From assembly GCA_023334545.1 (NCBI GenBank), contig JAADVB010000076.1, forward strand, positions 8,114 to 72,113: DNA of 64,000 bases, read 5' to 3'. The stretch comes from Salisapilia sapeloensis CBS 127946. Lineage: Eukaryota; Protista; Oomycota. The notes beneath the pieces were generated by a model. The model was given only the letters and a program-made list of their open reading frames with translations, searched no databases and had not been told where the DNA came from. This document shows, in pieces, positions 1-64,000 of this stretch (positions are counted from its first letter, which is position 1; each line of letters starts with the position of its first letter). A program made the position numbers and the translations under genes.

Positions 1-893
1 AGCAATCGATCCTCTCCTCCGTTCTTGGTGCCAAGGTTCTTTACACCCACATTGTGAAGACGAACCCATTCACGCGGATATCCTCTTTCGAGTATGGTGA
101 CGTATCCTATCTGCAGGTGCCCGCTTTTCGTGGCAGTCAGAGTCCGCTCAGCATTGCCAGCAGGGTTGCCAACAGCCGGAAACGTACAGAAACCTCTTCT
201 TAGAATGCCTAGTAGCGTTCGAAACTTGGACTGACCTGGCAAAGCCTTGGGATACTTTCATCTCGTCTGACCCGGGCTGGCCACAAATACTGATGCAAAC
301 GAACCTTGTACTGCAACCCCAATGGCTGGGCACCAAAAGTAATGTTACGATACTCTAGCGCCTTCAATGTCCTATTACGATGCGCCAATCCTGGCTCGCA
401 AGGAACGATACTAAACATTAAAATTGTCCAACGCCGCCCTCGTCAAGCCTGAGCCACGCCTCCTGGTTCACTCTCCTCACATACATACGACTATTCCTCA
501 CAACATCGCTCGGCGTGTACCTCGACGTCCGCTTCCTTACAGCTTTCCACCAACAACTAAAAAATCATCACGCTACACCATAGCACACATAACGGACGCT
601 GCACAAAATGAATTCCAATTAAATAGATCTAGAACAATTAATAGACACGTGATGAGCATACCTTGGTATTTTATCAACAATCGATTGTATGGTTAATACT
701 ATATCGTCTCAAAATAGAGACCATAAATACAGCACTACTATAGCGTATGAATTGTCATACGATAAGTAATTAAGAAATGAGGTGATAGTCGCGGGTTTCA
801 GCATTTAATTTAGCCTATGCAAATTAGGGAATTTTCTAATTTGCGGAGCTGTATATCAGCCACACATTTTCCGCAGGTCCAGCTCCAAATCTC

Positions 894-900
894 TCATTCT
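894..900 (+). promoter_or_regulatory. Putative oomycete-type initiator (Inr) upstream of cytochrome c
   Basis: TCATTCT matches the YCATTYY initiator consensus, 43 nt upstream of the ATG at 943. The motif is short and could occur by chance. Confidence 0.35.
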
Positions 901-942
901 TCTTTTATCGACAGAGAACGCAAGTACATCTACATCTGCGCA

Positions 943-1296
943 ATGACCGAATTCGAGGTAGCTGGACAGACGGGCGACAGTGCCAAGGGGGCAAAGATCT
1001 TCAAGACGAAGTGCTCGCAGTGCCACACCGTCAACCCTGGCGGACCCCACAAGCAGGGCCCGAACCTCAACGGTCTGATGAACCGTCAGTCTGGCCAGGC
1101 CGAGGGATACTCGTACTCGACGGCTAACAAGAACTCTGGTGTTATCTGGACCGACGAGACGCTCTTCGAGTACCTCCAGGCCCCGAAGAAGTACATCAAG
1201 GGCACCAAGATGGTGTTTGCCGGCCTTAAGAAGGCCAACGAGCGTCGTGACTTGATCGCCTACCTTATGGAGTCCACGGACCCGAACGCCGCCTAA
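943..1296 (+). CDS. CYC1: Cytochrome c (mitochondrial)
   Basis: [29 protein letters not shown] carries the CxxCH heme motif, followed by [12 protein letters not shown] and [18 protein letters not shown] at 943; the ORF track start at 817 is an upstream extension. Confidence 0.98.
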
Positions 1297-1494
1297 GCTG
1301 TTAACTTGGATCAGTAAAGCGACTTTCCTACTGTAATTTTCTTTTAGCTTCTAGAGACTTTGCAAGCCGAATACAATCGTCTCAATCTTGACTAGAAAGC
1401 GTGTTCGTTTTGGTTCAGTTAACGGGTGAAGCGACAGCTGGGTTCTGTACCAGTGTCGTACCAAAGTATCTTTGAACTATCTGCCTCGTCGCAC

Positions 1495-3104
1495 TTAATC
1501 TTGCTTTGTCTTGGCTCGGCGCTTCTGCCGCCATCGCTTACCCTCTCGAACAAGGCCCACAATGAACGGCAGGAGAAGGGGTGCCAGCAACGGAGCGTAT
1601 ACGCCGAATATCTGTTCCTGGGGAAAGTAGAGCTGCCGGATCATCGTGTGGTCATAGTGCACGTATTGGGCGTATTGGTTTGCCTTGCGCACCGACCGCA
1701 GTCGCTCAAATGGAGTCAATTCTTGTGGGAAGAGTGCGCTTTCGAGTAAATCGACGGCAGTCTCCATCTTGAGCCGGACGTCCTCCAAGACACTCATCTC
1801 CGGCAAGGTGTCCACCAACTGGACGATGGACGTCAGCGTCTGAATACTGTCCGTCGCAAGGTGGTTCAGTTGGCGTTGGACGAGTACATCCAGCTCCCAG
1901 TCGGCCACACCATCTCTTGGCGATGGCAGAAACACATACTTGTCCTGCTCCGTTCGTTGACGAGTGGCAAACGACGGCAGGTACAGCAGTGTCCGTAGGT
2001 GGGTGAGGAAGAGTTGCATCAGTCGTCGCTCTTCCGTACTTTTCTCTCCCATCGTGAGCTTGTGGGGGTCGAGGATGACCACAGCGCCGTAGCCAGGGAT
2101 CTCAAACGCCCTCTTCTTATCGTTGCTTCCATCGTCAATGTAGAGAGGCGAGTGGGAGAGCGTCGGCAGAGCTGCTGTCAGGTGCAGCACCTGCTCTCTG
2201 TCCTCCGTCACGGATGCTGCCAAGTAGTCATTTGCGCTTTTGAACTGCATGCATGTAAAATAAGAGCCTGAGCATGTAAATTAAAACGAAGAAGACGTAC
2301 ATGTCGAAGAGTTTCGACCGACACGACGGACGCGTTTTCGATTGCAGGATGAGGTCGGATCGGATGACCGATGCCTGCATAGTACAAGGTCTCTGTCTCG
2401 TAGGAGAAGGACGCCACTGGCTCCATCTTGGACAAGAACGGGCTCAAGTATCTCTGGTGGAGTGTATCTAGGTCCCACTGCCACTCGACATCTACGTCTT
2501 CCTTTAGCAGAGTGAACTCTAGGCGGTAGTTGGAAGACAGTCCAGCTCGCCGTCCACTGGAGATTGCGTCCTCTTTCCCACTGTTCCAATGGGTTTGCAC
2601 TAGATCCTTCACAGTCGACTCGACCTCACTGCTACCTTCCACACCACCACACACCTCCTTTGCCCGGAAGGCATGACGGTACTTGCCCACAGTGGTCTGT
2701 GGCGGCATAAAAGGGAAATGCATGCCGCATAAGAGGACGAAAGAGAAGGCTGTGGATGGTGGCAGTATCGTATCCAGGACATCATCCAGCTCTTGTAGAT
2801 CCTTTGCTTCCTGCACTCGAGTTGCCTGCTCTGGTTCCAATGCAACAGAAACCAAATAGTAGTCTACACCCTTGTCCTTTGACCATATCCTTCTCTTCTC
2901 CTGCTCAGCTGCTCCGATCGTAATGACATTGATAGTGCGCTGTTCTCGCACCACGCCCCTTGCGTCTGCGTTTTCATGCAATCGATCAATGCGATCGATA
3001 GGTAGAGCCTGACGCTCCACCTGTGTGAATTGATATGCAAACGGTGCAATGCATAGTGCGTAGAGAACAAAGCACCCGACGATCTGGAGGCGCGTGCCGG
3101 CCAT
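1495..3104 (-). CDS. PIGS: GPI transamidase subunit PIG-S (2 exons: 3104-2301, 2244-1495)
   Basis: N-terminal TM followed by 'VERQALPIDRI', then 'YRLEFTLL...WDLDTLHQRYLSPFL' and 'AFEIPGYGAVVI'; C-terminal 'YDHTMIRQLYFPQEQIFGVYAPLLAPLLLP' precedes a TM. A 56-nt GT-AG intron (2245-2300) joins the two ORFs in frame. Confidence 0.88.
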
Positions 3105-3246
3105 CGTCCGGTCGGGTAGCTCGTTGCTCTTTTCTTGTTGGAGACAGCTCTTTCTGCGCATTTAGTGTCATGTAGCGCTTAAGTAGTTCTACCAGCAAGA
3201 AAGCCAGGAGCGCAAGGTACAAGGAGTTCTATTAAATCTTATGTGC

Positions 3247-3681
3247 CTAGTATTCTTCGTACTTGGACCCCTTCCGCATGCGCTTCCATTCTTTCTTCTG
3301 TTGCTTGTACATTTCCTTTTGCATCTGATGATTGCCGTAGTGGACGCCAGGATTCATCACGTAGTTTTGTGGAGAAGGATGACCACCGCTATGACCTGTT
3401 CCATAATCTGATCCAGAGTACATCGCAGGCGTCGATGACATGCTTGAGCCTCCATAAAGTGCCTGTGCGTACATCAGTCGTCCTTGCTGGGCATAGTACG
3501 CCTGCGAGTGCGCCGCTTGCTGCTGGGCGTTATAGGCATAGTTCGGAAGATACATGTGCTGAGGAGGGTACGCTCGGTTCGTCGGAAGAGGTGCCATCGG
3601 ATAGCCTGGCGAGTACCTGTTCGAGCTCATCGGCCGCGTATCGACTTGTTGTACTACGCCTTTCCGTCGAAATAGGTCCAT
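3247..3681 (-). CDS. Hypothetical Tyr/Gln/Pro/Gly-rich protein with basic C-terminus
   Basis: The ORF fills the gap between PIG-S and PEN-2 and has a coherent low-complexity composition. First ATG at 3681. No family recognised. Confidence 0.55.
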   Translation of the reverse strand: MDLFRRKGVVQQVDTRPMSSNRYSPGYPMAPLPTNRAYPPQHMYLPNYAYNAQQQAAHSQAYYAQQGRLMYAQALYGGSSMSSTPAMYSGSDYGTGHSGGHPSPQNYVMNPGVHYGNHQMQKEMYKQQKKEWKRMRKGSKYEEY

Positions 3682-3760
3682 TTGAGGGCTGTCCTGGAAA
3701 AAGCGCAATCTAACATGTTCGAAACCGGCTTGTGCCGAAAGAACCAGTTTCTAGCACGAG

Positions 3761-4212
3761 ATGGCGGACGACCCGAACACACCCGTCTTGGAAGAGCAGC
3801 GGACGTCGCGACAAGCCGCTAGCGAAGCTCCCCAAGAAAGCAACAACCGGGGTAACTTTACTCGGAACGTCAGCAAAGAAACGGATGAGCAGATCGCTCG
3901 CAAAATCTTCTTCGGAGGACTCGTCTTCCTCCCATGGCTTCATCTTGTCAACATCATTTACTTTCGCAAGCAATTCTTTGACGCCCAGATCGATGCGCCC
4001 GTCACAATGTGTACGTCCTCTAGCTCCAATCTTCTCCTGTAAAGCATGTAGTTACTCTCCCCATAGGGACGCGACGGAGCATGCTGAGCTTTTGCTTCTT
4101 CTCGGTGCTCTTCATCGCGTGGGTGCTCGTCGTGCAGCTCGGGTGGGAAGACTTGGGTCTCTCTAGCGTCATGATGAATATTCCACCAGAGAACCTAGAC
4201 AAGGGCTGGTAG
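3761..4212 (+). CDS. PEN2: Gamma-secretase subunit PEN-2 (2 exons: 3761-4010, 4067-4212)
   Basis: 'ARKIFFGGLVFLPWLHLVNIIYFRK' matches the PEN-2 [21 protein letters not shown] pattern. After a 56-nt intron (4011-4066) the frame reads WTRRSMLSFCFFSVLFIAWVLVVQLGW...KGW*. Confidence 0.85.
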
Positions 4213-4355
4213 TCTCCTGAATTAAATAAAGCGTGTTTCCATCTTTACTCTAGCTTGTGACCTACAGTCTTCCTACAGTAGTGGTAAAGAGGGCATTCTG
4301 TAGTTTATAGACCCAACGCTATTGCCGACAACAAAGCACGAGATCCTGGTACAGC

Positions 4356-5356
4356 ATGACCGCCCCCATTCTCTCCATCGACACGCAGCATGAGGACATG
4401 GTGCACGACGCCCAGCTGGACTACTATGGCAAGCGTCTAGCCACCTGCTCCTCCGACCGAACCATCAAGGTATACGACGTCTCGGGCGAAGTGCAGAACA
4501 ACGAACACGTGCTCACGGGCCATGAAGGACCTGTCTGGCAGGTCGTCTGGGCGCACCCCCAGTTCGGCTCCCTCCTGGCCTCCTGTTCCTACGATGGCAA
4601 GGTCATCATCTACAAGGAAACGGCTCTGAACCAGTGGACGCAAGCCTATGTCCACTCGTTCCACCAGGCCTCGGTCAATGCCATTCAGTGGTCTCCGCCA
4701 GAGTGCGGCCTAGCACTCGCTTGCGCCTCGGCTGATGGAAGCGTCTCCGTCCTGTCCTACACTCGTACGTTTCATCTATATCGTCTACAATGCAAAGTCT
4801 AACGTCCTACATAGCGTCTGGATGGTCCGTCTCGAGCTTCCAGGATAGTGGACTCGGATGCAACGCCGTCAGCTGGGCGCCGTACAACTCGCTCGGCTCC
4901 ACCTCCAACGTCGACGGGGAAATGGATCCATCGAATGTCCCTTGGCGCCTCATCACTGCCTCCTGTGACAAGACGCTCAAGATCTGGCGGATGAACCTCG
5001 GAGACACCGAGTGGACCAAGGAAGAGGAGCTGACCGCCGGCCCGGCCCACAGCGACTGGGTCCGGGACGTCGCATGGGCTCCGTTGGTCTCTCGCCACAA
5101 GAATGTCGTGGCGTCCGGGTCCGAGGACAAGCACGTGTACATCTGGACGCAGACGGAGGCACAGGGTCCGTGGAAGAAAGAGCTCTTGCATGCATTCGAA
5201 GCTCCGATCTGGCGCGTGAGCTGGAGCGTGTCGGGCCAGGTGCTCGCCGTGAGCACGGGAGACCACCAGGTGAGCCTGTGGAAGGAGACGCTGGATAAGA
5301 AGTGGATACAGATATCGTCTGTGGACGAAGCGGGGGCGCTCCACGGTTCCGAATAA
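4356..5356 (+). CDS. SEC13: SEC13 WD40 protein (COPII coat / nuclear pore / GATOR2); 2 exons
   Basis: '[28 protein letters not shown]', '[29 protein letters not shown]' and '[13 protein letters not shown]'. A 50-nt intron (4765-4814) restores the frame. Confidence 0.97.
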
Positions 5357-5395
5357 GCAAAGTTTACGTCTCAAATAATCCGTTCATTTCGTTTG

Positions 5396-6475
5396 CTACG
5401 TCTCGTAATTCCGTCGCCACCGACGGCGATACCGCTGCTCCATCACCTGCACGCACTTGTAGTGCATCTGGTTCTTATGGTTGTAGTACGACAGCGTCAT
5501 CTTCTTCTTCTCCGACTTGGCTTCCGCGTGCTTCCATGGTGTGTCCGTCGGATCCAGACGTTTGCTAACGATTGCCGTTTCTCTTCCTTCAACCATTTTC
5601 AAGTAGCCGGCAATCCAAACGTCGTCTACCGTGATGCAGCTCGACGGGATGCTCGCCAAAGCGTTCACGTCCGAAAAGAACCGACGTCGATACGCATTCC
5701 CGCAGCACGCCTGCAAGATGTCGACCACTCGTCCTTGGGGTCGCAAAAAATATGGAACGTACGCAGGAACGACACCGGCCGGGTGTCCAGGTAGCGGCAT
5801 CATCCCCCATCCGCAGACCCCAACGGCTACTTCAGGCTGATACACACTCTCCCATGCCAACGCTTCCACCAGCTGAGAAGGGTACTCAAAGTCATCGTCA
5901 ACGGTAATGATCAATGTGTCCGGATCGTCCTCCAGACGCAAGGCGCCAAGTAGTTTGGTAGCCGGTCCATCGTCGACGCATCGATTCACCTTGACCAGTG
6001 GCTCCACCTGACTCAGCTGCACGGGAATCTCGACGTCGTCGTACAACCTTTCCGGATGCCGCTTCATCCGGCCTCTCGGGACGTTCACATAGATCTGGTC
6101 AGGCACCAAGCTCTGATGCAAGAGAGAGGTGACGCTGTGCATGACAGTTGCCAATCGATCTGGCGTCGTCGTCAGACTGACGACTACTCGGAAATCTGGC
6201 CGCCATGCACTCCCGTCTTCAAGCGTAGGTGGATAGTCTGCAGCTCGCCGACCGTGGAAGGCTTTTGTAAAAATGAGCGTGAACAGCGGGGAGATAGTCC
6301 CGTAGCGCGCGAGCAGCTGGACATAGCCCCACGTGACGAGTGACAATGCTAGTGCCGACAGAATAGATAAGGCCGTGATCTTGCGCATCCAAGGGTACCT
6401 TCTGCGAGCTCTGTGACTAGGCAACACCGGTTGCCTCAAATATACGCTCCATTCCCTCCAAATCTTGCGGATCAT
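5396..6475 (-). CDS. Type II membrane glycosyltransferase-like protein (GT-A fold, GT2-related)
   Basis: N-terminal TM, 'VVVSLTTTPDRL', 'DDGPATKLLGAL', DxD-like 'ITVDDDFEYP' and 'DDVWIAGYL'. Donor and acceptor unknown. Confidence 0.7.
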   Translation of the reverse strand: MIRKIWREWSVYLRQPVLPSHRARRRYPWMRKITALSILSALALSLVTWGYVQLLARYGTISPLFTLIFTKAFHGRRAADYPPTLEDGSAWRPDFRVVVSLTTTPDRLATVMHSVTSLLHQSLVPDQIYVNVPRGRMKRHPERLYDDVEIPVQLSQVEPLVKVNRCVDDGPATKLLGALRLEDDPDTLIITVDDDFEYPSQLVEALAWESVYQPEVAVGVCGWGMMPLPGHPAGVVPAYVPYFLRPQGRVVDILQACCGNAYRRRFFSDVNALASIPSSCITVDDVWIAGYLKMVEGRETAIVSKRLDPTDTPWKHAEAKSEKKKMTLSYYNHKNQMHYKCVQVMEQRYRRRWRRNYET

Positions 6476-6617
6476 CTTGTGTATGAGCTTTATTGTCCCG
6501 CAGTCTAGTTATACTACAGCTAAATCGGGACAGCGTCGGGGCGGCGGATAGCGACAAGTATAGTTGGACACCGAGTCCTTCTGGTGAGAACTTCCGAACA
6601 AAATCCGTCAGTAGGTC

Positions 6618-7340
6618 ATGAACTTGTTCGGTCGGAAGAAGGCGGCGGCCGAGAAAGCGTCGCCTGCGGCTACTGCGAACACCATTCGGAAGCTACGGAC
6701 CCAACTGGACCAGCTAGAGAAAAGGGAGGCGCACCTTGAAACGAAGGTGAATGCACAGCTTTTGGAAGCGAAGAAGCTATCTCAGGCCAAAGATAAACGC
6801 GGTGCGTTATTCGCATTGAAGCGAAAGAAAATGTTCGAGTCCCAGATCGAAAAGATCCAAGGCTCTCGCATGACGCTAGAAACACAGGTCATGACGCTCG
6901 AGAGCGCGCACGTGAACATGGAGACGTTCAACGCGATGCGAGCTGGCGCAGACCAGATGAAGTCCATCCACGGCCAAATGGACGTCGATACGGTCGATAA
7001 CATCATGGACGACATTCAGGAGGACATGGCGACAGCTGATGAGATCGCCAACGCCATCTCGCAGCCCATCGGGACGCAGCTCTTTGACGATGACGAATTG
7101 CTACAAGAGCTGGACGAAATGGAGGAGCTTGATCTCGAGGACAAGGCGATGGAAACGCCGTCCGAAAAGGTGGAAGCTCCCCCTGCACCCGTCCCCGCCG
7201 CAGCCGCAGCTGCAAACCCGCCAAAGGAAGAGGAAAAGGAAACGAAAAAAGAGGTGCAGCTGCCAGAGGTTCCGACACACAAAGTGGAAGAGGACGAGCT
7301 GGCGGACCTGCGGAAACTTCACGAGTCCATGGCACTCTAA
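6618..7340 (+). CDS. SNF7: ESCRT-III subunit Snf7/Vps32 (CHMP4)
   Basis: 'MNLFGRKK...LEKREAHLE', 'ALFALKRKKMFESQIEKIQGSRMTLETQ', 'EIANAISQPIG' and 'FDDDELLQELDE'. Confidence 0.96.
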   Translation: MNLFGRKKAAAEKASPAATANTIRKLRTQLDQLEKREAHLETKVNAQLLEAKKLSQAKDKRGALFALKRKKMFESQIEKIQGSRMTLETQVMTLESAHVNMETFNAMRAGADQMKSIHGQMDVDTVDNIMDDIQEDMATADEIANAISQPIGTQLFDDDELLQELDEMEELDLEDKAMETPSEKVEAPPAPVPAAAAAANPPKEEEKETKKEVQLPEVPTHKVEEDELADLRKLHESMAL

Positions 7341-7415
7341 ATTTACAAACAAGATTTCCGTCTACAATATGTAATGGGTGCACGTTTCCTCTGGAAAAAG
7401 ATTCTTGTTCTAGAC

Positions 7416-8393
7416 TTATCTCTTGACCCACTGGAACTTCTTCCGGGCCTTGGGCTGACCTGGCTTCTTCCGCTCCACCATACGCGGGTCTCGTCGCAGA
7501 AGCTTCTGCTTCTTCAAGGCAGACCGGAGCTCCGGGTCAAAGTGCTGCAGCGCCCGAGATAGACCGTGGCGGACGGCGCCGGCCTGGCCGGTCAGTCCGC
7601 CGCCCTTGACGGTGCAGTAGACATCGAACGCGCCGACCTTGTCCACCACGACGAACGGCTTGAGCACGTCTTCCTTGTGCGTTTCCCGGACAAAGTACTC
7701 GGTCAGGTCCTTCTTGTTGATCTTGATGCGGCCTCCGAAAGGTTCGCTCGCAGGCTTGATCCAGACTCGAGCAGTCGACGTCTTTCGGCGACCAGTGCCG
7801 TACGCTCGGCCCTTCTCGTCCACCTGCCTGTAGCGCGGCGGGTTCATTTTGGCTTCTGCCAATGCGCGTCTGGCCTCTCGTTCCAGTCGTCGACGCTCGT
7901 CCAGAACGTGGCTCTTGAGACGGATGGCGTTCACCCACTTGGGCACACCTTCTGGCGTCATCTCATCGAGATCGCCTTCAAAGCCCATCCACGACTCTTC
8001 GCTGAGCTTGCCCATCTTCGCTTCATCCCAGTAGGGCGTGATGTCGACCTCGTCATCCACATCCTCCGACGCATCGAACTGCTCACCTTGGTCCTGCTGC
8101 GCTTCGACCATCTGACGGCGCTCCTGGGCCTGCAAGAACAAATTTTTGCTGGTGTCGAATCCCTGCGGCTCTTCCGGCACCTCATCCTCGTCGTCCGAGT
8201 TGCCACCACTCGGGCCACCACTCGGGCCACCAAACGTATCCCCACGCTTCTTGGCAAAGTGACGGATCGCAGTCACCTGGGTGGGTGCAACTGGGCTTCC
8301 GATAGAGAGCGATTGCATGACATTGCTTAACTGCGTCGTGCGAGGCGCTGCGGACGCCAATACGCGACGGGAAGCCGCGACCAGCACCTTCAT
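7416..8393 (-). CDS. MRPS9: Mitochondrial ribosomal protein uS9m
   Basis: C-terminal uS9 domain 'AYGTGRRKTSTARVWI...VKGGGLTGQAGAVRHGLSRAL...RDPRMVERKKPGQPKARKKFQWVKR'. The N-terminus resembles a basic, Ala/Ser-rich presequence from the ATG at 8393. Confidence 0.95.
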   Translation of the reverse strand: MKVLVAASRRVLASAAPRTTQLSNVMQSLSIGSPVAPTQVTAIRHFAKKRGDTFGGPSGGPSGGNSDDEDEVPEEPQGFDTSKNLFLQAQERRQMVEAQQDQGEQFDASEDVDDEVDITPYWDEAKMGKLSEESWMGFEGDLDEMTPEGVPKWVNAIRLKSHVLDERRRLEREARRALAEAKMNPPRYRQVDEKGRAYGTGRRKTSTARVWIKPASEPFGGRIKINKKDLTEYFVRETHKEDVLKPFVVVDKVGAFDVYCTVKGGGLTGQAGAVRHGLSRALQHFDPELRSALKKQKLLRRDPRMVERKKPGQPKARKKFQWVKR

Positions 8394-8699
8394 ACTTTGG
8401 TCCGAGTCAAATGACCACCACAAAACCTTTTCCGTACCTTATTGAATTTAGATCACGTGTCCTATAAATGTTGCATCCTATTTTCTGTTTAATACGTACT
8501 ATAAAGTAAGACGCTTCAGCTTCAAAGTCGGAGAACGAGGCTTCCGTCAGAGCTACTTTGGACGCAAAGAGCACACGAAGAGCATTGAGACATGGAGGAA
8601 AAGAGTCCACAGGGGCAGAAAGAAAAAAGTCCACTACGCCGAGCTCAATGCATGCTTTTCCATTTAAAAGTTGTATGCAATCGTATATAAACGTTTCTC

Positions 8700-9162
8700 A
8701 TGTCAATAGACATCAAAGTTGCCGACCTCGAACCAGAGTCCAAGGGCCACAACCTAGTGGTGCAAGTGGTGTCCGTACTTCCGAAAGCACATACGGATCA
8801 GTTCAATCGTGGAATTGATCGTGTAGAAGTTGTGCTAGCTGACGACACTGGCTGCATCACACTGAACGCTCGTCAAGGTACTTGCCCTGCACTGTCTATC
8901 TAGTGTATTCATTCTTACAGTCAAAAATAATGCAGAGCAAGCCGAGTTGCTTGAGCCAAATCACCCGGTTGTCATCCGCAACGTCCGCGTGGATATCTTC
9001 CACGGCTATATGCGTCTGCGTGTTGACGAATTTGGCAAGATTACCACATACCCCGATGACGTAGAGTCGACGCCGTCGCCCCCGACCACTATAAACACGA
9101 CCAACGATATGTCGTCCGTCGAGTATGAGCTTCGTGCTGTTGATGACGAAGACGACAAGTAG
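8700..9162 (+). CDS. Small OB-fold nucleic-acid-binding protein (2 exons: 8700-8877, 8936-9162)
   Basis: 'IKVADLEPESKGHNLVVQVVS...EVVLADDTGCITLNAR' joins via a 58-nt intron to 'EQAELLEPNHPVVIRNVRVDIFHGYMRLRVDEFGKI', the pattern of single-OB SSB-like proteins. Confidence 0.8.
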
Positions 9163-9376
9163 GTTTTTAATCCGGAAACATGGCGTAGCTTTCTTCGTTC
9201 CACTTCATCTTTCCCTTCAAGGTCTACTTCCGTCCTGAAATAGTGTGAACCACCTTACATTCGGACTGTGCCCCGCGCACTTGAACAAAGTATGTTAGCC
9301 TTCACCAGCCAACCGTTCGGCCTGTCAAGACTTCCGGAGGCACTTATATTCGAAAAAGACTCGAAAGCTTTCAACC

Positions 9377-9983
9377 ATGGGTGTGCGTACCAAGACCGTC
9401 AAGGGCAGTGCCGTCAAGATCATCGAGAAGTACTACGCTCGTCTCACTCTCGACTTCGACACGAACAAGCGTGTGTGCGATGAAGTCGCCATCATCCCGT
9501 CCAAGCGTCTCCGAAACAAGATCGCTGGCTACATCACGCACTTGATGAAGCGCATCCAGAACGGACCTGTCCGTGGCATCTCCCTGAAGCTGCAGGAGGA
9601 GGAGCGTGAGCGCCGCATGGACTTCGTCCCGGAGAAGTCGGCCATTGACACGGAGAACATTGAGATTGACAACGACACCAAGGACATGCTTGCCCACCTC
9701 GACCTCAAGCTCGACGGCGTCCACGTCCCGCAGGTATGATTTATTACACTATCCTAAGCCAATGCCGGAACCGATAGATGGCTCTTTTTAAAAGAATCGG
9801 TGAACCCATGGCTATCATGACTATTCCACTTCGAAGGTGGATAGAAATGAAAGTTATATGTGTCACTACTGTCACTTGTGAAAATAAAGTGCTATCACGG
9901 CAATGGCGTTGGCTCCTTTTAAAAATAGGAGGCTAACTGTATTATTTATTCAGCCTAAGGCTCGCGGCGACCACCGTAACTAA
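9377..9983 (+). CDS. RPS17: 40S ribosomal protein eS17 (2 exons: 9377-9733, 9954-9983)
   Basis: 'MGVRTKTVK...[38 protein letters not shown]...[18 protein letters not shown]'. Donor GTATGA at 9734, branch GCTAAC at 9932-9937 and acceptor TTATTCAG ending at 9953 add a terminal PKARGDHRN*. The last exon is inferred. Confidence 0.96.
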
Positions 9984-10057
9984 GCTGTGTCACACCCTGC
10001 ACCTTGTACTAGCGGGATGAAATAAAAGTCGAAAGCTTTCGCCTCGAATTTCGTGTG

Positions 10058-10788
10058 TTAAAATTCTGTGCTTTGGGTCATGATGGCGAAGAACTCATTC
10101 GTGCTAATCTGTCCGTCGTCGTCCTGGTCAAACTCGTCGATCATGGCCTGCAAGTCTTCGTCGTCCAGGTGCTCTCCAAGCTCCTTGGCCACTCTTCTCA
10201 TTTTCTATAATTTTTTTGTTAGATACGCTTTGTGTTAACAGGTCGTATTCGTACGCGAAGGTTGATCTTGCCACTCCCGTCGTCATCAAACAGTTCAAAC
10301 GCCTTTGATACATGTCTTGCAAATCGATGAAATGGATATTCGTATCATCGTTATAGCATACCTTTTGGATCTCCTCTTCTGGGTCCCGAGCAACAACCTT
10401 CCGCCGCACTAGCAACATGAGAATTAGGCTTTCTCACTCAAAACTACCGCTTGCAAGCTACGAACTGATTTCCATGTAATCACTGAACTCGATTCGGCCG
10501 TTGCGATGGACATCTACAGCTTCTACTAGCTCCACCACTTCTTTTTTACTTACGTGGAATCCCAACGCTCTCATGAGTACCTGCATGCAAACAATTATAA
10601 GTGTTTAAAAGACAGCAAGTAGAAACAGGAACCTTCAGCTCGTGGTAATCGATAGATCCTTTCTTGTCGACATCAAACAGATCGAAAGCTTCTTTTAATT
10701 CTTTCTTCTGCTCCTCGTGCAATTCTTGCCTGGACCGTCTCCTACGAGCATGCAAAGGGTCTTTTAGTCCGTGGGACCGCCGATCCAT
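10058..10788 (-). CDS. CETN3: Centrin-3/Cdc31-like EF-hand protein (5 exons)
   Basis: Spliced product: '[28 protein letters not shown]|VLMRALGF...DYMEI|[16 protein letters not shown]|[16 protein letters not shown]|[34 protein letters not shown]'. Introns are 10581-10632, 10409-10465, 10303-10361 and 10205-10254. IDYHELKV is typical of centrin-3. Confidence 0.9.
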
Positions 10789-11012
10789 CTTGCGTAATGG
10801 ATCAAATGCCTTCGCTCCAGCCTGCGTCTCTTCACGATCGCATCGTTTTGATTCGTACAAAAGCACTTGCTCGACAACATGACTGGGCAAAAACAAACAA
10901 GTCAAATATCACAATATTAAACACATTATATCATCATCAATGTATACAAATAGCCATATTTTATCGGACCATTTTGACAATCTAACTTGACACGAACAAA
11001 GTAAAGTCCGTG

Positions 11013-13538
11013 ATGGACGCTCGAGCGCTGGCGACAGGCATCTCCCTCCATCCACCGACACGTCCGAGCTCTGAACCTTCATCTAATCCATTCTCTGTAC
11101 ATCCATCGCATTCCACCCAGGACGATGATGCCGGTGATGATGAAACAAGCTGGCGAAATATGCTCCAACAGCAAACGTTTATACGATTGCAACGGCAGAC
11201 GAAATCCACCGTTGAAACAGTACTAGGGAAAGCCAATCGATCTAGCTACCAGAGCATGGTAGACTACATGGTCAGTCACTGCGTTGGCAATACTGCTTAC
11301 TACGACGTCGACTGCTACCCGACTGCCGGTATCATTGCCGGCCAGGATGCACCGACCAGTAGTCTGTGGCTACCTCCACTCAGTCGCCAGCTACTCCAAC
11401 ACTTTCCACTCTTGTTACGTTGGGATTTCAACGCCAAGAACGCTCGAGTAGAGTTAGAAAACGTTCTCTTCCAGTTGCAAAGCGTAGATCGAGTTCGAGA
11501 ACGAGAAAAGTCTTGGCTACTGACTGAAATACACGCCTGCGACTTGGAAACAAATAAACCTTGGGCGTCACCACAAGCGCCCAAAAGATCAACACCACGA
11601 AAGCCTCTGAGAAAAACTCGATCAATGACTCAGCCGTGGCGTAATCCAGCACTGGCGCAAGACATGATCGACCACCTGGAGGTGGCAGCAGAGTCCAACA
11701 CGACCGATTCCACAAAAGTTACGAAGCAGATCAACACTTCTTCCACAAAACTATCTACCTCCCAGCTCATCCAAGCCATCCACTCGGAGTTTGAGGCCAA
11801 GTGCGATCCAAAGCAAGACGTCTGTGCAGAGCAAGTGGACATTCTCCTTGCAGTCGTTCGACAGCAGCTACAAGATGCGCTCAACGGGGACGAACGACAT
11901 GTCGTTGTCTACCAGCGATTCATCAACTGGTGTCTACGAAGAGTGACCAAAAGCCGATCTTTTGCCCAGCATGACGACCACGGCGTCATCCTCCCAGCCT
12001 ACTCCGAACGCCCTCTTGCCTCCTTCCTCCAGGAGCTGCTATCCAAAGGACTAGCCGACATCCGGACGTGTCCTTCCGACCAAAAGGATCCAACTCTCGA
12101 AACAAAGTGGAAAATGTCTCTGTCTAAAAACGCAGACTACTACCACTTCAACGCCAACGAAAGTCAAGTGCCCTACCTCATCCTGTGTATCGATCAATTG
12201 GAAACTCTTGACTCGAGAACACTCGCAGACTTTATGTCCATCTGGACGCAAGCGAATCGATCCAGGCGCTCCGATGAGACTCTTCGCATCGGGTTCGTCG
12301 TCGGCGTTGCGTCCCAAGCGTCCCCAGCCTTGCATCGTCTACCACTGCAAGTGACATCCAAAGTTGATCTTCAGTTCTTTCATCTCAAGGACTCGCTCAA
12401 GTGTTTCCAGGACGTCTTGGAGGCGCTCATCGTCCAGTCGTCTCTCCCTCTCCGTCTCTCGGGTGCCGTCCTGCGTTCCCTCGCAGCCGTCCAGCGTCGG
12501 TCCCAGTCTCTCGTTCGGTTCCGTCACGCCCTCTGCTTTGTCTGTTTCGACCACATTCGTTCTCATCCGTTCAGTTGCTCTACGTTACTCTTCCTACAAG
12601 ATGAAAAGTCAGAGGAAGTGCGACTACCTTTGAGAGTCAAAGTCTTTCGTCACGTCTGCAACACCTCTGACTCGGATCAAGAGGCTGCTCAAACTGTACA
12701 GAGAGCAGTGGACGCTGTACGTCGTCGACGACAGAAGTGGAATTGCGGATGGAGATGCTTGCGAGAGTGCTGTCTGTGGCTGCGCATCCCTCTTACAGAA
12801 ACGTCTCTCGTGTCCAGTTTGGCAGAGGCGCTCGACGGCAACCTCCAGTACTCGTCTGTCGTCGATGCAATGAAAGATCGAATTCATCTTGCGTCCTTCA
12901 AGGTGCTCAAGAGCTTGATGGACGGCCTGACAGGTATCTGCAACGATCATGAGGCGTCCAACGCGACTCTTCAGGAGCTCTCGTTGCTCTTTCAGTACGC
13001 CATCTTGTACGGCAAAGAAGACCCGGACTTTGCGCCCGTGGAAGGCAACTTGCGACAGGAGGCTCATGCAACGCTTTGTGAAGTGATAGGAAACTTGTGT
13101 AGCCCTAGCAGCTTTGACGAAGATGCTTCTGTAGCGACGGTTGCTCAGTTCCTAGAGCAAGAGACGACAGTAGACGACCCTTCGGTCATCGCGAGCGTCG
13201 AGCTAGACTACTACAACGAGCTGCACAATCTACTCTTGGAAATGGCCAATGATTCGACGTCGGATGACGACATCCTACAGGAAGCTCGGGCCGGAAATGT
13301 CGCCAACTCGACGTTTGGGAAGCAGCTGGGGAAAGCGTATACATACTATACGGACGCCGTGGGCAGGTATCTCGACTTGAGGGATTGGAAACGCCAGTTT
13401 GAAAGTGACATGCAAGAGCAAGATGCGTCGGCAACCTTTTTACGAGCATTGTGCACCCTCCGTCACTGGGGTTTGCTCAAGTCACTGGCGACGGAGAGCC
13501 GAGACGTGGAAAAGTTAGAGAAAATGGTCTTCATGTAA
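11013..13538 (+). CDS. ORC3: Origin recognition complex subunit 3-like
   Basis: 'LILCIDQLETLDSRTLADFMSIW...IGFVVGVAS...LPLQVTSKVDLQFF...LPLRLSGAVLR' follows the ORC3 AAA-like N-domain pattern. The C-terminal 'TFLRALCTLRHWGLLK' fits the ORC3 winged helix. Recognised by eye. Confidence 0.72.
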   Translation: MDARALATGISLHPPTRPSSEPSSNPFSVHPSHSTQDDDAGDDETSWRNMLQQQTFIRLQRQTKSTVETVLGKANRSSYQSMVDYMVSHCVGNTAYYDVDCYPTAGIIAGQDAPTSSLWLPPLSRQLLQHFPLLLRWDFNAKNARVELENVLFQLQSVDRVREREKSWLLTEIHACDLETNKPWASPQAPKRSTPRKPLRKTRSMTQPWRNPALAQDMIDHLEVAAESNTTDSTKVTKQINTSSTKLSTSQLIQAIHSEFEAKCDPKQDVCAEQVDILLAVVRQQLQDALNGDERHVVVYQRFINWCLRRVTKSRSFAQHDDHGVILPAYSERPLASFLQELLSKGLADIRTCPSDQKDPTLETKWKMSLSKNADYYHFNANESQVPYLILCIDQLETLDSRTLADFMSIWTQANRSRRSDETLRIGFVVGVASQASPALHRLPLQVTSKVDLQFFHLKDSLKCFQDVLEALIVQSSLPLRLSGAVLRSLAAVQRRSQSLVRFRHALCFVCFDHIRSHPFSCSTLLFLQDEKSEEVRLPLRVKVFRHVCNTSDSDQEAAQTVQRAVDAVRRRRQKWNCGWRCLRECCLWLRIPLTETSLVSSLAEALDGNLQYSSVVDAMKDRIHLASFKVLKSLMDGLTGICNDHEASNATLQELSLLFQYAILYGKEDPDFAPVEGNLRQEAHATLCEVIGNLCSPSSFDEDASVATVAQFLEQETTVDDPSVIASVELDYYNELHNLLLEMANDSTSDDDILQEARAGNVANSTFGKQLGKAYTYYTDAVGRYLDLRDWKRQFESDMQEQDASATFLRALCTLRHWGLLKSLATESRDVEKLEKMVFM

Positions 13539-13572
13539 AGTAAAAGAAAGATTGTTGAGATTATCCTCGCGT

Positions 13573-13846
13573 CTATTCGTCGCCTCGCTCAATTGCTGTG
13601 GCATAAAGTTAACATTTACATCAAATGAAAAATAGATGGCTGCAGCCTACCGCCAGTGTTGTAGTGCAAGAGTTTCTCGATCAAGTCGACGTGCGTGAGC
13701 ATCATACGTCGGCAGCAGTATCGCTTGAGCGCGAGTTCGTCGAGCGCATCTCGTTCCGTGTAGTCTGCTCGCAAGAGACCGAGGTAGGTCTCCCACTTGT
13801 TCGCGAGCACCTTGCCGCAGGTGAAGCAGCGCACGGGGACGATCAT
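13573..13846 (-). CDS. RPB10: RNA polymerase I/II/III shared subunit RPB10 (2 exons)
   Basis: '[13 protein letters not shown]...[23 protein letters not shown]'. A 55-nt intron (13596-13650) gives the ending TGAIERGDE*. Confidence 0.97.
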
Positions 13847-14013
13847 CTTTGAGCTCGAAGTCTCGTGACCAATATATTTTGCGCCAATGGCATACCTCGG
13901 GAGTGCTGATTGGATAGAATGCTGTAATCGTACTTAGGAGGGAAGATTCTCATTTGAAAAGTTCGAAGTGGAGGAGCAGCGGGAAGGGAGAAGCCGAAGG
14001 AGGAACTGCCTTC

Positions 14014-15267
14014 ATGGAGGATGCCAACGGACAGGCGCCTTCTCTCCACGATCCAATGGACGATAGCAGCATAGCCACGACCGACAAACTTTCAAATAGC
14101 GTCGCTAAGCCCAGCATCGATGCTGCACCCGTACCGACGGACGATGTGCAAGTGCTGCAGAAGGAGAACGCGAGCGGAGTTGCATATGAGAACAATGTAC
14201 AGGACAATGAAACGAGTGTAGATATGCACAAGGAGGTAGTGAGTAAGAGCAGTATCGTATCAGACGCCAAGGTACCCACGGATGCGCACCGTGGAGACGA
14301 CAAACAGGCCAAGGAAGAGAGGAGAACAGCTATCACGGAAGACTACAATTCGAGTCTAGTGGACTCTTTACCTATGGAAAGTACAGATCTTAACCTCCCG
14401 GACGTGGACTTTGACGTTGCCGCCGACCTCGACTCGACCCACCACAACGAGCAGCAGTCGGACCAGGACGACACCGTAGGCATGGAACGCATTGCCGACG
14501 TGGATGCCACGCAGATGCAGTGGTTTGGCGACGCAGATGCTTTGCTCAGTGAGAATGAGCCTGCGCTAGACGCGTCCGAGTTCTACAGTCAAGCCGACGA
14601 TACCATCTTGCCTCTGAAGCGTCCGTTTGATACGAGTGCTCCAAAGCCAAGCTCTTCGTCAGACAGTGAAAGCAATAGTGACACTTCCTCGTCTGTGCCG
14701 TCGACGCCTCGTGTGTCGAAGAAAGCGAAGCGAGTGGAGCGCGAGTGGGATGCAGTGTCCGACCTGGACAAGTACATCGAGCACATGACGAGTCTACCGT
14801 CCGATTTCGCTGACTTTGACGAGCTGTTGAATGAAGAGTGTCCGGTCTTTGAAGGTTTCTACGGCATCGCGCAGTACAGAGCCAAGCTGTCTGGCGTCTG
14901 GGCGTTCAACCACGAAGACTTGCGGCAGGGCGGGAGTCGCGTGTCCAAGTTCGAGTACTCTAGCAGCCACTTGCCCCACTTGAAGCCGTTTCGAAAAGCA
15001 GCAGCGAAGAAGCCGACGCTCGTGATTCCGTACAGCGGCAGCTACTCTGGGTTCTTTAATTTTCGCCAGTTCAACGGCAAAGTGCTCAAGATCCGTGAGA
15101 CGCAGCTGCAGCTAACGTTCGCCAAGGTCGGCGTAGACTCGGACGAGGTCGTGTCGCACGTGACGCTGCTCGGTCGAGGTAGAAACCAATTTGGTAGATT
15201 TTTGGTCAAGGGCAGTCTGGCGTTGGGTGACGGCCAAGTCCTCTTGCGTCGTCGATACCTGAATTAA
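14014..15267 (+). CDS. Hypothetical protein: acidic disordered N-terminus plus a predicted beta-rich C-terminal domain
   Basis: Long uninterrupted ORF with coding-like composition, head-to-head with RPB10. First ATG at 14014. No named family recognised. Confidence 0.75.
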   Translation: MEDANGQAPSLHDPMDDSSIATTDKLSNSVAKPSIDAAPVPTDDVQVLQKENASGVAYENNVQDNETSVDMHKEVVSKSSIVSDAKVPTDAHRGDDKQAKEERRTAITEDYNSSLVDSLPMESTDLNLPDVDFDVAADLDSTHHNEQQSDQDDTVGMERIADVDATQMQWFGDADALLSENEPALDASEFYSQADDTILPLKRPFDTSAPKPSSSSDSESNSDTSSSVPSTPRVSKKAKRVEREWDAVSDLDKYIEHMTSLPSDFADFDELLNEECPVFEGFYGIAQYRAKLSGVWAFNHEDLRQGGSRVSKFEYSSSHLPHLKPFRKAAAKKPTLVIPYSGSYSGFFNFRQFNGKVLKIRETQLQLTFAKVGVDSDEVVSHVTLLGRGRNQFGRFLVKGSLALGDGQVLLRRRYLN

Positions 15268-15639
15268 CTGTTTTTGCTCTGGAGATGCCGTTTAAACATG
15301 CAGTATATTTTTATGAACGCATCGCTTTGTCCCATCGCAAACCTTGATCTTGTCGTATGCTGCGTCTCCTGAGGAGATGCAAGAAGTAGGCGCTCGAAGG
15401 ATCTCGGCGCTGTCTAGCTGGTAGTAATCCGACCAGAGTGTTTACATTGGACGCTAGATAAAGCACCCTCCCCTCCCTGTAAAGACAAGTGACGCTTCCT
15501 ACCTTCGAACCTGTTCAAGTCCATACTCGCACCTCTTTAAACGAATACCTCTTAATCACCTTGGAAGAGCAGCTGAGATGACGCTCCTGTCCTCGCCCTT
15601 TTCATTGGTTCGATCCATACCTTCACTTGTATCCCTCGG

Positions 15640-15648
15640 GCTCATTCT
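15640..15648 (+). promoter_or_regulatory. Putative oomycete initiator (GCTCATTCT) upstream of cysteine synthase
   Basis: Matches GCTCATTYY, 39 nt upstream of the ATG at 15688. Confidence 0.4.
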
Positions 15649-15687
15649 GAAAGTCGACGGCTACGTCCCAAGTCACACGTCAGCAAC

Positions 15688-16722
15688 ATGTTCGCCAAGA
15701 AGATGCTCCAGCGCACGGCCATGGCCGCCAAGCCACACATGCGATCCATGCACATTGCCAATGACATGACTCAGCTCATTGGCAACACGCCTCTCGTCTA
15801 CCTCAACAAGGTCACCGAGGGTCTCAACGCCAAGGTCGCCGTCAAGTGCGAGTTCATGGAACCCTGCGCCAGCGTCAAGGACCGTATCGGTATGAGCATG
15901 ATCAAGGCTGCTGAAGAGAGCGGTCAGATCAACAAGGACACGCTCCTCGTCGAACCCACGAGCGGAAACACCGGTATCGGTCTTGCCTTTGCCGCTGCTG
16001 TCCGAGGATACAAGCTCACGCTCGTTATGCCCGACACGATGAGTATGGAGCGCCGTATCATCCTCAAGTCCTTTGGCTGCGACGTCATTCTCACGCCAGG
16101 TGCTCGTGGCATGACCGGAGCCGTCATGAAGGCCGAGGAAATCGTCCGCAACCACCCCAACTCGCTTTCTCTCGCCCAGTTTGAGAATGAGGCTAACCCC
16201 AAGATCCACTACGAAACCACGGGTCCGGAAATCTGGAAGGACACGGACGGCACGGTCGACTACTTTGTCAGCGGCGTCGGCACCGGCGGCACCATCACCG
16301 GTACCGCTCGTTACCTCAAGCCGCTCAAGCCGGAGATGAAGGTCGTCGCCGTCGAGCCGGAGGAGAGCCCCGTGCTGTCCGGTGGCAACCCTGCGCCGCA
16401 CAAGATCCAGGGCATTGGTGCTGGCTTTGTCCCGAGCATCCTCGACCGTGATCTGATCGACGAGATCTTGACGCCGAACTCGGCCCAATCGTTCGCCATG
16501 GCCAAGCGTCTTGCTCTCGAGGAAGGTCTTCTCGTCGGCCCGTCGTCCGGTGCAGCCGTGGTTGCCAGTCTGGAGCTCGCCAAGAGGAAGGAGGCTGAAG
16601 GAAAGCTGATTGTGGCCATTCTGCCGTCCTTCGGTGAGCGATACTTGAGCTCTCCGCTCTTTGAGCAGGAGCGCGAGGCCGCTGCCAACTTGCCGACGTC
16701 GGAACTCCCGGAGAAGAACTAA
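15688..16722 (+). CDS. cysK: Cysteine synthase (O-acetylserine sulfhydrylase) with probable mitochondrial presequence
   Basis: '[10 protein letters not shown]', the PLP-lysine motif '[10 protein letters not shown]', '[12 protein letters not shown]', '[10 protein letters not shown]', '[10 protein letters not shown]' and 'PSFGERYLS'. Confidence 0.97.
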
Positions 16723-18803
16723 GCGCTGTTATGATGTCGTGTAACGTTGCTGTCTTATAAAAGCACTATATCAATGACAAGAGAAAGTTAGAGAAACGAG
16801 GTACTTTGGTATGTCTGATGCGTGCTGGTTGATCGCCCTGTAGGAGGCTGGTCGTGCTGTTAAAACGTGGTGTATGTGTCACCATCTCTTGATGTGCTCT
16901 ACTTCTAGCTGCTCGTCAGTGTCTTTGTCCATTGTCACAGAAACTATTTTTGCAAGTCACCTGGTCGCATCTACTCTGTAGACATTGACTGTATCTCTCG
17001 TATGGTTTGTTGATCCAACGGATACCGTTATATACAAAAGGTAAGCACTTTGGCGTTTTTGTATTTTTGCCTCTAGACAGGTTAAGGAGTTATTCAGCGC
17101 ACTTAAGCGATCAAGTCCTACCACGACGGTGTTTCCTGTATGGTTCAAGTATGCAGGGGTAGAAAGTTAAACATTTAAAAAGCTTTTGGATCGAGTAGGC
17201 GCCATGCTGTCATACGTTCGCAGTAGATACACCATATATAAAAACATACACGCAAAAGTGTATACAATAGAGAGTCTACCGATATAGCACGTACGAGATA
17301 CATTCGGACGTACGTATCCACTCGACCTTGTCCTCTTCCTTCAGCCTACACTTCAAATTGAAGTAGTGATGGAATGGATCTTGCCCCGACTACTCCAGCT
17401 TCAACCTACACTTTATGTCGATTGTGGGAGCAATATGCTAGAGGAACGTCTGTCCTTGATGTGGCGGGTACAAGGGGTCGCGAGGATTTGCGAGTTCTCA
17501 TCCGCTTTTACAATGCAAAAATTTGAAGGGCATGCAAAAGACAATACTGTATGCTTTATGGACAGCAATAACTTTGAAAAGTCTGGTGATTGTGCCGAGT
17601 CTCGCTCTTTGGTCACACCAGCCTCTACTGGGAAAGGAATTGGCACAACGGCAAGATGGTACGCGAAGAGATGCTCTTCCCAAGTTGCACAATACCGCCA
17701 AAGGTGTACGTGCGAACAACTCTCGAGCTTCTTACAATTCGTGCACACTATTTCTGATAATGCGTCGATGATCTGCCGAGGTGCACGTACGACGAAGGCC
17801 CTCTAAAGTTGTAATGAGTGGCTTTGTAAGAGCATCATTAAACAGCTCACTGTTGGTTGCATTCCCATCGCACAAAGACAAGGCCGTGAATAGTGTCAAT
17901 GATCAGCTCACCAACGTATCGTCATGTTTGTTTTGTTGTTGAATTTGCAACTGCGATCAAATACGGCGAAAGTTGTGTTGGAGGGAAACGTTTTAGCGCG
18001 ACACCCATTGTACGATCCTCGTCTTCAAATCATAATCAGTTTTCTAGAGTGTGGTACTGGAGATTGCTAATGAACACGCGGAAAGCATCTTTTCCCGGTG
18101 CTGCTACCTCGCTTTGCTGAGATTCCTCTTGAACAGACGAACTTGCACACGTGTGATGAAGGTGTTGAATCTTGGTGGAGGATCTGCTGCGCGTGGTTGA
18201 AGTAATCTCTTCTTCCGGACCTCTTGTTACTCCATCTAGCACATAAAAGAATAAACAGATTATAATAGTAAGAACATAAATCTATCTTGATCAACAACCG
18301 TTGGTGCCTAAATGTAGAAAGTAGATGTCAAGGTGCATTTCATGTTGCCATGCCAGATTCGTAAGCGTGCACAGCTCTACAGCTTTTGTTTCGTGTTTTT
18401 AGAGTATCATCCGCTAAGTAGATCCTATCGTGGCTAATGTGAAACATGTAAGGTAGACTCATTGCATTGCTAGTTTTAATAGGAGTCCAGCTTGCAATTC
18501 TACTTTCGCTTGGTTAACACACCTGAGAACGAGAAGCCATTGGTGACTTTATATACCCTCACTCCATTACTACTGCCAGGCAATCCCTTTCGCTAGAACG
18601 CTGCCAAGTAATAGTTCTCGCCATCCTTCAAAATAAATGTTTCATGTACCTTCCCCTGCACTTGCCAGACAACGAGCGTAAACTCCAAGACAAACAATGC
18701 GGAAGAGCTTTTTAATTGCAATCTCGTGACCGAATACATTTCTGTCTAAAACGTGATTTCATACGCGTCATGGTCCACGTACCACTTTCTACTCCGCCCA
18801 GTC

Positions 18804-20679
18804 CTATGTTTTAATCGACTCCCAAGGCTTTTGCGGGCGCTCCTCCCGACTCTTTTGCAGCAGATCCGACGAATCATCCGATAGTCGGTCTTCAATGTCC
18901 TTGATCCCAGGCACCTTTTCCCCGTTCTCAATCTTCTTCATAAGCTCCGAAAACGACTGAGGGTACTTTGGTTCGTCCTTTTCCTCCAGCTCTTCCTTCT
19001 CCTTCGGCTCCACAGACGTACTCTGCTGGTTGAGTCTCTCCATGAACTTGGTCAGACTGTCCGTTTCGTCTGCCTTCGCCTTCTCTTCCAACGGACTCTC
19101 CTCTGGTTTCAAGACCGACTCTTCCTCTGTTTTCGTGGGCAAAGCGGGCGTCCGGAGCGACTGGAAGTGGTTTCGAGCCACTTGTTCCATGGGCGTATCG
19201 TCATTCGAAGAGAGAGACTGGAGGCTCTTAAGAAGAGCTTGGAGGATGGACAAGTGGGCGTCCAGATCCTCCTTCGAGTGCCACGTCCATTCGAGGTTTC
19301 CATTCCGATTCTCAAACCCTATCGATCGAAGCACTTCTTCGTGATGCTACAGACTCTTGTCAGAAGTATAAAGATAGATGATAATGTAAAAAGACGTACG
19401 TGGAGTGGTTGGATCTTTTGCTTGTAGTTCACGTTCCCAGTCGCGATGCGGCGATACCGAGGAACGTCCGGATGCTACATACAAAGTGTTATGACAAGTC
19501 CGGCAATACAGCCTATGGATGCTTACCTCGGTGAGGTTCCGGACGTACATGGAGAGGATACTGGCAGCCTGCTTAACGTCCTCCAACGAGTTCTATCGTC
19601 ACCCCACGCTTTATCACAGCTATAATCCCTACTTTAACCAAAGTTTAAGCGTACCTCTGTTCTGAATCGCTTGAGAGCGTCTTCCATCTTGTCCATCTTT
19701 TGCTCCACTCCTACGACCTTGGGCGCCTCCACCTTTTCCTTTACATCCACAGCTTCATCCTCCACCTTTTCAACCTTTGTATCCTGTTTCTCCACTGCAG
19801 TCTTCTGTGGGGACGGAGCAGGAACAGAAGACTCTTCCAACACCTTTTGGAGAGCTGATACTTGTGCTTGAAGAGTTGCAATCTCCTTGGCATTGGACTA
19901 CATACGACATGAGTACCATACAAAAATACAGCGAAACAGTAGTCCTACTTGCTCCGACAGCTTCGTGTCCAACAGCGTCTGGGTCGTCAGCTGCTGCTCG
20001 GACGAATGGAGCGACTTGGAGAGAGCAGAGAGCTCCTGCGTTTGCTCCTGAATGGCAGTAGACACGCCCGTGATGGCTGTCATCAACTGCTCGTCCTCTG
20101 CCTTCATCTTCTCCTCTTCCTCCTTCACTTTTTCGTCTTCCAAACCGTACCGTGGAGACAGCCAGGGAATCCACCCATTCTCCCTCGCATAGTTCCACAC
20201 CATATTCACGACCGTCGCTGCTCCGACGATCGATGCAACAGTCGTTAGGAACTGGATGTACGGAGGCGTGTATCGCTTCGGGACTAGCTGGAAGCCAGCA
20301 GGGATGGCACCCATGCCAACTGCAGTAGCAGGTGTGGTCGCTGGCGGAGACGAGTACTGGACAGTCGCCGAGGATGGAGACGTGGAAGAAGAGGCATTCT
20401 GGTATCGCTCCAGCGCTTCCTGCACCTCTTCTTTCGTCAGACCCTTTTGCTCTAGGAACTGGATACGTTCGCTAATTGGCGTCGACTAGCATGAGCACAA
20501 GAAGGGTATTAGTCGAATGCTCACAGGAGACCAAAGCGATCTCTAGCAAGTAGAAAACAAGTCTCTTGTAGAAATAACAAGACATCCTCTTCATATCATA
20601 TCACTGAAGCTACGACAAGTACCTGGACGTTCGGGTGCTGTAGGAATTGGACCCCATTTGCCACTTGGTCCTCCCTCAT
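18804..20679 (-). CDS. PEX14: PEX14 with C-terminal PUB and KPWE (PEX39-like) domains; 6 exons, about 506 aa
   Basis: Exons 20679-20623, 20485-19949, 19897-19655, 19592-19527, 19474-19400 and 19346-18804; all five introns are GT-AG and phase 0. The product has Pex14_N 'NGVQFLQHPNVQSTPISERIQFLEQKGLTKEEV', a hydrophobic segment, a coiled coil, a PUB-like 'SILSMYVRNLTEHPDVPRYRRIATGN...LRSIGF', and 'YPQSFSELMKKIENGEKVPGIKDI...QKPWE'. Confidence 0.85.
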
Positions 20680-20830
20680 GCTATGGCCGATTCTTGTTTA
20701 TTAAGCGTCATGCCAGCAGTTCCGTCCTCTTCTCCTGTAATTCGTAGAAACTGATATGCATCCTCCGCTGATTGGTTGAAATGGGCTACTGGAGCACACA
20801 GCCTATAACTCCGCTCGGACTTTGACAAGC

Positions 20831-21834
20831 ATGGCGAAGCGACCGCATGAGGATAGAGAGGAGAAGGAGGATGGAGAAGAGTCTAAAGACTCGCAGGTCA
20901 TGCGGAATCCATCTCACATCCGCAACAAACAGAAGCGGCAACAGATGATGCAAAAGTACAAGAAGCAGAAGAAGCTATTGAAAAAGCAGAACAGGGAGGC
21001 AGTCGCCAATGGACAGCGAGAGAAGCAGACGCCGCAGACGCTGGACTCGAAGCGAGAGGCAGAGGTCAGCATCGTCGATACCTCTGGCGCAGATGACGAG
21101 GTCGCGAACGACGAGGTGGAGGACGAATTCGCCGACATCTTTGGCAATGAGACTGCCCCGAAGCTCATGATCACGACGCGGCCTCGACCGTCCGGCGACC
21201 TGTACTACTTTATCCAGGACCTCATGAACCTCCTCCCGAACGCCTTCTACTACAAGCGAGGCGCGAACGACATCAAGGACATTGTCCAGTGGGCCACCAA
21301 CAAGGAGTTCACGCACCTCGTCGTGCTGTCGGAAAAAGCCAAGAAGTGCAATGGGTACGTCTACTACTCCCCACTGTCCATTCTACACTAATTATTACAT
21401 ATAGCATGGTCGTGAGTCGACTTCCGGACGGTCCGACTGCCTTCTTCAAGGTGTCGAACGTGAAACTTTGCAAAGAGATCTCGAACCACGCTCGACAGAC
21501 AGCGCACCAGCCAGAGCTCATTCTGAACAACTTTTCCACTCGACTCGGCCATCGAGTCGGTCGGTTCCTAGGTAGCTTATTCCCTCACGACCCAGAGTTT
21601 GAGGGTCGACAGGTCGTTACGTTCCACAACCAGCGAGACTTTATCTTTGTCCGACACCATCGGTACATCTTTGAGAACGAAGGAACGAAAGCTCGACTGC
21701 AGGAGATCGGGCCGAGGTTCACGGTCAAGATGCGGTGGCTGCAGGAAGGAACGTTCGACACAAAGTTCGGGGAGTACGAGTGGGTCCACAAGCAGCACCA
21801 GGTGGACACGACTCGAAGACGCTTCCACTTGTAG
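20831..21834 (+). CDS. RPF1: Brix-domain 60S biogenesis factor RPF1 (2 exons; intron 21355-21404)
   Basis: '[10 protein letters not shown]', '[12 protein letters not shown]', '[13 protein letters not shown]', '[18 protein letters not shown]' and '[21 protein letters not shown]'. Confidence 0.92.
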
Positions 21835-21913
21835 ATTCGAATAGATTGTCTTTTTCATCTATACTTAGCTTCTATTTATACTTCTTTACCTCTATCCAGA
21901 CTCTAGTACTAGA

Positions 21914-23284
21914 ATGAGTGCCGTGGAGGCTGTTCGGCAAGCCCTGTCGTCGATAGATCATCCGTTCTCGGACCACGAGATACGAAGAGTGCTACGAAGC
22001 AGGAGAGACGATGTCGCCAAAACAGTCCTCTTCCTCAAGGACAAGTACAACTTTCTATCGTCCAACTACTATCTGGACATCAGCATCGCCCATCCGGTCA
22101 TTCGAAAAGAACTACTGAAGGGGTATGCGCATCTGCCAGATGACTGTGTCACGCATGAAGGTTCTCCCGTACTACTCGTCCAACCAGAGCACTTTCACTA
22201 TCGAGATGCAAAGGAAAGCGTTCAACTACCAAATGCGAGTGTCCAAGAGAGTACTGGATCGGATGCCAAGTTACTATCTATCTATCTATGGGAACTAGCG
22301 TTGGACATGGCCGAAGTGGATCTGGATAGAGAACAAGACAAGTCGATCTTTGTCCAGCCTCTGGCCCAAGTGACACTACTGGTGGATGTGCAGCACATGC
22401 AGCTGGAACTACATGTTGGGTACATTCAGTTCCTCCACGAGCTCTTCACTACTTTTCAGCAGTACTACCCGGAGAGTCTTCGCCAAGTGCTCGTCATCGG
22501 AGGCAATGACAAGGCCCAGTCGGTCATAAAGTGGATGCAGAAGGTCGTCCAGGCATCCTTCTTATACAAGGTCCAGGTCCTGAACTACCAGAGTGAGCTC
22601 GTGAACTTTATCCCTCACGGCAGCATTCCACAAATGTACGGAGGCAAATGCTCACTTCAGTCGCCTCCGGAGTGGATTCGGGATCAAGCAGACGCAGAAA
22701 ACGTGTCTCTGCAGGTAGAGGACGGAGAGGAAATCTCGGAGGAAAAGAAAGTGCTGAATGGAATGCAATACGCATCTAAAGCTGTTGGAGAGGTGCTTCA
22801 GCTGCCGAACACACTAGCTCGAGGAAAAGTATCCAAGCAAAAGGGTGAGGACAGTTGGACTGGGTACTATGGCGTCCTGAGACCGGAAGCGTTACTGCTG
22901 TATGTGGACGAAAGTGGTCATCGCCCAGAGGTCATTCTGCCCATCAAGGAAGGTACGACGGTCTCGACGGTCCAGGTGCGTACGTTGTTCCGTTTCAACC
23001 AACTATTCGGCTTCCACATGTCGGTCGAGACGAGTCCGACTGGAGTGGTGCTGGCCTGTCGGTCGGAAGTGGAGCGGTCCAAGTGGATGGCGGAGATCCA
23101 GGACGCGTGTATCAGATGCGAGGGAAGACGACGGGACGAGGGTAGGAGGCTGAAAGAGCGGGAGGCCAAACAAGAAGCGTTCAAGGACTATGACATGATG
23201 ACCTTTGGAGACGAGTCGGCCAAATCGGAAGGGAAGGCTCGGCACTCACATCCTGTTGATCACATGGTAGATGCTTTCAATTGA
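21914..23284 (+). CDS. CRAL-TRIO (Sec14-like) plus PH domain protein
   Basis: 'VTLLVDVQHM...FQQYYPESLRQVLVI...FIPHGSIPQMYGG' is CRAL-TRIO-like. 'GKVSKQKGEDSWTGYYGVLRPEALLLY...VLACRSEVERSKWMAEIQ' is PH-like. Confidence 0.8.
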   Translation: MSAVEAVRQALSSIDHPFSDHEIRRVLRSRRDDVAKTVLFLKDKYNFLSSNYYLDISIAHPVIRKELLKGYAHLPDDCVTHEGSPVLLVQPEHFHYRDAKESVQLPNASVQESTGSDAKLLSIYLWELALDMAEVDLDREQDKSIFVQPLAQVTLLVDVQHMQLELHVGYIQFLHELFTTFQQYYPESLRQVLVIGGNDKAQSVIKWMQKVVQASFLYKVQVLNYQSELVNFIPHGSIPQMYGGKCSLQSPPEWIRDQADAENVSLQVEDGEEISEEKKVLNGMQYASKAVGEVLQLPNTLARGKVSKQKGEDSWTGYYGVLRPEALLLYVDESGHRPEVILPIKEGTTVSTVQVRTLFRFNQLFGFHMSVETSPTGVVLACRSEVERSKWMAEIQDACIRCEGRRRDEGRRLKEREAKQEAFKDYDMMTFGDESAKSEGKARHSHPVDHMVDAFN

Positions 23285-23350
23285 TCGACAAAAGATATTT
23301 TTTCAAAAACAAAAGTTATTCGATTCGATGTTTCTTGCAGCCCTTGTGGT

Positions 23351-23852
23351 CTACGCAGCCTCCTCCTTGGCTTCCTCCACTGCAGGTGTAGACGACGCGT
23401 CGTGCCTAGAGTGAATAAAATCAGAATCAGAAAGCAGCGCCATAGACAAGGTGCGTACGAGAACTTTCGGTAGAGCTGCGTGATGCCCGTGCCGGCCATG
23501 AACACGTTGACGGCGAAGAGGTTCCAGTTCTTGGGCGTAATGACCATGCTGTAACGAGACCAGATAACACCCGTGGCCGTCACGGCGATCTGCTGCGACA
23601 GCGAGATGTTCTCTGCTGGTCGACGCATGTCGGCAATGTTGGCGATCGAGATGGCCCACTTGATCGTCGGTGCCCAAAAGTGCACTAATTCGAATGTTAA
23701 ATAAACCGCTCTCAAGTATCCATTATTGCGCATAAAGTACCGGTGAAGGGTCCCGCGGGGTGTCCGAGGAAGGCCGCGACCTTTGGGTTGTTGGCGACAA
23801 TGTCGGTCGACATGACCTTGGCCTGGAGTCTCGGGACGATACTCGGCAGCAT
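23351..23852 (-). CDS. MPC2: Mitochondrial pyruvate carrier, MPC2-type (3 exons)
   Basis: 'HPAGPFT|VHFWAPTIKWAISIANIAD...QQIAVTATGVIWSRYSMVITPKNWNLFAVN'. Introns are 23685-23740 and 23406-23458. Confidence 0.93.
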
Positions 23853-23962
23853 CCTTCCTCTTCGATTTCTGCTTCGAGCCGCACGATCGTCTCGATTTAC
23901 AGCTGCAACTTTTACATCAACTAAACCGAGACACGCACCAAGTCTCCCAACAGACAAAATCG

Positions 23963-24838
23963 ATGGCGACGAGAGTCGAGGAGGAGTACTTTCCACCGTA
24001 CTTGACGGGCCTCCCGTCGGACGACAATGGCAAAGACAAGGACAAGAATGCCAGCAACATGTACGTTATTGGGCTGCAGTCAGGAGGCGACGCAGGTGGT
24101 CGGAAGGAACGGAAACCGAGGCTCACGTTTGCCGAGAGCCTCGTCATGCAAAAGACGCCGGCCAACGACGGACGAGAGTGCAGCGTCGTGCAGAACATGG
24201 ATGAATTAATTTATGAGGAGGGTCCGAGCCCCTTTGCCTACAATGCGAGTGGCGACGCGTCGAGTCTGCGACGACGAATCACGAATACGACGGAGGAGGA
24301 CGACGATGCTCCTCCGCCTCGGTCGTCTCTCTCAGACGCTGCTCTCCCGACGTTTGCAACTCACTCCAAGCCAGTGTCTCGACCGCCAATGTACATGGAG
24401 TCGTCATTTGCTCCGTCGGCCGAAGACCACTGGGGATTCGAGAAACAGTACTGGATCACCATCTACGGATTTTCGTTCTCGATGAAGCACCTTGTGTTGG
24501 CGCAATTCAAGAAAATAGGTCAAGTCGTGAACGTCATGAACAGCGGCGGAGGAAACTGGGTGCACCTGCGGTACAAGGATCGGGAGGATGCTGAAAAGGC
24601 GTTGGGATACGATGGCAAACGCATCTGCGACGGCGTCATGGTTGGTGTGAAAAAGTGCATGCCAGGCGACTTGGAGGGTGCAGAGGAAGGCGTCGTGTCC
24701 GAGGTGCACGCCCCTTCCAAAGGCAGTGCCGGCAGCCGCGACCTGCAGGTCGACCCGGAGGACAGCGACATTATGCTTCCGACGCCGCGCCGCCAGGACG
24801 TTTGCTCCCGCGTGCTCAACTATCTTTTCAACTGGTAA
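23963..24838 (+). CDS. NUP35: Nucleoporin Nup35/Nup53 (MPPN-type RRM)
   Basis: 'WITIYGFS...LAQFKKIGQVV...GGNWVHLRYKDREDAEKALGYDGKRI...VMVGVKKC' is the Nup35 RRM signature. Confidence 0.85.
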   Translation: MATRVEEEYFPPYLTGLPSDDNGKDKDKNASNMYVIGLQSGGDAGGRKERKPRLTFAESLVMQKTPANDGRECSVVQNMDELIYEEGPSPFAYNASGDASSLRRRITNTTEEDDDAPPPRSSLSDAALPTFATHSKPVSRPPMYMESSFAPSAEDHWGFEKQYWITIYGFSFSMKHLVLAQFKKIGQVVNVMNSGGGNWVHLRYKDREDAEKALGYDGKRICDGVMVGVKKCMPGDLEGAEEGVVSEVHAPSKGSAGSRDLQVDPEDSDIMLPTPRRQDVCSRVLNYLFNW

Positions 24839-25473
24839 TAAAAGAGCGTTTTCTTTTCTTTTTCTTTAGGATACCGTCCTCGTCTGTCTCTGGGGCGTCC
24901 AGTCGAATTCGCGAGGGAAGTCGTTTTTTTCGGATAACGCTGGCTCTCGCGCCGTGGTGCCTGGCCATGTCCCACTCCCTACTCTATGATACGTGCACGC
25001 ATCTCGCTGATCGCAGCCATAAAAGCGCTCACGCGGGTGTGCTCTTTGACAAACTTTGAAGCGACTTGCGTACACCAGTACGGTACTGGCCATCGTGTGC
25101 AACGATCGCGAGCTGCGTGACAGCCACACAGTGGCGATAAAGACGCCGTATTCACAATCTCGCAAGCAATTGGCGTCAGAGCGACTTGTGCTGGCGTGCT
25201 TGTCGCCTAAAGCAGCCGATTTAGATCGCCTGTCACTTGGAATTTGTATCCCGCCGCCGGTGCTTCAGTCAAGCGTCCTATTGGCTTCAAAGAGCTCGTT
25301 CAACCTGATTCGACACGCAGTATCGCTTCCAATCAAATATACAAAGTGTATGTGTCATCCACCAAGCGGTTTCGATCATGTGCAAATCGCACACTAATCT
25401 ACCAGCGCGTGACATTTGCCATCAGAACCCAATTTGCCGGCGTGCCCCCCAACCGCCTCCTTCAACCTACATC

Positions 25474-26496
25474 ATGCCGGAGTTTGGATACGCGCACACC
25501 AATGCTTCCAATAGCAACGCTGTTGGGCGGCCAGAGCTACCCAGGCTGCACGTCCCGCCCATCTCGGTCGCGCCCGCCTCCGGAGCCGTCGTCAAGACCG
25601 TGAATGGTCGCACGGAACCGCCGGCTCGGGGCTCCTGGGTTTCCTCCTGGAGCAACTGGTGGCCCGGAAGCAGCTCTAATGAACCTGCGCCGGCCAAGAA
25701 GCTCCCAAGCCTTTCCGAGGTCCTCTCCCGGACCACGCAGCTGCAGATCAACCAGCCGCGGTCACAGCCGACGGCCGAGGTACCTCCGATCTCCCACCGC
25801 CAGCAAAATGTCTTCATCCCGTCGTCGGATCCGCAGTACTATTACTACCAATCCCAGTATCCTTCCGATGTCCACATGACCGGTCCGTCCATCGCGCCGG
25901 CGCCATCCACCTCTGCTACTTACGACGCACCGCCGTCGCCCGCCGGATCCGCCGCTTCGTCCAACATGAGCGCAGATGCGAATGCACCTGCCAAGCGACG
26001 GGAGAGGTGGACCGAAGATGAGCATGCTAGATTCATGGAAGGCTTGAACAAGTACGGGCGCAAGTGGAAGAAGATTCAAACGATCGTCAAGACCAAGACG
26101 GCCGTACAAGTTAGGACACACGCATACGGCTACTTTGCCAAGCTACTGAGGAACATGCCGGACGATGAAGCTATGTGGGAACTCGCAGAGGAAACGAGTT
26201 CTCTTCCAGGATCCATCCTCAAGGGATCTGGCAGCTCCAAACGCCGGAGCGAGCCCAAGACGGATGAAAAGGGTATGGAAGTCCTACGACGCTTTGTCTT
26301 TACCAAGAGCCGCAAAGACGGCGGCAAGGAAAAGGAGGTCGAGGCAGCACCCTCGGCCTCGAAAGGATCTATTCAATCTTTATTACTAGCGGACGAGTCA
26401 ACTAGTAGCGACCCGCCCGTGGCCACGACGCGCAAGTGGACGGCCATGTCGTCGAGTCCTTCGTCGACGGACGCGAAGCGACAGCGCGTGCACTAG
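25474..26496 (+). CDS. Single-repeat Myb (SHAQKYF-class-like) transcription factor
   Basis: 'RERWTEDEHARFMEGLNKYGRKWKKIQTIVKTKTAVQVRTHAYGYF' lies within Pro/Ser-rich flanks. Confidence 0.9.
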   Translation: MPEFGYAHTNASNSNAVGRPELPRLHVPPISVAPASGAVVKTVNGRTEPPARGSWVSSWSNWWPGSSSNEPAPAKKLPSLSEVLSRTTQLQINQPRSQPTAEVPPISHRQQNVFIPSSDPQYYYYQSQYPSDVHMTGPSIAPAPSTSATYDAPPSPAGSAASSNMSADANAPAKRRERWTEDEHARFMEGLNKYGRKWKKIQTIVKTKTAVQVRTHAYGYFAKLLRNMPDDEAMWELAEETSSLPGSILKGSGSSKRRSEPKTDEKGMEVLRRFVFTKSRKDGGKEKEVEAAPSASKGSIQSLLLADESTSSDPPVATTRKWTAMSSSPSSTDAKRQRVH

Positions 26497-26839
26497 TAGT
26501 AGGCTGTCGATTGTTCTAGGAAATTTTACATTTTGCGTTGGAGAATTACAATAATAGCCTTTGCGTCATCCAGGAGCGTACACGTCCTCAGTTATAATAT
26601 TCACATGCACCCTCGATCCTATGTACACCACTTGTCGCGTCGCAGATCCGGTGCGTTGCATGTGAAAAATGTCGGGTACGAAACAGATTCGGCTCGACAG
26701 GTGTCCGGCTCTTTATTGAAGTTGCCATCGTTACGCCGCGCATCTGATGCCGGCCCTTGCCCTCTCACCTGTCAGGAGGAGCGCATGTGACGAAGCACCA
26801 AAGAAAAGAAAAGGAAAAAGGAAAGATAAAGGCAATTGC

Positions 26840-28666
26840 TTACGCCGTCTGCTTGATCGTCGTCGCGAGGTGCACGAACTGCGCCTGGCTGCCGTCCCAC
26901 CGCCGACGCACGTCCTCCGTTGACTCCTGCACGGCCGTCGCGCCGCATTGCAGTAGAGCCTGCAGTGCCTCTGCTTTCTCTCGGTCGTGCAGCACCACGT
27001 TGAGTGTATCCAGATCCTGCTCCAGCATACTCAACTCGAGTGCTTCTGCTAGCACATCGGCCGGTGGTGTCGGAGGGTGGTATCGAAGCAAAAGCACAAC
27101 TGTCTGGCTGAGCTTCGACAGTCCGTCGCTGACTTCTCGCCCGCAGCAACGAGGGGAGATCAAGTACTCTAGGACTCGCGGAAGCAGAGTGAAGCGCGCA
27201 GAAGGAGGCAGGAGAGGAAGCGCTCGACTAACGAGACGTCTGCCTTTCGAAACACTCAAGACACGATGGAGCTGCGGGACGTCGCATTGCATGTGCTTGG
27301 TCTCGCCAGTCTCCGACGCCGACACGCCCAAGAGAGCAGACAACTCCATTAACAGCGTCGTGGTGCGATGTCGGAGCTCCTTGAGCGCCGTGTCCATGTG
27401 CTCTTCGTCCATCGCGTGGAACTGCTGAACGTTCACGCCACGTGCATCGAGCAAATGCCGCGCCTCTTGCAGCGACAAGAGTCTCTGGAGACCTCTATCC
27501 ACCTGTAGACGCAGTCGCCACGAGTCGTTCGCAAAGACCGAGTTCACCTCTGCGCTCGAGTCCATCCGCAGGACGGACGCTACGTCCTGCGCATCGTTCG
27601 ACTCCTCCGATTCCGTCGGATTCGACAGCAAGAGCGCCTGCTTCGGACGATACAGACTGCTCCTCGTGTTGCGTCCGAGGACTTGGAATTGACTCTCCCA
27701 CTCTCTCGCCTTCTGGTCTCGCTGCTTGTCCGTCTTGTCAAACGACCGCACGTGCTCTAGTTTCCACGACGGAAGTGGGAGACCTCGACCGATGGCAGCG
27801 TCCGTGCGCATCTGCTTTTGCGTAAAGTTGTGGAAGTAGTAGTCGTCGCTGAACGGGTCACTCGTACGCAATTGCTTCACGCGTTGCTGCATCACGAAGT
27901 TGATGTCTCGCTCCGTCATCATTTTGAAGCGGCGAGGCGGCGGCATATGCGGAGGGTACGGAGGGCCTCGACCGCCGGGGCCCCTGCCGCCCGGAGGAGG
28001 ACCTCGACCACCAGGAGGACCTCGCATCATGGGCATGGGCATCGGAGGACGGACATTCGGTGGAGGAGGCTGCATTGGCGGCGGGGGAGGAGTGGCCGAC
28101 GGAGGGGGTGGTGGTGGAGGTGGTGGACTGGCGGAAGGTGGAGGCGGACGAGGACTGGAAGGCACAGGAGGACTTGGACTGGACGCCGGAGGAGCTGGTT
28201 GCGTCGGCTCGTCGTCATCCAGATTTAGACCACGGAGGCCAGGCACCTGGGACTCATCCACAGCCTCGTTGTCGTCGTCATTAGTCTGCTTGTTGAAGCG
28301 AGACTCGAGGCGAGACTCTTGTCGAGGTCCACGCGACCAGGCCAGGTCGCTCTCCGATGGCGCGAGACCGGGAGGAGCGCTCTGGAAACCTGGTGGCGCA
28401 GGCTTCGAAGGTTCGTTCGATGGCTGCGGAGTCTTGAAGCTGCCCATGAAGGCCGAGGTGAATGCATCATTGAAGAAGAGGGAAGATCCGGTCGTGTCGG
28501 CACTGGTGTCAGCATCGGATGGACCTAAGAGGTCGTGGGCGCGGAGGTCGGCCAGCAACGACTCGTACTTGTGGTCATCTCCTGCGCCGGACGAGAATTC
28601 CGAGAAGAAGGACGGGAGTGAGTCAAAGGAGAAATTTGCGTCGTCCTCTTCTTGCTTGTGCTCCAT
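26840..28666 (-). CDS. PAT1: mRNA decapping activator Pat1-like
   Basis: An acidic N-terminus and a Pro-rich region precede 'MTERDINFVMQQRVKQLRTSDPFSDDYYFHNF', the Pat1 mid-domain motif. A helical C-domain contains 'LSVSKGRRLVSRALPLL'. Confidence 0.82.
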   Translation of the reverse strand: MEHKQEEDDANFSFDSLPSFFSEFSSGAGDDHKYESLLADLRAHDLLGPSDADTSADTTGSSLFFNDAFTSAFMGSFKTPQPSNEPSKPAPPGFQSAPPGLAPSESDLAWSRGPRQESRLESRFNKQTNDDDNEAVDESQVPGLRGLNLDDDEPTQPAPPASSPSPPVPSSPRPPPPSASPPPPPPPPPSATPPPPPMQPPPPNVRPPMPMPMMRGPPGGRGPPPGGRGPGGRGPPYPPHMPPPRRFKMMTERDINFVMQQRVKQLRTSDPFSDDYYFHNFTQKQMRTDAAIGRGLPLPSWKLEHVRSFDKTDKQRDQKAREWESQFQVLGRNTRSSLYRPKQALLLSNPTESEESNDAQDVASVLRMDSSAEVNSVFANDSWRLRLQVDRGLQRLLSLQEARHLLDARGVNVQQFHAMDEEHMDTALKELRHRTTTLLMELSALLGVSASETGETKHMQCDVPQLHRVLSVSKGRRLVSRALPLLPPSARFTLLPRVLEYLISPRCCGREVSDGLSKLSQTVVLLLRYHPPTPPADVLAEALELSMLEQDLDTLNVVLHDREKAEALQALLQCGATAVQESTEDVRRRWDGSQAQFVHLATTIKQTA

Positions 28667-30153
28667 GACTGGAGAACGAGGGCTGTATCAAGAGATAGAG
28701 CAAACGGACAAGTCTGGTAGGGATACGTTCCTCTAGAAGAATCAAGCAGGAATGCAAGGGTTTGTTTCTAGCCGGAAAGGAACAAGACAGGGAGCAAAAT
28801 CGACAGTGGAAGGTAGCTCGGAAGATGCCACCCGCTCGTTCAGCTCTTTGTTGTCTGCCGGTGGATATTGATGCGCATTTAACACATCGTACTTTATTGG
28901 AGAAACGAAAAGAATATCGACGTCTCTTTCGAGTCTACACGACGCGGATACCTAGTGTCTATAGACTCTTTACCGCTTGTAATTGCATGCGAGTAGAACG
29001 TGATACGAAGACCAAACCTTTCTTTTGATGGTCTTTAGTGATTATGCATCGCGGCAAGATCGATGCCACCTATGGTTTGAAGTTCATGTTGAAGAGATGC
29101 AAACAAATCCTGAAATTTCCATAGCGTTGCAAATTGGATGAGAGATAGATGTGTGATAGTACTTCATCCTACATTAACAAGGCCTGTTTTCCAAATCTCT
29201 TCAGCCGCCTTTATCATTATCAGCGCCTAACTCTTCAACCCAGCTACATTTAAAGGTAAAGTCAATCTCTACACAGGCTACCAAAGTTACTTCAAGCTCG
29301 ACGAAAGTTTAATCAATAGATAGTTGCTTACCTCAATGCACCAAAGTAAAATGGAGAATGAACCATATACTTGCAATACTACCTGCTGTGATTCGATGCC
29401 ATCGAGTTCTCAAAACATAACCAAGCAAATGCGTCGCCAAGAAATTAGCTTGACTTTGAGCTTATACTGGAAAACAACAGGGTTACTGCTTTCATGCGTG
29501 CGTACAGTGAAATCCCAATAGAAGGTCGAAGCCTTTTTCTACAATCGGTGCTAGCGGCATAAAACGACGAACGAAACCAGCCCCTTGTTTTCGACCGGAG
29601 CTCATGCTTCAGTCATTTCAATCTGAAGCAAACAATTTTCCGATGTCTTTGTGACTCCCAAACGTTACGAGGGTATAATTTCAGTCAAGACGCAATCTCA
29701 CTCAGAATCTGGATGGACCAAGACGCAAGTTTTTAAATGTATCAGATTTATAAGTGTAATCCTAGATCAAGTAAATGACATATAATTATATTCATAAATA
29801 TAAGTAGTTTATTATAGTTATTTTTCACAACTACTTAAGCTAACTTCTCTCAATGCCCCCTTCATTTCTGCATCCACTCGTAGCCATGAATATTTGCTTG
29901 CGAACTGTGAGATATTCCAGATACTAGGACTTAAACACCTTTAAGTGAATGCAAGCTGTAGAGTGCTTCAGATGACTTGTCAACTCCTAACCCACCTGCA
30001 GGGCATTTAACATTTATAGGCATACACGCAAATTTTCGCAGCAAACGTGAAGACGTAGTAAAGTAGCTTGCTCATTCGCACAAGCCGTAAGGTCAAGTAT
30101 GATGCAAGTCTCATTGCAAGCAACAACCAATGAAACCTTTGATTCGTTTTCAA

Positions 30154-32134
30154 TTAAGTTTCCAACACGCTGCCATCTTTCATCATCTTGCGCAACATGA
30201 AGACGATCTGCACTGCGGTCGGTCTCTCCTTCGGTTCGAAATTCAGGCACTTGTCTACGAGCTCTCGCATGGCCTCCGGACAATTCTCGGAGACATTTGG
30301 CTTGATCGAGCGACAGGCTACGCGATGCATGAGTGCAAAGTCCGAAAGATTGGTGCCTTCTTGGTCTTTGACATCGTGTAGTGGTAGCTCATGCGTGTCC
30401 AGCTCGGTCAGGATGGCACCGAACGAGTATAAATCACAAGTGTGATCGTACGACTCACTAGTTACCAGTTCTGGTGCAAGCCACTACGTCATGAAGTATT
30501 AGATTCGTTAGTAAGGAAATGGAGAAACTAGTATGAGATAGCTGTATTTACCCGAGCAGTTCCGATGTCTTGAGTAACCATGGCGTTATTCTCCGACATG
30601 AGACGAGCGCCACCAAAGTCACTCACTTTCGCAACCATGTCCTCCGATAGCAAAACATTTCGAGACTGAAGGTCGCCATGGACGACAGAAGATTCAAAAG
30701 ACTGAACGTACACTAGCGCTTCAGCAATGTCGATCGCGATGCTAAGCTTCTCTTTAGTCCAATGGCGAGGTACCATAGATCGCTTCAAGTAATTCCGCAG
30801 GTTTCCTTTCGACATGTATTCAAAGAGCGCCTGGAAATCGACCTTCATTGTCCACGCGACACCGATGCACTTGATAATGTTCCTATGATCAAGTGTTGCC
30901 ACCAGCCTGACTTCATCAACCAACTTTTCGAACGCCGTGGGGTCAACGACGTGCTGTGCCAACCTTTTGGAAGCGTAGTAAGCATTGTTGTATGTAACTA
31001 GCCAAACAACTCCAAAAGTTCCGGAGCCAAGCACCTTCACGTCCTGGATACCCGTGAAATCCAGCCTTTTCCCAACAAGCTCTTTGTCACTCCACAGATC
31101 ATAGACATGATCGCTAGTCAATGGGTCTCTCATGCTGGCAAAGGACATTGATTGAGTAAACGATTCGGTTATTGTCATGGATGCATCTCGAGTGTAGTCT
31201 CCTTCCTTCACAAGCTTTTTTGTTATCAATGCCGACTTGTACCGACGTACGTACCAGGATCCAGCTAAAGCTAGAACGACAAGCGCCACGACAATTGGAA
31301 TGACGATACCGAGTATGCTCGGTCCACCGTCTTCATCAGCACCATCTCGAACATTGCCAACAATTGAGCCTTGGTAGTTTAATGCCGAGTCCGATGGAAT
31401 GGGATCGACGTTTTTGCTCTCATAATACTCGTCCGAGCCACTATAAAATTTATCATCCGACTCGCTGTCAGAATCGTCATACGAGTCACTGCCAGCATCC
31501 TCTTCTGAGTCGCTATCGACAATATCATCTGAATCACTGTCAGAGTCCTCTTCCGAGTCACTATCAGAATCATCGTATGAATCACTGTCAGAATCCTCTC
31601 CCAAGTCTCTATGTAGATCTCTTGACCAGCTTGGTGGAAGAAAAGCACTCTGTAACAACCTCACACGGACATCATGCGGATCATTGTAGTCCAGGAAAAT
31701 CTCGCTCCATTCGTCCTCTACATACCAAAGCAATGGAAGTTGTCAGTTATAATGCAAACAGCAGGTAGAAGTGGATCAATACCTGGCAGGCTCAAGAGAC
31801 CACTACGCACTCCACTCTCGTAAAATTCGCTGCATAAGTGATGATAGGCATTCTGGAGCTTCTTCAGATTTAAGTATCCAAACCGCTGCGAATCAAATTC
31901 GCAGTCTGGAAGCTCTTTATTCAAATCCTGGTACGTTTCAAAGCACAAATTAGAGCAGCTGTAGTCCAGGGTAAGATAATTCACGCAGTTCATGCCATCT
32001 GGCTGTACTTCGTCCCATTCTTTGATAAGGTCATTCGATTGCAACGTGTCATCTCCAGTACAAGGTGCGCTTTGCACATTTGACAAAAGAAATGCGCTTA
32101 ATAGCACGATGAGGAGAAAAGTCGGTCGAATCAT
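30154..32134 (-). CDS. Receptor-like TKL kinase: signal peptide, elicitin-like 6-Cys domain, Ser/Asp repeat, TM, kinase (3 exons)
   Basis: Exons 32134-31783, 31717-30552 and 30483-30154, joined by in-frame GT-AG introns of 65 and 68 nt. Signal peptide MIRPTFLLIVLLSAFLLSNVQS; TM ILGIVIPIVVALVVLALAGSW; kinase motifs GSGTFG, ASK, HGDLQSRN, DFG, WLAPE and DLYSFG. Confidence 0.85.
31440..31610 (-). repeat. Degenerate 24-nt (8-aa) Ser/Asp-rich tandem repeat within the kinase ectodomain
   Basis: The translation EDSDSDS-YDDSDSDS-EEDSDSDS-DDIVDSDS-EEDAGSDS-YDDSDSES shows an 8-residue period. Confidence 0.8.
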
Positions 32135-32968
32135 GGCAGGCAAAGGTTTAATTTGCATACGAGTCTCGTCGTGGTGAACTTTCATGGTTTGAGTACAATC
32201 ACCCCAGGGAAGCGAATATTCTAATTTCACAATCTTAACTTGGTAACTTCGTTATCGCAAGGAAGAGAAATCCTAGATATCGAGGATATCCGCGGAAAAG
32301 GTAGCTTTGCCAGTCAGTGGAAATTAAAAAAATGATTTGGTTCGTTTCATCTTTCCGGACGATCTTCTATCCGTTGACTGCGTGCGACACAATGGGCTTC
32401 ACGACAAATCTTTATCTACTATAAGCTCGACCGGATGTGACTTTGATGCCTCCAAGTCGAAATCGAAAGATACGTCTTCTATGTATTATTAATTGAAGCG
32501 ATGATGCTTATAAGAACAGTATGGAAATCTAGGACGGGAAAATATAGACATAGAAAGGTTATAAGAGATGAGCACGTATGACTCTGCGCCCTTGTACTCT
32601 ATGAACTTGACTTTCGGATGAAACATTTAGATCAGCGACGCAAATACTAAAGCATGTATCGCTACATTATGCGCCAAGAAAGAGTCATCGACAGAATATA
32701 TGCACTTCAGCAAAGTTCTGACATGGTGTGGGTACGAAGACAACTTCAAAAACAGCGAAAGCGCATTATGGAAATGATAGAATAGATTCGTAGGAGATAG
32801 ACGATAAAGTACAGGCAAGACAATTTTCTGCGAGCACAAGAGATCCCTTCTCTAAAAACTTAAAGCACTAAATTCTAATTTTAATTTCATAGTTCCGATC
32901 TAGGAATAGATGTCGTTTGAATAAGCTGATGTCTGGGCATCACTAGGCGCCAAGGGAGTTATACTTTG

Positions 32969-34815
32969 CTACTTGGTCGCAGATTTCTCCTCCTCCAAGG
33001 CACTTTGAGCACCAGCAGCGATGCGTTTTTCCGTCATCTTGACCCAAGCTTGCTGACGCCTGCTGTCGTCCAGAATTACCTTGCGATCCGCGTCGGCAAT
33101 GTCCAAGTGACCCGATTCTGCAATCAGCTTGTCCCACTCACCATCGTCATTGAAGTCCATGCTGTCCGAGCGACCATTAAAACTCTGGCCGCTCACCGAC
33201 GAGCCAGGCGTGGCGAGGTTTACGAAGCTACCCAGTGGCGTCGACGCCACCGAGCTCAGCGACATCCTGGGCAGGTCGATAAATTCTCCTTCGCACAAGC
33301 TACGATCGGGTATACTATCCGAGTCCTCATTGGTTGGCCGAATATGCGTTGGGTAGACGAGTGTTGTTCCTTCACGGTTCTCATACCTGCCCGCCATCAC
33401 CTCTTGCCTCGCCACCCGAAACGTGCTTTCCTGGGTAACACGGGTCATGCACCGACGACACATCTTGATCTGCTTTCGCACAAGTCTTAGCCGAGGCACA
33501 ACGTCAAAGCTCCGGCGGCTGATACCGCAGTTCGAGCACAGGGCGACACGGCACAAGTGGCACGAGTAGCGCTTTCGAAGAGGATTAAATCGCCTATTAC
33601 ATCCGGTGCACATGGTTGCGCGACGAACGTCCTCTAACACGATCGAGTTGTTGAACTCGTACTCGCGCTGCGACTGCACTAACCACGAGATCTTCTTGTG
33701 ATATGCGATTTCCAAAGCAGCGTGACTTGTCATGAGCCCATTCGCAGTCACTAGTCATTTCAAAAGTTATGGATCAGCGACAAGAAAAGTTGAAACGAAA
33801 AGATAATACCTTTAGCGCCGACCGAGTCCATCACGCGTCCAAAGAGCTCAAAATATCCCTTGATGTACACGTCCACCATGCCGCCTGAAGTCTCTCTGAA
33901 GATCATTGACTGTGAGAGTCGAGCCCGGACAATGCCAGAAACACCCAGCTGGGAAGGCGCATCCGGTAAGTCTAGGCTGTGGTACAAGTGGTACCCGATG
34001 CGCTCGTTCTCGCTCCTCTTAATAATGCCAGTGGCGACGATGATCGTAAGGTCTCGTGGCTTGACCATGCCACGAAGAGGAGCAGGTAGTATCATCTCGT
34101 TAACCGTCATCTGCAAGGTGAGGCTGCGGTACGGTTGATCCGGTGTGGGCTTTTCGATCGTCGCAAGAAGCTGCCCATCCACTGCGCGAACCGACGCAAA
34201 AGCCGAACACTGCATCAGCTGTGCCTCATCAGGAGCCATCGTTCCGTACATGACATCATCGAGCGTGCCTGGGACCTTTCCCGTGCCCACAAGCAATCGA
34301 GGCGCATGCCAATCGGTATCGCTACTGTCGCTACCTGAGGTGCTTTTCGAGCCGCGCGACCCGGCACTGTTGGAAACCTTGCCAGCCGCTGAATTCGTGC
34401 GCTCCGTGTAGATAGTGAGTGCATCTCGGGTGCAGACGGGTTTCCAATGCCTGCGGTCTAAGGCGCGTGGGATGGAACGGTCGAACTAATGTCAAAAGTA
34501 GAAGCGCATTAGCGCATCGGTATGTGAATTGAAGGAAAAGGTCAGTCAGTGATCCAAAAAGAGGCTTTTGTTTCCGATGCCTTGCTCAGATTCATGCATT
34601 GAACTATAACGTCGCGTCTGACAAGGTGGCCATGCATGTAACCAAGAGACAGCTTTTGGACAGGTGCATAAAAGAAGGATGTATCAATGTACCTCATCAT
34701 AGTCGACAAGTGTGTCCTGAACGAGTCCGAGCGCGATGCGTTTGACGTCGACCTTTTGCTCCTCCGTGAGTTCAATCGGGTCGAACGTGTTAGCCTTGTA
34801 GTGATCGACTGTCAT
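32969..34815 (-). CDS. Oomycete START-like plus FYVE-like zinc finger protein (3 exons)
   Basis: Exons 34815-34693, 34485-33810 and 33750-32969. 'LDRRHWKPVCTRDALTIYTER', 'LVGTGKVPGTLDDVMYG', 'VKPRDLTIIVATG' and 'GYHLYHSLDLP' are START-like; 'CTGCNRRF...SCHLCRVALCSNC...MCRRC' is FYVE-like. Confidence 0.85.
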
Positions 34816-36824
34816 CGCGTTTGCTTCGAGTAGAAGTTTGTGGACTGTACGGATTTGTTGCTTTCCAACCAAAGAAAACGAGCTTCCAATAGGCAGAGCT
34901 TCGTCGTTGTCAAATTGAGCTGGCTTGGCGTAGTGATGGGCGTCATACAGGACTATGGCATCTCTTGCTTTCCAGCTTTAAGAACTAGCCGAATACGCAG
35001 CAGTGCTTGAGTGGGTATGTGCAGGGTCATCCCAATGTACCCTCCATTGCTGATACCTTGTCTACTGAAGGTTATCATTCGATAAAAGTACCTGTACAGG
35101 CACAAAGGCTACTGTCGGTGCAAAGCGGCATGTTTCTGTACATGTTTATCAGTCGATCCACCACCTGTCTCATCAGCGGAGTAACCGGCAATTGCGCGTG
35201 CCTGACCAAACTTCCGACATGTTGCGTACAAATTAGAGAATAGCGAGGTCTTATTGATATATTACTCCACCAAGTTCATAGCGCGTAAGGGTCGAAGAGG
35301 GCGTACAAAAAGGTACTAGCGCCAGGTTACCGGTAGTTTGGATATTTCCGATTCGCATGAAATCAGAAAGTAGCTTAATTGCTCACAGCCCATGCAAGTT
35401 CACTGCTAGCAGGAGGATCGTCATCGCATTTCAAAGCGTATATTAGTGCATAGAACTCGTTGCTACAGATATGAAAGCCAGAATTTCGCACATTCATGGT
35501 GCCTTCCGTGATTTGGAGTGTACCGAATGTACCGTACGCGTATCATAAAGCGACTTAGGCATGTAAGAAGGATAAAGCCATCAAGAACAGGACAGCAAGT
35601 GGGAGTGAAGTAGCGCATGTCAGCCTGCACAACGCAATGCTCCGTGTGTTTGTGCTGAAAATCTACAGACATAGCCTGCTATCACAGAAGGATGAGCAAT
35701 TATATTCGCTTTCTAATTACAGCTTTTGCTACTACAACTGTTTGATGCTATGGGTGAAACATCAAAGGTACGCTCTATTTGGACAACCATCGATGTGTCG
35801 AGCAGCTTTGCAACCAGCTTTTGGCCAAGCGGCGGAACTCTCCTCAGGACCATGTGATAATCCATCAACGTTCGAGTGTCGACACGAAAAGCAAGTTTGC
35901 CTTCGAAACACGCGTCAGAGCTGACAATGGATATTGATCTGTACTCTGCTTTATCGTTCACCTCGTGCGGATATAGTGCGCTTGATCTATGAGCTACATG
36001 CGCTATTCTTGAAGTTGTGTACGCATTCACACCGTGGCGATAGTTTTGCTTTCTGACTGAAGCTTTCCCGGATAGTCACACTTTGTCGACTACTCGTCAT
36101 ATCTAGGCATACCATCTCAAGCACACTCGAAAGATACGAAGTCTCATCTATTCATCGAAAATTCATACGGATCTAGTGCAGTACAGAAAATCTAGACGAT
36201 CGAGCGTTTAAATACTGCCGAGTCGCACATGTCTGACAATGTCTCTCAAATACAAATCCATTTGTCCTATTCATCGAATGGCACGATTGCTAGAAACTTG
36301 AGCCCTGCTAGAGATACCTCTTTTGTCGCCCGTCGGACTATTGAGTCGCGATGAGTTACTCCGAATGACTGGTAACCATACAAATGCAGAGAAAATATCA
36401 TTACAACACTGATACGACGTATATCTTTGATGGATTCCTATCAGCATCCCTGCTGTCGAAAATTTGCGCCTTGACATGACTCCGAGATTCGTCCATATCC
36501 ATTGCTTTTCACACAGAGCTGTCATGAGGATGTGTGTCCTGTAGAGAAGACTCTGGAACATTTGTACGCACCTGACCTATAGTACACCCCACTAGATACT
36601 ATTTCGAATACCAAAACCTCCACTCGATTAATCTACCTTCGTTTGCTTAAAAAGATGAGACATTCGCACTTGCATGCACAAAGAGGGTTTCACCTTCACT
36701 TTTGATGCTGTAAAGGTACTTTCATACGGTCATCCAATCCGCTTAATCTATCCGTACCGCATCTGTACCAGTTTGCGAGTGGCTGTCGCGATCGGAAGAA
36801 TCGCCCCGTCCGCCGTTGGTTGTC

Positions 36825-37820
36825 ATGCCCCAAGGATCGATGACAGGAGATGAACGACGTTTCGCACCGACTGCAGCGTCCATTGCCACTCCAATAGGCA
36901 CCCGAAGCTTCGTGTCGGGTGCGGCGGCGGGCGTCGTGGCCGACAGCGTCCTCCATCCGCTCGACACGATCAATTTGCGTATCAAAGTGCACAATCACGC
37001 GCACAGTACCAAGTACGCTGGCTTACTCCGCTCCATTCGCACGATCCTCAAAGAGGAAGGCGTGCGAGGATACTATGCAGGCTTCGGAACGACCCTCCTG
37101 TCGTCTCCGATCTGCGCCGCAGCCTACTTCGGGACGTACGAGACGCTCAAGTCAGTTGCGAGCAATCACCTAGAGGCAACGAAGCCGTCCAAGACGCAGG
37201 CTTCCATGGTGTACTTTGCGTCTGGAGCATGCAGTGAGCTCGTGATCTCGGCCGTGACGGTCCCGACGGAAGTCATCAAGTCTCGACTGCAATTAGGACG
37301 CAACCCACGCATGGCTTCCGGTGGTGCGGTGCAGTACAATAAGAATTATAGAAACACTCTCAATGCGTTGAGGACGATCGTGAGGGCGGAGGGGCTGAGG
37401 GGTTTGTACTCTGGCTATACAGCGTGCATCAGTGTCGATACGCTCTACTCGGCGTGCTCCTTCCTCGCCTACGAGACGATGAAGCGAGAGTATCTTGCTG
37501 TGGCCGAGAAAGATCGTCTGGGGACGGTGGATTCTCTCGGTATTGGAGCTTTGGCAGGTGGGTGCGCAGCCTTTGTGTCCAATCCGCTAGACGTTGTGAC
37601 GGTGCGACTGATGACGCAGGGGCATCGACGCGTCTACAATGGACTGCAGGACTGTATGAAGGCGACGGTCAAGAGAGAGGGCGTGAGGGGCTTGTGGAAA
37701 GGAGGCATGTGCCGCATGATCCACGTCATGCCTTCCACGGGCATCTCGTTCGGGGTGTACGAGACGATCAAGAGATGGCTCTATGACGGAGATCTTCCTG
37801 AATTTGATCTAGACGCATGA
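36825..37820 (+). CDS. Mitochondrial carrier family (SLC25) protein, SAM-carrier-like
   Basis: Three Px[DE]xx[KR]-type signatures (HPLDTINLR, VPTEVIKSR, NPLDVVTVR) and GVRGYYAG / GLRGLYSG / GVRGLWKG repeats. Substrate uncertain. Confidence 0.93.
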   Translation: MPQGSMTGDERRFAPTAASIATPIGTRSFVSGAAAGVVADSVLHPLDTINLRIKVHNHAHSTKYAGLLRSIRTILKEEGVRGYYAGFGTTLLSSPICAAAYFGTYETLKSVASNHLEATKPSKTQASMVYFASGACSELVISAVTVPTEVIKSRLQLGRNPRMASGGAVQYNKNYRNTLNALRTIVRAEGLRGLYSGYTACISVDTLYSACSFLAYETMKREYLAVAEKDRLGTVDSLGIGALAGGCAAFVSNPLDVVTVRLMTQGHRRVYNGLQDCMKATVKREGVRGLWKGGMCRMIHVMPSTGISFGVYETIKRWLYDGDLPEFDLDA

Positions 37821-39026
37821 CGTGCCAATGTCCTCTGTTTAAAATACAATGTCTTTGCTCCAGTGGCATTTACGCCTGGAGTTATTATAGTTCGTGAGGT
37901 TTTGTTCATACAAGTAGTTTTCCAAGGGAGTTTGCATTGGTATGTAGCGTAAAAATTCCATTACAGACCGGCGAGTTACTTGGTCGAATGACATTCAGGT
38001 AGGAAGTAAGTGCGTTGAAAGATATGTACGATACAAAGTGAAGATGCGATAGCACGATGAGGAGGGATATGTAGAGGCAACGTGAGCTTACTTTGCAGAG
38101 TGAGATATGAAAAAGATGCAGCACATACGAGGCATGCTGTGAACCATCTTCAAATTGTCCTTGTTGATCCTTTATGTCAAAAACTATGATTTTGTGGCTA
38201 GCGTCGAACAGAAGCTGTCCTCTCTTTTAGTGCTTACAGAGAAGGTAATGCAAGCTTCTTGCTACTTTGTTATCTCTTCATCTAATAAAAGTAAGAGATA
38301 AGCTGGTTGCTTTAGTGTCGTTGCGAATAACATATAAAACAAATATTTAATTATGTTGATAGAAACAAAGATAAACCTTCAGACCGTCATTATCGTCGTA
38401 GAAACTTGTTGGGAGCCTTGAGATGTCGACTCAAGGCTTTCTGATGCAATCTTACCATTAATTTGCTATATGAAAGCAAACAAGAACTGCATTTGTTGTT
38501 TACGAAAGGCTTTTTGCTGACGCTTTCAGCTATATAGAGTCGCCGCAACATTTGGTAAATGAAGTACTCCATTTATAGACTTCTGCTTCGTTATCCATCC
38601 TTTGTTTCAAATCCATTTCGCCAAAGCAACCTGTTCGTTTAATAATGCAACGGATGCGCACGTAATTTGTCCCATCATACAGTACGCTGGTAGCCTGGAC
38701 ACATTCGACTCTCTACACGATTCCTAGCACAACTTCATGTAGGCAATAGGAATCCTGCAACCATGTTGCTAGGATTTTTCTCTTGAAATCAATAATTGGC
38801 TTTAGTTTTGCTAGAGCTACGTCTTCCTGATGATGCTTATTGCTATTTGAGTTGGACACTACTTGTAGTTTTGGAGCAAAGTCAAGCATAATTAATACCT
38901 CATGAGCTGTGCAACTTTAATGGGTAGTTGCCGGTATATGCCATGAACTACTGCCAACGACTTGACCAGCACTACGTACTAATACAAGACCGAACCACTT
39001 GTGGATATATATATTAATTTCGTTTG

Positions 39027-40682
39027 TTACTCATTCATCCGATGGGCATGCAGCCATGACACCAAATCCCATTTCGATCGTATAGAAATCCAGTCAAGGT
39101 CATCTAGGCGGAACATTTCCGTGCCTCTTCCTCGGAGGATATAGTCCACCAGCTCAATATGTCCATTCGACGCCGCTTGAATCACACCACGAATCGAACA
39201 AGTTCCCTTACTAGCAAGAGACCGATGCTCTAGCCACTGGAGGACTCTCAAATGCCCATTCCACGCAGCTTCATCCATCGCCAGAGTGCTGCATTCTTCT
39301 CCATTCTGATAGAGCCATTCGACAACGGGCATGTGGCCTCCACAAGCCGCCGCCGCCATCGCCTCCTCGGACGTATATCCTTCCCGACGATGTGCACGGA
39401 GGAACTCGATCACATCCAAGTGGCCATTGCTGATGGCACCATCCATAGCCAACTTCGAGCAACCTTCAGTTCGATAATAGTGCAAGTATTGGACGACATC
39501 CAAATGACCATTCCGAGCGCTGTCATCAAGAGCACGAATGGATCCTCCTTCATGTCTGTTTTCAGCCAGCCAGCGCACCATACTAAAATGTCCGGCAGCA
39601 GCACTACCATCGAATGCATCGATCGTCGCCCCAGCAGCAGTATTGGCATGTAGCCACTTGACAGTCTCCAAGTGGTTGTTCCGAGATGCCCAATCCATCG
39701 CATGCGTCGTACAACCTTCCGACCGGTTTGCATGCATCCACTTTACGATCGATAGTCGACCGCATTCTGCCGCCCAGTCTATCGCTCTGTGAGAACAAGG
39801 AGCGTTCATCGCTTCATGGAGCCAGATGACTACATCCAAATGGTTGTTTCGACAAGCCCAGTCCATAGCAGCAGGAGTGCACTCGACCAAAGGGTAGTGC
39901 AGAGAAAGCCATTTGAGAACGCCTAGATGTCCGTTGCAAGCTGCTCTATCCAGAGCTGAGCTAGTGACACCACCGCCGCGATGTCTATACAGCCACCGTA
40001 ACAAGCCCAAGTTTCCACAAGATGCAGCACCGTCCATCGCCATGGTGGACGACGGAATGTCGCGTACATGCGTGTGCAGCCAAAAGACAACTACCAACTG
40101 ACCACCACAAGCTGCTCGGTCCAGTGTCCGAGGTGTACAGGGAGAAAGATCGTTGGACAAAAGCCACTGGACACACTTGATATGCCCTTTTTCAGCGACA
40201 ATGTCGATTGCATCCGACCTACATCTCTCTGTTCTATTTTGCAACAACCACTCTGCGGTTTCAAGATGGCCGTTGGATAGGGCCCAATCCATGGCAAAGG
40301 CTGCTGCTCCTGGAGGTACATGCGGATGTAGCCATGTGACAATGTCCAAGTGTCCTCTTTCAGCTGCACGCTCGAGGAGTTCACCTGGGAGCTCCCAGTT
40401 CGGGTGCAAAGTCTGAAGCCATTGCAGAATAGATAGCTGACCTAAAGATGCTGCTTGCTTGATGGCATTGTGCCAATCTCGATACGAGACGTACAAATTT
40501 GGATAGCACTGAAGTCGAGCTAGTAAATGACTTCGCTGATTGCGTACTGCATCGGAAATACTCAAAAGGTAGGAATGGTCGAGGAAGTCTTCGAGGAGAT
40601 CCACCAATTGACCACTACCGACGATTGCATCATGCGGGCGGATTACCACTTCGACAGATCGCAGAGCGACCTCCCTTGCCAT
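39027..40682 (-). CDS. Ankyrin-repeat protein of the oomycete-expanded family
   Basis: About a dozen 'AMDWA(A)xNGHLxVVxWLHxxRxEGCT'-type repeats in a single-exon 551-aa ORF. Confidence 0.92.
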   Translation of the reverse strand: MAREVALRSVEVVIRPHDAIVGSGQLVDLLEDFLDHSYLLSISDAVRNQRSHLLARLQCYPNLYVSYRDWHNAIKQAASLGQLSILQWLQTLHPNWELPGELLERAAERGHLDIVTWLHPHVPPGAAAFAMDWALSNGHLETAEWLLQNRTERCRSDAIDIVAEKGHIKCVQWLLSNDLSPCTPRTLDRAACGGQLVVVFWLHTHVRDIPSSTMAMDGAASCGNLGLLRWLYRHRGGGVTSSALDRAACNGHLGVLKWLSLHYPLVECTPAAMDWACRNNHLDVVIWLHEAMNAPCSHRAIDWAAECGRLSIVKWMHANRSEGCTTHAMDWASRNNHLETVKWLHANTAAGATIDAFDGSAAAGHFSMVRWLAENRHEGGSIRALDDSARNGHLDVVQYLHYYRTEGCSKLAMDGAISNGHLDVIEFLRAHRREGYTSEEAMAAAACGGHMPVVEWLYQNGEECSTLAMDEAAWNGHLRVLQWLEHRSLASKGTCSIRGVIQAASNGHIELVDYILRGRGTEMFRLDDLDWISIRSKWDLVSWLHAHRMNE

Positions 40683-41560
40683 GCCCTATCCACTTTATGT
40701 TCTCGACGAACGTTTTGTAGAACTTCCTGCGTATGCTGAAGTATTCCAAGACAAAGAAAAGAATTTAGGTTGTACAGATTCATTCGAGCTGTCAATTTTC
40801 TCTTCCACAAAGCTGGTATATGTCGTTCAGGCAGAGCCGTTCTGCAAGGTCAGAGTGGTTTACTACAAAAGCGTTATAATCTACAAAGAACTTATCATAG
40901 CGTTTGTCGGTCTGCTATTTTATCATCGGCTCGGCTAATGCAAGAAGAATCTTGTATCAGGAGGCTGAACTTCAGTTTCTGATTGAGACTACGAGTTTGG
41001 TGAATGCACATCGCTGAGGATTGTCCTTCTGAAGCAACGATCTGATTGTTGGAGATAAAATAGAGCTGAAGTTCACCATTAAGTGTCGTCCACACGAATA
41101 CGATGCAAGCGTAAATCCACGATGTAAAATGATTTATTTTCTTTGTCAATGTATATTTATATCTCCTCTTGAGCCGTTTATCTTTAAGAAGTTTGATGAC
41201 CGCAGGTTGTCACAATTTGGCTCTTAATCGATGTTTTAACAAGATGAAGTATGCCTACTATAAGTATGAGCAATTGAGTTGAAAGCCATTCCACCAATTG
41301 ACATCAAATACGATATCTGTAAGTGTGAAGTTGGCGGAAATAATTCCTTACATACGCGAAGACTTTTAGGACAGTCTACTACAAAATGCTGTTTAACTCT
41401 TAAGAATTGAACTCAAACAACCTACAAAAAGAATGTTGGGAGCAATTCCATCATCCGCCGGTGAAAAATAAGCCGAGTGCATCTCGAGTTTGAGGGGCAA
41501 ATTCAGAAAGCAGGTGTAACATAGCCTCTTCAACATAAAACAGCTGACTGCAAAAGGTTT

Positions 41561-41632
41561 TGCCCCCAGGCAGGATTGAACTACCGACCTTCCGCTTACT
41601 AAGCGGGTGCTCTACCACTGAGCTATAGGGGC
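41561..41632 (-). tRNA. trnT-AGT: tRNA-Thr (anticodon AGT)
   Basis: 72 nt: GCCCCTATAGCTCAGTGGTAGAGCACCCGCTTAGTAAGCGGAAGGTCGGTAGTTCAATCCTGCCTGGGGGCA. It has a 7-bp acceptor stem, D arm GCTC/GAGC, anticodon loop TT-AGT-AA, T-loop GTTCAAT and discriminator A. Confidence 0.95.
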
Positions 41633-42136
41633 TGATGGCTGTCACAATTTTATTGTAATTTAAATTAAACAACATGAATAGAAACAAAGTAACTACTTTA
41701 GATCACCTAGGACGGGCGTAGTGTGTTTGATCGTACCCATGCTGCTGCAAGTTTGAACGAAAATTGGTTACTAGTCACAAGACACAATTTGACACTCGGC
41801 TCTAATTGATTCAGATATCCTGAACTTTGATGAAAAGTACTAACTTAGGCATTAAACTGGATGAAGCTTCGTCTTTAGGTGATCATTGTTTTGCTTACTC
41901 GTTAAGGGAAGTCAAAGTTTGAAGACCACGCAGAAATTTGCTGTATACTGTACCCACGAATATAATCACCGGCCTGCAGAAATCTCAGACCGATTAGATA
42001 ATCAACATCCAATGTTTCCATAGGATGAAAATATAATAACCGGACGACCAAAACATCAATATTCAAGCCATGGACTTATAAAACGACTTTTAACAACTCT
42101 AATACCCCTTTAGATGATTAGTGCATGCTATTGAGT

Positions 42137-44814
42137 TCATGCAGTTTCAGAACACGGATGGTCTTCTTCTATGTTGGCGGGTAACTCTGCTTGAAACATG
42201 CAATGCTGACCGTCAGCGCAGTTGCATTCACGGCTTAGCGTATCTTCCAAAGTATACGAGAGCTCCAGACAATGCGAAGCATGACAGCGGTATGCACAGG
42301 CGATACAGACAGTATTCATCCCACAAGATCCGCACCGATAGAGGATGCGAAGACTGTCTGACTTTAGACTTTCGTGCTGCGGTAATGCAAGGCACATCTC
42401 AAACGCTTCATTGTGAAGTCAGAATGGTGAACGACAAAGCCCTATATAGTAGCGATACCTGGTGCTCCTCCAATCTTCCGTCGCTGATTCTCTTTCTTTG
42501 GGGCTATAAAGTTAAAAAAACAATAGTGAAACGTCCAGTCAACCTGTCTTTAAAACGACAGTTACCTCGATCTCCCCATACAAATGTTCGTCCTCTTCCT
42601 GCTTTGACTCCAACCAAGTGCAGGTCGTCCAGCTCTACCTATTTCGACGGTTAAGTGATGAGGTTGATTTCTACTCGTGGATAAAAGTATGAAGATCGTA
42701 CCTTCACTGGCAACAAAACGGTTGTGGTAGAAAAATCTGCATGAGGGATATTGTCATTCGCATGCACGCTCTTTCCCCATGCCCAAACTTCTTTTCGCTC
42801 CGATAGTGCGATGGAATGATGCTCACCGGCAAATATGTATTCGATCTTTTCCTTCCGAATCTCCGTAACTGATCGAGGCAGTAGACAATCCCAATTATCT
42901 CGGTGACCTAATGTCAAAGCCCGTCAAGGCTAACGAGAGTATACAGCGAACAACATGAAGCGATACATGTACCTAGTTGACCGTGCTTGTTACTTCCCCA
43001 CGACCATACACAGACACCTCCACCTTTATCCATTTCTATACAAATTGCATGGCAAATATAAGTTTACGAGCGCATAGAAACATAATGGTTGCTCATCGCA
43101 TGAATAAATGTACCTGACAAAGCCAGATTATGGGCACCTCCAGCACTTACTGTCAATACTTTCTATCGTATGAAATAAGGAATTCCGCATCGTACACAGT
43201 TACTGCAGGCATGATCACAAGTCGTCTTACCCTTCCTCGAAAAAAATCAATTCGAATTGGTCTCGCCATCGTTGTTTCGCTATTGTGGCCTAGTCGTCTA
43301 CAGAAATAACGTGATGACGATAGTAGATATTAGTGGACAACATTGTTATTCACCCATTCGAGCCGCAGCCCCATGAATACACTTGTCGATCAAAAAATGT
43401 AGCGCCGATAACCGCAATAGAATGATCATTTCCAGCTGTGATATGGATGACATGCAAGATATCTAGCCCTTGTACCTTTGTTGGCTCGGAGCAGTACTCG
43501 ACCGAGCCTATTACGATCGTAAGTCTGAATATACTATGTGATTGCACACGATGGTCTAGCCGCCGTACCTACGCCAAGTTGGCTATATCGATTGTCACCA
43601 AAAGCAAATAGTCCGTCATGCTCTGTCAATATGAGAGCATGCTGTCGTCCTGCACTTAGCTGCAGAACTCTTTTGTTGGAAAAGAAAGACAGGACCCTTG
43701 GTGACGGGCTACATTCGTTATGACCAAGTCCAAGAACTCCTCGGTCACCAAGTCCCCAGACATACACTATAGAATATAGGTGAGCACGAATAAATGCAAG
43801 ACAAAAAGTTGCTTACACAAATTATGCACACGTTTATCCCTCTCTTCCATTTTATATCTTTGCAGTAATTTGGATTTGACAGATAGTCTTCGACCTTGAA
43901 CAGATCTTGGTGCATTCGATGAAGACTCGGAAGGCGTTGTAGACACAATCGTGTTTGTTGGAACTAGGCAAAGCCATGTATCATATGTTAGCATGTCCAA
44001 ACCCATAAACTTGACATTGTACGTACCTACTAAAGCAAATGACGAGTATTCTGTAGCTGCGATAACAGTAACCTTTCCATCGACCAATCCTTCCACGTGA
44101 TGTGGCAATGACGATTCTTTTTCTATCGATTCGATCCCTAAAGCTCCATGAGTGTTGTCCCCACAAGCAAATACCTTGGACGATTCTATTGAAAGAGAGA
44201 GGATAAAGATAAGATGGAAAATAGCTATGCAGCAACACACCACTTAGCATCAGCGTATGATACTTTCCGGATGCCACCTATCGTCATTTGAATCACGAGA
44301 TGTACTTAGTACCACAAACAGCGACCATTGGTAAACTCATACGTCGATAAATTTGGCCTCTCGCTCGAAAGTAATTTCTGTACCACGCCGACGATAGAGC
44401 TTTACTTTTTCACTGATGATGGGCGTAACTTCTGGCTTCGCAAGCTCTCTTTCACTTTTATATAAAGCACCTCGCTCCGAGTTACCCCATCCATACTGTT
44501 GCCATCTATCTCTCGGGCCAGTAAATTCCACGTTTACATCTCCAATTCGCCACTCTTGCTTCCGATGAACGAGGCACTCTGTACAAAAGCATCCACTCTG
44601 GCCTGGAAAATGCCTACCCATCTACACGTGCGCAAGTTCGTTACAACGTACGATATGTGTGAAAAGCAGTACAGACATCTTTATCATCTTTCTTTTTCGA
44701 AGTAGTGTCCTCTCCTGACGCTGATACTTGGTGCTTTTCAATCACGTCTTGATCACGAAGTCGTCGTCGGAGAATCTTATCGAAAACATTAATGTCCGTA
44801 GTCGTGTCTCGCAT
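42137..44814 (-). CDS. Multi-exon RCC1-repeat protein with a C-terminal UBR-box-like zinc finger
   Basis: RCC1 repeats in successive short exons (VASGKYHTLML; VFACGDNTHGALG; VYVWGLGDRGVLGLG; LSAGRQHALIL; ITAGNDHSIAV; IFAGEHHSIAL). The last exon reads 'LYRCGSCGMNTVCIACAYRCHASH...RECNC'. The first three introns were resolved (44622-44676, 44278-44342, 44186-44240); later junctions are approximate. Confidence 0.72.
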
Positions 44815-45065
44815 TGCTGCAGGTATCAGCAGACAGAGCGGGGGTTTCAGCGTCTTTTGGGAATGCTTAACCTCAAGGTAGAAAAAGAGGTCCATGAGTA
44901 CGTGTGTGATAATAGCAAGAAACGCAGCCTTTGATATTCAAGTCCATGTACTTTAATTAAACTAGTGACTACTTCTGACGATGGAAAATATCAATGCGAA
45001 GTTGAATCGCTCAATTGATGACGTAACTACCTTGAAGATGCTGGGGTGTTGGATACAGGTCATCC

Positions 45066-45506
45066 TCACACCATCACCTCTGGCTCCATGTCACTAGCAA
45101 TAAGGCTGTTGATGATGCTCATCAGCGACTGCAAGTCTTCATCGTTGTTTGTGTCCACGAGGACCGTGTCGATGGGATCAAATACGAGTGGAGAACTAAC
45201 AAAGCTGACATCGGTTGGACTCGCTGGTCGTTGGCATTCTCCAGCAGGTGCGACGCCTGCTCTCTCGGCTTTCTTTGCTTCTCGCTTCTTGCGTTCAAGT
45301 CGTCGCTGGTTGTAGTTTGCTCGCTCTCGATGGTACTCGCAGAATCGGTGGAAGGCTCCGTCGCGCTTAATCGCTCGGAAGTTGGAGCAGACTTTACTTG
45401 GGTATCCGCACCGTGGGTGCTGACTCATTGGAGCCTTTGAACACTGGGGTTCAAGTGCACACAAGCTGGAGTCCAGAAAGGTGTCGAGTGGAAGGTCAGA
45501 GTACAT
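45066..45506 (-). CDS. Small oomycete-type Cys/His motif plus basic-helix protein (putative DNA-binding)
   Basis: 'RCGYPSKVCSNFRAIKRDGAFHRFCEYHRERANYNQRRLERKKRE' is a motif I recognise from uncharacterised oomycete gene families. Confidence 0.75.
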   Translation of the reverse strand: MYSDLPLDTFLDSSLCALEPQCSKAPMSQHPRCGYPSKVCSNFRAIKRDGAFHRFCEYHRERANYNQRRLERKKREAKKAERAGVAPAGECQRPASPTDVSFVSSPLVFDPIDTVLVDTNNDEDLQSLMSIINSLIASDMEPEVMV

Positions 45507-47134
45507 GGTTGTTTGAAGTGTAATGTGCTCGAGGGCTCAAATGTAGGAATGAGCACTCACAGCGGAGCCCCACCTTCTATTCTAATGATGTGTGGTCGGC
45601 TGCGGATTTTCGGATCCTATTTGAACCCTCTCAGCTCATCTTCAAAGCCAGTCCATCTTTCCCGGATATCCCGTCGTTTTTCGAGATCTTACCACAGGGT
45701 CGCCCATTGCGTTTGTAAACTTCCCAGTCAAACCTTTCTATATCTCGGACAGTGGGATGACCCATGGCTTAGTTATCCCACTTTAGTGAGTGCATATGCC
45801 AGTAACGTCAGATGAACTGCACCCAATGTAGCCTGTCGTCGGTGGTCTCCATTAGCTTCTCTCTTTCTTAAGCACGTTCTACCAGGTGAATTATTCTGTC
45901 GATGACAACTTCATCCAGGGTCTATTGAGGTTACGCTATAGACCTAGATGAAATATTCCGTCGATGAGGCGAGCCACCGTCGCTAGATGACGCAACACGC
46001 TTCATATTCGAATTGGCGACGGCGCGAATCCATGGATAGACATGATCACGATCACGGATTTTAATACAGCAAGTAGTTTGTCCCACCAGCACTATCGCGA
46101 TCAAATGACGACTGCATCTAATTGCTGGAGAGGGTGCGTCGTAACGTTGGCTTGACTACCATCCGGATTTGCGACTGTCAAGTCTGACAGCGGCTTGACT
46201 TTCTATGGTCCTGTTTGGTGCGGTGCAGAGAAATCCAGTTCAATTTTGATTACAGTAGGATGCGAGAGCCAAAATGTCATCATAGGTATCATGGTCATCG
46301 AAAGTGTCGTTACTGAGTTACTCGTCACAGACACTCCACACAAAGCTAGACTATCCACCTAGCACGTGCTGTTTATTAGCGAAAATCCAGGTACGTCGGC
46401 ATGATCCCAATCACACCGATACCGTTTCAAGCGGATATTATGCGAAACGAGCGAGATGTCTTACCTTACAGGCCATACCATGGGGGATGAGTACCTACCA
46501 CTCATTCCATTAAAGTTGAAAGGGCACTACTGCCACGGTGGTGAACCCATTGCATAGGTCGGACAAAGTAGTTTAAACCTTGAACAAAGTAGCAATAACC
46601 AAGATGGCGTTCCGCGCAATGGGAGTTCAGGTGGCAGAGTGGCTTCAATGTTTGCATGGGAGCGCATCCAATTCGTTGAAATCACTGATTTATAAGGAGC
46701 AGCCCATCTTCACGGGCCCATCTAGTGTAGACATCCTAGGTTCTCACATACCTTAGAGCCATCCAAGCAGCAATCACAACGACGCATCCCATCTCAGGCA
46801 GAGATTACTTCTCAGCCTGAAATGTGGGATACAAAACCACTCATATACCCAAACTTTATAAATAGGAAACAAAATCCAGCCACCAAGTGTCCAAGATATC
46901 GTCTATCTCTAGCCTCTCATCATTATCCTATCCGCTCCCTCCAGATAGAGCGACCATAGAAGATCTACCAGTCCATACAGCAGTTTGGACGATACCGCTT
47001 TATTGCACACAGTGTCGTCACACTACTTGCAGAAACTATAGTCCCTCAAAAGCATCCACTTGAAGTTGTCTTCTGAGAATGTCAAAAAGGATTTAAAAGC
47101 TCCTTCAGTATACAAAAGCCCCTCGACACGTATC

Positions 47135-48782
47135 ATGGTCCTCACGACGCTCCTCCGCTCCTCCCGCCGCCTTCCTCTCCAGACCTCGGCACTACGTAGT
47201 CTGTCTACGTCAGCCCATCCGTTCCTGGAAGAGATCGGTCTTAAATCGGAAAACTTTGGCGTCTACAATGGCGAGTGGGTCGGTAGCGGCCCCAAGCTCA
47301 CGTCGGTGAACCCTGCGACGGGCGAGCAGATTGGCTCTGTCATCGGTGGTACCAAGGATGATTATGAAAAGGCCGTTGCCAACATGACTGCCGCCAAGCG
47401 GGACTGGGCCAACCTCCCAGCTCCGCAGCGAGGCGAGATCGTTCGTCAGATCGGCGAAGAGCTCCGAGCCAAGATCGTTCCGCTGTCCAAGATCATTTCC
47501 CTGGAAATGGGTAAAATCTTCGTCGAGGTACAACTCCCCACTCTACCTCCACATCCTACAACTTAACTAATATTCATTCACACAGGGCATGGGCGAAGTA
47601 CAAGAAGCCATCGATATTTGCGACTTTGCCGTCGGTCTCAGTCGTTCTCTCAATGGCTCTGTCATTCCATCGGAACGTCCTGGTCACTTCATGATGGAGC
47701 GATACAACCCACTGCAAGGCCACGTGGGTATAATTACGGCCTTCAACTTCCCCTGCGCCGTCCTCTTCTGGAACGCTGCGCTCAGTCTCATCTGCGGCAA
47801 CACGCAGCTTTGGAAACCAGCCGAGTCCGTCTCCATGACTGCCATCGCCTTCCAAAAGGTCATTGTCGACGTCTTGGAACGCAACGGACACCCTGGTGCC
47901 ATCGCCTCTCTCGTCTGCGGCAAGGGAGCAGAGATCGGAGAAGCTATCGCCAACGACAAGCGCATGGAGCTCGTCTCCTTCACAGGCTCTACCGCTACGG
48001 GACGCAAGGTCAGTGAGACTGTCGCATCCCGCTTCGGTAAATCCATCCTGGAGCTCGGCGGAAACAACGCCATGGTCGTGCATGAAGACGCCGACCTAGA
48101 GCTAGCTCTCCGCGCGACACTCTTCTCGGCTGTCGGTACTGCTGGCCAACGCTGCACGTCGCTCCGCCGTCTGTACCTGCACGAGAGCATCTACGACAGC
48201 TTTGTCGACCGTCTCGTAACGTCGTACAAGGGCATCAAGATGGGCGACCCGCTAGAAGACGGCGTCCTCCTTGGTCCTCTCCACAACCAACAGGCAGTCG
48301 ACAACTACGTCAACGGCATTGAGGAGATCAAGAAGGAAGGCGGAAAGATCTTGACGGGTGGAAAGAAAGTGGAGGGAAGCGGCAACTACGTCGAGCCGAC
48401 GGTTGTCGAGATCGACCACGACGCATCTGTCGTCCAGAAAGAACTATTTGCTCCCGTGCTGTACGTGACCAAGTTCTCGACGTTGGAAGACGCCATCGAG
48501 AAGAACAATGACGTGCCGCAGGGTCTGTCCTCGTCGCTCTTTACGACCAGCCAGGCGGCTGTCTTCCAGTGGACTGGACCGGCGGGATCGGACACGGGTA
48601 TCGTAAACGTGAACATCGGCCCGAGTGGCGCTGAGATCGGCGGTGCCTTTGGTGGTGAGAAGGACACGGGCGGCGGACGTGAATCTGGAAGTGACGCGTG
48701 GAAGCAGTACTGCCGTCGCTCGACGTGCACGATCAACCACAGCAAGGAGCTCCCGTTGGCGCAAGGCATTGACTTCAGCTAG
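47135..48782 (+). CDS. ALDH7A1: Aldehyde dehydrogenase family 7 (antiquitin / alpha-aminoadipate semialdehyde dehydrogenase); 2 exons
   Basis: '[17 protein letters not shown]', '[18 protein letters not shown]', 'ELGGNNA', 'GTAGQRCT', '[23 protein letters not shown]'. Intron 47528-47585; N-terminal presequence. Confidence 0.96.
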
Positions 48783-49080
48783 ATAAATGGATAATACATG
48801 AAGCTATCAGTGTCCAACTTTCTGCCTTTGTTTTCTATACTAAAACAAGTCGGCGTACCCCAAAGACGACGCCACGTCTTTCAGAACTTTTACTTTTGTT
48901 ATCTGTGACGATACCATGTGCGTACTTTGACAGAAAATAATACAAGAGAAATTGATAAAGTGCCACTTAAGCATGGTAACCTTGAAACGGTTCAGCTAGT
49001 GGGACTTAAAATACATCGACGCAGCAACTTATAGCGCCACTCAATTCTGCATTGCAAAAGTTTGAAGCAAGCGAATATTT

Positions 49081-52000
49081 ATGAATCGACGCATGATGTG
49101 GAAGAACGACACGTCGTCGCCACCTGAGATAGGTGCGTCGGCGGCTTTTAGGATGCCGACACAAGCGAATAAACATGTGAGACCACGCTCGGCAGCAGCA
49201 AAAAAGAATCCGACGCGCACAACTGAACTTCATAGCAGCTCCCATACGTATGAATCGCCCCGTGGAAACAGTCGGGAGAACGAGACGGACCAGAGACTGC
49301 TTGAAATGCTGACTTCCACCATCTCGTGTCTCAAGCACAAGAAGATGGATATGGAGGCTCTTGGATGCTTGGAGCAGAGTCTTTGGCTAAAGCGACGAAT
49401 GTTTGGAGTAGAAAGCTCAGCTGTGCGTCAAGCGTTGAAAACAGTGGTTTTGAGCTACAATTCTACTGCGATGAATTTCCTTTCTAAAGGAGACTTTGAT
49501 CAATGCCTTGTCATGCTGCGTAAAGCAGAGTCAATCACAGCTCCAGGCAACTTTGTTCACTGTGAGTCTCTGCAAATCCTTACCTTTAATAACATCGGAT
49601 GCTGCTACCGAAAGCTCGGGCGTTTACGATCCGCCCTCAAGTATCTTAAAGAGGCTGCTCGGATAGGCTCGATATGTACAAACGTGAACAACCTATCCGT
49701 CACACATTTAAATTTGTGTGCCATCCACTCTCAGATAGGTCGACACGATCTAGCGTTAGAGCATGCGCAAGCTGCCATCTTCCATACTCAGCAAGAGATG
49801 GTCAACCTGGACACTTGCCAAACTCCTCGTGCAGGAGAAGTAGCAGGAGATGGGAGCGATGATGCACAACGACTAAATGATGATGTCTTAACCAGTCAAT
49901 CTAAAGAAGAAAAAGTCATTGCACTAGCCGTGGCTTATCATAATTTGGCAGTGGAGCTAGAGTTTAACCAGCGAGGTCATGCTAGTCTGCAATGGTACAA
50001 GAAAGCCCTGCAACTCGTTTGGAAATACCGAGAATCAAATCGCTCTCTATATGACTCTTTCAAAAAGATATTTCAAGATGCAAAGAAGAAACATGACCCT
50101 GACATGAAGACAAAGTCGACATCAACAAAAGGACTTCGACCAAAGTCAGCACACAGCCAAAGTCATAGTTCTGTTACGGAGCAGCGTGGGGATCGTGGTG
50201 ATGACAAGTACTCCTTATATCCGCATAGTCAAGGGCAAGCTTTGCCAGTCTCCCATTCTGGATGCAGAAATGCTGGATTTCCTGCCAGAACGCGGCAGCG
50301 TCCTGTATCAGCTAGACCACAAGCTCATCAAGACGCACCAGTACCTTCGCGAGTAGAAAGTAATCCACGCATACGTCCTAGAACAGCTAGGATACCATCG
50401 TATCATGAGCAGAAAGAGACTTTGAATAATGTTACTAGGCGCCCAAAGAGTGCACACCTTTCATCAGCTAAAAGTCGATACAAATCGAAAACACCTTCAC
50501 CAGTTAAGGTTGCCCCGAAAGTACGAGATGAACTTGATGACGCAATTGAAGCTGCACTCGTGGGCACATACGAGAACAAACTTGAGAGGAAGAATTTTCG
50601 AGTTTCTGAGCTTTTAAGCACCTCACCAATACATGAGGAGCAAAAGAGAAAACCACATTTGCCAGACCGCTATCTAGTACCAGAAACGACCCTAAAAGCT
50701 CAGGAGCCTATTGTAGAGACTGAAAAGCCGGAACAGCCTTCAGTACCGGGCGAGCGAGTGGGTCATGTTGAGTTTTTAAAAAAAATGAGAGAGTTAGCAG
50801 AAACGATTCGCAACGATTTGGCAGCTAGCATTGCTCGCAGTCCTCACTCCAAGAGTGACACATATCTTTCGACGTCCGAATTCAATCTAGCAGACGAGAA
50901 CAAAGATGCTTACGCGAGCAAGACGTCCACACCAAGAAGCAGCAAGATCCGAGATCGAATTGATGAAGCTCGGGAAGCATCACTTGCTACACCTTTGGAT
51001 GCAGAATCATCGTGTGGTAAAAATCCATCATCTTTCCTCATCGACGATTCCAATCAAGACGATGGAAGCAAGACTTGCGTAGACAAAAAAAGTATAAATG
51101 ATGAAGAAATGGTTTACATACATGATCCATTGGAAACTACACAAGACATGCATAATATCATAGAACAACATATTGAAGATATTGACAACCAAGACTTATC
51201 GGAGGCTGCACAGGATAGCCTTGACAACTCGGAGCAGAATGCTAAAGAAATAATAGATACTGCTGAGTCATTTGGGATAGTACCGAATGAACTTGCTATC
51301 TTGGAACATGATGTCGAAGATCAAATTGATATTGTTGAGCAATCAGAGACACTGCCAAATGAAAATGAAAGCTTGGATGAGAGTAGTGAGATCACCATCA
51401 GTATGCATAGTGCAGCTACAAAAATCCAGTCCGTCGTACGTGGCTTTCTTGTGCGGTGCCGAGAACTGGTAACTCTGTGCTTTTTGTACAGCACATTGTG
51501 ATATTTTACTGACATTATGGTTTTGTAGCAACGAAAGCAGAGGCGAGACAGATCAGCTGTGATCATACAAGCTCAAGCGAGAAAGCGTTTTGCTCAAAGA
51601 GAATTTGAGTTTGAGATGCAACGTAAAATGGAGCTGCTTGATCTACAAAGATCAGAAGTTGAGGATATGGCGGTAAGAATAGTGCAACAATGTTGGCACA
51701 CTTATAAATCTCGACTGCAAGCAAATGCAAAAGCAGACAAGTTGTACACTGCGGATGAATCTTCCTATTCAGAGGATTTTGATGAGACCGAGCAGCATGA
51801 CGCTTTGACGGATCTCCCACACTTAGACGTGCATGTTGCAGCTGCCAAAGTGCAAGCAACGATGAAGGGATTTACGGCTAGACACCGAGCTAGCGTATAC
51901 CATGCCAAGCACATTAGCCGCATGTATCTCGAGCGGCAACATTTGAATGTCTTGCTTGAACGCTCGGTTTGTTGTCATCTTCTTGTAGATTATATCCACA

Positions 52001-52993
52001 GCTAACCTAGAGTTTGTATGCGCAGGAAACAAACGAACTCTACTTCCTCGAAAACTTGAGTGCCGTGAAAATTCAAGCTGTGGTGCGTGGACGACAAAGC
52101 CGACTCTTGTCGGAGATGGATCAAATCGTGGAAATGACAGCAGCTTCGCGTATACAACAAGCATTTCGAGAGAAGTATTACGTTCAAAAGGAAATCACTG
52201 AGCTCGGCGTGCAGAGCATAGCTGCCCAGCTACTGCAGAACGTCTACCGCAAGTACGTAGAACGTCGTGTCAAGCGAGAAGAAGAGGCGTTGATGAATGA
52301 AGTGCTCGAGGTCGAAAAGGTAGCAGCTATATGTATTCAGCGATTCTGGCGGCACTATTTTGCCGCCCGCGACCATGAACTGGAGCTTATTGAAGCTGCT
52401 ACTTGTATACAAGCGTTAGGGAGAGGCCATATAGTACGAAAGTCTCGACAATCACTCCATAACTCAGCTTCTACTCTCAGCAGCAAGGTATGGCATGGCT
52501 TTAATAATGATGGCAACAGTATTGATTAGTGCTGGATGCCTGTGTATAGAGCTCTGCGTTTTTAAACTCTCCGTCCAAAGCTGATTGGTATGGAGATGGA
52601 ACAAGCCCGAGTCAATGTAGAGATATTCCGTCCAGCATGGGAACGAATATTGCTTTCTTGCCTCCTCTTTCAAGGAAGCTGTACTTAGAAAGTAAACAAA
52701 AGCACGACGAAGGCTTCGAATGTAGTGAATGTTACGAGCTTGACGACGACATAGCAGATCTAATTTTAAGACTTGAAGTCAGTATGGATGCTTCTGAAGC
52801 AATTGCAGTGGTCGATACGATGCGCGAAGCCCTTCTACATTGCCCAGAAAAGTGGGTTACGCTACCGAATGCTATTCAAATCGCGACTGCGATTGAAGTG
52901 CAATTGAGGAAGGGTGAATTCTGGAAAGCTGAGTTTGAAGAAAAATGTGGCAAGCTACTCCACGAGTTTGACCAGGTCCTACAGCATAATTAG
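49081..52993 (+). CDS. Large TPR plus multiple IQ-motif protein (4 exons, about 1248 aa)
   Basis: Exons 49081-51468, 51529-51966, 52011-52487 and 52550-52993, joined in frame by 60-, 44- and 62-nt introns. TPRs (TFNNIGCCYRKLG, THLNLCAIHSQIG, AYHNLAVELE) and about 8 IQ-like motifs (AATKIQSVVRGFLVR, SAVKIQAVVRGRQSR, AATCIQALGRGHIVR). Confidence 0.82.
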
Positions 52994-53775
52994 TAGTGCG
53001 TGCTAGAGATACATGTAACGCGAAACTTATTTAGATACGACGAAATGACTTTAGTTTGCCCATGATCAGTAGTAATGACTATGATAGGTTTCCACTTGTC
53101 ACGGTAGGTTTAATAGCGTTTGTATTCTATGTGCATTTACTCTTGATTCTGTATCGCTAGAGTAAATACATTTATGATTGTAATTTACGTGCTGTAGCTT
53201 GTGGCATCTCAGGTATGTCCATAATGGAAGCACTGATAGCAAGATAATTCTATCGTATATCTATTGTCTATGTGATTACCAAGCCTTCACGGGTGCTTTT
53301 ATATAAAACCAACGGCACTATCGTCTTATGAGCCCGCGTACTCATATTCTGTCTTGGACTTCGGACGTACGACCGATATTGAGGTTGTCAAGGAACGATA
53401 TGTGCTGCTGGCGATCTACACGAGACTCTAGATTCCTACCTACCGGCAGAGCTGTTCACTATCTAACACTAAAGCAATCAAGACTGAAAGTTTAGAGAGT
53501 TCGTAAAATTTCCTTGAATATCCGGCAGCATGTACTAGGTAGTGGTCGAACGCCAGCAACAGAACTGAACAGACAGAGTCATGTTAGATTCGCTTCCCAA
53601 GAAGACTAAACTGCCTTTAATCATGGACCACTAGTAAGGCTCTACCATATTTCCACCAAGTGCAAATCAGACTCCATGCACACCAGATTAATAAAAGTTT
53701 TCACGTTATACACATATCATGAATACCAAAGGAACAAATGTATATTGAGTACGTAAAAATCGTTTACAAGTAGGA

Positions 53776-54153
53776 TCAGTCCATCTGCAGAAAGTCATCG
53801 CTTTTAGAACATTCCTGCAGGTTGGTCCGGTTCGATATAACCTCATCATCTTTATGGTGATGCCGAGGATGGCCTCGAAGGTGGTGAGACCCTTCAGCTG
53901 GTGCATCTGCTTGCAGTAGCAAGTAGGCGCTGACAAATCCAAGCACACCCATGATAAGGACAGCTCTTAAGACTTTCCAGTAGCGATAGAAGTCTGCTTG
54001 GCTGTTCGTAGCTCTCCGTCTAGGCTCCAATAGCGTCGTGGACTCTTCGAATGTGCCGTATGCATCAAGATCAGACGCCGATGGCGCACGTGCAGGTCGA
54101 GCGTGGCGAGGACTATTGCTTAAACTGGTATGAGGCGAGTTTAGAGGCATCAT
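53776..54153 (-). CDS. Hypothetical single-pass membrane protein
   Basis: The ORF has one hydrophobic helix (VLRAVLIMGVLGFVSAYLLL) after a polar N-terminus and is head-to-head with TIM22. No family recognised; the 3' end could involve an unseen exon. Confidence 0.5.
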   Translation of the reverse strand: MMPLNSPHTSLSNSPRHARPARAPSASDLDAYGTFEESTTLLEPRRRATNSQADFYRYWKVLRAVLIMGVLGFVSAYLLLQADAPAEGSHHLRGHPRHHHKDDEVISNRTNLQECSKSDDFLQMD

Positions 54154-54590
54154 CTTTGTCGAAAAGAGTCCAAACGTCACGAGGAACGATTTTTCCCGTA
54201 GGCTGGTAGGCGTATATTTTTGTTTTGTGTCTGCTCAAGCTTGTCGCTACTTACTGACTTTCTCTCTTAAAATAAGGGGTGAATAAGAGCTGAGTGACAC
54301 ATACGGACATGTATCTTAGGCCACGAAACTCTATCAATTCTCTATTACACCACTTTTGAAATGTACTGAAGCAGTCTTTCATCCATCTATCTTGGAAGTG
54401 TAGCTTACTACAATCATCTTCGATCGCAATGCTGCATGCGCATCGCCAATTTGCTATAATCTCGATTTAAAAAGTGTATTAAATAGCGTTCTGATTTAAT
54501 ACATGCATTACAGCACTAAAACCACACAATAAAGCACACGAACTCAATTGGTGTGTGCCAAGAGCTCGTTGGCGGTTTCTACCTTGCACT

Positions 54591-55393
54591 ATGCAAGTAC
54601 CGCAGGGTCCACTCAGCCAAAAGGCAAAGCAGAAAGATGTCAACGACCAGATGGGTCTGCATGCGGAGGACTTGAGCGCAGACAGACCGCCCAATCCGTT
54701 CCTATTCCCACGAAAGTATATTGCTCCACACGAAGATGCGGGCATCTACCCTTTCTTGCCAGCGTATCCGCCTCAGCTACTCCAGGCAGTCTATCCAAAC
54801 CCGGTCACCGAGTCATGTGTTGGCAAATTTGTCATGTCGGCAGTCATCGGTGTTTTTTATCATGAACTTGTCATACATTTTACAGTATAAACTAATGCTG
54901 TTGATAGGATATGGCATGGGCAACTTGTTCGGACTTGTGTTAGGTAGCTACGAAGGTATCACACCACCTGTGCCACTCCCAGGGCAACGAGAATTGCCCA
55001 AGGTCCCATTTAAGGAATCCGTAAGTCATAAACCAAGATACTTAGGGACGATCGAGGTATAACACACGAGATAGATGCAAGCAGCTTGGCGAACCACCGG
55101 TACAAAGTGCCGCTACTGGGGCAACAACTTCCTCGTTATTTCTGGTAGTGTACCTCATGCGTTTCACTGTCTAATTCGCTGCTAACCGATACTTTATAGC
55201 GTTGTTTTCAGGATTGGAGTGTGCAGTGGAGAAGGGTAGAGGTCGACATGACGTCGGCAACGAGCTCGTGGCCGGATGTGCCACGGGTGCAGCGCTTGCC
55301 TCTGGACAAGGATACCAAGCCCAGTGCCTCGGTTGCGTTGGCTTTGCCGCTTTCTCTTACGCCATTAACTATTTCACAGATGGCAAATTTTAG
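54591..55393 (+). CDS. TIM22: Mitochondrial inner membrane translocase TIM22 (4 exons)
   Basis: Introns 54850-54907, 55021-55074 and 55145-55199 give 'ESCVGKFVMSAVIG|YGMGNLFGLVLGS...|MQAAWRTTGTKCRYWGNNFLVIS|ALFSGLECAVEKGRGRHDVGNELVAGCATGAAL...GCVGFAAFS'. The start codon is uncertain (54591 or 54651). Confidence 0.85.
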
Positions 55394-55480
55394 ATTGCTT
55401 TCTTTTCGTAATACACTCGGAAAAGAAACGAAAATGTATCTTGTTCACAAACAGTTGGTACTGAAAGGCAACATATATTT

Positions 55481-56553
55481 CTATGTTGCCAAACTTCCGC
55501 CATCCACAAGTAGATTCACACCGTGAATGTACCTCGTCTCGTCACTCGTGAGAAACACGACGGCATTGGCAACGTCCAACGCTTTCCCACTCTCTCCCGC
55601 CGGAGTACGCGTTTGGCTTGCTGCTTGGATGCAATCTTGTTTGGAGGTGGAGTCATCGATCGAACCTGGTGCAACAGCGTTGCAGACGATCCTTTGGGAA
55701 GCATACTCGGCAGCAATCTGGCGTGTCAGGTGAACGATGGCGCTCTTACTCACACCAAAGGTGAACTGGTTCGGGTGGGCAATCATGCCGTAGAGTGACG
55801 ATACGTTCACAATGCGCCCACGAATACCGGTTTGGTCGCTAATGTCCTGTTGCAGGAACTGTTTCAAAGCGAATTTGCATGCAAAGAAAGTAGCTTTAGG
55901 TGCGATGCCCATAGCTGCGTCCCACTGTTTCTCTGTCGTCGTCATTAACGACGATGGAGGGGTATCCGATGGAATGCAGTTGATAGTAAAATCGAGTCGT
56001 TTGTGTGCAGACACGGCGGATTGCACGACCGTTTCCAAAAACGCTGGTGAGGCAAGGTCGCCTTCTTCCAACGAAACATTCTTCTCACTAGCGTCTTCAG
56101 CTGCCTTTTCCAACTGCGCTAACGTTTCCTTGTTCTCGCTACTAGCCGGGCCAGCAATGGTGACCTTGGCTCCTTCACTCGCCAATCGGAGAGCAATGAT
56201 ATGCCCCAGACCGGTCGTGCCTCCAAAGACGATGCCGACCCGATCCTTCAACCGGTTTCCACTACTCGCTGACGTCTACTCAATACATTTATTAATCACG
56301 TGTATGTGGTAATCTAGGTGCACTTATAGGTTGATAGGCAAATGAATGTGCAACGTACCGCTGATTCGACAGCTTGCGATGCTTTTTTTGCGACAGCTTC
56401 GTCGTGCTGCCGCATCGCTTGCGCGATCTCATCCGACGTCAATCCTTTCTTTTCCAGAAACTTCAGACGGTCCGACAGAGGTGTATCTTGAACTTGTGGG
56501 TGCTGCAGAAAGCGCACTCCTTGCCGAACGAGCTCCTCTCGTACTTGCCCCAT
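55481..56553 (-). CDS. Pex14_N domain fused to a short-chain dehydrogenase/reductase-fold domain (2 exons, about 329 aa)
   Basis: Exon 56553-56359 (VRFLQHPQVQDTPLSDRLKFLEKKGLTSDEI), an 83-nt GTACGT...TAG intron at 56358-56276, then an in-frame exon 56275-55481 (GIVFGGTTGLG, NVSS, FGVSK, CNAVAPG, VDGG). The SDR ORF has no upstream ATG of its own. Confidence 0.78.
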
Positions 56554-56785
56554 CGTGTTTACTTGACTTTGGATACTTGTTTGACAGAGCTCATTTAAAC
56601 TTTCTTCATTGGCTATAATTTTATTCTATTTTTCTATGATTGGCAGAAAACTGTTCGCTAGGGAACGCCGACAACGAAACTTGGACACAAAGCATTAAAC
56701 GCTCCAAGTGCTCTTCTGACCTTTGGTACAGCTCAGGAAGCAATCTCTTCGGCAATACTTTTATACAGAGACCTGCTATAGCAAT

Positions 56786-64000: not shown

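What the first reader, a model, noticed from the sequence alone, without database searches (positions are those of the whole stretch)
18804..20679. PEX14 is a three-in-one protein: Pex14_N docking domain, PUB domain and PEX39-like KPWE domain
Seen: five separate ORF-track fragments join through five phase-0 GT-AG introns (137, 51, 62, 52, 53 nt) into one protein of about 506 aa. After Pex14_N, TM and coiled coil comes 'SILSMYVRNLTEHPDVPRYRRIATGNVNY...EVLRSIGF', the N-x4-P-x3-K/R-Y-R-x-I pattern of PUB domains. The C-terminus is 'YPQSFSELMKKIENGEKVPGIKDI...RPQKPWE'. Established: Pex14_N binds PEX5 WxxxF motifs; PUB domains bind the p97/Cdc48 C-terminus; the FxxxxxxIxxGxxxPGI...KPWE module is the hallmark of PEX39 (human C6orf226, yeast Yjr012c), whose (R/K)PWE motif binds PEX7. 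Inference: one membrane protein could dock the PTS1 receptor, capture the PTS2 receptor and recruit p97 for extraction or quality control, a wiring unlike the yeast or animal docking complex. Caveat: the Pfam/InterPro KPWE family is labelled PEX14-like, so the architecture may already exist in automated oomycete annotations without being studied.
Basis: partly seen in the sequence, partly recalled or inferred. Interest (0 to 1): 0.8.

Follow-up and report, generated by a model that had tools for sequence, protein, structure and literature searches.

The report
Oomycete PEX14 with PUB and KPWE
This is a real, expressed six-exon gene for the peroxisomal docking protein PEX14 that also carries a p97/Cdc48-type PUB domain and a PEX39-like PEX7-binding tail, but the same three-part layout is already in public databases for dozens of oomycetes and brown algae, and each extra part has already been noted in print for PEX14 of other lineages.

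Summary
Six exons on the minus strand (20679-18804) join through five phase-0 GT-AG introns of 137, 51, 62, 52 and 53 nt into a 506-aa protein. Single RNA contigs from four runs cross all five junctions exactly.

The protein has these parts:
- Pex14_N
- one TM helix
- a coiled coil
- a PUB domain (aa 269-374)
- a conserved amphipathic helix (aa 422-433)
- a KPWE domain (aa 454-502)

- About 45 database proteins from oomycetes carry PF04695+PF09409+PF17733. These include Phytophthora, Pythium, Globisporangium, Peronospora, Saprolegnia and Aphanomyces. Albugo and the brown alga Ectocarpus have the same layout.
- A 2017 paper reports a PUB domain in Toxoplasma and Chromera Pex14 (PMC5737649).

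No functional study of the PUB domain turned up. Binding of PEX7 by the KPWE module and of Cdc48 by the PUB domain are inferences. PEX1/PEX6 are an alternative PUB partner.

The scan noted this same stretch once before (s1-296399).

Verdict: an ordinary orthologue with a known, unstudied architecture. Interest is modest.

The parts
18804..20679 (-). PEX14 gene: six coding exons (20679-20623, 20485-19949, 19897-19655, 19592-19527, 19474-19400, 19346-18804 including the stop). The protein is 506 aa. The transcript runs from at least 20719 to 18708.
   Evidence: Gene model. Spliced RNA contigs from 4 runs cross all five junctions.
20399..20679 (-). Pex14_N domain, aa 1-48, split by intron 1 (20622-20486). 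It has two FL motifs, at aa 11-15 and aa 28-32.
   Evidence: Pfam PF04695 on exon 2: E 3.7e-8. Alignment with orthologues that score 39-58 bits.
20195..20263 (-). Single hydrophobic transmembrane segment, aa 94-116.
   Evidence: Highest Kyte-Doolittle window in the protein. Aligned with a helix at 105-132 in the AF2 model of the Pythium orthologue.
19817..20146 (-). Coiled-coil region, about aa 133-225, spanning intron 2. An acidic, variable linker follows it up to aa 268.
   Evidence: Heptad scan. The orthologue model has a single long helix at 150-239. Nonsynonymous differences from organism B cluster at aa 223-257.
19203..19687 (-). PUB domain, aa 269-374, encoded on exons 3-6 and interrupted by introns 3, 4 and 5. 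Signature residues are N298, L299, P306, R307, Y308, R309, N315, K319, G336, F337, E345 and L361.
   Evidence: Exon 5 alone against PF09409: E 0.0049. 136 bits against the orthologue PUB profile, with all invariant residues kept. The profile hits PDB PUB domains. The fold is confirmed on an orthologue. Listed differences from organism B in aa 341-371 are all synonymous.
19026..19061 (-). Conserved short amphipathic helix, aa 422-433, with motif [DN]-[LF]-x-x-F-[LMI]-x-[RK]-L. It is a candidate equivalent of the PEX39 helix that contacts PEX7-PTS2.
   Evidence: Conserved across oomycete and unnamed protist orthologues inside an otherwise variable linker. Predicted helical in the orthologue model at 455-466, with pLDDT about 60. 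The role is inferred from PMC13591263 and PMC12339391.
18819..18965 (-). KPWE domain (PEX39-like, formerly DUF5572), aa 454-502, ending in the KPWE motif at aa 499-502 (18830-18819).
   Evidence: Pfam PF17733: 55.7 bits against a cutoff of 27. The Atlas's nearest clusters are KPWE_dom proteins. All nine listed differences from organism B are synonymous.

Best explanation
This gene is the oomycete orthologue of PEX14, the membrane protein of the peroxisomal receptor-docking and translocation complex.

Shown here:
- It is one spliced mRNA encoding 506 aa.
- The parts, in order, are Pex14_N, a Ser/Thr/Pro-rich linker, one TM helix, a coiled coil, a variable acidic linker, a PUB domain, a second variable linker with a conserved amphipathic helix, and a C-terminal KPWE domain.
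- The same layout, with the same two intron positions inside the PUB domain in a Globisporangium-like relative, occurs across oomycetes, in brown algae and in marine protist metagenomes.

Inferred from established knowledge of these families:
- The N-terminal domain binds the WxxxF/Y motifs of PEX5.
- The whole C-terminal half faces the cytosol, following the published PEX14 topology.
- The helix plus KPWE module does the job of the soluble peroxin PEX39 of animals and fungi. It would bind PEX7 at the membrane and help take it out of the PEX13 phase and reload it, as proposed for plant PEX14.
- The PUB domain binds the C-terminal Leu-Tyr tail of Cdc48/p97. This would station that ATPase at the import site for extraction and turnover of stalled receptors or peroxins. 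Other lineages achieve this with separate adaptors or cofactors: PUX10 in plants, FAF2 in mammals and Ufd1-Npl4 in yeast.
For: - Gene model and splicing.
- Domains in the window: Pex14_N 3.7e-8, KPWE_dom 5e-15, PUB exon 5 at 0.005; PUB region 136 bits, all 12 invariant residues kept.
- Orthologues with all three Pfam domains at or above cutoff. Taxa are identified.
- PUB fold and sequence link to solved p97-binding PUB domains.
- Purifying selection on the PUB and KPWE modules but not on the linkers.
- Orthologue with the same intron positions in the PUB domain and a conserved helix.
- Literature: PEX39 fused to PEX14 outside opisthokonts (PMC12339391). Plant PEX14 has a helix plus KPWD and a cytosolic C-terminus (PMC13591263; PMC12173945). 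Oomycetes have PEX7 and PTS2 cargo (PMC7710942). PUB binds the p97 tail (PMC5389986). Cdc48 acts at peroxisomes.
Against: - No binding was tested.
- PEX7, PEX13, PEX5 and Cdc48 of this particular genome could not be looked at.
- The spliced window protein itself could not be given to Pfam or AlphaFold. A joined sequence has no reference, so the PUB call rests on exon 5, on orthologues and on a local profile.
- PUB domains can bind partners other than p97. HOIP PUB binds OTULIN and SPATA2 (titles of the PDB entries).
- Moog et al. 2017 proposed PEX1/PEX6 rather than Cdc48 as the partner of the Pex14 PUB domain.
Confidence: 0.85

Rival explanations
1. The PUB domain does not recruit Cdc48/p97. 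Instead it recruits the peroxisomal AAA ATPases PEX1/PEX6, or another protein carrying a PUB-interacting motif such as a deubiquitinase. This would tie the receptor-export motor directly to the docking protein.
For: Moog et al. 2017 proposed this for the PUB domain of Toxoplasma and Chromera Pex14 (PMC5737649). PUB domains of HOIP bind OTULIN and SPATA2 motifs as well as p97 (entry titles).
Against: The PUB domains with solved complexes bind the p97 tail or short PIM peptides. No PUB-PEX1/6 complex turned up in the papers searched. The closest solved relatives by sequence, UBXD1 and PNGase, are p97 binders. Cdc48 is now known to act on peroxisomal proteins.
Confidence: 0.25
2. The PUB domain is a structural relic or spacer with no partner. 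Only the Pex14_N and KPWE parts are functional.
For: No functional data exist for any PEX14 PUB domain. One marine homologue (P0020) scores below the Pfam PUB cutoff.
Against: Twelve residues are invariant from oomycetes to brown algae, including the N...PRYR...N signature shared with PNGase and UBXD1. Only synonymous differences from organism B were listed in the part of the domain covered (aa 341-371), while the flanking linkers drift.
Confidence: 0.07
3. Two products are made: a short PEX14 ending at the stop in retained intron 3 (19634), and a separate PUB-KPWE protein.
For: Assembled contigs drop rare isoforms, so a minor intron-retaining form cannot be excluded.
Against: One contig per run spans all six exons at uniform depth in four runs. 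Orthologues are annotated as single proteins in many genomes. P0020, from marine metagenomes, is an intronless single ORF with all three domains.
Confidence: 0.03

Closest known systems
PEX14 of other oomycetes in public databases (for example Phytophthora nicotianae 'Peroxin-14' P0039, P. infestans 'PUB domain-containing protein' P0045, Pythium oligandrum P0003, Saprolegnia parasitica P0081, Albugo laibachii P0009)
   Same: Same order of Pex14_N, TM, coiled coil, PUB, helix and KPWE_dom. Pfam PF04695+PF09409+PF17733 are precomputed for them. The head-to-head Brix-gene neighbour and the PUB intron positions are shared with L001.
   Different: Only 31-42% identical over the full length. The window protein is shorter in both linkers and sits on its own unresolved long branch inside oomycetes.
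Plant PEX14 (Arabidopsis) with a PEX39-like region
   Same: Pex14_N, TM, coiled coil and a cytosolic tail with an amphipathic helix and a KPW[DE] motif. It is proposed to take over PEX39's role with PEX7 (PMC13591263). Atlas plant clusters carry Pex14_N plus KPWE_dom.
   Different: The plant protein has no PUB domain. It carries PF23020 (PEX14-like_2nd), which was not detected here.
Pex14 of Toxoplasma gondii and Chromera velia (Moog et al. 2017)
   Same: PEX14 with a PUB domain in the C-terminal part, in the SAR supergroup (PMC5737649).
   Different: Whether those proteins also end in a KPWE domain was not checked here. The sequences were not compared.
PEX39 (human C6orf226, yeast Yjr012c)
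   Same: KPWE_dom/DUF5572 ending in (R/K)PWE, preceded by a helix. The motif binds PEX7 (PMC12339391). Atlas feature search of exon 6 gives PEX39-type clusters at 0.87-0.91.
   Different: PEX39 is a small soluble protein. Here the module is the tail of a membrane protein, and the fungal HTH_76 part is not detected.
PUB domains of UBXD1/UBXN6, PNGase and HOIP
   Same: Same fold (TM 0.73-0.83 to PNGase PUB). Shared N...P..(K/R)YR.I...N...GF signature.
   Different: About 20% identity. The host proteins are soluble p97 cofactors, not peroxins.
Separate Cdc48/p97 adaptors and cofactors acting at peroxisomes (Arabidopsis PUX10, mammalian FAF2/UBXD8, yeast Ufd1-Npl4)
   Same: They bring Cdc48/p97 to peroxisomal membrane proteins or to stalled PEX5.
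   Different: These are separate UBX or Ufd1-Npl4 proteins. Here the binding module would be built into PEX14 itself and would bind the C-terminal tail.

Membership tests
PEX14 | N-terminal Pex14_N domain (PF04695) with the conserved FL motifs | tested here: met
   Exon 2 alone scores 33.3 bits against a cutoff of 23.2. The full N-terminus aligns with orthologues scoring up to 58 bits. FL motifs lie at aa 11-15 and aa 28-32.
PEX14 | Single membrane segment followed by a coiled coil | tested here: met
   Hydropathy peak at aa 94-116 and heptad pattern at aa 133-225. Matching helices appear in the orthologue model.
PEX14 | Binds PEX5 and localises to the peroxisomal membrane | not testable with these tools
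   Requires experiments.
PUB domain (PF09409) | Profile match above the curated cutoff | tested here: inconclusive
   The window protein could only be scanned in pieces. Exon 5 scores 17.2 bits against a cutoff of 34.3. Eight of the ten PUB-bearing homologues scanned score 38-63 bits. Window aa 269-374 scores 136 bits against their profile.
PUB domain (PF09409) | PUB fold | tested here: met
   Tested on the orthologue P0002:222-330. Its PUB core (aa 296-348 of the window protein) is about 72% identical to the window by my count on the alignment. pLDDT is 90.7. The top 30 PDB hits are almost all PUB domains, with TM 0.73-0.83 to PNGase.
PUB domain (PF09409) | Conserved signature residues N...P..(K/R)YR.I...N...GF, which I recall as lining the tail-binding surface of PNGase | tested here: met
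   N298, P306, R307, Y308, R309, N315, G336 and F337 are present and align to the same positions in PNGase and UBXD1. Which residues contact p97 is recalled from memory and was not checked here.
PUB domain (PF09409) | Binds the C-terminal tail of p97/Cdc48 | not testable with these tools
   No multimer prediction or binding assay was available. The Cdc48 of this genome was not seen.
PEX39-like module (KPWE_dom, PF17733) | KPWE_dom profile match ending in the (R/K)PWE motif | tested here: met
   55.7 bits against a cutoff of 27, at aa 454-502. KPWE lies at aa 499-502.
PEX39-like module (KPWE_dom, PF17733) | Upstream amphipathic helix that contacts PEX7-PTS2 | tested here: inconclusive
   A conserved helix motif at aa 422-433 is shared by orthologues and is helical in the orthologue model at modest confidence. 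Equivalence to the PEX39 helix was not tested.
PEX39-like module (KPWE_dom, PF17733) | Binds PEX7, and a PTS2 pathway is present in the organism | not testable with these tools
   Only the 64-kb window is readable. Other oomycetes have PEX7 and PTS2 thiolase (PMC7710942).

The most novel reading that the evidence does not exclude
The PUB domain sits just upstream of the PEX39-like module on one cytosolic tail. In stramenopiles, and perhaps all SAR lineages, this could couple an AAA ATPase directly to PEX7 hand-off. The ATPase would be Cdc48, or PEX1/PEX6. Recycling or clearance of the PTS2 receptor from the PEX13 pore would then be ATP-driven at the docking protein itself. In animals and yeast, by contrast, PEX7 is proposed to leave by passive KPWE hand-off.
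Probability: 0.1. Interest if true: 0.7.

Novelty: new member of a known kind. Interest (0 to 1): 0.3.

Why it matters
The finding confirms an exact, transcript-backed gene model for PEX14 in a poorly sampled oomycete lineage. It also shows that the Pex14_N-PUB-KPWE layout is conserved from oomycetes to brown algae, under purifying selection on both add-on modules.

Work from 2024 to 2026 places Cdc48 at peroxisomes through separate adaptors or cofactors. A PEX14 with a built-in PUB domain is therefore a natural system for asking how Cdc48, or PEX1/6, is brought to the import site, and whether this is linked to PEX7 recycling.

The architecture itself is not a discovery. It is visible in UniProt and NCBI annotations, and both add-ons have been mentioned in print.

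Tried and rejected
- Piecewise phmmer of exon 6 and exon 5 against PDB sequences gave only chance hits or nothing.
- The search for homologous proteins with exon 6 found a single protein, because of the length filter. It was still useful as a route to the syntenic locus L001.
- A region-restricted search with the PUB part of P0015 found only itself.
- The spliced 506-aa protein has no reference, so I did not type it in. It could not be given to Pfam, AlphaFold, the listing of cluster members or the look-up of encoding contigs. I used orthologue ids and a local HMM instead.
- The window's own protein, or a relative above 50% identity, was not among the library hits.
- I checked the long ORFs of the window for a Cdc48 or another peroxin and found none.
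- A first Pfam call on neighbouring genes failed because of a wrong coordinate.
- The idea that PEX14 plus PUB is unreported was rejected after a whole-word literature search found Moog et al. 2017.
- The single-gene tree could not place the organism.

Full report
**Observation**

The gene lies on the minus strand. Reading the reverse complement and joining the fragments gives six exons: 20679-20623, 20485-19949, 19897-19655, 19592-19527, 19474-19400 and 19346-18804.
- Every exon length is a multiple of three, so all five introns are phase 0.
- The introns are 137, 51, 62, 52 and 53 nt. All begin GT and end AG, and their G+C is 0.32-0.42.
- The CDS is 1521 nt and encodes 506 aa.
- The ATG at 20679 is preceded by two in-frame stops.

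Public RNA runs hold the locus. When they were laid on 18500-21000, three runs of organism A (100% identical) and one run of organism B (about 96% identical) each gave a single contig that skips exactly the five proposed introns. The contigs cover about 18708 to about 20719. Depth is zero in intron 1 and in the downstream flank.

The alternative of a short PEX14 plus a separate PUB-KPWE mRNA is not supported. Assembled contigs cannot exclude rare isoforms.

**Domains in the window protein**

Tools here accept only unbroken references, so I scanned the exons separately.
- Exon 2 matches Pex14_N: 33.3 bits against a cutoff of 23.2. This is the C-terminal half of the profile, because intron 1 splits the domain.
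- Exon 6 matches KPWE_dom PF17733: 55.7 bits against a cutoff of 27, at protein aa 454-502.
- The 25-aa exon 5 alone gives a sub-threshold PUB match: E 0.0049, profile positions 21-44.

A hydropathy peak at aa 94-116 and heptad periodicity at aa 133-225 give the TM segment and the coiled coil.

**Relatives**

A length-limited search with exon 6 found one protein, P0001. Its 26-kb genomic contig L001 has a Pex14_N ORF upstream and a divergent Brix-domain gene, the same arrangement as in the window.

Splicing L001 by eye and by script gives a 591-aa protein that is 45% identical to the window protein.
- The two introns inside the PUB domain are at the same positions.
- The exon-3/exon-4 boundary before the PUB core is also shared.
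- L001 has one extra 69-nt intron.

An exhaustive HMMER search of the 50%-identity representative library with exon 6 returned 35 proteins. Ten of those I scanned carry a PUB match. Eight of the ten exceed the PUB cutoff, with scores of 38-63 bits. Seven of the full-length hits carry all three domains at or above the cutoffs.

A profile search with nine full-length members listed 65 proteins. About 45 of them have PF04695, PF09409 and PF17733 precomputed. They are named after Phytophthora (many species), Pythium, Globisporangium, Peronospora, Hyaloperonospora, Plasmopara, Nothophytophthora, Thraustotheca, Saprolegnia and Aphanomyces. Some are literally called 'PUB domain-containing protein' or 'PUB domain'.

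Cluster look-ups identify:
- P0009 as Albugo laibachii;
- P0022 as Ectocarpus sp. and P0034 as Discosporangium, both brown algae.

P0020 is an intronless ORF in marine (TARA) metagenomes.

AlphaFold DB cluster representatives named PEX14 also contain a PUB-fold segment: A0A4D9CSF4, A0A7S2GIB7 and A0A3Q8UBI1. Their organisms were not shown.

Plant and green-algal PEX14 clusters carry Pex14_N plus KPWE_dom but no PUB. Arthropod clusters carry Pex14_N only.

The window protein is only 31-42% identical to any of these. In a single-gene tree it sits inside the oomycetes on its own unresolved long branch.

**Is the middle domain really PUB?**
- An alignment of ten orthologous PUB regions (A2) used as a profile hits solved PUB domains. 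UBXD1 scores 3.6e-11, PNGase 3e-9 to 1e-8 and HOIP 3e-4. The N...P..(K/R)YR.I...N...GF signature aligns.
- An AF2 model of the Thraustotheca region has pLDDT 90.7.
- Foldseek against the PDB returns almost only PUB domains among the top 30 hits, with TM 0.73-0.83 to PNGase PUB.
- The window's aa 269-374 score 136 bits against the A2 profile and keep all 12 invariant residues: N298, L299, P306, R307, Y308, R309, N315, K319, G336, F337, E345 and L361.

I therefore regard the PUB domain as established by transitivity. The direct Pfam test on the joined window protein could not be run.

**Selection**

I examined 40 listed differences between the window and organism B.
- All nine in the KPWE domain are synonymous.
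- All 19 nonsynonymous changes fall in the two linkers, at aa 223-257 and aa 385-416.
- One in-frame 6-nt insertion lies in the acidic linker.

Eleven further differences were not listed by the tool.

Within the second linker, a short motif at aa 422-433 ([DN]-[LF]-x-x-F-[LMI]-x-[RK]-L) is conserved in most oomycete orthologues and in some unnamed protist homologues. It is predicted helical in the full-length model of the Pythium orthologue. That model also shows Pex14_N, the TM helix, one long coiled-coil helix, a confident PUB domain and KPWE-domain helices, separated by disordered linkers.

**What is known**
[quoted passage not shown] It also shows that the (R/K)PWE motif binds PEX7 (PMC12339391).
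- Skowyra et al. use the plant fusion as support for PEX39 acting at the membrane (PMC12173945).
- A 2026 review describes the helix plus KPWD in the cytosolic tail of Arabidopsis PEX14 (PMC13591263).
- 'PEX14' with 'PUB domain' as a phrase gave no paper. A whole-word search then found Moog et al. 2017. They report a PUB domain in T. gondii and C. velia Pex14 and suggest it may bind PEX1/PEX6 (PMC5737649).
- No paper mentions it for stramenopiles, and none tests it.
- Oomycetes have PEX7 and PTS2 thiolase (PMC7710942).
- PUB domains bind the Leu804/Tyr805 tail of p97 (PMC5389986).
- Cdc48/p97 has recently been placed at peroxisomes. In yeast it extracts polyubiquitinated Pex5 (preprint 10.1101/2024.10.14.618194). 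In Arabidopsis it acts on PEX22 and works with PUX10. In mammals it works with FAF2.

**Mechanism**

Shown: one protein with three recognisable interaction modules, conserved and under selection.

Inferred:
- Pex14_N binds PEX5.
- The C-terminal half is cytosolic.
- The helix plus KPWE module binds PEX7 and substitutes for soluble PEX39.
- The PUB domain recruits Cdc48, for which I give roughly 55-60%. PEX1/6 or another motif-bearing partner I put at roughly 25%.

**Verdict**

The finding is real and well read. The gene is an ordinary orthologue of a database-visible architecture, and both add-ons have been noted in print.

What remains open is the function of the PUB domain in PEX14 and whether it cooperates with the adjacent PEX39-like module. 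The scan's index lists the same stretch once more (s1-296399) with the same reading.

Noticed in passing
window 20826-21391 (+), and L001 1019-1965 (-): PEX14 is head-to-head with a gene that starts about 150 nt away (ATG at 20831). Separate RNA contigs start at 20826-20836. In the Globisporangium-like contig L001, the same position is held by a Brix-domain gene, so the divergent pair is conserved. The first exon of the window gene gave no Pfam hit at 1e-5.
   Followed up: partly
window 18993: Organism B's transcript has an in-frame 6-nt insertion in the acidic linker between the PUB and KPWE domains. The linkers also carry all the listed nonsynonymous differences.
   Followed up: partly
P0006 (Phytophthora nicotianae, 604 aa) and P0016 (Pythium insidiosum, 510 aa): These database models look mis-annotated. 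P0006 has a 21-aa insertion inside the PUB domain exactly where the window and L001 have an intron, so it is probably a retained intron. P0016 diverges after the conserved helix and lacks the KPWE domain, which probably reflects a frameshift or a wrong last exon.
   Followed up: no
L001 2984-3052: The relative has an extra 69-nt phase-0 intron just after the TM segment. It is absent from the window gene. L001 introns are longer (69-133 nt) than the window's four short ones (51-62 nt).
   Followed up: partly
window 18500-18667: RNA contig depth is zero immediately downstream of the PEX14 3' end (about 18708). Only this 170-nt part was looked at.
   Followed up: no
window 11010-13535, 15688-16719, 21914-23281, 39030-40682, 58920-61283: Neighbouring long ORFs have the following Pfam hits: ORC3_N; a PALP (cysteine-synthase-type) enzyme; CRAL_TRIO plus PH; an ankyrin-repeat protein; Peptidase_M28 plus a transferrin-receptor-like dimerisation domain. 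None is a peroxin or Cdc48.
   Followed up: no
AlphaFold DB hit K0TGA7 (403 aa, 'PUB domain-containing protein', PUB fold at 223-321): This is a close structural match to the PEX14 PUB model. It might be a PEX14-like protein from a lineage without the PTS2 pathway. The sequence could not be fetched, so its identity and organism are unknown.
   Followed up: no

What the first reader, a model, noticed from the sequence alone, without database searches (positions are those of the whole stretch)
55481..56553. Soluble Pex14_N domain fused to a catalytically disabled SDR: candidate new peroxisomal import regulator or redox sensor
Seen: the 79-aa ORF (56314-56553) and the SDR ORF (55481-56251, which starts at TTG with no ATG) join in frame through an 83-nt intron. 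The Pex14_N part keeps both aromatic residues and the Lys of the PEX5-binding groove (VRFLQ...KFLEKKGL, compare human VKFLQ...AFLKKKGL) but has no following TM helix. The SDR keeps the Gly-rich dinucleotide loop (GGTTGLG), the Ser (NVSS) and the Lys, but the catalytic YxxxK reads FGVSK (codon TTT) and NNAG reads NCIP. The C-terminus (-LAT) is not a PTS1. Established: Pex14_N binds PEX5 WxxxF motifs, and Tyr-less SDR folds such as NmrA-type proteins act as NAD(P)(H) sensors. Inference: the protein could be a cofactor-sensing decoy that competes with PEX14 for PEX5, or could hitch-hike on PEX5 without a PTS. With the PEX14-PUB-KPWE gene 36 kb away, this points to an unusual peroxisomal import system and is the best candidate for an undescribed system in the window.
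Basis: partly seen in the sequence, partly recalled or inferred. Interest (0 to 1): 0.85.

Follow-up and report, generated by a model that had tools for sequence, protein, structure and literature searches.

The report
Oomycete PEX14-domain/dehydrogenase-fold fusion protein
This is a real, spliced and expressed oomycete gene that joins the receptor-binding head of the peroxisome docking protein PEX14 to a dehydrogenase-like body with a degenerate catalytic centre; the family is conserved, I found no paper on it, and it probably binds the peroxisomal import receptor, though its function is untested.

Summary
A minus-strand gene has exon 1 at 56553-56359, an 83-nt GT..AG intron, and exon 2 at 56275-55481. 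It encodes a 329-aa protein: a Pex14_N domain, a linker of about 20 aa, and a classical SDR fold. RNA contigs from four runs of two organisms carry exactly the 56275/56359 joint.

The same architecture occurs in Pythium, Globisporangium, Phytophthora, Nothophytophthora, Plasmopara, Peronosclerospora and an AT-rich metagenome lineage. The intron sits at the same domain boundary in the three loci read as DNA, and synteny is shared. Neither search found the fusion outside oomycetes.

The N-S-Y-K tetrad reads A-S-F-K here. Among 23 oomycete rows, Phe replaces Tyr in 22 and Ser or Ala replaces Asn in all 23. NNAG and PGxxxT are also changed. Gly loop, Ser, Lys and PG are kept. One relative still has Tyr, so the hydroxyl appears dispensable.

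The N-domain is the best-conserved part and keeps the residues equivalent to human PEX14 Phe35, Phe52 and Lys56. There is no TM segment, PTS1 or PTS2.

Most likely it is a soluble PEX5-binding protein whose SDR body is not a canonical oxidoreductase. The decoy, hitch-hiker and redox-sensor roles remain inference. No literature on it was found. A note on an overlapping window of this genome had flagged the Tyr-to-Phe change.

The parts
56359..56553 (-). Exon 1: start codon ATG 56553-56551, 65 codons, Pex14_N three-helix domain plus the start of the linker
   Evidence: Pfam PF04695 E 7.4e-15. Gapless alignment to human PEX14 NTD 2W84/4BXU, E 1.3e-8. RNA contigs reach 56565 and 56599.
56276..56358 (-). 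83-nt GT..AG intron exactly at the domain boundary (..VESA | TSAS..)
   Evidence: Joint 56275/56359 in RNA contigs of 4 runs from 2 organisms. An intron sits at the homologous place in Pythium oligandrum L001 and metagenome locus L002.
55481..56275 (-). Exon 2: linker plus classical SDR fold, 264 codons and stop TAG 55483-55481
   Evidence: Pfam adh_short_C2 1.4e-42 and adh_short 7.7e-31. PDB FabG/GlcDH hits down to E 1.4e-32. AF2 model pLDDT 92.6; Foldseek TM 0.84-0.92 to ketoreductases.
56204..56224 (-). Gly-rich dinucleotide loop GGTTGLG (GxxxGxG kept; the leading Thr of TGxxxGxG is Phe/Val)
   Evidence: G18 and G24 are invariant and G22 is Gly in 85 of all 87 rows.
55745..55759 (-). FGVSK in place of YxxxK; Phe codon TTT 55759-55757, Lys AAG 55747-55745
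   Evidence: Phe in 22 of 23 oomycete rows and Tyr in 63 of 64 other rows. Lys is invariant.
56560..56599 (-). Short 5' UTR seen in RNA contigs, with a small upstream ATG (56595) closed by an in-frame TAA before the main ATG
   Evidence: Contig ends at 56565 (X1) and 56599 (X3); sequence.

Best explanation
Shown: the gene encodes a soluble 329-aa protein found, in both searches, only in oomycetes (Pythium/Phytophthora-type lineages plus two deeper ones). Its first 50 or so residues are a PEX14-type N-terminal three-helix module. This module keeps the two groove phenylalanines and the lysine that in human PEX14 clamp the WxxxF/Y motifs of the import receptor PEX5. After a linker of about 20 residues comes a well-folded classical SDR Rossmann domain whose catalytic centre has been rewritten (Asn to Ala/Ser, Tyr to Phe, NNAG to NC(I/V)P, PGxxxT to PGxIDD). 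The Gly loop, Ser, Lys and Pro-Gly, which mostly hold the dinucleotide, are kept.

Inferred: the N-module binds PEX5 (less likely PEX19) in the cytosol. The SDR body no longer performs Tyr-based hydride/proton chemistry and serves as a ligand- or dinucleotide-binding, probably oligomerising, scaffold. The protein therefore either rides into the peroxisome on PEX5 without a PTS or adjusts how much free PEX5 can dock. I cannot tell these two outcomes apart here.
For: Splice and expression. Domains. The fusion, the intron position and synteny with the WD40 and EMC5/MMgT neighbours are conserved in Pythium oligandrum; the fusion, the intron position and the WD40 neighbour are conserved in a 37.6% GC metagenome lineage. 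The N-domain is the most constrained part: window versus Phytophthora is 75-79% identical in the N-domain against 49-51% in the SDR, and nearly every N-domain residue, including F14, F31, K34 and K35, is invariant in 14 orthologues. Fusion and canonical PEX14 N-domains form reciprocal best-hit groups. Purifying selection: 31 of 40 listed differences to organism B lie at third codon positions, p = 1e-8. Active-site changes are fixed clade-wide while the bacterial relatives are canonical. The clade sits on a stem of 2.22 substitutions per site with 100/100 support. No single pocket Tyr is universal: the canonical site is Phe in 22 and Tyr in 1 row; Ser+2 is Tyr in 20, His in 2 and Val in 1; P0027 has neither. 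No TM, PTS1 or PTS2. Literature: the PEX14 N-domain is a three-helix bundle that binds PEX5 WxxxF/Y (PMC12925559), with Phe35 and Phe52 crucial (bioRxiv 10.1101/2025.08.01.668090). Bead-bound PEX14 PEX5-binding domain depletes PEX5 from extract (bioRxiv 10.1101/2022.05.31.494222). Arabidopsis PEX14N binds PEX5 independently of cargo and does not change PTS1 peptide affinity (PMC4065332), which is compatible with co-transport.
Against: No binding, localisation or cofactor data exist. The PEX5 of this organism was not examined. Ser and Lys are invariant and the substituted residues (Cys, Pro, Phe, Asp-Asp) are themselves conserved, so the pocket is under selection and could support non-canonical chemistry. 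One relative (L002) has Tyr at the canonical site. The residue at the end of beta2 that sets NAD/NADP preference is Asp in half of the clade and Gly in the other half, and NNAG is altered, so even dinucleotide binding is unproven. A three-residue PTS1 would be a simpler evolutionary route to mere import.
Confidence: 0.5

Rival explanations
1. It is still an active oxidoreductase with a re-wired active site (for example the oomycete-specific Tyr two residues after the catalytic Ser, or a substrate-assisted mechanism). The Pex14_N module serves only as an unconventional peroxisome-targeting or tethering device.
For: Ser160 and Lys177 are invariant. The substrate-loop region and the substituted residues are strongly conserved. 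Tyr at Ser+2 occurs in 20 of 23 oomycete rows against His in 29 of the 64 other (mostly bacterial) rows. The fold is intact at pLDDT 92.6. From memory, some natural SDRs without the canonical Tyr-Ser pair, such as 2,4-dienoyl-CoA reductases, are active.
Against: Neither Tyr position is universal: P0016 and P0025 have His and P0027 has Val at Ser+2, and P0027 has Phe at the canonical site as well. The tetrad Asn, NNAG and the Thr of PGxxxT are all lost together. From memory, Tyr-to-Phe mutants of classical SDRs are generally inactive.
Confidence: 0.22
2. The Pex14_N module has been recruited for a partner other than PEX5 (PEX19, tubulin or an oomycete-specific protein with a diaromatic motif), so the protein has no direct role in matrix protein import.
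For: Pex14_N occurs outside PEX14, in proteins made of 7-13 tandem Pex14_N repeats, for example in the labyrinthulomycete Hondaea, so the module can be redeployed. From memory, the human PEX14 N-domain also binds PEX19 and beta-tubulin through the same groove.
Against: The groove residues that contact PEX5 are invariant. The fusion's N-domain shares about as many residues with human PEX14 (22 of 48) as with the organism's own canonical PEX14 (25 of 48), and that canonical domain shares 19 of 48 with human. It carries basic residues at the positions equivalent to human K34 and K55, which the canonical oomycete copy lacks.
Confidence: 0.2
3. Artefact: two separate genes, or a pseudogene wrongly joined.
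For: None beyond the ORF caller listing two ORFs.
Against: Spliced RNA contigs in 4 runs from 2 organisms. Exon 2 has no ATG start of its own. The architecture is conserved in more than 10 species. The third-codon bias of substitutions argues for a coding sequence under selection.
Confidence: 0.01

Closest known systems
PEX14 (peroxin 14), N-terminal PEX5/PEX19-binding domain (Pfam PF04695; human structures 2W84/2W85)
   Same: The same domain family, with a gapless alignment over about 50 residues. The residues equivalent to Phe35, Phe52 and Lys56 are kept, and three helices are predicted.
   Different: There is no hydrophobic membrane segment, coiled coil, PUB or KPWE region, and an SDR fold follows instead. 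The organism has a separate canonical PEX14 at 20679-18804. The two N-domains are distinct orthologous groups.
Classical SDRs of the FabG / glucose 1-dehydrogenase / ketoreductase type (e.g. PDB 2HQ1, 2UVD, 4JRO, 8Y7R)
   Same: 29-32% identity with E down to 1e-32 and Foldseek TM 0.84-0.92. GxxxGxG, the catalytic Ser and Lys, and the PG motif are present.
   Different: Tetrad Asn is Ala/Ser and Tyr is Phe. NNAG reads NC(I/V)P and PGxxxT reads PGxIDD. The domain scores below every curated NCBIfam cut-off (154 bits against 215 for the best family) and is fused to Pex14_N.
Tyr-less SDR-fold regulators (NmrA, HSCARG/NMRAL1; CC3/TIP30, which binds importin-beta and inhibits nuclear import) - recalled from memory
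   Same: An SDR fold without the catalytic Tyr, used for binding rather than catalysis. CC3/TIP30 is a precedent for an SDR-fold protein acting on a transport receptor.
   Different: Those are atypical/extended SDRs of other Pfam families, and no NmrA-type hit appeared here. None carries a Pex14_N module. This is an analogy only.
PTS-independent cargo that binds the PEX5 N-terminal region ('PTS3', cited in PMC8172628)
   Same: It would enter by binding the unstructured N-terminal half of PEX5 rather than the TPR domain.
   Different: Known cases use patches on the enzyme itself, not a copy of the docking protein's receptor-binding domain.

Membership tests
Pex14_N domain family (PF04695) | Profile match above the curated gathering score | tested here: met
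   54.8 bits against a cut-off of 23.2, E 7.4e-15, covering profile positions 2-45 of 46.
Pex14_N domain family (PF04695) | Three-helix bundle with two groove Phe and a Lys (human Phe35, Phe52, Lys56) | tested here: met
   Gapless alignment to 2W84 puts F15, F32 and K36 at those positions. The AF2 model of orthologue P0002 gives helices 2-16, 25-34 and 39-66 at pLDDT 70-81. These residues are invariant in 14 orthologues.
Pex14_N domain family (PF04695) | Binds PEX5 WxxxF/Y (and PEX19) peptides | not testable with these tools
   Needs ITC, pull-down or multimer modelling with the oomycete PEX5.
PEX14 peroxin (docking-complex membrane protein) | Hydrophobic membrane segment and coiled coil after the N-domain | tested here: not met
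   The maximum 19-residue hydropathy of 1.41 falls on the Rossmann beta1/Gly loop. The sequence after the linker is an SDR fold. A canonical PEX14 with such a segment and a KPWE domain lies elsewhere in the window.
Classical SDR (PF00106/PF13561) | Rossmann fold of about 250 residues with a profile match | tested here: met
   adh_short_C2 at 146 bits and adh_short at 107 bits. pLDDT 92.6, TM 0.84-0.92 to solved ketoreductases.
Classical SDR (PF00106/PF13561) | TGxxxGxG dinucleotide loop | tested here: met
   FGGTTGLG: the three Gly are kept and the leading Thr is replaced by Phe/Val across the clade.
Classical SDR (PF00106/PF13561) | Catalytic tetrad Asn-Ser-Tyr-Lys | tested here: not met
   A125-S160-F173-K177 in the window. 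Among the 23 oomycete rows the Asn position is Ser in 20 and Ala in 3, and the Tyr position is Phe in 22 and Tyr in 1 (P0030, which has Ala at the Asn position). The other rows have Asn in 55 of 64 and Tyr in 63 of 64.
Classical SDR (PF00106/PF13561) | NNAG (beta4) and PGxxxT (beta6) motifs | tested here: not met
   NCIP and PGSIDD in the window. In the 23 oomycete rows Cys and Asp are invariant and Pro is present in 21.
NmrA-like / atypical SDR NAD(P)H sensors | Membership of the NmrA family profile; GxxGxxG-type loop; regulator partner binding | tested here: not met
   No NmrA-type family among the Pfam hits at E up to 1. The loop is the classical GxxxGxG. Only the absence of the Tyr is shared.

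The most novel reading that the evidence does not exclude
The protein is a previously unrecognised, oomycete-specific soluble peroxin. It would be an oligomeric SDR-fold scaffold that displays several PEX14-type heads, binds the diaromatic motifs of PEX5, and either enters the peroxisome with the receptor or gates receptor availability. Ligand or dinucleotide occupancy of the degenerate SDR pocket might tune this. It would be the first case of the docking protein's receptor-binding module being used in a soluble protein, and a lineage-specific handle on peroxisome import in major plant and animal pathogens.
Probability: 0.3. Interest if true: 0.75.

Novelty: new variant of a known kind. Interest (0 to 1): 0.55.

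Why it matters
The PEX14 N-domain is the primary PEX5-binding site of the peroxisomal import machinery, and its interaction with PEX5 is already a target for small-molecule inhibitors. A conserved, expressed, soluble copy of this module welded to a catalytically degenerate dehydrogenase fold is not part of any current import model. Its N-domain is under stronger constraint than the SDR part of the same protein. If it binds PEX5, it gives a testable example of either PTS-independent piggy-back import or receptor-level regulation. Because both searches found it only in oomycetes, it could explain lineage-specific features of their peroxisomes. The orthologues carry uninformative or wrong database names ('carbohydrate esterase', 'enoyl-ACP reductase', 'hypothetical protein'), and five literature searches found no paper on them.

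Tried and rejected
1. Independent transcripts, or splicing to the nearer AG at 56314: rejected by the RNA contigs.
2. Phe as a sequencing error or species oddity: rejected. The RNA contigs are identical to the window, and Phe is present in 22 of 23 clade members.
3. A relocated catalytic Tyr at Ser+2: weakened, because members carry His or Val there.
4. Full-length AF2 on the shallow 14-sequence alignment of orthologue P0002 gave only pLDDT 63.9, so nothing can be said about contacts between the two domains. No coordinates are returned, so active-site geometry could not be inspected.
5. A search for other Pex14_N-enzyme fusions: among 75 of the closest Pex14_N proteins, only an oomycete fragment (P0148) has an SDR.
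6. Literature searches for the fusion, for the UniProt/RefSeq accessions of the P. infestans, Plasmopara and Pythium orthologues, and for Pex14_N together with adh_short found nothing. The 2021 PEX comparative-genomics paper, which includes P. infestans, does not mention it.
7. The organism's name could not be established. No database protein is more than 57% identical, so its genus seems unannotated.
8. No orthologue from Saprolegnia or Aphanomyces appeared. The best Aphanomyces hit to the N-domain is canonical PEX14. Absence was not proven at the DNA level.
9. Bacterial origin of the SDR part is suggested, since the nearest non-oomycete relatives are bacterial at 37-42%. It was not tested against a broad eukaryotic SDR sample.

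Full report
**Anatomy**

On the minus strand an ATG at 56553 opens a 65-codon exon (56553-56359). The exon is a Pfam Pex14_N domain (E 7.4e-15, 54.8 bits against a cut-off of 23.2). A GT at 56358 and an AG at 56277-56276 bound an 83-nt intron.

The second exon (56275-55481) reads on in frame for 264 codons to a TAG. It matches adh_short_C2 (1.4e-42) and adh_short (7.7e-31). The ORF caller shows only a TTG-started ORF there, because exon 2 has no start of its own. The joined product is 329 aa with a single terminal stop.

**Transcript evidence**

I laid the assembled contigs of four RNA runs on 55100-57100. Two runs (organism A) match the window with no differing letter. Two (organism B) are about 93% identical. 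Every run has one contig that skips exactly 56276-56358 (CT..AC on the plus strand, that is GT..AG on the minus strand), with 176-241 letters on the shorter side.

Contigs end at 56565 and 56599, which gives a 5' UTR of 12-46 nt. A small upstream ATG at 56595 is closed by a TAA before the main ATG.

Of the 40 differences to organism B that the tool listed, 31 lie at third codon positions (binomial p = 1.3e-8). The reading frame is therefore under purifying selection.

**Conservation of the architecture**

A search with the SDR part returned proteins of 312-345 aa that carry both PF04695 and adh_short. They come from Pythium oligandrum, P. insidiosum, Globisporangium splendens, Nothophytophthora, several Phytophthora species, Plasmopara halstedii and Peronosclerospora sorghi, at 49-57% identity. 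The shorter unnamed hits are probably exon-2-only gene calls on metagenome or read-assembly contigs; this was verified for one of them, P0030.

In Pythium oligandrum the gene sits beside the same WD40 and MMgT/EMC5 neighbours as in the window. Its intron is at the same place..ESV|TS.. against ..ESA|TS.. here.

The window's nearest relative in the tree, P0030, lies on a 37.6% GC metagenome contig (L002). That contig also has the WD40 neighbour and a Pex14_N exon, and the whole gene joins to a 329-aa fusion. It has an extra intron inside the N-domain region, and its second intron is again at ..ESV|TS...

An exhaustive phmmer search of the 65-aa exon against 1.84 billion representative proteins gave 552 hits. 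Among the 75 hits of 200-700 aa (out of the 150 best listed) that I scanned with Pfam, only an oomycete fragment (P0148) carries an SDR. The rest are PEX14-like proteins: KPWE in 15, PUB in 11 and PEX14-like_2nd in 8.

A word-based search with the N-domain of the Pythium protein found only fusion proteins, then an unnamed 192-aa Pex14_N fragment, then Aphanomyces stellatus canonical PEX14. As far as these searches see, the fusion is restricted to oomycetes of the Pythium/Phytophthora side plus two deeper lineages. It was not seen in Saprolegniales, but absence was not tested at the DNA level.

**The N-domain**

It aligns without gaps to the human PEX14 N-terminal domain (2W84, 4BXU; E 1.3e-8). 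Window residues F15, F32 and K36 fall on human Phe35, Phe52 and Lys56.

- Phe35 and Phe52 are described as crucial for that contact (bioRxiv 10.1101/2025.08.01.668090).
- That Lys56 also contacts the peptide is my recollection of the 2009 structural papers.

In 14 full-length orthologues almost every residue of the N-domain is invariant, including both Phe and the Lys-Lys pair. Window versus Phytophthora is 75-79% identical in this domain and 49-51% in the SDR part.

The window also holds a canonical PEX14 gene on the minus strand. Its ATG is at 20679, an intron lies inside its Pex14_N, and it has a hydrophobic segment, a coiled coil and a KPWE domain (Pfam 5e-15). The N-domains of the fusion and of canonical PEX14 share 25 of 48 residues. 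Each finds its own kind first in a reciprocal BLAST, so they are two old orthologous groups.

The fusion has no TM segment, no PTS1 (C-termini read -LAT, -MAT, -MAS or -MAC), no PTS2 and no WxxxF/Y motif of its own.

**The SDR domain**

With an 87-sequence alignment AlphaFold2 gives pLDDT 92.6. Foldseek places the model among FabG-type ketoreductases and glucose dehydrogenases at TM 0.84-0.92. Sequence hits to PDB reach E 1.4e-32. No curated NCBIfam cut-off is reached.

I tabulated the classical SDR motifs over 23 oomycete rows and 64 other, mostly bacterial, rows. The motif definitions are recalled from the Persson/Kallberg classification.

| Feature | Oomycete rows (23) | Other rows (64) |
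|---|---|---|
| Gly loop, Gly 1 and 3 | invariant | invariant |
| Gly loop, Gly 2 | Gly 22, Ala 1 | Gly 63, Arg 1 |
| Catalytic Ser | invariant | Ser 63, Thr 1 |
| Catalytic Lys | invariant | invariant |
| Pro-Gly | invariant | present in 63 |
| Tetrad Asn | Ser 20, Ala 3 (Ala in the window) | Asn 55 |
| Tetrad Tyr | Phe 22, Tyr 1 | Tyr 63 |
| NNAG | N-C-(V/I)-(P, or A in 2) | second Asn in 53, Ala in all 64 |
| Thr of PGxxxT | Asp 23 | Thr 58 |
| Residue at Ser+2 | Tyr 20, His 2, Val 1 | His 29 |
| End of beta2 (NAD/NADP preference) | Asp 11, Gly 11, Glu 1 | Asp 31, Gly 17 |

The one Tyr at the canonical site is in P0030, the L002 lineage, whose other changes are the same as in the rest of the clade. 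The position therefore toggles between Phe and Tyr. The simplest reading is that the ring matters and the hydroxyl does not.

The oomycete-specific Tyr at Ser+2 cannot be a universal substitute. P0027 has no Tyr at either position.

The residue at the end of beta2 is split evenly between Asp and Gly within the clade, which does not fit a finely tuned cofactor sensor.

In a maximum-likelihood tree the 25 oomycete rows form one clade (100/100). It sits on a stem of 2.22 substitutions per site from bacterial 'glucose 1-dehydrogenase'-like relatives, and its internal branches are short. This is the pattern of a burst of change followed by constraint.

**Interpretation**

Shown:
- a real, expressed, conserved, soluble two-domain protein;
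- an intact PEX14-type groove;
- an intact SDR fold with a non-canonical centre.

Inferred: the N-module binds PEX5.
- A bead-bound PEX14 PEX5-binding domain depletes PEX5 from Xenopus extract, and the lumenal PEX14 domain holds PEX5 inside the organelle (bioRxiv 10.1101/2022.05.31.494222).
- Arabidopsis PEX14N binds PEX5 independently of cargo and does not change its affinity for a PTS1 peptide (PMC4065332).
- A cytosolic protein with this head would therefore be expected to sit on PEX5, whether or not the receptor is loaded.

Whether the consequence is co-import or modulation of docking cannot be decided here. A simple need for import would more easily be met by a PTS1, which slightly favours a role tied to the receptor itself.

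The SDR body most likely no longer carries out Tyr-dependent redox chemistry. The conservation of its pocket says it still binds something. Classical SDRs are usually dimers or tetramers (general knowledge), which would make the protein multivalent for PEX5; this was not tested.

I put 0.5 on this reading, 0.22 on a still-active re-wired enzyme and 0.2 on a partner other than PEX5.

Its sequence observations are all correct and its two sequence-level refutation tests come out in its favour. Its functional proposals remain hypotheses.

Its argument from the neighbouring PEX14 gene does not hold. That gene is the ordinary docking protein, and KPWE and PUB regions are common among Pex14_N proteins. 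I could confirm KPWE but not PUB in the ORF pieces of this gene. The NmrA comparison is an analogy, not membership.

**Novelty**

The orthologues are in public databases under automatic or misleading names. I found no paper on them. It is a new variant built from two known modules, not a new kind of system. An earlier first-stage note on an overlapping window of the same genome (s1-297869) had already flagged the Tyr-to-Phe change.

Noticed in passing
window 18804-20679, minus strand: The organism's canonical PEX14 gene. ATG at 20679 and a 19-codon first exon. An intron of about 138 nt (20622 to about 20485) lies inside the Pex14_N domain, whereas the fusion gene has none there. There follow a hydrophobic segment, a coiled coil, and a last ORF ending in a KPWE domain (Pfam 5e-15). 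A PUB domain was not detected in the ORF pieces scanned.
   Followed up: partly
proteins P0121-P0125: Some proteins consist of many tandem Pex14_N repeats. Hondaea fermentalgiana GBG28837.1 has 2200 aa and 11 matched stretches. Unnamed metagenome proteins of 595-1794 aa have 7-13 repeats. This shows that Pex14_N is reused outside PEX14; their function is unknown.
   Followed up: partly
protein P0269: Legionella antarctica BCA96633.1 is a 4261-aa protein named by UniRef as protein-kinase-domain-containing. It gives 18 weak Pex14_N-like stretches (25% identity, E 1e-5). It may be a eukaryote-like repeat in a giant Legionella protein.
   Followed up: no
L002:2596-3741 (JGI metagenome contig, 37.6% GC): A deep-branching relative of the fusion gene has two introns and keeps Tyr at the canonical catalytic position (..SYGVTK..). 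It shares all the other active-site changes. It would be a useful natural control for experiments.
   Followed up: yes
window 55100-55400, plus strand: A convergent plus-strand gene has a 55-nt GT..AG intron (55144-55198). Its transcript overlaps the 3' end of the fusion gene, so the RNA assemblers merged the two transcripts into one contig. I did not identify the gene.
   Followed up: no
protein P0009: A 452-aa 'metaclust' protein reads MIF (PF01187) + Pex14_N + SDR, with an internal Met exactly where the fusion normally starts. It is probably a merged transcript or ORF rather than a true three-domain protein.
   Followed up: no
tree: The nearest non-oomycete relatives of the SDR part are bacterial (37-42% identity), and no other eukaryote lies nearer among the best 120 hits listed. 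This hints at a bacterial origin of the SDR exon before fusion. It was not tested against a broad eukaryotic SDR sample.
   Followed up: partly
window 56723-58048 (+) and 58090-58628: The WD40-repeat gene with a long acidic tail and the EMC5/MMgT gene next to the fusion keep the same order in Pythium oligandrum. The WD40 neighbour is also kept in L002. This marks a conserved micro-syntenic block.
   Followed up: partly
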